Positions 1-29,814 of a stretch of 29,814 nucleotides of DNA are shown piece after piece. The stretch is from Caedimonas varicaedens (GTDB lineage Bacteria; Pseudomonadota; Alphaproteobacteria; Caedimonadales; Caedimonadaceae). Both the position numbers and the translations under genes were made by a program. The stretch is from contig BBVC01000067.1 of assembly GCA_001192655.1 (NCBI GenBank), positions 1 to 29,814 on the forward strand. The letters are read 5' to 3'. The notes beneath the pieces are model-generated. The model saw nothing but the letters and a program-made list of their open reading frames with translations. It had not been told where the DNA came from and did not search any database. Position 1 is the stretch's first letter. Each line of letters starts with the position of its first letter.

Positions 1-17
1 TATGTTGTTAGCTATAT
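1..17. repeat. Left arm of a perfect 17-bp inverted repeat at the extreme ends of the window (TATGTTGTTAGCTATAT; partner at 29798-29814)
   Basis: The reverse complement of 29798-29814 (ATATAGCTAACAACATA) equals 1-17. The identity stops at position 18 / 29797. The stop codon of the truncated kinase ORF (12-14) lies inside the repeat. Confidence 0.9.
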
Positions 18-1064
18 AAAGCACGACTCTTCATATTCCCGGGTTAGCTTTATATCGTTTGCCAGAGATGTTTCCCCGTTGATCTGCAAGGCTGTATCAA
101 AAATTTCAGGGACAAAAACTTTTTCTGCCATACCTGAAACCTTACTGACTGTTTGCTGCATGGCGACAATATCCTTGATATGCTGAATGTGTTTGACAAG
201 ATTTTCAATTTCATGAGCAAAAGAATGATGTTCTTCCTTGATCACTTTCTCTAGCGTCGTTAAATATTCTGGGATGAGTTTCCCCTTGGGATCCTCAGTC
301 AAATAAGTTGCCAGTGAAGATATATTATCCCCGATCATATCAATAACCTTGAATAATTTCTGGGTATGATTCTTCTCAATTTTTTCCTGCAATAACCCCA
401 GAGAGACATTCGCGCTATTTAAAATATTCCCCACGTTATGAAGGATAGAAATAGCCACATCGGCCATTCCTGCCATGCGTGCTGATTCGACAAGCTGTTG
501 ATTCAGTGAGGCAACTTCTTTTTCAATTGCCTTACGTTTGGTAATATCAATGGCAATACCGCTCAACACTTTTCCTGGGTGCTCCATATGAGCTTTTATA
601 TAATACCAGCCGTACTCGTTTGTTTCAGCATTTTTGATGCGTGCTTCCCCCTCATATTCCAATTTCTCTCTTAAGGGGATTTCTTCTTTCCATTTCTGAA
701 AATAGGCTTGATTCTTTTCATGAACCAAATTGAAATATTCTTCAAAATTAAGCGTGGGTCTGGTGGGGTTAAGACCAAGCAAGAGACACAGTTCTTTCGA
801 AAAAGAAAATTTATCGCTCTCGTTATTATAACTCCAATATCCAAGGCGAGCGATATGCTGGGCATTTTCAAGTTTTTCATTGAGACCCATGAGTTCCCGT
901 GAAGACAGTTCCATGGAACGCTCAAGCATATAACGTTCTTGATCTGCTTCTGTATAGGCTGTACTGACAAACTCTATGAGCTTTTGCCATGCTTCCAGCT
1001 CAGAAGGAACGGCATCCTCCTTAAAACCTAAACGAGCAAGTTGTCTTGTTAACAATGTATGCAA
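12..1064 (-). CDS. Cytoplasmic PAS-domain sensor histidine kinase, 3'-truncated (H-box/DHp present, HATPase_c catalytic domain missing)
   Basis: No TM segments. PAS-like core (RLGYWSYN...WYYIKAHMEH...GIAIDITKRK). H-box AGMADVAISILHNVGNILNS. The ORF ends ...LTREYEESCFI-stop just where the ATP-binding domain should start, and the stop is supplied by the terminal repeat. Confidence 0.75.
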   Translation of the reverse strand: MHTLLTRQLARLGFKEDAVPSELEAWQKLIEFVSTAYTEADQERYMLERSMELSSRELMGLNEKLENAQHIARLGYWSYNNESDKFSFSKELCLLLGLNPTRPTLNFEEYFNLVHEKNQAYFQKWKEEIPLREKLEYEGEARIKNAETNEYGWYYIKAHMEHPGKVLSGIAIDITKRKAIEKEVASLNQQLVESARMAGMADVAISILHNVGNILNSANVSLGLLQEKIEKNHTQKLFKVIDMIGDNISSLATYLTEDPKGKLIPEYLTTLEKVIKEEHHSFAHEIENLVKHIQHIKDIVAMQQTVSKVSGMAEKVFVPEIFDTALQINGETSLANDIKLTREYEESCFI

Positions 1065-1135
1065 CTTTCAATACCTCGTATCGTTAAAATCTGTCAGGCA
1101 AATACTCTCCACGACCTATTAAACGCTGATTTGGT

Positions 1136-2296
1136 TTAATTTTCGTAAAATGTGGTCAGCGTCATCGTTTGATTGTGCAAGTCACATGCTCCCTTCGTAT
1201 GGGGGGAGAGCTCTCCGTAAGAATAGAAGCCAACCTGCTGGGTTCCCTTTGGAAGCATTTCAAGCATGGATTCTGTTTCTTCTTCTGTTCGTTCACCCAA
1301 AAGAAGCCTTCGGCCAACGCAACTTACACCCACAGCCAATACAGGATTGTCATTATGAGAACTATTCCCCTGACCATTCATTGTTTCAAGAGCTGTTTCT
1401 CCTGCAGCGCTGGCGCTTGAAACCAGTCGGTCAAAGTTTGCACGCATAAGCTGAGCAAGGTATCCTGTGGGAACATCACCGGCAAAAGTCAAGGATTGCT
1501 CTTTTTCATCAATAGCTAATATTGTTCGTACCAGCTGTTTTGCATCGTCCGTATCTTTACGGATAGCCAAAGGAAATAAAAGACCTGTGGCAGGCAACCC
1601 AGAAGCTCTATCCCCCAGGTATTCCTTATAAAACTCAAGCGCTGGACGTTCATCCAATTCATAAAGAATATTATCCTTTGAGTTAGTAATGCGGCGTTCA
1701 GGACCAAAGATATCCCATCCTCCCTTGGAAGCATGGCCAATTTTAATGGCGTCCCCGTAAAAACCTACAGCAACAACATTATGTGTATGAAGCTCTCCAT
1801 TATAGATAGACCAGGTTTTCTCAAACCGCTTTCCATCTCCGGCCAATCCCCCTGTAATAATAACCGACTTATTTTCGATGGTATTCAAACCTTTAACAAG
1901 CTCAGACCCATTAACGTTTAGTCCTGGTGACAACACAAAAATACCTGTAAGATCTTTTTTATCCAAGGCTTTGGCAATGCGCTCTCCCGCAGCGAATGAA
2001 TCTTCCGTATCTTTAATTTCAGTTTTAACAATTTTAAGAGGTGTTTTTTCAAATTTTATCAGCGCGACAGAAAGACTATTATCCATAATAGAACTGCCAA
2101 AAATTTCCCCGGCGCTTGAACATCCAATCATTTTGGAATGAGGATAACGTTGAGAAAGCTCTGTAATTGAACAACTATTTCCTATAAATTCAGGTGCTGC
2201 AAAAACTAAAATTAAGGTTTTTTCGGAATCCATATCGGGGAAAACATTATTTTTCCACCCTTTATTCTGGATATACTGTAGCGTTTTCATTTCCAT
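1136..2296 (-). CDS. FIST-domain signal-sensor protein (FIST_N + FIST_C)
   Basis: 386 aa. N-terminal pattern LILVFAAPEF...MIGCSSAGEI. C-terminal pattern GFYSYGELSP...LHNQTMTLTTF. Both are typical of FIST proteins. It lies immediately upstream of, and co-oriented with, the kinase. Confidence 0.8.
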   Translation of the reverse strand: MEMKTLQYIQNKGWKNNVFPDMDSEKTLILVFAAPEFIGNSCSITELSQRYPHSKMIGCSSAGEIFGSSIMDNSLSVALIKFEKTPLKIVKTEIKDTEDSFAAGERIAKALDKKDLTGIFVLSPGLNVNGSELVKGLNTIENKSVIITGGLAGDGKRFEKTWSIYNGELHTHNVVAVGFYGDAIKIGHASKGGWDIFGPERRITNSKDNILYELDERPALEFYKEYLGDRASGLPATGLLFPLAIRKDTDDAKQLVRTILAIDEKEQSLTFAGDVPTGYLAQLMRANFDRLVSSASAAGETALETMNGQGNSSHNDNPVLAVGVSCVGRRLLLGERTEEETESMLEMLPKGTQQVGFYSYGELSPHTKGACDLHNQTMTLTTFYEN

Positions 2297-2471
2297 CGAT
2301 TGATCTCCCTATTTTTTATTTTTAAAATACCTGTAAAATGACCACCTTTAAAGAACTTTTATGAAAGAGGGATGTTTAATCTGAGGACATTATAGTTTTT
2401 TATGGTTTACAATATGTTAAAAATATATAATGATCGGGCGTTAAGTATTTTTTAATAATTACAGATAAAAA

Positions 2472-3158
2472 ATGGACGCCCTTACACTTGCACAAATGTT
2501 ATGTTCTCGACTGTGTCACGATCTTATCACTCCTATAGGAGCCATCAGTAGCGGATTTGAAATCCTTGAGGACTGCGACGAAGAAGATCGAGCAAAGCTG
2601 ATGGATTTAACCCGTCGAAGCGCTGAAACAGCTTCACGTCGCCTTACTTTTTATCGGGCAGCCTTTGGTTATTCTCTGGCATCTCAGCATTCTACTTTCC
2701 TATCGATCAAGCAATTAATGGAAGGCTTTCTAACGCCTATCAAAATTCATCTAGAATGGCATTCTCTTGAAGCGCTGGATCAAAATAAACAATTCAACCA
2801 ACAATTGACTTCCTGGGGACGATTATTAATGAATATTGTTCTGACAGGGGCAGAAGGTATGCCTTATGGAGGTGAAATTCAGATTACAAGCACCCAAAAA
2901 AATCCTTGTTTTAAAATTAATTTCAAGGGAAGCTTTGTTAAAGTTCGTCCTGAGATTATGCAGATCCTTAAACAAAACTCTCAAGAAGAAACGGTACAGA
3001 CGCCTCTGGTTATCCAGGTCACTTTCGTAAAATTGTTGGCAAAACAACTTCAGGTCAATCTTGTACCTGATCAAATCAATAATGAGGAATTTCAAATTCA
3101 GGTTGTTGCTCAGCAAGCCAAAAACGATGCTTTCTCCTCTACCAATCATCATTATTAG
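2472..3158 (+). CDS. chpT: Histidine phosphotransferase ChpT (CckA-ChpT-CtrA phosphorelay)
   Basis: N-terminus LAQMLCSRLCHDLITPIGAISSGFEILED...RRLTFYRAAFGYS matches the ChpT signature (LCHDxISP..AI..G.ELLED ... R.AFG). Size is 228 aa. Confidence 0.8.
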   Translation: MDALTLAQMLCSRLCHDLITPIGAISSGFEILEDCDEEDRAKLMDLTRRSAETASRRLTFYRAAFGYSLASQHSTFLSIKQLMEGFLTPIKIHLEWHSLEALDQNKQFNQQLTSWGRLLMNIVLTGAEGMPYGGEIQITSTQKNPCFKINFKGSFVKVRPEIMQILKQNSQEETVQTPLVIQVTFVKLLAKQLQVNLVPDQINNEEFQIQVVAQQAKNDAFSSTNHHY

Positions 3159-3282
3159 TTTAAAATTTCTGACATCTTTCTTAAAGCTTTTATCTGGATT
3201 CCCCCATCGAAATCAAGAATCCCCACAAGTTTGCAGGGATCCTTTTTTATGGAAGAATATGATAAAGTCTTTGTTATTCAGC

Positions 3283-3657
3283 TCATTTGATTTCCTCTGC
3301 TACACATGTTGTCCCAACAGTATTATTTAAGAATGTTACTCTGTAATTTTTCTCAACACTTAAATGTTGACATTTATCACCTGACGTAAATGCACTGGTA
3401 TCACCTTTAATGGAATAATGAGATTTTCCCTTCAGATCAGAATTATCAACAATAAAAGTGAAATAATATTCAGCAGGAATTTCCTTGACGTAAGTAGCAA
3501 GGTTTTCTCCCATATTATCCCCTTCAGCCTTGATTCTCACTGTCAGGGCTTTTTTATTTTCATTGACTACATCTAATTTGCCTGCAAACGCAGAGGGAAC
3601 CACGAATAATACTGAAACAACACCTAGATAAGTAATAAACTGTGTTTTAATGCGCAT
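3283..3657 (-). CDS. Hypothetical small exported protein (signal peptide)
   Basis: N-terminus MRIKTQFITYLGVVSVLFVVPSAFA-GK looks like a Sec signal peptide. GGAG-type RBS upstream (aaaggagatt). No recognisable family. Confidence 0.5.
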   Translation of the reverse strand: MRIKTQFITYLGVVSVLFVVPSAFAGKLDVVNENKKALTVRIKAEGDNMGENLATYVKEIPAEYYFTFIVDNSDLKGKSHYSIKGDTSAFTSGDKCQHLSVEKNYRVTFLNNTVGTTCVAEEIK

Positions 3658-3730
3658 GAATAATCTCCTTTTTATGTTTAATCGCTCTCTAAAGAATCTC
3701 TTGCGCCAAGTATGCGAAGAAAAATAAATC

Positions 3731-3979
3731 TTATTCTACCCTGGCAACTTCCTTAGAAACATCGATGGCCGTCTGGTAATCTTTCTCCTTAAGTCTGCTG
3801 AGAACACGCAAAACATCTTCAGGAGCGTTGTTGCTTTTTGCTTGTTGGATGATCTCCTCTTTTTCGGCTGGGAATGAAACACCCTTCAGGTATCGCTCTA
3901 TCATCGCAGCACTTTCTTTTTCAGAGTTTTCAGATCTCTCTTCATTTAGCTTTCTTCCACCTTCTGCTGTTCCAGTCAT
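3731..3979 (-). CDS. DUF2795-family small protein
   Basis: The C-terminal part YLKGVSFPAEKEEIIQQAKSNNAPEDVLRVLSRL..KDYQTAIDVSKEV fits the DUF2795 pattern. I chose the ATG at 3979 (AGGAGA 5 nt upstream) rather than the GTG at 4036 from the ORF track. Confidence 0.65.
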   Translation of the reverse strand: MTGTAEGGRKLNEERSENSEKESAAMIERYLKGVSFPAEKEEIIQQAKSNNAPEDVLRVLSRLKEKDYQTAIDVSKEVARVE

Positions 3980-4135
3980 GACACTCTCCTTGCATTTGTT
4001 ACGAGGATTACTACGTGTAACCTCTGCTATTTTCACAGTATTAGCTTCGTCATAACAAGTTTAATATTCTTTCATTTTTCAACAGCTTTCAGAAGAAATC
4101 AGATTTAGGGCTCAGGCTTCTTTGAGGAGAATGAA

Positions 4136-4906
4136 CTATTTGTCAGAGGCACGAGCCCCTGCCCTTTTTATCCCTTGATGAATTGCGGCAATCCCTGCGG
4201 AAAGATTGTGAAACTTGACGTTGTCAAAGCCTGCAGCTCGAACTTCTTTCTCAAGTTGTGCCTGATCTGGGAATTGTGAAATACTTTCAACGAGATATTG
4301 ATAAGCATCTCTATCTTGGGCTATCCATGCACCCAATCGGGGAATAAGAGAAAAGCTGTAAAAGTGATAAAGCTCTTTTAATCCGGGGAGTTGAACTTTA
4401 GAAAATTCGAGACAAAAAAATTGCCCCCCCGGTTTTAGAACGCGAAAGGCTTCCTCAAGGGCTTTTATACGAAAGGTCACATTCCGAAGACCAAAAGAAA
4501 TTGAATAAAAATCAAAACTTGCGTCCTCAAAAGGCAGAGCGCTGGCATCCCCACACACCCATTTCAGACGTTTTGTTATGCCTCGATCTAAGGCGCGGTC
4601 TCGTCCCTGCTCAATCATGCCTGGATTTATATCACAGATGGTAACAGAGCCCTGGGGGCATGCTTCAAGAAATCGAAAGGCAATATCTCCTGTTCCACCC
4701 GCAACATCCAGAAGATGAATTTCACCCACGGGGTTCATCATGCGAATAAATTGATCTTTCCAGAGACGATGAATCCCCGTACTCATAACGTCGTTCATCA
4801 GATCATATCGACGAGCAACACGATGAAAAACATCTGTAACGCGGCGTGTTTTTTCAGAGGAAGAAACTTCTTGAAAACCAAAATTCGTCTGTTTAAATTC
4901 TTCCAT
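4136..4906 (-). CDS. ubiE: Ubiquinone/menaquinone biosynthesis C-methyltransferase UbiE
   Basis: FGFQEVSSSEKTRRVTDVFHRVARRYDLMNDVMSTGIHRLWKD, the SAM motif LDVAGGTGD, and ISFGLRNV are classic UbiE/MenG features. Confidence 0.9.
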   Translation of the reverse strand: MEEFKQTNFGFQEVSSSEKTRRVTDVFHRVARRYDLMNDVMSTGIHRLWKDQFIRMMNPVGEIHLLDVAGGTGDIAFRFLEACPQGSVTICDINPGMIEQGRDRALDRGITKRLKWVCGDASALPFEDASFDFYSISFGLRNVTFRIKALEEAFRVLKPGGQFFCLEFSKVQLPGLKELYHFYSFSLIPRLGAWIAQDRDAYQYLVESISQFPDQAQLEKEVRAAGFDNVKFHNLSAGIAAIHQGIKRAGARASDK

Positions 4907-5061
4907 GAATGTTCCTTCGGAAATGAAGTGCTGTCAAACAGGATAGGGCAAAGAAACGCTTCTGGCTAGAGGATTAACATCACAGGAGAGGCTTGAAGAA
5001 ATGGTTTGGCATTGGTTCATATGTCCTTTAAAGTGCAAAAGAGTAATTTTTGGAGAAAAAA

Positions 5062-6027
5062 ATGGTCTTATCTAAAGAACAGCATGAGGAACTGGAAGAA
5101 ACCCGCGCTCATCAATATCCTACCCATCGAGCAACTGTTTCTGCGCTTGAAGAAATTCTTTATAAACCTCTCCCTGTTCTTGATCGAGGATTTGTTCGAG
5201 TTATTGATTATATGGGTGATGATACAGCCATTGTACAATCCGCAAGGGTCTCGTATGGCAAGGGGACAAAGCATATCCAGAAAGATCAGGGGCTCATTAA
5301 CTATCTGATGCGTCATTGGCATACGACACCCTTTGAAATGTGTGAAATCAAATATCATATTAAGCTTCCTATTTTTATTGCGCGCCAGTGGATTCGCCAT
5401 CGCACTGCCAATGTCAATGAATATTCAGCGCGCTATTCTATCTTGGGAAAAGAATTTTATATTCCAGCACCCGAACATTTGGCAGCGCAATCTGTTCAAA
5501 ACAACCAGGGACGCGGCGATCAGCTAAATCCTGAGGAAGCGCACAAAGTAATGAAAATTTTACGGGAAGATGCCGAACGCGTTTACCAGCATTACGAAGA
5601 AATGATGAACCTCAATGAGCAAGGCGATATTCTTGACCCTGAGCGTTCTGGATTGGCCCGTGAACTTGCCCGAATGAATTTGACACTTAATTACTATACT
5701 GAGTGGTATTGGAAAATAGATTTACATAATCTTTTCCACTTTCTAAGATTGCGCGCAGATCATCATGCGCAGTATGAAATTCGGGCTTATGCAGATGTTA
5801 TGCTTGAAACTGTCAAACGTTGGGTTCCCTTGGCCTATGAAGCGTTTGTGGAATACCGTCAACAAGGTGGACAGTTATCTCAAACAGCTCTCAGGGTCGT
5901 ACGCAGTTTTATTCAGGGTCAACCGGTCACGCGGACTCAAAGTGGGATGAGTCTTCGCGAATGGAAAGAACTTGAAAGTATTTTAGGAATAATATTAGAA
6001 GAAAAAACTGATAAAACTGTTGCATAA
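5062..6027 (+). CDS. thyX: FAD-dependent thymidylate synthase ThyX
   Basis: ThyX motif [15 protein letters not shown] (RHRxxSxxxxSxRY type) and overall ThyX-like sequence. The ATG at 5062 follows GGAG; the ORF-track start at 5050 is a TTG. Confidence 0.88.
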
Positions 6028-6119
6028 ATTATCAGAATTTTAACTATTTTAAAGTTATACCAATAGTGTAAAGCTATAAATGGACAATAAATAAAAATAA
6101 ATCCAGGGGGTATAACTTC

Positions 6120-6368
6120 ATGATTAAAAATAATCGCCAATCTGTCCTTAATTTGGCTGAGATGGATGCTGCGATCATCATCAAGGAAGACGGAACGCTG
6201 GAAGCATCGCTCCCTGAGATTACCACAGACACTGTCCCTGAAAATGTTTTTACAGGCGCAGCACTTGTTTATGCCCTAAGTAATCCTGAAATTTGTCAAA
6301 TGATCTATAGGAATTTTGCCCAAGAGTGCGTACGCCGTAAAAGCGTGTCATCTTCGGTTATCCATTAA
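6120..6368 (+). CDS. Hypothetical small protein (82 aa)
   Basis: ORF preceded by a GGGGG RBS-like tract. No family recognised. Confidence 0.35.
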   Translation: MIKNNRQSVLNLAEMDAAIIIKEDGTLEASLPEITTDTVPENVFTGAALVYALSNPEICQMIYRNFAQECVRRKSVSSSVIH

Positions 6369-6409
6369 CTTTTAAAGATATATACCATTACCAAATTAGG
6401 GTTGAATGG

Positions 6410-7168
6410 CTAACCATAAATTTTTACACGGTAAATTTCCCTGAATCCCAATTTTTGATAAAGAGAAACGCCCTTACGAGAAGACTCAAGACAACACCAG
6501 CTGTATCCCAGATTTTTTGCTTTTGTCATGGCACAACGCACCATTTCTGCACCAAATCCCTGACGCAAAAAAGCTGTTCTTGTGGCAAGGTTATCAATTC
6601 TTGCGCCATAGGAACTGACAGAAAGAGTCACTGATGATACAGGCTCATTCTCATGATAAGCAACGAAATGATAAAAATCAGCTTCTTTTGAACGAAAGTT
6701 TTGGTTGAGAGCAACAAATTGGGCGCAATTTTCAGCAGTAGACTCAAACCCTTCCAAAAGAGATTTGCCCCAGTCCTGAAAATCATGGAGACTGAATACC
6801 TCTTTGATAGACAGGCGACTTTTTGTCGGAGAATAATTTTTGAGATCACACACCATCACAGGAGCAGATTCCAATCCCACAAAGCCGTGACTTTTTAAAA
6901 GATAGCCTATATTGCCAGGTTGATCCAAAGGATTAACACACCATGTCCAAGGAACTTGATGAGAAGAAAAAAAATTTCTTGCCATATAAATTCTCTCTTC
7001 TAATTGGTCTTCCCCAACATTGACATGAAGAACAGTATTGAGGAAGTTATTGTCAATTCCTGTCACGATACAAAGAATTCCCGCGTCCTGATAGATATCT
7101 ACCGCTATGGATTTAAAAAACACTTCGGCAGTTGACTGTATCTCTCGGATGAATTTTTCTGCAGTCAT
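6410..7168 (-). CDS. GNAT-family N-acetyltransferase
   Basis: The C-terminal acetyl-CoA-binding region LATRTAFLRQGFGAEMVRCAMTKAKNLGYSWCCLESSRKGVSLYQKLGF is GNAT-like. Confidence 0.7.
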   Translation of the reverse strand: MTAEKFIREIQSTAEVFFKSIAVDIYQDAGILCIVTGIDNNFLNTVLHVNVGEDQLEERIYMARNFFSSHQVPWTWCVNPLDQPGNIGYLLKSHGFVGLESAPVMVCDLKNYSPTKSRLSIKEVFSLHDFQDWGKSLLEGFESTAENCAQFVALNQNFRSKEADFYHFVAYHENEPVSSVTLSVSSYGARIDNLATRTAFLRQGFGAEMVRCAMTKAKNLGYSWCCLESSRKGVSLYQKLGFREIYRVKIYG

Positions 7169-7181
7169 TTTTGAAGTCTGT

Positions 7182-7955
7182 CTAAAAATAAACCGTTAAA
7201 CCATCATAAGCTGGCTCGATATGAGACGGCAAAGATTCAAGAGTTTTTTTATAATCAAGCGTTGTATTCATATGAGTCAAAATTGCTTTTTTAGGCTGAA
7301 CTTTTTCAATCCATCCAAGGGCTTCCTGAAGACTCAGATGTGTAGGACGCGGATCAATGCTCAAACAATCGATAATCCATAAGTGAATACCCTGCAAACA
7401 GTGTAGGGCTTGTTCGTCGAGGCTGCTGAAATCCGTGGAATAAGCCATATTCCCTATCCTGAAACCTGTTGATAATCCATCCTTGCCATGTCTTTGCGGA
7501 AAAGAAACAATCTCTGTGTCCCCTATAGTGAATTTTCCTTCTATGATATTTGGTTCAAGAACTGCAGGATAAATCTCAAGAACGCCCTGATGGAAAAGAT
7601 AGGAAAAAGTTCTCTGTAAATCATGAACCGTCTTCTCTGCCCCATAAATAGGGATTTTCTTTTTTCCCTTGTGAAAAAAGAGCGTTCTTAATTCATCAAT
7701 GCCATGAGTATGATCGGCATGAGCGTGCGTATAGAGAACAGCATCTATATCTATAATTTGATTTTTGAGCATTTGAAGCCGCAGGTCAGGCGAGGTATCA
7801 ATCAGAATTTTTGTCCCCCTGATTTCCACATAGGCAGAAGAACGCGTACGAAAATTTCTGGGATCAGAGGGATCACAGGCTCCCCAATAATTATTTGCCG
7901 CAGGAACTCCTGCTGACGCCCCACATCCTAAAATAATCAATTTATTGTCAGGCAT
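7182..7955 (-). CDS. MBL-fold metallo-hydrolase (PhnP-like)
   Basis: Metal-binding motif YTHAHADHTHGIDEL. N-terminus IILGCGASAGVP. It overlaps the tatD stop by 8 nt, and a tatD-MBL pairing is common in Alphaproteobacteria. Confidence 0.8.
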   Translation of the reverse strand: MPDNKLIILGCGASAGVPAANNYWGACDPSDPRNFRTRSSAYVEIRGTKILIDTSPDLRLQMLKNQIIDIDAVLYTHAHADHTHGIDELRTLFFHKGKKKIPIYGAEKTVHDLQRTFSYLFHQGVLEIYPAVLEPNIIEGKFTIGDTEIVSFPQRHGKDGLSTGFRIGNMAYSTDFSSLDEQALHCLQGIHLWIIDCLSIDPRPTHLSLQEALGWIEKVQPKKAILTHMNTTLDYKKTLESLPSHIEPAYDGLTVYF

Positions 7956-8742
7956 GAGAGGCTTTTGAAAAAAGAGTGAAAAAGTTTGTGGTCGTTATGG
8001 CTGCCAGTTCTTCAATCGAAACTTCTTTAAGATCCGCTACCAATTGAGCGGTATGGACCATCAAAGCTGGCTCGTTGCGTTGACCACGATGAGGGATGGG
8101 CGCTAAAAAAGGTGCATCTGTTTCCAAAAGAATTCTCTCAAGGGGAATTGTTTTGATAACTTGTCTGAGATCTTCAGCTTTCTTAAAGGTTGCAATGCCT
8201 GAAATAGAAATATAATAGCCAAGCACAAGCGCTTCATCAGCCAAATGTTGCGTACCGGTAAAACAATGGATAACTCCCGTGGCTTTTGGATACTTTTTAA
8301 GCAGAGCAATCGTTTCATTTTCCGCGTCGCGCGTGTGAATACTCAGGGGAAGATTCACTTCAATCGAGGTTTCAATATGAGTTTGAAATGACAATAATTG
8401 CTTGGCGCGAGGGCTATGTTCATAATAAAAATCAAGGCCTGTTTCTCCAATTCCAATCACTTTAGCATGACTTGCGTGTTCCCTGATCCAGCCACTTAGT
8501 TGAGAAATATTGAAATCCTTTAGAGTTGCTTCGGCTTCATGAGGGTGAATCCCTACCGTTGCAAAAATATTCCCATATTTTTGCACAATCGGAAGAATAT
8601 CTTTCATTTCATCTATTTTTGTACAAATAGACAGAATTGTATGAATGCCACGTTCCTGCGCTGCATGAATAACGTGTTCAACGTCTGTGCTGAAATCCTG
8701 AAAATTCAAATGGCAATGGGTATCAACAAAACTGGATATCAC
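7948..8742 (-). CDS. tatD: TatD-family metal-dependent hydrolase/DNase
   Basis: N-terminus FVDTHCHLNF, plus GIGETGLDFYY, SIHTRDA and LETDAPFL motifs. Confidence 0.88.
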   Translation of the reverse strand: MISSFVDTHCHLNFQDFSTDVEHVIHAAQERGIHTILSICTKIDEMKDILPIVQKYGNIFATVGIHPHEAEATLKDFNISQLSGWIREHASHAKVIGIGETGLDFYYEHSPRAKQLLSFQTHIETSIEVNLPLSIHTRDAENETIALLKKYPKATGVIHCFTGTQHLADEALVLGYYISISGIATFKKAEDLRQVIKTIPLERILLETDAPFLAPIPHRGQRNEPALMVHTAQLVADLKEVSIEELAAITTTNFFTLFSKASHA

Positions 8743-8893
8743 GGGCGATTGTCCTTGGTTAATATAAGCTACTTAATTATAGTAGAAATTAAAGTTTAAA
8801 AAAGAGGAAAGCTTTATCAACATTTCTCCTGTCCAGTCATTTTTTCAGAATAAACTGGGATTTGATAGCACGTTATCATGTCCTTTTGAATAT

Positions 8894-9151
8894 TTAATCA
8901 TAGTGATAACGGGTTGACAAAATAATCAGATCATCATGAGCAATTTTATAGACAAGACGATGTTCTGATGTAATGCGGCGTGACCAATATCCTGAAAGCT
9001 CATAACGCAAAGGCTCAGGTTTTCCTATCCCCTCAAAAGGAGCGCGCATGATTTCTTTTATCATGGCGTTTATTTTTTTAAGGATGCTCTTGTTATAGGC
9101 CTGCCAGTATAAATAGCTCTTCCAAGCCTCATCCGTAAAAATAAGATTCAT
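8894..9151 (-). CDS. yoeB: YoeB/Txe-family type II toxin (mRNA interferase)
   Basis: 85 aa. FTDEAWKSYLYWQ...GIGKPEPLRYELSGYWSRRITSEHRLVYKI...ILSTRYHY is a very typical YoeB sequence. ATGA overlap with the upstream antitoxin. Confidence 0.9.
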   Translation of the reverse strand: MNLIFTDEAWKSYLYWQAYNKSILKKINAMIKEIMRAPFEGIGKPEPLRYELSGYWSRRITSEHRLVYKIAHDDLIILSTRYHYD

Positions 9152-9402
9152 TCTTCTATTAAATCTTTTTGAGAAAGTTTCCCCTGCTTCAAACTTTGAA
9201 GAGAACGCCTTAAATGCTGCGCATTGGCTTTATTTCCCAGAAGATAGGCTGTTTCTGCAAGGGATTCATAGTCCTGAAGGGACAGAAGGATCATATCTTT
9301 GCCGTGGGGTCTTTTGATAATCACAGGCTCATGGTTTCCTATAGAAGTGTCCATCACCTGCCGAAGGTTTTTTCTTAAATCTGTAAAAGTAACAACATTC
9401 AT
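9148..9402 (-). CDS. yefM: YefM/Phd-family type II antitoxin
   Basis: 84 aa. Contains FTDLRKNLRQVMD...EPVIIKRPHGKDMILLSLQDYESLAETAYLL. Located immediately upstream of yoeB. Confidence 0.88.
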   Translation of the reverse strand: MNVVTFTDLRKNLRQVMDTSIGNHEPVIIKRPHGKDMILLSLQDYESLAETAYLLGNKANAQHLRRSLQSLKQGKLSQKDLIEE

Positions 9403-9426
9403 ATCAATCCCATAAGGTTATTAAAT

Positions 9427-9446
9427 AAGTACTTATAAATGTACTT
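9427..9446. promoter_or_regulatory. Candidate yefM-yoeB operator: inverted repeat AAGTAC-N8-GTACTT, 25-45 bp upstream of yefM
   Basis: 6-bp arms are exact reverse complements. Two GTAC-core hexamers (AGTACT, TGTACT) sit 12 bp centre to centre. Paired TGTACA-core palindromes form the known E. coli YefM-YoeB operator. Confidence 0.4.
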
Positions 9447-9523
9447 TATGAGGTAACTCTTGTCAATCTATTTCACTATTTTCTGCTATTTCTTTGAAGA
9501 TACCTGGATCGCTACAGATTTCT

Positions 9524-10888
9524 TTACCACAAAGATCCTTGAGAAGATGGCTTTTGTTTTTTGAAAAGTTTCCCCTGCGCAGAGGGCTTGGGGGAAATAT
9601 CTTCTTTTTCTCTTTCAGGTAAAACCATAAGCGTACCGTCATGAAATACCAGTGCCAGAGTCTCTGCTTTTTTTGCCTCAGTTTTTGAAGCAACAAGTTC
9701 CTGATGCACGTTTTTCACGGCACAAAAACCTCGCTTGAGTGTATTATGGTAAGAAAAGCTTTCAAGCAGGGCACTCCATTGGTTCAGTTGTAAGGTGTAG
9801 TCCTTCATGAATCGTGTCTCTATCAGTGTCAGGCGACTGGTCAATGCCTGTAGTTGATGTTCAGCCAGACTTATTTGCTCGTATGGATGCTTAAGTCGTG
9901 CAGAAAGATTTTGTAGTGATTGGGATAAACGCTCAAAGAAAAGAGATTTCAATTGCTCAAGTCGAGTTCCTCTGTCATCACAGCGCTGCGCATATTCCTC
10001 ATAGAGCCTTTGCAACGCCCGTGCAGAACGATCTTCCAGCGCTTTCAAAAGTTGATAAAGATCAGCTCTGACAGGCACCGCACGTTCTGCGGCAGCAGTC
10101 GGTGTCGGTGCGCGCCAATCCGCAGCGTAATCAATAAGGGTTGTATCTGTTTCGTGACCGATGGCAGATATGAGGGGAATATGACTCTCTGCGGCAGCGC
10201 GGACAACGATTTCTTCATTAAACGCCCATAAATCTTCCAGACTCCCACCCCCTCTGGCAACAATAAGAAGTTCCGGCCTGGGAATAGAACCTTTCAAGGG
10301 CAATTCATTAAATCCTCTGATGGCCGCTGCAATTTGTTCAGCAGCTCCTTCTCCCTGAACTAAAACAGGCCACAGGATCACAGGCGTTGGGAAGCGATCG
10401 CCCAAACGGTGGAGAATATCGCGAATGACAGCACCCGTAGGAGAGGTCACAATACCAATCAGGCGTGGTAAAAAAGGAAGAAGTTTTTTACGTTCCTGCG
10501 CAAATAACCCTTCAACTGCAAGGCGTTTCTTGCGTTCCTCCAGGATTTTAAGAAGAGCCCCCTCACCTGCAATTTCCATAGATTCAATAATAAATTGATA
10601 TTTTGAACGTCCTGCATAGGTTGTAATTCTTCCAGTTCCAATTACCTCCATCCCATCTTCTGGACGAAATGAGAGAGAAGAGACGACACCGCGCCAACAG
10701 ACGGCATCCAGCACAGATTGCGCGTCTTTAAAAGCGCAATACAGGTGCCCTGACGTATGAATTTTAGCCCCAGAAATTTCGCCACGCACACGAATATGAT
10801 TGAAAGTTTGCTCAAGCGTGTTTTTAATATTGTAAGAAATCTCGCTTACCGAGTATTCTCTCAACAGAGAAATAGCTGATGAATCCAT
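9524..10888 (-). CDS. xseA: Exodeoxyribonuclease VII large subunit
   Basis: OB-fold N-terminus ([27 protein letters not shown]), [34 protein letters not shown], and a C-terminal coiled coil. Confidence 0.9.
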
Positions 10889-10948
10889 TATGAAGGCATA
10901 ATCATTAAATGTTAATCCGCGACTCTCGTATTAAATGAAACATTTTGG

Positions 10949-12190
10949 ATGAATACAACCCTGAAAGTGATTAACGACATGGACTATTGGAATTTTTTTA
11001 ACGCTTCCCTGACCAAAATGAAATCAGAAGGGCGTTATCGCATTTTTCAAAGCCTTGAACGTTGTGTGGGCGAATTTCCCTATGCTATGCGCCAGACATC
11101 AAATGGAACTCAAAAAACCATCATATGGTGTGGCAATGATTATTTGGGCATGGGGCAAAATCCTGATGTGATTGCATCAATGATTGAAACAATTCAACGT
11201 ATTGGTGCAGGTTCAGGGGGGACACGCAATATTTCAGGAACAACCAATCCTCATGTTTTTTTGGAAGAAGAGATCGCTACTTTGCACGATCAGGAAGCAG
11301 CCCTTGTTTTTACTTCTGGATATGTTGCCAATGAAACAACTCTTGCTACTTTGGGGTCCGCATTGCCTGGTTGCGTTATCCTGTCAGATGCACACAATCA
11401 TGCTTCAATGATTGAAGGTATTCGTCATTCAAAAGCTGAAAAGATTATTTTCAAACACAATGACTATGGGGATTTAGAGTCCCATCTCCAAAAAATCGAT
11501 CCCGTACGCCCAAAAATTGTTGCCTTTGAATCTATATATTCTATGGAAGGAGACATTGCGCCCATTCAGGAATTAGCAGAAGTTTCAAAAAAATATAATG
11601 CTCTCGTTTATCTGGATGAAGTCCATGGCGTTGGAATGTATGGGCATAAGGGGGGTGGAATCGCACAAATGCGGAAGATTTCCCATCTGATTGACATTAC
11701 CCAGGGAACATTGGGGAAAGCTTATGGGCTTATGGGTGGATATATTGCTGGCAAAGCGCCCCTCATTGATTTTGTCCGCAGTATGGCTCCTGGTTTTATT
11801 TTTACAACCTCCCTACCCCCTTCCATTGTAGCGGGGGCCGTCACGAGCATCCAACATCTTAAGCAAAGCCGCATTGAACGAGAATGTCACCAGTCCAATG
11901 CAGCCTATCTTAAAAAGAAACTTGAGCAAACTCAAATTCCCTATCTTGAAAGTGAGAGCCATATCGTTCCTGTGATTGTTGGTGATGCGAAAATTTGTAA
12001 GGAAGTTGCAAAAAAATTGCTGAATGATTACGATATATACGTTCAGCCTATTAATTATCCTACTGTTCCCATGGGGACAGAACGTCTGCGCCTGACCCCT
12101 TCTGCTCTTCATACATTTGAAATGATTGATGAATTGGTAGAAGCTCTGACGGCTATATGGGACGCGATGTCGCTTAAAAAAGCTGCGTAA
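10949..12190 (+). CDS. hemA: 5-aminolevulinate synthase (alphaproteobacterial C4 haem pathway)
   Basis: GRYRIF...FPYA...WCGNDYLGMGQ, DEVHGVGMYG, and PLP-lysine context TLGKAYGLMGGYIAG. The true start may be the second ATG at 10979 (MDYWNFF). Confidence 0.9.
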   Translation: MNTTLKVINDMDYWNFFNASLTKMKSEGRYRIFQSLERCVGEFPYAMRQTSNGTQKTIIWCGNDYLGMGQNPDVIASMIETIQRIGAGSGGTRNISGTTNPHVFLEEEIATLHDQEAALVFTSGYVANETTLATLGSALPGCVILSDAHNHASMIEGIRHSKAEKIIFKHNDYGDLESHLQKIDPVRPKIVAFESIYSMEGDIAPIQELAEVSKKYNALVYLDEVHGVGMYGHKGGGIAQMRKISHLIDITQGTLGKAYGLMGGYIAGKAPLIDFVRSMAPGFIFTTSLPPSIVAGAVTSIQHLKQSRIERECHQSNAAYLKKKLEQTQIPYLESESHIVPVIVGDAKICKEVAKKLLNDYDIYVQPINYPTVPMGTERLRLTPSALHTFEMIDELVEALTAIWDAMSLKKAA

Positions 12191-12266
12191 AAAATTTCTT
12201 GATATAATTGAAAACATTATTTTAATTAAACTTTTTTAACTTACACATAATGCGTATGATCATCTG

Positions 12267-12283
12267 TGTACATAATATGTACA
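12267..12283. repeat. Perfect 8-1-8 palindrome TGTACATA-A-TATGTACA (two TGTACA hexamers) in the hemA-ccmA spacer
   Basis: Read directly: arm 2 is the exact reverse complement of arm 1. No T-run follows and the loop would be too small for a hairpin terminator, so a protein-binding site is more likely. Confidence 0.6.
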
Positions 12284-12394
12284 GAAGCAAGTAGCAGGGG
12301 GCTGCTTTAGCTTTTACGCAGGAAGGCTAGAAGGCAATGCCCACCCCCACCAAAAATATTCCCAATCCTGAAATTAGTCTTGTTACCTTGATTC

Positions 12395-13066
12395 TTGTCC
12401 ATTACAAATAGAAAGAGACGTTTTTCTTTTGAAAGAACTGAATCCTTGAAAATCATCCTTGATTGCGTTTCTCTTAAAAAAGGCGGATGTTTTCTTTTTC
12501 GCAATCTTTCTTTTGCATTAGGACCTGGAGAAATGCTTGAAATTATTGGGCCGAATGGATGTGGAAAAACTTCCTTTTTAAAAATGATGGCAGGTTTATC
12601 GCAACCTACAGAAGGCACTCTCTCCTTTCCTCTTTTTTTCAAAAATCCTCTTTATTTGTCCTTGCGTTCAGGCTTTGATGAAGATCTTACGGCTTATGAA
12701 AACCTTCAATACCTGCTGGCGCTAGAACGTCAGAAATGTCCAGATTTGTCAGATACTCTCAAGAGAATGGGGATAACTTCTTTTAAAGATCAACCCTTAC
12801 AACAATTTTCATCTGGTGAGAAACAGCGCATTAGTCTTGCTCGCCTACTTCTATTAAATCGCCCCTGCTGGCTGCTTGATGAACCTGTCACTTCTCTAGA
12901 TAGTAAAGGAGAAGAAATATTCAGAGAAATTTGTAGAGAGCATCTAAAGCAAGGGGGAATAATTCTGATTGCTTCTCCCAAGCTCTTGTCTCTGGGGAAA
13001 ACACTTTACCTGAAAGATTATGATAAGCCTTTTGCACAGCTATCAAATTCTTGGGAAAATCTATGA
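12395..13066 (+). CDS. ccmA: Cytochrome c maturation heme-exporter ATPase CcmA
   Basis: Walker A GPNGCGKTS, ABC signature FSSGEKQRISLARL, Walker B CWLLDEP. Followed by ccmB with an ATGA overlap. There is no in-frame ATG. The start is either the TTG at 12395 or the TTG at 12446. Confidence 0.82.
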   Translation: MSITNRKRRFSFERTESLKIILDCVSLKKGGCFLFRNLSFALGPGEMLEIIGPNGCGKTSFLKMMAGLSQPTEGTLSFPLFFKNPLYLSLRSGFDEDLTAYENLQYLLALERQKCPDLSDTLKRMGITSFKDQPLQQFSSGEKQRISLARLLLLNRPCWLLDEPVTSLDSKGEEIFREICREHLKQGGIILIASPKLLSLGKTLYLKDYDKPFAQLSNSWENL

Positions 13067-13710
13067 ATCCTTATATTATTGGCAATGAATTTTATAGAGT
13101 TTTCAGGAATTCCAGGGAAATCTTCCTTTCCCAGGGGTTCAATCTCCTTATTGTAGGAATATTCGCTTTTATGTTGCACGATCTGCTTCCTCTCTATCCC
13201 CAAATAGGGACTGCTTTCTATTGGTTTGCGCAAAGCTTCTCTCTTCTTTTGCTCAGCAATCATCTTTTTAAAAAGGATTTACATCAGGGTTTTATTTTAA
13301 ACGTTTTAAATTCTCAAACTTCCCTGTCAAGTTTTCTAGTCAGTCGTTGGGTTGCTTTTACGATTACCCTAACTCTCTGTACAGGTCTTATGTCACCTCT
13401 TCTTTTATTGCTGTTGAGCGTCCCCTTTGAAAACTGGCTATATTTTCTCTTACTTTTATTGCCATTTAATGGGATTGTAGGAGCGTATGGCGGCTTATTA
13501 TCCCTTCTGATGGAAGGAAGCAGAAGCTATCTTCTCCCCTTTCTACTTTTACCTCTTATATTACCCCTTTTTATTCTCTCGATAGGTGGAGCTTCTCATG
13601 AAAATTTCATCTCTATTTTTTTGCTACACTTAACGATTATGTTTTTTAGTCTTCCTTTTATTATCGGGATTTCCAGCCATATTCTTCATTATTTATGTGA
13701 ATCTTTTTAA
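13063..13710 (+). CDS. ccmB: Heme exporter membrane protein CcmB
   Basis: Polytopic membrane protein of the right size directly after ccmA. Its ATG overlaps the ccmA stop (CTATGA). The ORF-track TTG at 13051 is less likely. Confidence 0.8.
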   Translation: MNPYIIGNEFYRVFRNSREIFLSQGFNLLIVGIFAFMLHDLLPLYPQIGTAFYWFAQSFSLLLLSNHLFKKDLHQGFILNVLNSQTSLSSFLVSRWVAFTITLTLCTGLMSPLLLLLLSVPFENWLYFLLLLLPFNGIVGAYGGLLSLLMEGSRSYLLPFLLLPLILPLFILSIGGASHENFISIFLLHLTIMFFSLPFIIGISSHILHYLCESF

Positions 13711-13880
13711 TTAATACATTGTTAATATAGTATTTTTATAATACACGTGATTATTTTTTAAAATATATTGAAAAAAGATAAAATCTTTACGTCTTTTTAA
13801 GATAATTCTATTTAAATAGAGAGTAGATGTATTGGATCTGGAGATATTTTTATGTCTCTAAATAAAAAGGGAGAAGAATA

Positions 13881-15773
13881 ATGAGGGAGAGTATTCAACA
13901 TAAATTGGACGTTGTGCGTCCTCCACGAGTTCAGATTACTTATGATGTCGAACTTGCTGGTGCAGTTACCAGTCGTGAATTACCTTATGTTTTGGGAGTC
14001 ATGGCTGATTTATCAGGTATGTCAGCAGTCGCCAAAGCGCCTCTTAAAGAGCGCAAGTTTGCTGATATCGCCAGCGATAATTTCAATGATATTATGAAAT
14101 CAGTCAGTCCACGGGTTCAAATTAACGTTACTAATAAAATAAACGGTGGGAAAACGCCTTTAGGCGTAGATCTGACCTTTGTAGCAATGGATGATTTTGA
14201 ACCTCTTAATGTTGTTCAGCAAGCGCCTGCCCTTAAAGCATTGTTTGATTCTCGAACACGCCTCAACGATCTTTTGGGGAAATTGGATGGTAACGAAAAT
14301 CTTAATCGCGTCCTTGACGGGGTGTTGACAAGTGGCGATAAAAAAACCGACGTTGATGCCGTTATTAAAGATGCTAACCTTGTTCGTGATTCTTCACAAA
14401 CAGATAACGCAAAACTGATTGTCACCGAATTTCTTTCCTTATTGGATAAGAATGAGGTGCAGGCAGCTGATTCAATTGCTGTTGTTTCTCAAAAGATTTC
14501 TCAACTAGACCACGTTATTTCGGATCAGTTGAATGAAATTCTACATCATCCAGATTTCCTGCGTCTTGAAGCAACATGGAGAGGATTATGGTTCTTGTTG
14601 ACGAATACAGATCAGGGAGCAGGACTTAAAATTCGTTTGCTCAATATCTCCAAACAGGAATTGCAATATGATTTGGAAAAAGCCATAGAGTTCGATCAAA
14701 GCCAACTTTTCAAGAAAATTTATGAGGAAGAGTACGGTACATTTGGGGGTGCTCCTTATTCAGTTCTGCTGTCAGATTTGGAATTTGGTCGTTCTCCTGA
14801 AGATATCACACTTTTGACAAAGATTTCTCAAGTAGCTGCTGCGGCTCATGCCCCCTTTATTGCGGCATCTCAGCCCAGCTTGTTTGATTTGAACAGCTTT
14901 GCTGAGCTTGGATACCCTCGTGATTTGTCACGTGTTTTCGAAAGCACTGAGCTTGGAAAATGGAATGCGTTCCGTGAATCGGAAGATTCACGCTATGTGG
15001 CTCTTACCTTGCCTCACGTTTTGATGAGGGCGCCTTATGGGGATAATGGCACTGTTGTCTATGGCATGAATTTCCAGGAAGACGTAGATGGCGTCGATAA
15101 TTCGAAATTCTGTTGGGGAAGCGCCGCCTGGTCACTGGCACAGCGGGTATTGAACTCGGCTGGCCTTTATGGTTGGCCTGCTGCCATTCGTGGCGTTGAG
15201 GGCGGTGGTTTGGTTGAAGATCTTCCTTACTATACCTTCAAGACGACAGACGGAGACATTGCATTAAAATGCCCCACGGAAGTATCCATCACAGATCGTC
15301 GAGAAAAAGAACTGAGTGATCTTGGCTTTATTGCACTTTGTCATTGCAAGAATCGTGATTACGCTGCTTTCTTCAGTGCGCAAACAACGCAAAAATCCAA
15401 GCTTTATAACCTGGATCAGGCAAATGCAAATGCTCAGTTATCAAGTCGGCTGACTTACATTCTGGCTGCCTCTCGCTTTGCCCATTATATAAAAGTGATT
15501 ATGCGCGATAAAATTGGCAGCTTTATGTCACGTACAGAGGTTGAAAGTTTTCTTAATAAATGGATTGCCTCTTATGTGTTGCTGACAGATGAAGCAGATC
15601 AAGTTGCAAAGTCACGCTTTCCTTTGCGGGAAGCACGAATTGAAGTGGTAGATGTTCCTGGACAACCTGGAAATTATCGTGCTGTTGTGTTCCTCAGACC
15701 GCATTTCCAGTTGGAAGCACTAACAGCCTCTTTAAGATTGGTTGCAAATCTGCCAAGACCCGCAGCACGTTAA
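13881..15773 (+). CDS. tssBC: Type VI secretion contractile sheath protein encoded as a single TssB(VipA)-TssC(VipB) fusion polypeptide
   Basis: aa 1-150 are TssB-like: PPRVQITYDVE, RELPYVLGVMADLSG, KERKF..I..DNFNDIM, DLTFVAMDDFEPLNVV, ALKALFDSRTRLNDL. aa ~205-630 are TssC-like: QLNEILHHPDFLRLEATWRGLWFLL, LFKKIYEEEYGTFGGAPYS, AAAAHAPFIAA, LPHVLMRAPYG, RFAHYIKVIMRDKIGSF, PGNYRAVVFLRPHFQLE. GGGAGAAG RBS before the ATG. No stop codon and no in-frame ATG lies between the two parts. Confidence 0.85.
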   Translation: MRESIQHKLDVVRPPRVQITYDVELAGAVTSRELPYVLGVMADLSGMSAVAKAPLKERKFADIASDNFNDIMKSVSPRVQINVTNKINGGKTPLGVDLTFVAMDDFEPLNVVQQAPALKALFDSRTRLNDLLGKLDGNENLNRVLDGVLTSGDKKTDVDAVIKDANLVRDSSQTDNAKLIVTEFLSLLDKNEVQAADSIAVVSQKISQLDHVISDQLNEILHHPDFLRLEATWRGLWFLLTNTDQGAGLKIRLLNISKQELQYDLEKAIEFDQSQLFKKIYEEEYGTFGGAPYSVLLSDLEFGRSPEDITLLTKISQVAAAAHAPFIAASQPSLFDLNSFAELGYPRDLSRVFESTELGKWNAFRESEDSRYVALTLPHVLMRAPYGDNGTVVYGMNFQEDVDGVDNSKFCWGSAAWSLAQRVLNSAGLYGWPAAIRGVEGGGLVEDLPYYTFKTTDGDIALKCPTEVSITDRREKELSDLGFIALCHCKNRDYAAFFSAQTTQKSKLYNLDQANANAQLSSRLTYILAASRFAHYIKVIMRDKIGSFMSRTEVESFLNKWIASYVLLTDEADQVAKSRFPLREARIEVVDVPGQPGNYRAVVFLRPHFQLEALTASLRLVANLPRPAAR

Positions 15774-15802
15774 GGTAAAAAAAGAAATTTTAGGAGGATA
15801 TT

Positions 15803-16402
15803 ATGCCAACAGATGCAGTAGCCGGAATTAATCCCGAACATTCAAGAGCCCTCGAAAACTTTCGAGGGGTTGAAAGGCCTCTTGACCAACGCGTTCCTTC
15901 ATCAATTTATGTTCAAAGCACCGCAACACCACAATACATGGTGAAAATGGACGATCTTGTAAAGTCCAGTGTTCAAAAATTTGAAGGCGCAATTCAGCTG
16001 TATCACTTTGATTTTGAAGTTTCCCGCTTCACTAATCCCAATACGGCTCATCAACAGTATTCATCAGGTCGTGTGCAATTTGACAATCCATTGCTTATTA
16101 TACCCAATGGTATTCACACGCCTAATATCATGAATCGTCTGATTACCGGTATTTTAGTCAAGGAAATTAAAATTTCTCGCCTTCAGAATATTGATGAAAC
16201 GAACGTTGAAGCAGAAGCGATTACTTTCACGAACTGTTACTATCAAAATGTGACGCCCAAGTACGACTCTCTCATTATTACGTTCAGGTTCGTTGAATAT
16301 ATGCACTTAACGACCTACTATGAACAAGATGGAACCGCTAAAGGTAATAATGTGGTTAGCTATAACATGAGTACTGGCGAGCATAAGGTTCAAGGTGGTT
16401 GA
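15803..16402 (+). CDS. hcp: Divergent Hcp-like (TssD) inner-tube protein candidate with a ~43-aa N-terminal extension
   Basis: Position directly after the sheath gene, with a strong AGGAGG RBS. From aa ~44 the pattern resembles Hcp: YMVKMDD....FEGAIQLYHFDFEVS, SGRVQFDNPLLIIPNGIHTPNIMNRLITG, EAEAITFTNCYYQNV, LIITFRFVEYMHLTTYYEQDGTAKG..VSYNM. Compare Hcp1 STPNLM, ITL..V.V, Y.PQ..DG. The similarity is weak. Confidence 0.55.
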   Translation: MPTDAVAGINPEHSRALENFRGVERPLDQRVPSSIYVQSTATPQYMVKMDDLVKSSVQKFEGAIQLYHFDFEVSRFTNPNTAHQQYSSGRVQFDNPLLIIPNGIHTPNIMNRLITGILVKEIKISRLQNIDETNVEAEAITFTNCYYQNVTPKYDSLIITFRFVEYMHLTTYYEQDGTAKGNNVVSYNMSTGEHKVQGG

Positions 16403-16414
16403 TCTTCCTGACTG

Positions 16415-16912
16415 TTGGATTTAGTAATGAAATATACAAGCCAGTCCTTGTCGAAGAATGTTCAAAAAGGGGTGTATGCGCCCCTTTTTGATTGTCTGTC
16501 CAAAGAAGAGATAGAAATTGTTCTCGATTTGAAGGGATTAAAAGAGTCTATCGCCCGCGAGCTTGAAACAATCTTGAATACAAGACCTGTTGCCAGAGAT
16601 TGGAAACTAGGTGACGCTGTTTATGAAATTGCCCAACATCTTCCTCAATACTTTGGCCTACGGGATTTTACTTTCCAACAAGCCGCCAATGAAGTCGGAA
16701 GACGAGCTATTGTTCAAGAAATCATAAAAGTCATTCAAGCCTATGAACCTCGCCTTAAAAACGTACAGGTCAAGCTGAGTCTTTCTCCCACGCATAGTTT
16801 GTCTGCGACGGTTGAGATTTCAGGAGATGTGAAATTTGGCAATGTCATGGAACGCACTATCTTCCCCGTCCGCGTCAAGAATCTCTTCCATCCTCAATCT
16901 CAATCAGCGTAA
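16415..16912 (+). CDS. tssE: T6SS baseplate protein TssE (gp25-like)
   Basis: SIARELETILNTRPV, QYFGLRDFT, and IIKVIQAYEPRLKNVQVKLS...TVEISGDV fit the TssE/GPW_gp25 pattern. The start is either the TTG at 16415 or the ATG at 16427. Confidence 0.78.
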   Translation: MDLVMKYTSQSLSKNVQKGVYAPLFDCLSKEEIEIVLDLKGLKESIARELETILNTRPVARDWKLGDAVYEIAQHLPQYFGLRDFTFQQAANEVGRRAIVQEIIKVIQAYEPRLKNVQVKLSLSPTHSLSATVEISGDVKFGNVMERTIFPVRVKNLFHPQSQSA

Positions 16913-16917
16913 AAGAC

Positions 16918-17211
16918 TTATGGATGGGGAGTAATTGCAATGATCGTGATTTCTTTTTTCCCCGGACCATAATGCCAGAACACTCTATAAGCTTGAGGTG
17001 TTTTATTCTCGGCATAAGCTTCAAATATTTCTATGCCAAATTCCCGCGTTAAAGATTCATATTTATGAGTATTCAAACTTGGGTGCCTTGGATTTTTTTC
17101 GAGATACCCCAGCGCTTTCCTAACAGCTTTAAGGCGTTTGCAAAAGTTCCTATTTTCCTCTAGTTCCATAAGATTAGAAGAGGCTATATCAGTAAATTTC
17201 AGCTTATACAC
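16918..17211 (-). CDS. RelE/ParE-superfamily type II toxin
   Basis: 97 aa. The C-terminal pattern AYRVFWHYGPGKKEITIIAITPHP is typical of RelE/ParE-like toxins. Located directly downstream of a small AbrB-type antitoxin gene. Confidence 0.6.
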   Translation of the reverse strand: MYKLKFTDIASSNLMELEENRNFCKRLKAVRKALGYLEKNPRHPSLNTHKYESLTREFGIEIFEAYAENKTPQAYRVFWHYGPGKKEITIIAITPHP

Positions 17212-17229
17212 GAATCAGGCTTTTAATTT

Positions 17230-17496
17230 TTATTCATCAATATATTTTGAAAAACTTCCAAGATCCTTTATATTTTTCTGAGAAGATTGCATCAAGCCTA
17301 TTTTTACCCTTCTCAAAGCTTCTCTATTCTTAAAAAGCCAATCTTCTTGCAAGGGTATTTCTATATAAGGTTCAAGGATAATTTTATTGCTATTTTTATC
17401 GTATACCATTTTAAATCCACTTATACCTTGAGTTAATTTACCAAGGTTAATTCTGCCTTTTGAATCAGGGCGAAGAACTTTTTCTTGCATGGTCAT
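17230..17496 (-). CDS. AbrB/SpoVT/MazE-fold type II antitoxin
   Basis: The N-terminus VLRPDSKGRINLGKL resembles a swapped-hairpin AbrB motif. I prefer the ATG at 17496 (GAGGAGAG 5 nt upstream) over the ORF-track ATG at 17511. Confidence 0.55.
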   Translation of the reverse strand: MTMQEKVLRPDSKGRINLGKLTQGISGFKMVYDKNSNKIILEPYIEIPLQEDWLFKNREALRRVKIGLMQSSQKNIKDLGSFSKYIDE

Positions 17497-17542
17497 AATT
17501 TCTCTCCTCATATATATATCTTAACATATGTGGGTAATAATC

Positions 17543-17575
17543 AAAATGGGAACTTTGATAGTTCCCATTTTTTTT
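17543..17575. terminator. Rho-independent, probably bidirectional terminator
   Basis: Stem AAAATGGGAAC / GTTCCCATTTT (core ATGGGAAC/GTTCCCAT), 7-nt loop TTTGATA. A T-run follows on the + strand. TTTTGATTATT follows on the - strand. It lies 43 nt downstream of the DUF1467 stop. Confidence 0.7.
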
Positions 17576-17617
17576 CTAACTCACAAAGGATAAAGAAGCA
17601 TTTGCTACTCAGTAAAA

Positions 17618-17857
17618 TCAAACATTCCGGTCAAAGCGGACAATATCTAACGCCATAATCCAGTTAACGCCTAGCCAGATCAAAGCAGCCAAAAGAGTTG
17701 TCAGAGTAAATTTTATGCCCAGATAGGGTTTAGCAGGCGCTTCAACAGCACAGCCCGGCAGAGGATTTTCTTCCGGTTTTACTCCCCAAGGAAGAAGCGT
17801 AAAAAGCACAACCCACCAGATCACAATATAAATGACAATACCGGAAACCCATCCCAT
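17618..17857 (-). CDS. DUF1467-family small membrane protein
   Basis: 79 aa with two hydrophobic helices. IVIWWVVLFTLLPWGV...PGCAVEAP fits DUF1467, which typically follows rnj in Alphaproteobacteria. Confidence 0.7.
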   Translation of the reverse strand: MGWVSGIVIYIVIWWVVLFTLLPWGVKPEENPLPGCAVEAPAKPYLGIKFTLTTLLAALIWLGVNWIMALDIVRFDRNV

Positions 17858-17869
17858 GCTTTTGCTTCC

Positions 17870-19534
17870 CTAGCGTGTAATATGGACAATCGTCGTTGGT
17901 TTTTTGGAACGCTCGGCGTTGACGCAACGACGACAGGCGACACGAACAATTTCTTTCATTGTGGAGTCATCAGACCATTGTTCGTGGGGCGTGTTGGCGA
18001 TGGCTTCTGTGACTGAATCCTGAAGATTCTCGATCATCTCACTTTCGGACTGACTCTCAAAAACCCCCATCTGAGTAATTTGAGGTTCTTCGCGCAAATG
18101 TCCACGTTTATCAAAAGCAATGGTTACAAAAAGAATGCCCGATGTCATCAAACGCGCACGATCACGCATTTGAGGGCCAAACAGGGGAACGACTTGTGAT
18201 CCATCAAGAGCCAATCGACCATTTTTTACAGTTTCTACAAGCGTCGGGCCTTCCTCTGAAAGCTTAATGAGAGTACCATTTTTAGGGACAATGGCCTGGG
18301 GAATGCCACATGACTTTCCCAGCTTTGCCTGTTCTCGCATATGAGCAAGCGTTCCATGCACAGGAACAAGAATTTGAGGGCGAACCCACTGATACATTTT
18401 TTTAAGATCTTCGCGACCCGGATGACCAGAAACGTGAATATGCTCAATTTGTTCTGCATCAATAACCGTCAGTCCCAAATCGACAAGTTCTTCCTGCATA
18501 CCTCGTATTTCTTCTTCGTTTCCAGGAATGATACGAGAAGAAAACAGGACGGTATCGCCCTCTGAAAGTTTTAATCGGGGATGATTGGCGGCCGCCATAC
18601 GCGCAAGCGCAGAACGGGGTTCCCCCTGGGATCCTGTACAAATGATGAGAGTCTCTTCACGTTTCAGTCCTGCGATATCTTCTTCCTGAAGAAAAGTAGG
18701 CAAACCCTTGAGATATCCATTGGCACGTGCTGCTTGATTCATCCGGATCATTGAACGCCCTACCAGCACAGGCTGACGACCCGCTTGTTGTGCGGCAATA
18801 GCACAGGATTCCAGGCGAGCCACATTACTGGCAAAACAGGCAATAACGATACGCCCCTCTTTTTGCCGGGATACAAAATCGATTAACCTTTGACGTACTG
18901 TTGCTTCAGAACCTGCATTCCCTTCTACGAACACATTGGTTGAATCACAAACAAGCGCCAGAACACCCTTGTCTCCCAAATCCTTGAAAATCGCTTCATC
19001 CGCAGCATCTCCAATGAGGGGATCAGGGTCAAGTTTCCAGTCTCCTGTATGTACAACAACCCCTGCAGGCGTACGAATCGCAAGGGCGTTGGGTTCAGGA
19101 ATGGAATGGGTCAAGGTCAGAAATTGCAAATCGAAGGGTGGCAGCGAAAGCTGACTGCCAATTTTGATCTCATAGACTTTTGCCTGTCCCAAAAGTCCTG
19201 CTTCCTTTAGTTTTTCACGCACCAAAGTCGCGGTAAAGGGCGTTGCATAAATAGGGCATTGTAACCGCTCCCACAAATAAGGCACGGCTCCGATATGATC
19301 TTCATGGGCATGAGTAAGAATAAGCGCTTTCAGTTTGTCGCGTCGCTCAACAATATAGGAAGGATCGGGCATGATGACCTCTACACCTAGCTCATGACCG
19401 AACGTAACACCCAGATCAACCATCAGCCATTGATCATCATAACGGTAAAGATTGAGATTCATACCAATCTCTCCTGCCCCGCCCAAAGGAAGGAAGAAAA
19501 GGTCTTTTTTAATGTTGGAAGCAGAGGTAGTCAA
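17870..19534 (-). CDS. rnj: Ribonuclease J (MBL/beta-CASP family)
   Basis: FLPLGGAGEIGMNLNLY, LTHAHEDHIGAVPYL, CDSTN, HVSGH motifs. 554 aa. TTG start. Confidence 0.9.
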   Translation of the reverse strand: MTTSASNIKKDLFFLPLGGAGEIGMNLNLYRYDDQWLMVDLGVTFGHELGVEVIMPDPSYIVERRDKLKALILTHAHEDHIGAVPYLWERLQCPIYATPFTATLVREKLKEAGLLGQAKVYEIKIGSQLSLPPFDLQFLTLTHSIPEPNALAIRTPAGVVVHTGDWKLDPDPLIGDAADEAIFKDLGDKGVLALVCDSTNVFVEGNAGSEATVRQRLIDFVSRQKEGRIVIACFASNVARLESCAIAAQQAGRQPVLVGRSMIRMNQAARANGYLKGLPTFLQEEDIAGLKREETLIICTGSQGEPRSALARMAAANHPRLKLSEGDTVLFSSRIIPGNEEEIRGMQEELVDLGLTVIDAEQIEHIHVSGHPGREDLKKMYQWVRPQILVPVHGTLAHMREQAKLGKSCGIPQAIVPKNGTLIKLSEEGPTLVETVKNGRLALDGSQVVPLFGPQMRDRARLMTSGILFVTIAFDKRGHLREEPQITQMGVFESQSESEMIENLQDSVTEAIANTPHEQWSDDSTMKEIVRVACRRCVNAERSKKPTTIVHITR

Positions 19535-19539
19535 TGTTT

Positions 19540-20334
19540 CTATTTCCTTTCAGGAAGAGTTTCATAAATAAGGGCAATACCTTTCAGGGTTAAGTCGAAA
19601 TCAATGTGTGTAATCCTTGAACATGAAGGAGCAATCAATGAGGATAATCCTCCTGTTGCAACAACTTTAAATTCTTTTGAAAGAAGCCCTCTGAAATTTT
19701 CATCTTTTATGCACTGAATAAGGCCCTCTATCATACTGACATATCCCCAAAATATCCCTGATTGCATAGAATCAACAGTATTTGTACCTATGACATTCCT
19801 GGGCTTGATAATTGCAACTTCAGGAAGTTTGGCCGCTGCCTGATAAAGAGCGCGCAGGGAAAGCTGAACGCCTGGCGCGATGACAGTCCCACAAAAATTT
19901 CCGCTTCCGTCAACTAGACTGAGTGTCGTAGCCGTCCCAAAATCAATGACAAGCAAGGGGCCACCACCATAAAGCGTATGCGCAGCAAAGGCGTTCGCCA
20001 TAAGGTCGGCACCTTCTTCTCCCGGACGATCGATAAGAGAAGAATGAGGAAACGGCGCAGAAGATTCACCAATAACCAGCACCTCCTGTGAAAATAAATC
20101 AAGACAAAATGCTTTAATATCAGAGAGAAGATCAGGAACAACACAGGAAATTATAATATTTTTAACATCATTGGGGCAGAAACTCGAACCTGTCAGTTCG
20201 TTCTGCAACCATTGAGAACACTTATGGACGTCCTTAAACAGGTCAGGAAGAGCACGCCATACTTTTAAAAGCTCCTGCTCTCGAAAAAGAGCCAGGCAAA
20301 TATTTGTATTACCAGCATCAATAACAAGTAACAT
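19540..20334 (-). CDS. coaX: Type III pantothenate kinase
   Basis: N-terminus MLLVIDAGNTN, plus VIDFGTATT and ATGG motifs. 264 aa. Confidence 0.9.
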   Translation of the reverse strand: MLLVIDAGNTNICLALFREQELLKVWRALPDLFKDVHKCSQWLQNELTGSSFCPNDVKNIIISCVVPDLLSDIKAFCLDLFSQEVLVIGESSAPFPHSSLIDRPGEEGADLMANAFAAHTLYGGGPLLVIDFGTATTLSLVDGSGNFCGTVIAPGVQLSLRALYQAAAKLPEVAIIKPRNVIGTNTVDSMQSGIFWGYVSMIEGLIQCIKDENFRGLLSKEFKVVATGGLSSLIAPSCSRITHIDFDLTLKGIALIYETLPERK

Positions 20335-20349
20335 ACTGTATCTTTCTAT

Positions 20350-21078
20350 CTAGGCGAGAAAAACGTCACCCGTATGATACACTTTAATAATGCCATCTGG
20401 AAATTTAAGCAATAAACTTCCGTACTGATCAATGTCATAAAATAGACCTTGTTCTTCTGAGTTATCTGAAGGGCTGCGTGATTTCAGTGTAATCTTCTTT
20501 CCCAAACAGTGAGCTTTTGTCAACCATTCCTCACGAATAGGAGAAAATCCTTTTTGATCCCATACTTCCAGCTTTTGTTGAAAACATTCTACCAGCTTCT
20601 CTAAAACAGTTTCGCAATCTACAGGGTGAGGAGAAAATTCCCCAAGAGATGTCACAGGATAGGAAATTCCCCCAGGATGAGAAACAATATTAATTCCAAT
20701 GCCTACAACCACAAAGGGTTCTTCAACTTCCAACAGGATTCCAGCAATTTTCCGTCCGCCCACCAAAATATCATTAGGCCATTTATAGGAAAGCAACGTG
20801 GGGTCAGGTAAAAAATAACTAAGGGCTTGCCCTACCCCAAGCGCAGAAACAAAGGCCGCCTCTCCTACCCTGAGAAAAGGTATCTTTGGTCGAATAACAA
20901 ATGAGCAAAGTAAATTACCTCTTTTGGCTTCCCATGGACGCTCCTGGCGTCCTCGACCAGCCGTTTGAAATTTTGCCCAAATAATATTACCATGAGAAAG
21001 ATGCAGACGTGCAACATCCATCGTACTGCTAACACAATCATAAGAATTCAGAATCCACTCAGGCGGCAAGGAGATCAT
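20350..21078 (-). CDS. birA: Biotin--[acetyl-CoA-carboxylase] ligase
   Basis: QTAGRGRQERPWEA, KWPNDILVGGRKIAGILLE, and GIGINI motifs. No N-terminal HTH domain (group I type). Confidence 0.88.
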   Translation of the reverse strand: MISLPPEWILNSYDCVSSTMDVARLHLSHGNIIWAKFQTAGRGRQERPWEAKRGNLLCSFVIRPKIPFLRVGEAAFVSALGVGQALSYFLPDPTLLSYKWPNDILVGGRKIAGILLEVEEPFVVVGIGINIVSHPGGISYPVTSLGEFSPHPVDCETVLEKLVECFQQKLEVWDQKGFSPIREEWLTKAHCLGKKITLKSRSPSDNSEEQGLFYDIDQYGSLLLKFPDGIIKVYHTGDVFLA

Positions 21079-21086
21079 GGAAAACT

Positions 21087-22562
21087 CTAGTTAAAAAGCG
21101 CGAATGCCGCTGTATGAGCAGCATTCGATAGTAAAGAAGGTTTAAGAACATAAAAAAACGTGATGAATGCCATTATAGACATAACGACATATGTTTCCCG
21201 AAAGACATACCGATCAAAATGGTTTTTTATATCGAATGATAAAGATCCTTCAAAATACATGATTTTAATAATTTTCAAATAATAGGCCGCTGAAATAACA
21301 GTCACGATCACCCCAAAAACTGCAAGCGTATAATAGCCTTCTTTAATTGCAATACTGAAAACTCCCAGCTTGGCAAAGAAACCAGAAAACGGTGGAATAC
21401 CTGCCAAAGAAAACAAAAAAATAGCAAAAGACAGCGCCAGGACAGGATTATCACGGGAAAGACCAGAAAAATCAGACAGCTTTTCAATGGTCTTGCTGTT
21501 TTTTCTTAAATTAAGCAAACAGGCGAAACACCCCAGCGTCATGATGATATAGAGGACGAGATAAACCAGAATACTCCCAATACCCTCGTACGTTTTCCCC
21601 AAAAGACCAAACAGGGCATACCCCATGTGTGAAATTGCGCTGTAACTCAGAAGCCGCTTTATGTTGTTCTGGAAGAGAGCGGCGAAAGCACCCAAAGCTA
21701 TAGATAAAACCGAAAGAATAACAACCGCTTGTTCCCAAATTATATTTAAATCACCTATCATATGGACAAAAAGCTTTATAAAAAGGGCAAATGCTGCAAT
21801 CTTCGGAGCCGTGGCAATTAAAACCGTTACAGGTGTTGGGCTTCCTTCGTAGACATCAGGCGACCACATATGAAAGGGTACAAGAGCAAGCTTGAATGCC
21901 AAACCTCCCAATATTAAAAGGATACCCATCACCAGAGGGGGAGAAGAAGTTAAGGCAGGATCTTTAAAGACGCTGAAGAGGCTTGAAAATTCAGTACTAC
22001 CGGCAAGCCCATACAAAAATGAACTGCCGTAAAGGATAAAAGCAGACGCCAGGGCTCCTAAAATAAAATATTTAAGTGCTCCTTCCGCAGCAATCAATCG
22101 ATCACGCTTTAGAGCAACCAGGATATAAAGGGAAAAACTCTGCAATTCAAGACCAAGATACATGCTCATTAAGTCATTTGCAGAGACCATGATCAACATG
22201 CCAAGCGCAGAAAATAAAACAAGAAGAGGATATTCAAATCGTGCCATATTCTCGCGCTCTAAAGACCTTAATGTCATCCACAAAACACAAGAAACCGTCA
22301 GTAAAATCGTAATTTTACAAAAAGAGGTAAACGAATTACGGATAAACAAGCCATTGAAGAAAATACCTGTATTCTTATCTGCAAATGAAATAATAAAAAC
22401 AGTCATGAGAGCAACCACGATACATAGATAACCTAGTGTACGGGTATAGGAATCTCCCCTGAAAGCTCCAATAACTAAAAACATTAAGAGCGACAAACCA
22501 ATGAATATCTCAGCGCTTCCGGGCGCAAATTCTGGTAAAAAACCCTCAGAAGATACAAACAT
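21087..22562 (-). CDS. nuoN: NADH-quinone oxidoreductase subunit N
   Basis: 14-TM antiporter-like protein that is last in the nuo order. Contains LALVPFHMWSPDVYEGSPTPVT. Confidence 0.92.
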   Translation of the reverse strand: MFVSSEGFLPEFAPGSAEIFIGLSLLMFLVIGAFRGDSYTRTLGYLCIVVALMTVFIISFADKNTGIFFNGLFIRNSFTSFCKITILLTVSCVLWMTLRSLERENMARFEYPLLVLFSALGMLIMVSANDLMSMYLGLELQSFSLYILVALKRDRLIAAEGALKYFILGALASAFILYGSSFLYGLAGSTEFSSLFSVFKDPALTSSPPLVMGILLILGGLAFKLALVPFHMWSPDVYEGSPTPVTVLIATAPKIAAFALFIKLFVHMIGDLNIIWEQAVVILSVLSIALGAFAALFQNNIKRLLSYSAISHMGYALFGLLGKTYEGIGSILVYLVLYIIMTLGCFACLLNLRKNSKTIEKLSDFSGLSRDNPVLALSFAIFLFSLAGIPPFSGFFAKLGVFSIAIKEGYYTLAVFGVIVTVISAAYYLKIIKIMYFEGSLSFDIKNHFDRYVFRETYVVMSIMAFITFFYVLKPSLLSNAAHTAAFALFN

Positions 22563-22585
22563 GTTTCACTCTTTTACAGATATTA

Positions 22586-24085
22586 TCATAAATCTCCACG
22601 ATTGGATTCTCCCGTCTCCAACAATCCAGCCCATTTTTCAACAGTTATTTCACTGGTCCTAAGAATAGGCGCAGGGTAAATGCCAAACAAAAGAACCAGA
22701 AAAGCCAGAGGTCCCAGTGTCAACTTTTCAATAATCGTTAAATCCTGAAGTTTTCCTACAGCAGGTTTCCCCACTTTTCCAAACATGATTCGCCCATAAA
22801 GCCACAAAGCATACACAGCACTCAGAATAACGCCCAATCCTAAAACACACGCCATCCAACCACTGACCTTGAAAGCTGCAACTAAAATTAAAATTTCTCC
22901 GACAAAACCGCTGGTGCCAGGCAAACCAATCGCCCCCAAAATAAAAATCATAAAGAGAACAGCATAATGGGGCATGGGATGCACCACACCGCCATATTGA
23001 TCGATGTCTCTTGTATGCAATCGATCATAAAGTACCCCTACGCACAAAAAAAGCGCTCCCGAAACAAGCCCATGGCTGATCATCTGAAATAACGCTCCCT
23101 GGATGCCTTGGGTGGAAAATGTAAAGATACCAAACGTTACAAATCCCATATGGGCAATAGAAGAATAGGCGATCAGTTTTTTCATATCCTTTTGAACCAA
23201 AGCAACAAGGGATGCATAAACTACAGCCACCATACTCAGAATAAAAATAAGAGGCGCAAAAAATTGAGAAGCTTCAGGGAAAAGAGGAAGGGAAAATCTC
23301 AAAAAGCCATATCCCCCCATTTTAAGAAGTATTGCTGCTAAAATCACAGAACCTGATGTAGGAGCTTCGACATGAGCATCAGGCAACCATGTATGAACAG
23401 GCCACATGGGAATCTTGACCGCAAAAGAAGCAAAAAATGCCAGCCATAGCCATTTTTGCAGATCAAAGGGCAATGTATGACGAGCCACCATAGAAATTTC
23501 GCTTGTACCTGTATAGTGATAAAGCGTCAATATGGCGACCAGCATCAAAACAGAACCCAGCAAGGTATAGAGAAAAAACTTAATGGAAGCATAAATACGC
23601 CGCTCGCCGCCCCATATGCCAATAATAAGATACATGGGGATCAGAACGGCTTCAAAGAAAAGATAAAAAAGAATAAAATCAAGAGCGCAAAAAGCCCCCA
23701 GCATTGTTGTTTCAAGCGCAAGGAAGGCAATCATATATTCCTTGACGCGCACCTGTATGGAATGCCATGTGGATAGAATCGCCAAAGGCGTCAAAAAAGC
23801 TGTTAGCAAAACAAATAATATTGAAATGCCGTCTACACCTACATGATAGGTGCTATTAAAACCCTCAAGCCATTGATAGCTTTCCTCCAGCTGAAATTCT
23901 GATTGAGAAGGATCAAATACAGCAAAACCAATACAACTCATGATGAAAACAGCAAAAGATGTTAAAAGAGCCACGGCGCGTACGTTATTGCGAGCGGCCT
24001 CATTTTTGTCATTCATCCAGAAAATACAAAAAACACCCAGGAGAGGCAAAAAAATTGTAATGCTCAATAAGGAAGGAGCGTACAT
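22586..24085 (-). CDS. nuoM: NADH-quinone oxidoreductase subunit M
   Basis: Antiporter-like subunit. Contains AVKIPMWPVHTWLPDAHVEAPTSGSVILAAILLKMGGYG. Confidence 0.92.
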   Translation of the reverse strand: MYAPSLLSITIFLPLLGVFCIFWMNDKNEAARNNVRAVALLTSFAVFIMSCIGFAVFDPSQSEFQLEESYQWLEGFNSTYHVGVDGISILFVLLTAFLTPLAILSTWHSIQVRVKEYMIAFLALETTMLGAFCALDFILFYLFFEAVLIPMYLIIGIWGGERRIYASIKFFLYTLLGSVLMLVAILTLYHYTGTSEISMVARHTLPFDLQKWLWLAFFASFAVKIPMWPVHTWLPDAHVEAPTSGSVILAAILLKMGGYGFLRFSLPLFPEASQFFAPLIFILSMVAVVYASLVALVQKDMKKLIAYSSIAHMGFVTFGIFTFSTQGIQGALFQMISHGLVSGALFLCVGVLYDRLHTRDIDQYGGVVHPMPHYAVLFMIFILGAIGLPGTSGFVGEILILVAAFKVSGWMACVLGLGVILSAVYALWLYGRIMFGKVGKPAVGKLQDLTIIEKLTLGPLAFLVLLFGIYPAPILRTSEITVEKWAGLLETGESNRGDL

Positions 24086-26011
24086 TCATAGTCCTTTAAT
24101 TTTTGATTTAAGGATAAACCAGACAACCAGACCTACCACACCCCAAACCATTGCGTAAGCGTAATTAAACAGATAGCCCGTTTGTAATTGGCTAGAGCGA
24201 TTTGACATTCGCAAGACCAGGCGAGAAATTCCATCAGGCCCCCATTTATCAATGAGTTTTATATCGCCCAATTGCCAGAATCTTGCTCCCAAACCAAGAA
24301 TTTTACTGACAATCATCCGATCATAAAATTCATCGATATACCATTTATGAAAGAATAATTGATAAATAAAGCGGAATTTTTCCGAGAAGAACAATGGCCA
24401 AGAAAAAGTCCAGGCATAGAGTAAATAAGCAAGAGCAATTCCACTCATACCCAGAACAGTTGGAAGAATCTCAATGATGAGCCGGGGATGCTCACCCAAG
24501 ATTTCTTCCGGCATAATCAACGAATTTCCCCAGAAAATTTTCTGGGAAAAATACCCCACTCCAAAATAACCTGAAAAAATAGCGCCAAACGCCAGAATAA
24601 ATAAAGGAACCAGCATGACAAAACCAGCTTCGTGTACATGACTCATGACCATTTCATTGGCTCTGGGCTTTCCTGTAAAAGTTAAACAAAGCAGGCGCCA
24701 TGAATAAAACGCTGTCAGAAACGTACTGATCATGCCCAGAATATAGGCATAAGCCCCAATTGGAGTTCCCGAAGCGCGCCAGGCTGTTTCAAGGATGGCA
24801 TCTTTTGAGTAATATCCTGAAAAATAAGGAATTCCCACCAGTGCTATACTGCCGATCAGCATCATAAGGTACGATACGGGGACAAGCCGCCAAATCCCGC
24901 CCATAGAACGCATATCCTGTTCATCTGACATGGAATGAATCACCGCACCTGCTCCCAAAAAGAGCAAAGCTTTAAAGAAGGCATGAGTTACGAGATGAAA
25001 AATAGCAATGTTGTAGGCGGAAAGCCCTGCGGCAAAAAACATATACCCCAATTGACTGCAAGTGGAATAGGCAATGACGCGCTTGATATCATTTTGAGTC
25101 AATGCAATTGTTCCTGCAAAGAATGCTGTGGTTGCGCCCACAACTGTCATAATATCGGAAGTTATGGGGGCGTGTTGGTAAAGAGGAGAACATTTGACAA
25201 TCAGAAAAACGCCTGCCGTCACCATTGTTGCCGCGTGGATCAATGCTGAAACAGGTGTTGGTCCCTCCATTGCATCCGGTAACCATATATGAAGTCCAAG
25301 CTGTGCAGATTTTCCCATAGCTCCAATAAGCAACAAAAAGCAAATGATTTCAATACAGGGAAAAGAATACCCCCCCACAGAAAAACAAACGTTGAGTTTG
25401 GAAGGCGCCAAGATAAAAATTTCCTTAAATTCCAGCGTACCAAAGACAAAATAAATGGCCCCCATAGCCAGAATTAAACCCAAATCTCCCACCCGATTAA
25501 CGATAAATGCCTTGAGGGCTGCTGCATTGGCTGTTTGTCTGTCATACCAGAAACCAATCAAAAGATAGGAAGCCAGACCTACTCCTTCCCAACCAAAAAA
25601 TAACTGGATAAAATCATAGGCTGTGACCAGGATTAACATCATAAAAGTGAAAAAACTGAGATAAGCCATAAATCTAGGAATACAGGGATCATGACGCATA
25701 TAACCAATTGAATAAATATGAACAAGGAAAGAAATAAGTGCCACAATCATCACCATAATGGCGCTTAATGTATCAAAACGCAGCCCCCACTGCGCCCGAA
25801 AGTCTCCCACTTCTATCCATGGCATCAAGGGGATATCAATCGTGACACCTCCCAGGGCAACTTCATTAAAAATTGATATAGCCCCAATAACAGAAAACAG
25901 CATAAAGGTACACGTTGCTATCTGACTAAAACGGGCAGAATATTTTTGCCCCAGAACTCCTGCCAACAAAAACCCAAAAAGTGGAGAAAAAATTGTCAGG
26001 AGATAAATCAT
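24086..26011 (-). CDS. nuoL: NADH-quinone oxidoreductase subunit L
   Basis: 641 aa. Contains FFGWEGVGLASYLLIGFWY and LHIWLPDAMEGPTPVSALIHAATMVTAGV, with a long C-terminal extension helix region. Confidence 0.93.
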   Translation of the reverse strand: MIYLLTIFSPLFGFLLAGVLGQKYSARFSQIATCTFMLFSVIGAISIFNEVALGGVTIDIPLMPWIEVGDFRAQWGLRFDTLSAIMVMIVALISFLVHIYSIGYMRHDPCIPRFMAYLSFFTFMMLILVTAYDFIQLFFGWEGVGLASYLLIGFWYDRQTANAAALKAFIVNRVGDLGLILAMGAIYFVFGTLEFKEIFILAPSKLNVCFSVGGYSFPCIEIICFLLLIGAMGKSAQLGLHIWLPDAMEGPTPVSALIHAATMVTAGVFLIVKCSPLYQHAPITSDIMTVVGATTAFFAGTIALTQNDIKRVIAYSTCSQLGYMFFAAGLSAYNIAIFHLVTHAFFKALLFLGAGAVIHSMSDEQDMRSMGGIWRLVPVSYLMMLIGSIALVGIPYFSGYYSKDAILETAWRASGTPIGAYAYILGMISTFLTAFYSWRLLCLTFTGKPRANEMVMSHVHEAGFVMLVPLFILAFGAIFSGYFGVGYFSQKIFWGNSLIMPEEILGEHPRLIIEILPTVLGMSGIALAYLLYAWTFSWPLFFSEKFRFIYQLFFHKWYIDEFYDRMIVSKILGLGARFWQLGDIKLIDKWGPDGISRLVLRMSNRSSQLQTGYLFNYAYAMVWGVVGLVVWFILKSKIKGL

Positions 26012-26017
26012 TGGTTT

Positions 26018-26329
26018 TCAGCCTTTCATCTCACTGATATCTTGGACATCAATTGAATGGCGATTACGATAAAAAACAACAAGAATCGCAAGACCGATAG
26101 CCGCCTCAGCCGCAGCAACAGTTAAAACAAAAAGGGCAAAAAGCTGCCCTGCCAAATCCTTCAAAAAACATGAAAATGCAACCAAATTTATATTAACAGC
26201 CAGCAACATCAACTCAATCGCCATAAGGATAATGATGACACTTTTGCGATTCCAGAAAATGCCAAAAATCCCCAAAGAAAAAAGAAAAAAAGAAACTGTT
26301 AAGTAATGTTCAAGCCCAATGAGTTTCAT
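26018..26329 (-). CDS. nuoK: NADH-quinone oxidoreductase subunit K
   Basis: 103 aa, 3 TM. Contains [17 protein letters not shown] and [15 protein letters not shown]. Confidence 0.93.
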
Positions 26330-26330
26330 T

Positions 26331-27179
26331 TTACACCCCTTTCCCTAGAGGAACATCATGAAGTTTAAGGGTGTCTTCCTTGCGACGCATAATCTGATTG
26401 TGAACATTTTGGCGTTTCACCCCATCCCTTTTGCGATGGGTTAACACAATGGCGCCAATCATAGCAACCAATAAGATAAATCCTACTGTTTCAAAAAGAA
26501 GGCTATAATCTGTATAGATAATTTTTCCAAGAGCTTGTGTATTGGTTACCTGTTGTGGATCAGGGGTGGGAACGAGAACTACACCCTCTCTTACGGCAAG
26601 AGATTCCCAATGCATCATCACGTAAGACAGCTCTGCCAGCATTATAAGGCCGAGCATCCACACGCCAGGCAAATACTTCATAAATTCTATGGATAACTGA
26701 AAGAAAGATTTTTTAAAAAGATATCGCAAGATAAGGTAAGCCAAAACAGGCGTAAACAGCCCACAGCTCACCTCTACTGTTTTTGTAGGAACAGTCGCTA
26801 GCATAATATCTAAAACTGGTATAAAAAGACTTGAAAGAAGATAAGAAATAATAAAAAACTGTACCAGATATCCCATCAGGCTCAGAAAAGCACGAGACAG
26901 GTTTTCAAGCTGATATCGCAGCAAACCCGGACGCTTTTTAAGAGGTGCAATATCCAGCATCATCACAACAAACAAAAATAAAACTGCCACAGCCCCCACA
27001 TAAACAACCACAAGAAGCATGGCCAAAAATTCTGCTCCCAAAAGGATAAAAAGTCCCGCTGCATTAAAAAACGCCAAAATAAGATAAAGGACGGAATGAA
27101 CAGGATTACGCGCAAAAATAACCATGCTTCCTGAAAATAACAGAATACCTGAAAAAAGATAAAACGCGATCTGAGTCAT
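26331..27179 (-). CDS. nuoJ: NADH-quinone oxidoreductase subunit J, unusually long (282 aa) with an internal hydrophobic insertion
   Basis: The N-terminal third is NuoJ/ND6-like: [55 protein letters not shown]. So is the C-terminal part: [36 protein letters not shown]. About 140 aa lie between them, where about 60 are usual. Confidence 0.88.
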
Positions 27180-27283
27180 ATTTGTGAGAAGTCCTATTTA
27201 TTATGACAACAATTTGATACGCATCATATCAGCCCCTTGTCCAAACGCCAACGAGGATATTTAATTTAATCTATAAAATCGAA

Positions 27284-27333
27284 TGGTAGCGGGGGGGGGG
27301 AGGGATTTGAACCCCCGACACGCGGATTATGAT
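27284..27333 (-). pseudogene. tRNA-Met/fMet (anticodon CAT) 3'-half remnant with an expanded C (G on +) homopolymer
   Basis: The minus strand reads A-T-CAT-A-A (anticodon loop), TCCGC, GTGTC, GGGGG-TTCAAAT-CCCTC (T-arm), C-run, CCCCGCT-A-CCA. No D-arm, 5' acceptor or anticodon-stem partner lies upstream, because that position is occupied by the tenA coding end. Five extra C residues sit between the T-stem and the acceptor strand. Confidence 0.65.
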
Positions 27334-27337
27334 TAAT

Positions 27338-28096
27338 CTATTTATTATCTTTCCGTTCAAGGAATAGTACTTCAGAGTTTGGATGAGAGATTGTTGAGAG
27401 AGTGGAGGTGTACTTCTCAGAAGCTGTCGTTAAATAGCTAAAGCGCATAGAATCAAAAGCTCGCATTTCATACGCATCATTCCAAAAATGCCATTCCAGA
27501 CAAACACTTTTGTAAAAAGCATCCAACATCTTTTGTTTAATATGTGGGGAAGCATTCAGTGCCAAATCGTCAAAGATATTAATAGCTTCTTCAACGCTTT
27601 TGCCAAAGTCTTCGCTAGCGTATGTTTCAATCCAACGCCTATAAGGATTGTTAGTGTCGGAATGCTTAATAATAAATAATCCAACCTCTCTATAAATCCA
27701 AAAGCATGGAAGGACAGCTGCTACGGCTACTTCTACCGGCTCTACAACGCAACAGCGCAATAAATAACTCGTATAGCTGAGCGTCGCTGGCGTGAGCAAT
27801 CCGGTCTCTTTAAACCCAAAGATTTTTTTAAAGAACTGATGAACGACTTCTTGTTCCGTGATGAATGTATAATCTGCATATTTTAAAAACGTGCGCACAT
27901 ATTCAAGTGAAATCTTGGAGGCAATGATCCCATGACATCTCGCAAAATCTTGCAAATAAAGGATATCTTGTTCAATGTAAAAGGAAAATTTATCTTGAGA
28001 TAACTTTCCTTTCATAAGCTCTTGGTTAAATGGATGTTGGATAATTGCATTGTACACATCTTCTGATAATGTCCAGGCTCTTGTTGATAATTTCAT
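27338..28096 (-). CDS. tenA: Thiaminase II / aminopyrimidine aminohydrolase TenA
   Basis: HPFNQELMKGKLSQDKFSFYIEQDILYLQDFAR, WIETYASEDF, and CLEWHFWNDAY are TenA-like. The ATG at 28096 has an AGGAG RBS. The 22-aa upstream extension in the ORF track overlaps thiD and was rejected. Confidence 0.82.
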   Translation of the reverse strand: MKLSTRAWTLSEDVYNAIIQHPFNQELMKGKLSQDKFSFYIEQDILYLQDFARCHGIIASKISLEYVRTFLKYADYTFITEQEVVHQFFKKIFGFKETGLLTPATLSYTSYLLRCCVVEPVEVAVAAVLPCFWIYREVGLFIIKHSDTNNPYRRWIETYASEDFGKSVEEAINIFDDLALNASPHIKQKMLDAFYKSVCLEWHFWNDAYEMRAFDSMRFSYLTTASEKYTSTLSTISHPNSEVLFLERKDNK

Positions 28097-28100
28097 AGAT

Positions 28101-28928
28101 TTATTCTCCTTTGATTTGGTAAATAGTGGGCCATAAATGGTAAAAATGATGAACGGGGCCATGACCTTTCCCTACAGAAATATCTTTCGCTGCCTTTAAT
28201 GCCTCATATAAATATTTTTTAGCGACTTTGCAGGATTCAGCTAAATCCATGCCAAGCGCTAAGCATGATGCAATTCCTGCTGATAATGTACAGCCTGTAC
28301 CATGAGTATTTCTTGAGTGAATCCTTTGACTTTCGAGATAGAATTCCCGGCCATTTTGGTCTAAATACAGATCGTTTGATAATGCGCTATCCAAATGCCC
28401 CCCTTTCAACAAAACAGCTTTTGTCCCAAAAGAAAGCAACTTATGGCCAAGCTTATGGATGTCTTGAGATGGGAGTGCGTCTATTCCTGCGAGCGTACAG
28501 GCTTCAGGAAAATTAGGGGTAAGGATGGTAGATAATGGAATAAGTAAGGTCTTTAGCGCTTCTACTGCCTCTGGCAATAATAATCTGTCGCCACTCTTGG
28601 CAAACATAACCGGGTCAAGAACAATAGGGATGTGCTGAGCGTGCTGCTTTAGAAAATTTGTCACTATTTCAATGATTTCCCTTGAAAAAAGCATGCCAAT
28701 TTTGATGCTGTCCGGCACAATATCGTTAAATATAGCCTCCAACTGTTCCTCAATGGCTTTTAGAGGTATTTCATAGCAATTTCTTACACCACATGTGTTT
28801 TGTACAGGCAAGGCAGTTAGAACTGTCATGCCGTAACATCCAAAAGCGGAAAAAGTCTTAAGGTCTGCTTGAATGCCAGCTCCACCTGAACCATCAAAGC
28901 CTGCAATAGAAAGGCATTTATACTTCAT
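28101..28928 (-). CDS. thiD: Hydroxymethylpyrimidine/phosphomethylpyrimidine kinase ThiD
   Basis: LSIAGFDGSGGAGIQADLKTFSAFGCYGMTVLTALPVQNT, LLKGGHL, and HGTGCTLSAGIASCLA motifs. Confidence 0.9.
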   Translation of the reverse strand: MKYKCLSIAGFDGSGGAGIQADLKTFSAFGCYGMTVLTALPVQNTCGVRNCYEIPLKAIEEQLEAIFNDIVPDSIKIGMLFSREIIEIVTNFLKQHAQHIPIVLDPVMFAKSGDRLLLPEAVEALKTLLIPLSTILTPNFPEACTLAGIDALPSQDIHKLGHKLLSFGTKAVLLKGGHLDSALSNDLYLDQNGREFYLESQRIHSRNTHGTGCTLSAGIASCLALGMDLAESCKVAKKYLYEALKAAKDISVGKGHGPVHHFYHLWPTIYQIKGE

Positions 28929-29803
28929 GATAATTCCCCGAAATGGGAAAACGGTTGCAGAATAATGTTTATAGGCAAACCTTTTTGAATAAAAGAAATC
29001 TCACCCGCTATTCCACTTATTATCCTACCTATGGGATGCAGCGCATAACCAAATGTAGAGGAAAAATCTGCTTTTATCTTTTGGTATGATTCAGCATTTA
29101 CACTTACTAACAATCCATAATCTTCTCCACCTGTAAGCTGCACAATAGTTTGATCAAGATTTAAAGCATGACATGCCGCTTTAAATTCCTGAGATGGTTC
29201 AAAATTATCCAAATTTATTTCTGCTGCTACTTTTGACGCTCTGCACATTTTTTTAAGGTCAATGAATAATCCGTCCGAAATATCCATCATGGCACTAACT
29301 TCAGACCTTTCACCGAACCACAATCCTTCTCGTATCCTGCTATTGGGTTGAAGAAATGAATCCTTAAATTTCTTTAGCCCCTGCCCTTGCATGTTATGTT
29401 CAAGGGCTTGAAAACCAACATGAGCGTCTCCCAAATTTCCCGCGACACAGATAATATCGCTTTTTCTGGCTGATTTACGTAATTTTATGTGAGTTTTTTT
29501 TACAAGCCCTATGGCCGTCACACTAATGAATAATTTATCAAGGGACTTTGTCGTATCACCTCCTATGAGATGGACTTTACCTATTTCACAAGCTTCCGCA
29601 AAACTCTTTAGAAAATCATTAAAAAATCCCTCTAAGTCGTTTGGAATTGAAACACCAAGGAGGATATACTTCGGTTCTGCACCCATAGCTGCAATATCGC
29701 TCAAATTAACATGCAGAGCCTTGTGTGCCAAGCTTTCAGCATTACAATACCTGCGGCAAAAGTGTATATCTTCAATTAATAAGTCTTTGGTAATAACATA
29801 TAG
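28925..29803 (-). pseudogene. thiL: Thiamine-monophosphate kinase ThiL, 5'-truncated (about 40 N-terminal codons missing)
   Basis: AHKALHVNLSDIAAMGAEP, IGGDTT and LTGGEDYGLL are ThiL motifs. The open frame continues upstream of the ORF-track TTG as (L)YVITKDLLIEDIHF, the ThiL TDxLVEGVHF motif. It then hits a TAG (29804-29806) inside the terminal repeat. Confidence 0.8.
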
Positions 29804-29814
29804 CTAACAACATA
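29798..29814. repeat. Right arm of the 17-bp terminal inverted repeat (ATATAGCTAACAACATA)
   Basis: Exact reverse complement of 1-17. ThiL similarity begins immediately inside it. Confidence 0.9.

What the first reader, a model, noticed from the sequence alone, without database searches (positions are those of the whole stretch)
13881..15773. T6SS sheath encoded as one TssB-TssC fusion polypeptide
A single uninterrupted 630-aa ORF carries a complete TssB/VipA-like N-terminal part (aa ~1-150) and a TssC/VipB-like body, with the WRGL motif at aa 233-236. In the characterised systems I know (V. cholerae VipA/VipB, P. aeruginosa TssB1/TssC1, Francisella IglA/IglB, the Bacteroidota system) the two are separate genes and proteins. 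I am not aware of a characterised natural fusion. The total is roughly 30-40 aa shorter than a typical TssB plus TssC, and the loss maps to the TssB C-terminus / TssC N-terminus. In canonical systems the TssC N-terminal helix is the handle recognised by ClpV after contraction. A fused, shortened junction would therefore suggest altered or ClpV-independent sheath recycling (inference). It also resembles the single-chain sheath proteins of phage tails and eCIS. I checked for an artefact. There is no in-frame ATG between aa 103 and the middle of the TssC part. An A7 run (14340-14346) lies in the linker. Adding one A gives ...DKKNRR-stop but leaves tssC without a plausible start, so a simple homopolymer error does not restore a normal two-gene layout.
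Basis: partly seen in the sequence, partly recalled or inferred. Interest (0 to 1): 0.85.

Follow-up and report, generated by a model that had tools for sequence, protein, structure and literature searches.

The report
Natural one-piece T6SS sheath protein
In the Paramecium endosymbiont Caedimonas varicaedens, the two proteins that normally build the contractile sheath of the type VI secretion "spring" are one conserved 70-kDa polypeptide; such fusions are common in sequence databases, but I found no paper describing them.

Summary
ORF 13881..15773 (630 aa) carries a near-complete TssB profile (aa 6-161) directly followed by a near-complete TssC profile (aa 156-625). An Hcp-like gene and tssE follow it.

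It is not an artefact. The same architecture is fixed in a 39-sequence clade (bootstrap 100). dN/dS against an 89%-identical relative is about 0.04, and that relative keeps the frame with an A6 run instead of A7.

The window is a whole contig of Caedimonas varicaedens (Holosporales). The protein is deposited as a "hypothetical protein".

The fusion is not unique.
- 97 of the 150 nearest 50%-identity cluster representatives carry TssB upstream of TssC.
- Fused forms occur in cultured Marinomonas, Thalassomonas and Planctobacterium, and as P. aeruginosa H3-T6SS alleles.
- Parsimony needs at least 14 fused/split transitions.

About 25-50 residues are missing at the junction. These are the disordered TssB tail and the TssC leader. 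The ClpV-binding helix of TssC is still present, now internal, behind a roughly 7-residue loop.

A Leu/acid dyad in that helix is 91-96% conserved in split systems. It is eroded in all three old fused clades. ClpV-independent recycling is therefore plausible but unproven.

No paper in the searchable library describes a natural fusion. I rate it a new variant of a known kind, of moderate interest.

The parts
13870..13873 (+). Shine-Dalgarno (GGAG) 7 nt upstream of the ATG of the fused gene
   Evidence: Read directly from the sequence. Inferred function.
13881..15773 (+). tssBC: single 630-aa (70.1 kDa) ORF encoding the fused T6SS contractile sheath protomer. Deposited as GAO98558.1, hypothetical protein Cva_01221, Caedimonas varicaedens
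13881..14330 (+). TssB/VipA-like part (aa 1-150), ending in predicted helices H116-135 and H139-150
   Evidence: PF05591 aa 10-158 and TIGR03358 aa 6-161. PDB 9n4v_B residues 1-153 align to aa 1-153. AF2 secondary structure.
14331..14351 (+). Junction loop, aa 151-157 (TSGDKKT). It contains the A7 run at 14340-14346. It replaces the roughly 25-50 aa of TssB tail, stop codon, spacer and TssC leader seen in split relatives
   Evidence: Alignment of fused and split forms. AF2 model loop 151-157, pLDDT about 68. Relatives keep the frame with an A6 run.
14352..14384 (+). TssC helix alpha-1 equivalent (aa 158-168, DVDAVIKDANL). It is homologous to the ClpV-binding N-terminal helix of split TssC, and is internal here
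   Evidence: phmmer alignments to 9n4v_A residue 20 onward and 5urw TssC residue 20 onward. EAEC TssC2 ClpV-binding peptide ATDDCLEEIINNTRA (PMC5048182). Anchored position analysis.
14346..15755 (+). TssC/VipB-like body (aa 156-625), comprising the VipB domain aa 204-504 and the VipB_2 gp25-like domain aa 513-624
   Evidence: TIGR03355 model positions 3-473 of 473, 644 bits. Pfam. Foldseek top hits are T6SS sheath large subunits 9n4v_A, 5n8n_B, 5urx and 3j9g.
15803..16402 (+). Hcp-like tube protein candidate (199 aa), conserved immediately downstream in relatives
   Evidence: Weak PF05638 match, E 1.8e-5, 25.5 bits against a cut-off of 23.5. No NCBIfam hit. 198-199-aa ORFs sit in the same position in L086 and L087.
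16415..16912 (+). tssE (gp25-like baseplate wedge)
   Evidence: PF04965 E 1.6e-13. TIGR03357 TssE equivalog, 75 bits against a cut-off of 53.

Best explanation
The ORF is the functional sheath gene of the Caedimonas varicaedens type VI secretion system, in a form where TssB and TssC are one polypeptide.

Origin (inferred from comparison). An ancestral adjacent tssB-tssC pair of the P. aeruginosa-H3/Azotobacter type lost the tssB stop codon. The disordered TssB tail and TssC leader were then trimmed. TssB's last helix now joins TssC's first helix through a loop of about 7 residues.

Mechanism (inferred from homology to solved VipA/VipB-type sheaths). The single chain folds like the canonical intertwined heterodimer. 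TssB's N-terminal strand and TssC's C-terminal strand remain free for the inter-protomer handshake. The protein polymerises on a TssE-containing baseplate around the Hcp-like tube and contracts. Covalent linkage guarantees 1:1 stoichiometry and co-folding from one translation event, which suits a reduced endosymbiont genome whose T6SS genes are scattered.

Secondary claim (about 50% confidence). Recycling of the contracted sheath no longer follows the classical route, in which ClpV binds the free TssC N-terminal helix and threads it. The helix is internal, and its most conserved Leu/acid dyad has drifted in this clade. Disassembly would then be ClpV-independent (ClpB as in Francisella, proteolysis or dilution), or would use a modified contact.
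For: Shown by tool results:
- Both profiles are complete and abut.
- The locus context is tssBC, hcp-like, tssE. This order is conserved in relatives L086 and L087.
- It matches the [tssB-tssC-hcp] module reported for Caedimonadaceae (PMC8163844).
- Ranked by TssC alone, the 27 closest clusters (100 to 68% identity) are all fused, at 627-648 aa.
- The window sits in a pure-fused clan of 39 sequences with bootstrap 100.
- dN/dS is 0.038 for the whole gene and about 0.06 across the junction, with synonymous sites near saturation (pS 0.68). Relatives have A6 rather than A7 in the same frame.
- The identical protein was recovered from independent metagenomes, and its 90% cluster has 19 members on contigs up to 61 kb.
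- The AF2 model has pTM 0.72. It shows helix 139-150, loop 151-157, helix 158-165.
- Foldseek top hits are T6SS sheath large subunits and, separately, small subunits.

For the recycling sub-claim:
- The Leu(-7)/acid(-6) dyad of alpha-1 is conserved 91-96% in 110 split TssCs and 13/13 in recent P. aeruginosa fusions.
- In the window's clade, Leu is kept in 1/33 and the acid in 20/33.
- In other fused alphaproteobacterial clades, the acid is kept in 15/73.
- In the gamma/marine fused clade, Leu is kept in 0/11 and the acid in 1/11.
- clpV follows tssG in 29/30 split loci but in 0/8 loci of the gamma/marine fused clade.
- Published T6SS inventories for Holosporales list no TssH/ClpV (PMC8163844).
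Against: - No expression or protein data exist for Caedimonas.
- The rest of the genome was not available. A second, canonical tssB/tssC pair or a clpV gene cannot be excluded.
- The window protein itself keeps a conservative version of the helix dyad (Val-Asp).
- Fused alleles coexist with clpV in P. aeruginosa H3-T6SS and in planctomycete L069. Fusion alone therefore does not demand ClpV loss.
- The clpV/fusion association rests on essentially one clade and is not phylogenetically independent.
- The AF2 monomer is only of moderate confidence (mean pLDDT 72). No multimer was modelled.
- Trees are NJ only.
Confidence: 0.85

Rival explanations
1. Neutral 'Rosetta-stone' fusion. The two obligate partners became one ORF through trivial loss of a stop codon, with no change in mechanism. 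ClpV, encoded elsewhere in the genome, still recognises the now-internal helix and recycles the sheath.
For: - Parsimony needs at least 14 fused/split transitions on the tree, so fusions arise easily and repeatedly.
- P. aeruginosa alleles arise by small indels in the GC-rich junction.
- P. aeruginosa and planctomycete fusions sit in clusters that keep clpV.
- The window keeps Val-Asp-x-Val-Ile, a conservative form of the motif.
Against: - In all three old fused clades, the Leu/acid dyad that is more than 90% conserved in split systems has drifted, in a different way in each clade.
- clpV is absent from its canonical slot in the gamma/marine fused clade.
- No TssH is listed for Holosporales.
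Confidence: 0.35
2. The fused ORF is a precursor. Internal translation initiation or proteolytic cleavage at the junction yields separate TssB and TssC, as in canonical systems.
For: In-frame GTG and TTG codons exist at V148 and L149. The junction loop is exposed and of lower confidence in the model.
Against: - There is no conserved Met or start codon, and no properly spaced Shine-Dalgarno sequence, at the junction in the window or in L086 and L087.
- There is no in-frame ATG between aa 103 and about aa 382.
- Linker length has been minimised rather than kept as a processing site.
Confidence: 0.07
3. Decaying or non-functional relic of a T6SS in a reduced endosymbiont genome, kept open by chance.
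For: T6SS genes are scattered. The Hcp match is weak. No experimental data exist for any Holosporales T6SS (PMC11909080).
Against: - dN/dS is about 0.04, with saturated synonymous sites.
- There are over 100 invariant columns across 64 fused homologues.
- The T6SS is conserved in nearly all Holosporales genomes, including the smallest (PMC11909080).
- The T6SS genes of the related endosymbiont Ca. Bodocaedibacter vickermanii, which has a split sheath, are transcribed (PMC8163844).
Confidence: 0.04
4. Sequencing or assembly artefact: a frameshift in the A7 run, or a lost stop codon, in this one assembly.
For: An A7 homopolymer lies exactly in the linker.
Against: - Independent assemblies give the identical 630-aa protein.
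- Relatives at 89% and 80% identity have different junction codons (A6) in the same frame.
- 39 clustered sequences share the architecture.
- The +1 frame leaves tssC without a start.
Confidence: 0.01

Closest known systems
Canonical two-gene T6SS(i) sheath of the P. aeruginosa H3-T6SS / Azotobacter vinelandii type (HsiB3/HsiC3; PDB 9n4v, extended sheath-tube complex, 2025). Subtype i4b from memory.
   Same: This is the best sequence and fold match. TssC part against 9n4v_A: E 1.6e-196, 61% identity. TssB part against 9n4v_B: E 5.9e-43. It is 55% identical to P. aeruginosa HsiB3C3. The gene order sheath-hcp-tssE is the same.
   Different: It is one polypeptide instead of two. About 50 residues of TssB tail and TssC leader are missing. 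No tssF, tssG or clpV follows in the locus. The Leu of the alpha-1 Leu/acid dyad is replaced by Val.
V. cholerae VipA/VipB and EAEC TssB/TssC, recycled by ClpV via the TssC N-terminal helix (Bonemann 2009; Pietrosiuk 2011; Douzi 2016, PMC5048182)
   Same: The three-domain sheath fold is homologous. The alpha-1 helix is homologous to the ClpV-binding peptide.
   Different: The helix is not at a free N-terminus. ClpV presence is untested here.
Francisella IglA/IglB sheath (T6SSii), disassembled by ClpB because ClpV is absent (PMC5481754)
   Same: It is a possible functional analogue: an intracellular bacterium whose T6SS has no dedicated ClpV (for the literature).
   Different: IglA and IglB are separate proteins and only distantly related (E 2.5e-70 and 1.8e-8). 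The ClpB role here is pure inference.
Single-chain sheaths of contractile phage tails, R-pyocins and eCIS (T4 gp18, PA0622, Pvc2/Afp2)
   Same: One polypeptide provides both handshake strands. The domain order is collinear.
   Different: Structural similarity is only weak (6j0n_V E 7e-4, TM 0.24-0.35; 3j9q_A E 0.04). There is no phage-sheath Pfam hit. The fusion is derived within T6SS, not ancestral.
Other natural TssB-TssC fusions in public data: P. aeruginosa PA99 H3 allele (683 aa), Marinomonas transparens, Thalassomonas sp. RHCl1, Planctobacterium marinum, Ca. Endobugula sertula, Holosporales and alphaproteobacterial MAGs
   Same: Same domain architecture, PF05591+PF05943+PF18945.
   Different: They have independent origins and longer linkers, from about 15 to over 300 aa. 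The window's clade has the shortest junction (627-636 aa).

Membership tests
TssB / VipA (T6SS sheath small subunit; TIGR03358, PF05591) | Profile match above the curated cut-off over nearly the full model | tested here: met
   TIGR03358 gives 160 bits against a cut-off of 97, model positions 1-156 of 160, aa 6-161. PF05591 gives E 1.7e-46.
TssC / VipB (T6SS sheath large subunit; TIGR03355, PF05943+PF18945) | Profile match above the cut-off, with both the VipB and the C-terminal gp25-like domains | tested here: met
   TIGR03355 gives 644 bits against a cut-off of 271, model positions 3-473 of 473. Both Pfam domains are present. Foldseek top hits are TssC chains.
Canonical T6SS sheath (TssB/TssC heterodimer) | Small and large subunits encoded as two separate genes and polypeptides | tested here: not met
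   The ORF is single and uninterrupted. There is no internal stop or conserved start. The architecture is conserved in 39 related clusters.
T6SS locus | Neighbouring core genes (hcp, tssE and others) | tested here: met
   An Hcp-like gene (weak match) and the TssE equivalog lie directly downstream. The other core genes are not in the window. They are reported at other loci in Caedimonadaceae (PMC8163844).
ClpV-recycled sheath | TssC N-terminal helix carrying the conserved hydrophobic/acidic motif (Leu-Asp/Glu-x-h-h) near a free N-terminus | tested here: inconclusive
   The helix is present but internal. The window has Val-Asp-Ala-Val-Ile. In its clade, Leu is kept in 1/33 and the acid in 20/33, against 91-96% in split TssCs.
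ClpV-recycled sheath | A cognate clpV/tssH gene in the genome | not testable with these tools
   There is none in the 29.8-kb window. Literature inventories list none.
Phage / eCIS single-chain sheath | Sequence or strong fold membership in phage-sheath families | tested here: not met
   There is no phage-sheath Pfam hit. Foldseek gives 6j0n_V at E 7e-4 with TM 0.24/0.35, and 3j9q_A at E 0.04.

The most novel reading that the evidence does not exclude
Covalent TssB-TssC fusion marks T6SS lineages that have abandoned ClpV-mediated recycling. These include the Holosporales endosymbionts and a marine gammaproteobacterial clade. In them the sheath is a single-chain protomer that is either used once or recycled by ClpB. 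Its former ClpV handle is free to drift, or to accept insertions of up to about 320 aa on the sheath surface. Fusion and fission of the sheath genes would then be a recurrent evolutionary switch, with at least 14 transitions, coupled to the recycling mode.
Probability: 0.35. Interest if true: 0.6.

Novelty: new variant of a known kind. Interest (0 to 1): 0.45.

Why it matters
T6SS reviews describe the sheath as a TssB/TssC heterodimer recycled by ClpV through the free TssC N-terminus.

A naturally fused sheath, under strong purifying selection and found in many lineages, shows three things.
- The two-gene layout is not obligatory.
- The TssC N-terminus need not be free.
- Domain 3 of the sheath tolerates both drastic shortening and large insertions.

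This offers ready-made single-chain sheaths for structural work and engineering. It also offers natural test cases for how, or whether, ClpV handles an internal handle. P. aeruginosa PA99 against PAO1 is one such case, and cultured Marinomonas and Thalassomonas are others.

For Holosporales biology it adds a concrete peculiarity to a T6SS that is conserved in nearly all genomes of the group but has never been studied experimentally.

It is not a new kind of machine. The architecture already sits unremarked in public databases.

Tried and rejected
1. **Same-frame pattern.** In 54 of 57 split loci, tssB and tssC lie in the same frame, and in 47 they are separated by a single stop. This looked like evidence for read-through or a fission relic. 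I rejected it as a sampling artefact. The search for related loci ranks by tblastn HSP, which favours in-frame pairs. Two relatives chosen by TssC similarity alone (L084, L085) have the genes in different frames.
2. **"All top 120 homologues are fused".** This is biased by the full-length query. I repeated the search with TssC only. The 27 closest clusters are still all fused. Split forms dominate below about 70% identity.
3. **Regex scan for the ClpV-helix motif.** It was unreliable: anchors failed, and a false hit fell in the TssB helix VLDGVL. I replaced it with an anchored position-by-position analysis. That analysis weakened my earlier reading that the helix had lost its motif. The window keeps V-D-x-V-I.
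4. **Fisher test of fusion against clpV (p = 2e-7).** It is not valid as independent evidence. All 8 informative fused loci belong to one clade.
5. **Representative-library count (97/150 fused).** Treat this as an upper bound. Representatives may be the longest cluster members, and gene callers may read through in-frame stops.
6. **Literature.** Ten searches found no paper describing a natural fusion. "TssB fused" hits were sfGFP tags. Castelli 2022 and George 2020, which give Holosporales T6SS inventories, are not held.
7. **P0151 (Ca. Finniella TssC).** It is not on record for context.
8. **Whole-genome ClpV check.** It was not possible.
Full report
**1. What is in the sequence**

The ORF at 13881..15773 (+) is real. 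It is 630 aa long, starts at an ATG, and has a GGAG Shine-Dalgarno 7 nt upstream.

Pfam places T6SS_VipA at aa 10-158, VipB at aa 204-504 and VipB_2 at aa 513-624. The NCBIfam equivalog models are more telling. TssB (TIGR03358) covers aa 6-161, model positions 1-156 of 160. TssC (TIGR03355) covers aa 156-625, model positions 3-473 of 473. Both score far above their cut-offs. The two profiles therefore abut, and neither part is truncated in profile terms.

Directly downstream lie a 199-aa protein with a weak Hcp match (15803..16402) and a TssE equivalog (16415..16912). Housekeeping genes flank the module: ccmA/ccmB upstream; a small unannotated gene pair, RNase J, coaX, birA and nuoJ-N downstream.

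- the position of WRGL;
- the absence of an in-frame ATG between M103 and about aa 382;
- the A7 run at 14340-14346;
- the consequence of adding one A.

**2. Where it comes from**

An exact look-up identifies the protein as GAO98558.1, "hypothetical protein Cva_01221" of Caedimonas varicaedens. This is a Holosporales endosymbiont of Paramecium. The longest contig carrying the protein is 29,814 bp, so the window is that whole contig.

The identical protein also occurs on a 13.3-kb JGI metagenome contig seen in two samples. Its 90% cluster has 19 members on contigs up to 61 kb.

**3. It is not an artefact or a relic**

Ranked by the TssC part alone, which does not favour fusions, the 27 closest protein clusters (100 to 68% identity) are all fused, at 627-648 aa.

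In a 277-tip NJ tree of the TssC part, the window lies in a pure-fused clan of 39 sequences with bootstrap 100. That clan includes MAGs labelled Caedibacter sp., Holosporales and "Puniceispirillum".

Two relatives were fetched at DNA level: L086 (89% amino-acid identity) and L087 (80%). Both keep the same frame through the junction with different codons and an A6 run. For the window against L086, Nei-Gojobori dN/dS is 0.038 for the whole gene and about 0.06 for aa 140-200, with pS = 0.68. Both relatives keep the order tssBC, 198/199-aa Hcp-like gene, tssE.

No start codon or properly spaced ribosome-binding site is conserved at the junction.

**4. Anatomy of the junction**

I aligned fused and split homologues, reading the split ones through their stop codon. 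Split forms show the following order:
- the end of the TssB core (...LDGN..L...L..V...);
- a further short segment and an acidic or Ala/Pro-rich tail;
- the stop codon and a short spacer;
- a Met and a low-complexity leader;
- TssC helix alpha-1.

The window goes straight from ...NRVLDGVLTSGDKK to TDVDAVIKDANLVRDSSQ. Relative to the solved Azotobacter vinelandii sheath (9n4v), residues 154-187 of TssB and 1-19 of TssC have no counterpart.

The deficit is 24-50 aa depending on the comparator. It consists mainly of non-conserved, probably disordered sequence.

The AF2 model (64-sequence alignment, pTM 0.72, mean pLDDT 72) predicts helix 139-150, loop 151-157, helix 158-165 and helix 171-189. Foldseek matches T6SS large-subunit chains first (9n4v_A, 5n8n_B, 5urx, 3j9g, 5mxn). 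Small-subunit chains match separately. eCIS and pyocin sheaths match only weakly.

**5. The fusion is common and recurrent**

Among 80 species-level genome loci, 22 encode a single fused ORF. They include:
- cultured Marinomonas transparens, Thalassomonas sp. RHCl1 and Planctobacterium marinum;
- Ca. Endobugula sertula;
- SAR324, Woeseiaceae and a planctomycete.

A 683-aa fused protein is encoded in the H3-T6SS locus of P. aeruginosa PA99 and in at least 24 other contigs. Junction variants among its sibling clusters look like frameshift alleles in a GC-rich spacer.

Of the 150 nearest 50%-identity cluster representatives, 97 have a TssB-like segment upstream of TssC. This is an upper bound. 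Representatives may be the longest cluster members, and gene callers can read through in-frame stops.

Fitch parsimony on the NJ tree needs at least 14 fused/split changes, with a split root. Within Holosporales both states exist. Ca. Bodocaedibacter has separate tssB (513 bp) and tssC (1455 bp). Ca. Finniella has a 489-aa TssC.

Linker length ranges from the window clade's near-zero, through roughly 15-100 aa, to insertions of about 320 aa.

**6. Recycling: what can and cannot be said**

It is not deleted. The helix homologous to the ClpV-binding peptide is present at aa 158-168. The EAEC TssC2 peptide is ATDDCLEEIINNTRA; the P. aeruginosa equivalent is SLLDEIIAKGRMA. The helix is now internal, however.

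I indexed positions from the conserved G-K/R-L/M-x-R-D segment and tabulated residues.

| Group | Leu at -7 | Asp/Glu at -6 |
|---|---|---|
| Split TssC with clpV in the locus | 32/35 | 33/35 |
| Split alphaproteobacterial TssC | 68/75 | 72/75 |
| Recent P. aeruginosa fusions | 13/13 | 13/13 |
| Window's minimal-linker clade | 1/33 | 20/33 |
| Other fused alphaproteobacterial clades | 63/73 | 15/73 |
| Gamma/marine fused clade | 0/11 | 1/11 |

The planctomycete fusion, which retains clpV, reads DLLDQVI. Three old fused lineages have thus each lost part of a dyad that is otherwise almost invariant. The window itself reads V-D-A-V-I, a conservative change.

There is separate neighbourhood evidence. 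clpV follows tssG in 29 of 30 informative split loci, but in 0 of 8 informative fused loci. All eight belong to the single gamma/marine clade. Their clusters run sigma-54 activator, tssBC, hcp, tssE, tssF, tssG, an unknown gene, tssK, tssL, tssM, and continue beyond the fetched DNA.

In the alphaproteobacterial fused clades the T6SS genes are scattered, so neighbourhoods say nothing about clpV. Published Holosporales inventories list no TssH (PMC8163844). No paper in the library mentions Holospora* together with TssH, and the only one mentioning it with ClpV is a general review of amoebae. I could not scan the Caedimonas genome.

I therefore put ClpV-independent or altered recycling at roughly even odds. 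T6SSs without ClpV are known: Francisella uses ClpB, and Campylobacter lacks ClpV.

**7. Mechanism proposed**

The chain folds as the canonical TssB/TssC protomer. This is inferred from homology to the solved sheaths.
- The N-terminal TssB strand and the C-terminal TssC strand remain free for the inter-protomer handshake.
- TssB's C-terminal helices and TssC's N-terminal helices form the surface helical domain.
- The only new element is the loop that closes that domain.

Fusion gives fixed 1:1 stoichiometry and co-translational assembly of an obligate pair. The likely path runs from split genes, to loss of the stop with a long linker, to trimming. The sister groups of the window's clade are fused forms of 641-648 aa with intermediate linkers.

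**8. Comparison with what is known, and novelty**

This is a member of the T6SS(i) sheath family, closest to the H3-T6SS/Azotobacter type. It fails the "two separate subunits" feature.

None of ten full-text searches found a description of a natural fusion. A 2025 Holosporales review calls the group's T6SS conserved, unstudied and "non-standard" without mentioning the sheath. The Bodo saltans endosymbiont paper writes the module as [tssB-tssC-hcp] for Caedimonadaceae.

The architecture is nevertheless abundant in public databases, where it is annotated simply as the "large subunit". I rate it a new variant of a known kind, of moderate interest.

Noticed in passing
L081 10001-12052 (P. aeruginosa PA99, CP042967.1); P0055-P0067: The H3-T6SS sheath genes hsiB3 and hsiC3 form one 683-aa ORF in PA99 and in at least 24 other contigs, with clpV3 still in the cluster. 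Sibling clusters differ only in a short frame-shifted stretch of the GC-rich junction. This suggests recurrent indel alleles, or sequencing errors, in a model organism.
   Followed up: partly
L006 17738-19261, L049 20457-22028, L008 19568-21109: Deltaproteobacterial and Bacteriovoracaceae MAG T6SS clusters carry a second ORF of about 510-524 aa, some 8-10 kb downstream of tssB/tssC. It has a partial VipA domain plus the VipB N-terminal domain but no VipB_2 C-terminal domain. It looks like a compact fused sheath-like paralogue of unknown role.
   Followed up: partly
P0207, P0212 (901-902 aa); P0216, P0241, P0246 (1106-1644 aa): Some fused sheath ORFs carry an insert of about 320 aa with no Pfam match between the TssB and TssC parts, which is on the sheath surface domain. 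Others have long N-terminal extensions with WD40 propeller, weak TIR or weak VWA matches. These may be real decorations or gene-calling artefacts.
   Followed up: partly
L001-L080: In 54 of 57 split loci returned by the genome scan, tssB and tssC are in the same frame, and in 47 they are separated by one stop codon. This is probably tool ranking bias, since two loci chosen without that bias are out of frame. An unbiased survey would be needed to exclude a real tendency.
   Followed up: yes
window 15803-16402: The gene after tssBC is a 199-aa protein with only a marginal Hcp Pfam match (25.5 bits against a cut-off of 23.5) and no NCBIfam hit. It is conserved in position and length in relatives. 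Reviews say Holosporales T6SSs 'lack' a tube gene, and this divergent Hcp-like protein is the obvious candidate.
   Followed up: partly
window 16918-17211 (-) and 17230-17511 (-): A pair of small ORFs (97 and 93 aa) lies immediately after tssE, with no Pfam or NCBIfam hit. The layout resembles a toxin-antitoxin pair. A YoeB/Phd pair lies upstream, at 5014-5522 of the homologous metagenome contig, which corresponds to about 8.9-9.4 kb in the window.
   Followed up: no
window 7182-7955 (-): A metallo-beta-lactamase-fold protein has precomputed Pfam hits that include Anti-Pycsar_Apyc1 (PF23023). It may simply be a housekeeping MBL hydrolase.
   Followed up: no
L058 8296-19600 (Thalassomonas sp. 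RHCl1): The gamma/marine fused-sheath clusters have the compact order sigma-54 activator, tssBC, hcp, tssE, tssF, tssG, a 183-aa unknown gene, tssK, tssL, tssM. No clpV sits where related split clusters have it. The end of the cluster lies beyond the fetched DNA.
   Followed up: partly

Follow-up and report, generated by a model that had tools for sequence, protein, structure and literature searches.

A tssBC-hcp-tssE module as a probable block of a dispersed, Holosporales-type type VI secretion system

[quoted passage not shown] Holospora has lost it altogether (review), and both the tube gene and TssJ have been described as apparently missing from the Holosporales system (review). In three families of this group the T6SS core genes are spread over at least four loci, whose arrangement is conserved (PMC8163844). 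The dispersed layout and its transcription were described in 2021 for "Ca. Bodocaedibacter vickermanii" (PMC8163844): its T6SS list has a single tssB, a single tssC, and a single hcp-like gene, with no clpV entry; tssF-tssG, vgrG, and a PAAR-like gene occupy further loci (CPBP_00125-126, 00353/355, and 01201); and RNA-seq reads were obtained for all the listed genes save the PAAR-like one.

In these dispersed systems (Ca. B. vickermanii, Paracaedibacteraceae, and Caedimonadaceae; PMC8163844), a block with the sheath and Hcp-like genes stands isolated among housekeeping genes, and the other core genes lie apart from it in blocks of their own: a tssJ-like gene with tssK-L-M-A, tssF-G, and vgrG. 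The window analysed here (the whole stretch of DNA examined, 29.8 kb) contains a sheath and Hcp-like block isolated in the same way. It has a GC content of about 40%, several toxin-antitoxin pairs, and nuo, ccm, and rnj surroundings that are alphaproteobacterial; no rRNA or tRNA was found in it. The T6SS module itself, at 13881-16912, is made up of three intact, closely spaced ORFs on the plus strand. The features referred to below are:

Left flank of the module: xseA, an ALAS-type aminotransferase gene, ccmA, ccmB
13711..13880, plus strand: AT-rich intergenic region, likely the operon promoter region (sequence reading)
13881-15773, plus strand: tssBC, single-chain contractile sheath, 630 aa (TIGR03358, TIGR03355, Pfam VipA/VipB/VipB_2)
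15803-16402, plus strand: candidate Hcp-like tube protein, 199 aa (Pfam T6SS_HCP, position, weak model)
16415-16912, plus strand: tssE, gp25-like baseplate wedge subunit, 165 aa (TIGR03357, Pfam GPW_gp25)
16918-17511, minus strand: small ORF pair resembling a toxin-antitoxin pair, between tssE and DUF1467
Right flank of the module: DUF1467, rnj, coaX, birA, nuoN-L-K-J

An earlier reading made from the sequence alone (the sequence-only reading) had named the three genes as sheath, tube candidate, and TssE, and NCBIfam and Pfam matches agree with these identities. It had also held that the window has no T6SS genes beyond tssBC, hcp, and tssE, and a Pfam scan of all its other ORFs of at least 90 aa likewise returned no further T6SS proteins: tssJ, tssK, tssL, tssM, tssA, tssF, tssG, vgrG, PAAR, and clpV are all absent from the 29.8 kb, as are any other tail genes. 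The bracketing by housekeeping genes that it described is likewise seen on both sides, and the tight packing agrees with the coordinates, with gaps of 29 nt between tssBC and the hcp-like gene and 12 nt between the latter and tssE; with the ATG at 16427 taken as the tssE start in place of the TTG at 16415, this second gap would widen to 24 nt. The toxin-antitoxin-like pair at 16918-17511 was overlooked in that reading. The promoter assignment for 13711..13880 draws on the composition of this region, on a good ribosome-binding site (GGGAGAAG) ahead of the tssBC ATG, and on two promoter-like sites upstream of tssBC in a consensus scan (13735-13764 and 13757-13784); in such scans, neither promoter nor terminator sites are more numerous than in shuffled sequence.

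The sheath gene encodes both sheath subunits in one chain. Its TssB core (aa 6-161) matches TIGR03358 with 160 bits (cut-off 97), as well as PF05591; its TssC core (aa 156-625) matches TIGR03355 with 644 bits (cut-off 271.5), as well as PF05943 and PF18945; and the two are joined without a linker. Among solved structures, aa 1-153 resemble the TssB chain 9n4v_B, and aa 158-629 the TssC chain 9n4v_A (658 bits); no paper accompanying entry 9n4v was found, so it is of no use for naming a T6SS subtype. All three sheath Pfam domains occur in one protein, of 542-740 aa, in each of the 120 homologue clusters listed, which rules out an assembly error behind the fusion. No published description of a natural TssB-TssC fusion was found in the literature. 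Homologues 74-99% identical to the sheath are known as protein clusters on mostly short contigs; by sheath identity, the nearest homologues that have a name come from metagenome-assembled genomes (MAGs), which carry the labels "Holosporales bacterium" (71%) and "Alphaproteobacteria bacterium".

As to family, the sheath matches T6SS-specific VipA/VipB and T6SS equivalog models, not those of a phage- or eCIS-type sheath, and is a typical T6SSi TssB/TssC: its score against Francisella IglB is just 241 bits, whereas the best T6SSi sheath gives 658. Contractile injection systems have also been retained by Francisella (T6SSii) and Amoebophilus (T6SSiv), both intracellular bacteria of eukaryotic cells; these systems are presumed or have been shown to act on host membranes, and in Francisella ClpB takes the place of a dedicated ClpV. 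The likeness of these two systems to the window module is one of lifestyle and probable role, not of family membership.

In the product of the second gene, an N-terminal extension of about 45 aa precedes an Hcp-like core (about aa 46-199). The protein narrowly passes the PF05638 (T6SS_HCP) cut-off, with 25.5 bits against 23.5, and has no match in the NCBIfam scan. A profile built from four Holosporales-type orthologues retrieves the Hcp structures 3v4h (E = 0.007) and 9qpe (E = 0.03) from the PDB. An AlphaFold2 model is weak (pLDDT 54, with just five homologues from a word-index search), and its Foldseek matches, counted as supportive only, are nearly all Hcp or Hcp1-containing constructs where significant in the PDB (best E = 1.6e-7, TM 0.3-0.4). 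The start codon has a strong ribosome-binding site (AGGAGG). Every relative examined has a gene of 193-207 aa directly after tssBC, and a canonical hcp holds the same post-sheath position in the P. aeruginosa cluster; the orthologues are just 24-36% identical to one another, the gene evolves fast, and close homologues keep the N-terminal extension. Position and these faint similarities tentatively suggest it as the best candidate for the tube (Hcp) gene.

TssE is more readily recognized, with 75 bits to TIGR03357 (cut-off 53.2) and 50.7 bits to PF04965 (GPW_gp25); a sequence comparison with solved structures gave no match. The tssE gene comes after the hcp-like gene in six other loci as well (L001, L004, L005, L008, L091, and L094). 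ORFs of 435-484 aa that follow tssE in several relatives were considered as TssK or as a common partner, and rejected: they resemble neither TssK nor each other, and have no Pfam match.

Beyond its isolated sheath block, the window resembles Ca. B. vickermanii in its low GC, its apparently alphaproteobacterial background rich in toxin-antitoxin pairs, and its divergent, weakly recognizable Hcp. There are also differences: the window has a single fused tssBC, but Ca. B. vickermanii has an annotated tssB of 513 nt and tssC of 1455 nt; tssE belongs to the sheath block in the window but lies at a locus of its own in Ca. B. vickermanii (CPBP_00258); and the Hcp-like proteins are 199 and 174 aa long, respectively.

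The same isolation is found in closer relatives. In all eight whose sheath is 63% or more identical and whose flanks can be used, the sheath and tube genes stand alone among varying housekeeping genes, with tssF, clpV, tssK, tssL, tssM, and tssA absent within reach (L004, L005, L008, L010, L091, L094, L131, and L133); six of the eight keep the full three-gene module. Among 32 more distant relatives, just four show such isolation. The neighbours differ between lineages: ccmAB in the window, L001, and L005; rpsB-tsf in L004 and L091; lysR-grx/uvrB in L094; and priA/dnaN in L010. The module has therefore stayed together while its surroundings were rearranged many times. Across genomes with locus GC from 0.38 to 0.54 the sheath is still 63-71% identical, a degree of sequence conservation that is hard to reconcile with decay.

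The right-hand block was described in the sequence-only reading as widely syntenic in Alphaproteobacteria; its birA-coaX-rnj-DUF1467 order is seen here in just one other locus (L025). The possibility that common neighbours mark an ancestral insertion site was dropped: coincidences of tatD-mbl and birA-coaX-rnj-DUF1467 (L075, L089, and L025) are at about chance level across some 170 loci. Low-identity "ccmA" matches at these three loci are probably other ABC ATPases.

A second T6SS block is seen in a relative, GCA_013911655.1 (JACESU01), whose sheath is about 69% identical. Here tssBC-hcp-tssE lies on contig 1 (976 kb), and contig 2 (409 kb) carries, between housekeeping genes, a gene for a lipoprotein with a lipobox (tssJ-like), tssK (PF05936), tssL (DotU), tssM, and tssA (ImpA_N). 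This is a MAG, so that the link between the two contigs depends on binning; both are large and similar in GC. By its position before tssK, the lipoprotein gene is likely to be TssJ.

A wider scan for TssM was seeded with a Caedimonas sequence, reached from a search with a 1040-aa TssM fragment by way of AT-rich matches picked by composition. (TssM from the complete fused-sheath cluster of P. aeruginosa was a dead end as a route to Holosporales TssM, as the 120 matches listed were all from Pseudomonas or unnamed, and 48-52% identical.) It gave 80 loci from species-representative genomes, 28 of them with flanks too short to judge. Thirty-five are detached J/K/L/M/A blocks, with at least 5 kb on either side, from low-GC alphaproteobacterial or Holosporales genomes (median GC 0.42), including the complete genome of Ca. 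Caedibacter acanthamoebae; none of the 35 has tssB/C, tssE, tssF, or clpV within 10 kb of TssM. The remaining 17 are GC-rich and from free-living taxa, and have tssBC/hcp/tssE/tssF or clpV adjoining the membrane block, as would be expected of a single uninterrupted cluster. In the low-GC relatives no clpV was seen within 10 kb of either block, and tssF, tssG, vgrG, and PAAR genes were not found in any of the Holosporales-type loci examined.

Contiguous T6SS clusters of the same lineage, with homologous proteins (sheath 53-63% identical to that of the window), were compared from free-living bacteria: Insolitispirillum peregrinum (L083), a Stellaceae MAG (L089), Acidobacteria and Gemmatimonadota MAGs, and P. 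aeruginosa PA99 (L007). By tblastn, the sub-order tssB(C)-hcp-tssE of the window is preserved within a contiguous tssJ-K-L-M-A-tssB(C)-hcp-tssE-tssF; at some loci, clpV follows at a greater distance. Unlike the window module, these clusters are undivided. Of the 17 from the genome scan, 8 gave a clpV match, as did L007, and the Hcp of these clusters, unlike the window protein, is canonical (in L007, 165 aa with a clear PF05638 match). L007, L075, L083, and L089 share the tssBC fusion with the window; in 14 of the 17 clusters, tssB and tssC are two genes. The fused-sheath cluster of P. aeruginosa is probably not the published H4-T6SS, for which papers give separate tssB4 and tssC4 genes.

The three window genes are thus likely the sheath-tube-TssE operon of a dispersed (split) T6SS, in a layout characteristic of the reduced genomes of host-associated, Holosporales-type Alphaproteobacteria. 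A split system was one of the possibilities raised in the sequence-only reading, and is favoured by the solitary sheath and hcp-like genes in all eight close relatives, mostly with tssE, the tssJ-like-K-L-M-A block on another contig of JACESU01, and the published layout (PMC8163844). That the window's own genome holds further T6SS blocks would follow from these relatives, at most 71% identical in the sheath, and from PMC8163844.

Two other possibilities raised there fare less well. In a decaying remnant, the rest of the T6SS would have been lost from a reduced genome, with the three genes on the way to becoming pseudogenes. In favour of this, the window has no other T6SS gene, the relatives' genomes are reduced and host-associated, Holospora is without a T6SS (review), the Hcp-like gene is fast-evolving, and a toxin-antitoxin-like ORF pair has inserted directly behind tssE. 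The three ORFs are nevertheless full length with proper start contexts, and the sheath conservation noted above persists despite very different GC and neighbours, with the hcp-like gene always alongside and mostly tssE too. Even the N-terminal extension is kept in close Hcp-like homologues, and a relative carrying the module has the membrane/baseplate block (JACESU01), so that decay is very unlikely. The finding of canonical tssK, tssL, tssM, and tssA in that relative also speaks against a minimal autonomous unit, in which sheath, tube, and TssE would work with non-canonical partners and without TssF/G/K/J/L/M, perhaps as a contractile structure inside the cell or as an injection particle outside it. 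The linkage is indeed limited to three genes, the Holosporales system has been called "non-standard" (reviews), and the orphan ORF of 435-484 aa behind tssE in several relatives could be a lineage-specific partner; these ORFs are mutually non-homologous, however, and so do not represent a conserved partner, and the sequence matches are to T6SS equivalog and VipA/VipB families, not to phage or eCIS. From T4 and T6SS baseplates, gp25 is not known to serve as the sole baseplate part of any contractile system. Such a unit is extremely improbable.

Several T6SS clusters per genome are common among bacteria, and the module might instead be a spare or the leftover of a second system, with a complete canonical T6SS, including its own tssB, tssC, and hcp, elsewhere in the genome. 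The chances of this seem remote: none of the 35 detached TssM loci has sheath, tssE, tssF, or clpV genes nearby, one tssB, one tssC, and one hcp-like gene are listed for Ca. B. vickermanii (PMC8163844), and genomes of this kind, of about 1-1.7 Mb, are unlikely to keep two systems.

In a dispersed system of this kind, TssE, together with TssF/G/K and VgrG, would form a baseplate docked on TssJ/L/M. The Hcp-like protein would polymerise into the tube; the single-chain TssBC sheath would form around it and contract, expelling the tube together with the spike and effectors. The way of life of the relatives makes a eukaryotic host cell, or the compartment enclosing the bacterium, the most likely target.

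The description of the module as "stripped-down" accordingly suits the window, not the system. The novelty implied for its layout does not hold either, since a dispersed layout had already been published (PMC8163844). The arrangement is of a known kind and ordinary for its lineage, with minor departures: the sheath is fused, tssE belongs to the block, and the fast-evolving Hcp bears an N-terminal extension. Fusion and extension alike are genuine, conserved features. It is conceivable, if rather unlikely, that this clade runs a distinct host-directed T6SS, with a single-chain TssB-TssC, no dedicated ClpV, and a fast-evolving Hcp whose conserved extension (about 45 aa) fulfils a separate role (e.g., as cargo, plug, or an effector-like module on the tube). 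If so, the sheath-tube-TssE operon would be kept as a unit because its three parts co-evolve.

A window with a seemingly "minimal" or broken T6SS is thus read as one block of a scattered system, and a wrong call is avoided; T6SS completeness judged from a single window or contig misleads in Holosporales-type genomes. Two details of the gene inventory may be added: a review has both the tube gene and TssJ apparently missing, but the best candidate for the tube is the divergent gene that follows the sheath gene, and the likely TssJ is the lipoprotein gene before tssK. The comparison also yields an evolutionary series, from contiguous clusters with separate tssB and tssC, through contiguous clusters with fused tssBC, to dispersed blocks in reduced genomes. 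Correct T6SS gene inventories matter in these bacteria because the T6SS is the main candidate for their action on protist hosts.

Three plus-strand ORFs fill 13881-16912. The ORFs and their profile matches confirm the tssBC-hcp-tssE module proposed in the sequence-only reading, and the sequence agrees with its gaps of 29 and 12 nt. The features concerned are:

13881-15773, plus strand: tssBC, 630 aa; TssB equivalog model at aa 6-161, TssC equivalog model at aa 156-625
15803-16402, plus strand: hcp-like gene, 199 aa; Pfam Hcp at 25.5 bits (threshold 23.5)
16415-16912, plus strand: tssE, 165 aa; TIGR03357 at 75 bits
16918-17211 and 17230-17511, minus strand: pair of small ORFs, 97 and 93 aa, lying between the tssE stop and DUF1467
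8894-9151 and 9148-9402, minus strand: YoeB/YefM-type toxin-antitoxin pair between tatD and xseA (Pfam labels taken from this contig's precomputed annotation)

A Pfam scan of all other window ORFs of at least 90 aa found no T6SS protein, and annotation of both flanks shows housekeeping genes, again as had been claimed: xseA, an ALAS-type enzyme and ccmAB on the left, and on the right the two small minus-strand ORFs followed by DUF1467, rnj, coaX, birA and nuo genes. Two minus-strand ORFs (12-1064, 350 aa, and 3283-3657, 124 aa) are without significant family match, the longer having weak matches to coiled-coil families only. Neither ORF of the pair downstream of tssE has a Pfam or NCBIfam match; by eye they resemble a type II toxin-antitoxin system, with a RelE/ParE-like C-terminus and an AbrB/SpoVT-like partner. 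Counting the YoeB/YefM-type pair, the window has one toxin-antitoxin pair and one that looks like it, which agrees with reports that Bodo symbionts are rich in such systems. About 630 nt 3′ of tssE, past the small ORFs, is a terminator-like hairpin with a T run after it (17543-17571, plus strand), and transcription of the T6SS operon might extend antisense through 16918-17511. A strong hairpin with a 13-bp stem and T-rich tail (16462-16491, plus strand) lies near the start of tssE, within its first 80 nt. It might reduce expression of tssE compared with that of the sheath and tube genes, or be due to chance, since terminator-like sites were no commoner in the scan than in shuffles.

The 630-aa protein, which also matches three Pfam sheath domains, is a seamless head-to-tail fusion of both sheath subunits, because the TssB and TssC models, and likewise the chains of a solved structure, cover successive parts of it (one entry supplies both the TssB chain, aligned at aa 1-153, and the TssC chain, at aa 158-629 with 658 bits). 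Natural TssB-TssC fusion is widespread: the family is large, with three sheath domains in one protein in all of at least 120 homologue clusters, several of which, among the matches listed, are labelled Holosporales or Alphaproteobacteria MAGs. A literature search found no paper describing such a fusion. Besides the detached Holosporales-type modules, its carriers include contiguous clusters of free-living Alphaproteobacteria (loci L075, L083, and L089; Insolitispirillum and a Stellaceae MAG) and of P. aeruginosa PA99 (L007); on this distribution the fusion predates dispersal of the T6SS genes. In 14 of the 17 contiguous clusters of the genome scan tssB and tssC are separate, including sister clusters of Acidobacteria, Gemmatimonadota, and Desulfobacterota (L050, L069-L071, L077-L082, and others).

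At the PA99 locus (CP042967, 6341037-6363088) the T6SS cluster is complete, and includes a fused sheath as well as a sigma-54 activator. It may be a rare cluster other than H4-T6SS, since published H4-T6SS papers have tssB4 and tssC4 separate. TssM proteins about 50% identical to its own are widespread in fluorescent Pseudomonas. The fused-sheath cluster of protein P0035 includes a EukProt entry (P0424) from the chrysophyte Dinobryon pediforme, which points to symbiont sequence within eukaryotic data and hints at a possible host group.

The middle gene, called aberrant in the sequence-only reading, passes the Pfam threshold narrowly, has no NCBIfam match, and is 24-36% identical among orthologues of four Holosporales-type loci (window 15803-16402; L001 11924-12508; L004 11933-12553; L005 11933-12523), against 65-71% for the sheath. 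It is evolving far faster than the sheath. An indexed search yielded just five homologues, across which the N-terminal 45-50 residues are conserved; close relatives share the motif LDQ..PSS.Y.Q.TATP in this extension of about 45 aa. The extension looks real on account of this conservation and of a strong ribosome-binding site before the ATG at 15803. A PDB search with a profile of the orthologues returned two Hcp proteins (E=0.007 and 0.03). The AlphaFold model, from a shallow alignment, is poor (pLDDT 54); nearly all its significant Foldseek matches in PDB are Hcp or Hcp1-containing constructs, at TM scores of only 0.3-0.4. The slot between tssBC and tssE holds canonical hcp in a complete P. 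aeruginosa cluster. With moderate confidence, the 199-aa ORF is a tube protein candidate.

Nine relative contexts, fetched by exact-protein look-up, have tssBC, then the hcp-like gene and usually tssE, amid housekeeping genes that vary by lineage: ccmAB in L001 and L005, as in the window, rpsB-tsf in L004 and L091, priA/dnaN in L010, and lysR-grx/uvrB in L094. A metagenome scan (samples, not a census) added at least 80 loci. Among those listed with usable flanks, no tssF, clpV, tssK, tssL, tssM, or tssA was within reach in any of the eight with sheath identity of at least 63%, six of which keep the full module; of 32 more distant loci, four lacked those genes nearby and the others were ordinary clusters.

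Holosporales TssM was reached from a P. aeruginosa TssM fragment by exhaustive representative search and selection of AT-rich hits, among which a name look-up gave a Caedimonas varicaedens protein. Scanning species-representative genomes with the TssM alignment gave 80 loci in three groups. In 17 (GC 0.55-0.74; Acidobacteria, Gemmatimonadota, Desulfobacterota, Insolitispirillum, Stellaceae) the sheath or tssE/tssF/clpV adjoin the membrane block, matches running tssJ-K-L-M-A, then tssB(C)-hcp-tssE-tssF, and eight of the 17 also gave a clpV match; 28 had flanks too short for grouping. The other 35, flanked on either side by 5 kb or more (median GC 0.42), are detached blocks containing TssM and TssL (35/35), TssK (33), TssA (27), and a TssJ-like protein (24); the complete genome of Ca. 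Caedibacter acanthamoebae is among them. One metagenome-assembled relative, JACESU01 (GCA_013911655.1), connects module and block: contig 1 (976 kb) carries tssBC-hcp-tssE, its sheath about 69% identical to the window's, and contig 2 (409 kb) a lipobox lipoprotein gene, then tssK, tssL, tssM, and tssA, flanked by asd/SPOR and hydrolase-mrp-hflK, with a DegP-type protease farther along.

Some neighbors recur, and may be traces of an ancestral site or chance. In L025 (17259-20640), 2 kb separate a tssL-M-A block from birA-coaX-rnj-DUF1467, which flanks tssE in the window; in L075 (5031-6570) and L089 (4774-6300), tatD and a metallo-beta-lactamase-fold gene, also found 5 kb left of the window tssBC, are directly upstream of a contiguous cluster.

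The split layout is already known, being described for Ca. Bodocaedibacter vickermanii (1.39 Mb, 40.6% GC) and in related literature. PMC8163844, which treats Bodocaedibacteraceae, Paracaedibacteraceae, and Caedimonadaceae, places the T6SS core genes of these three families at four or more loci, conserved in arrangement, and lists in its supplement dispersed T6SS locus tags, with RNA-seq reads for every gene except the PAAR-like one. According to a 2025 review, almost all Holosporales conserve the T6SS, which is "probably non-standard"; further papers concur that it is reduced yet potentially functional. Compared with Ca. B. vickermanii, tssB and tssC are fused in the window whereas they are separate there, tssE is attached rather than separate, and the Hcp-like N-terminus is longer.

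Of the three possibilities raised from the sequence, a split system gains support from the isolated modules, the two-contig layout of JACESU01, and PMC8163844; a block of such a system, with the other core genes elsewhere, is the best explanation and a quite probable one. A decaying remnant is unlikely, given intact ORFs, sheath-tube genes that stay together across many rearrangements, and partner blocks kept in relatives. A minimal unit working with non-canonical partners is unlikely too: the ORFs of 435-484 aa that lie 3′ of tssE in several relatives (L004 13390-14712, L005 13383-14690, L008 13207-14661) are orphans with neither Pfam matches nor mutual homology, and canonical partners are present in a relative. 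These orphans, in whose place the window has its toxin-antitoxin-like pair, may encode effectors specific to their lineages, or accessory proteins. Also unlikely is a redundant second module alongside a complete cluster: these genomes are 1-1.7 Mb, and no second sheath gene was found near any detached TssM block.

As part of a split system, the module would contribute to a normal T6SS put together from the products of several operons. TssE would join a TssF/G/K/VgrG baseplate on a TssJ/L/M complex, the Hcp-like protein would build the tube, and the single-chain sheath would polymerize, then contract. ClpB is used in the Francisella T6SS; with no clpV visible, it might by analogy recycle the sheath here, at a guess. 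Judging by the lifestyle of relatives, delivery would be into a eukaryotic host. A host-directed variant with a distinct function, marked by the fused sheath and by the extended, fast-evolving Hcp, is a rather unlikely reading. The 2025 review describes the tube and outer-membrane lipoprotein as apparently absent from Holosporales. A 219-aa protein with lipobox LLLTGC is encoded 5′ of tssK in one detached block (L018 7073-7732), and, of the 35 detached loci with adequate flanks, 24 have a similar gene. This protein is likely TssJ, apparently missing from the Holosporales according to the review.
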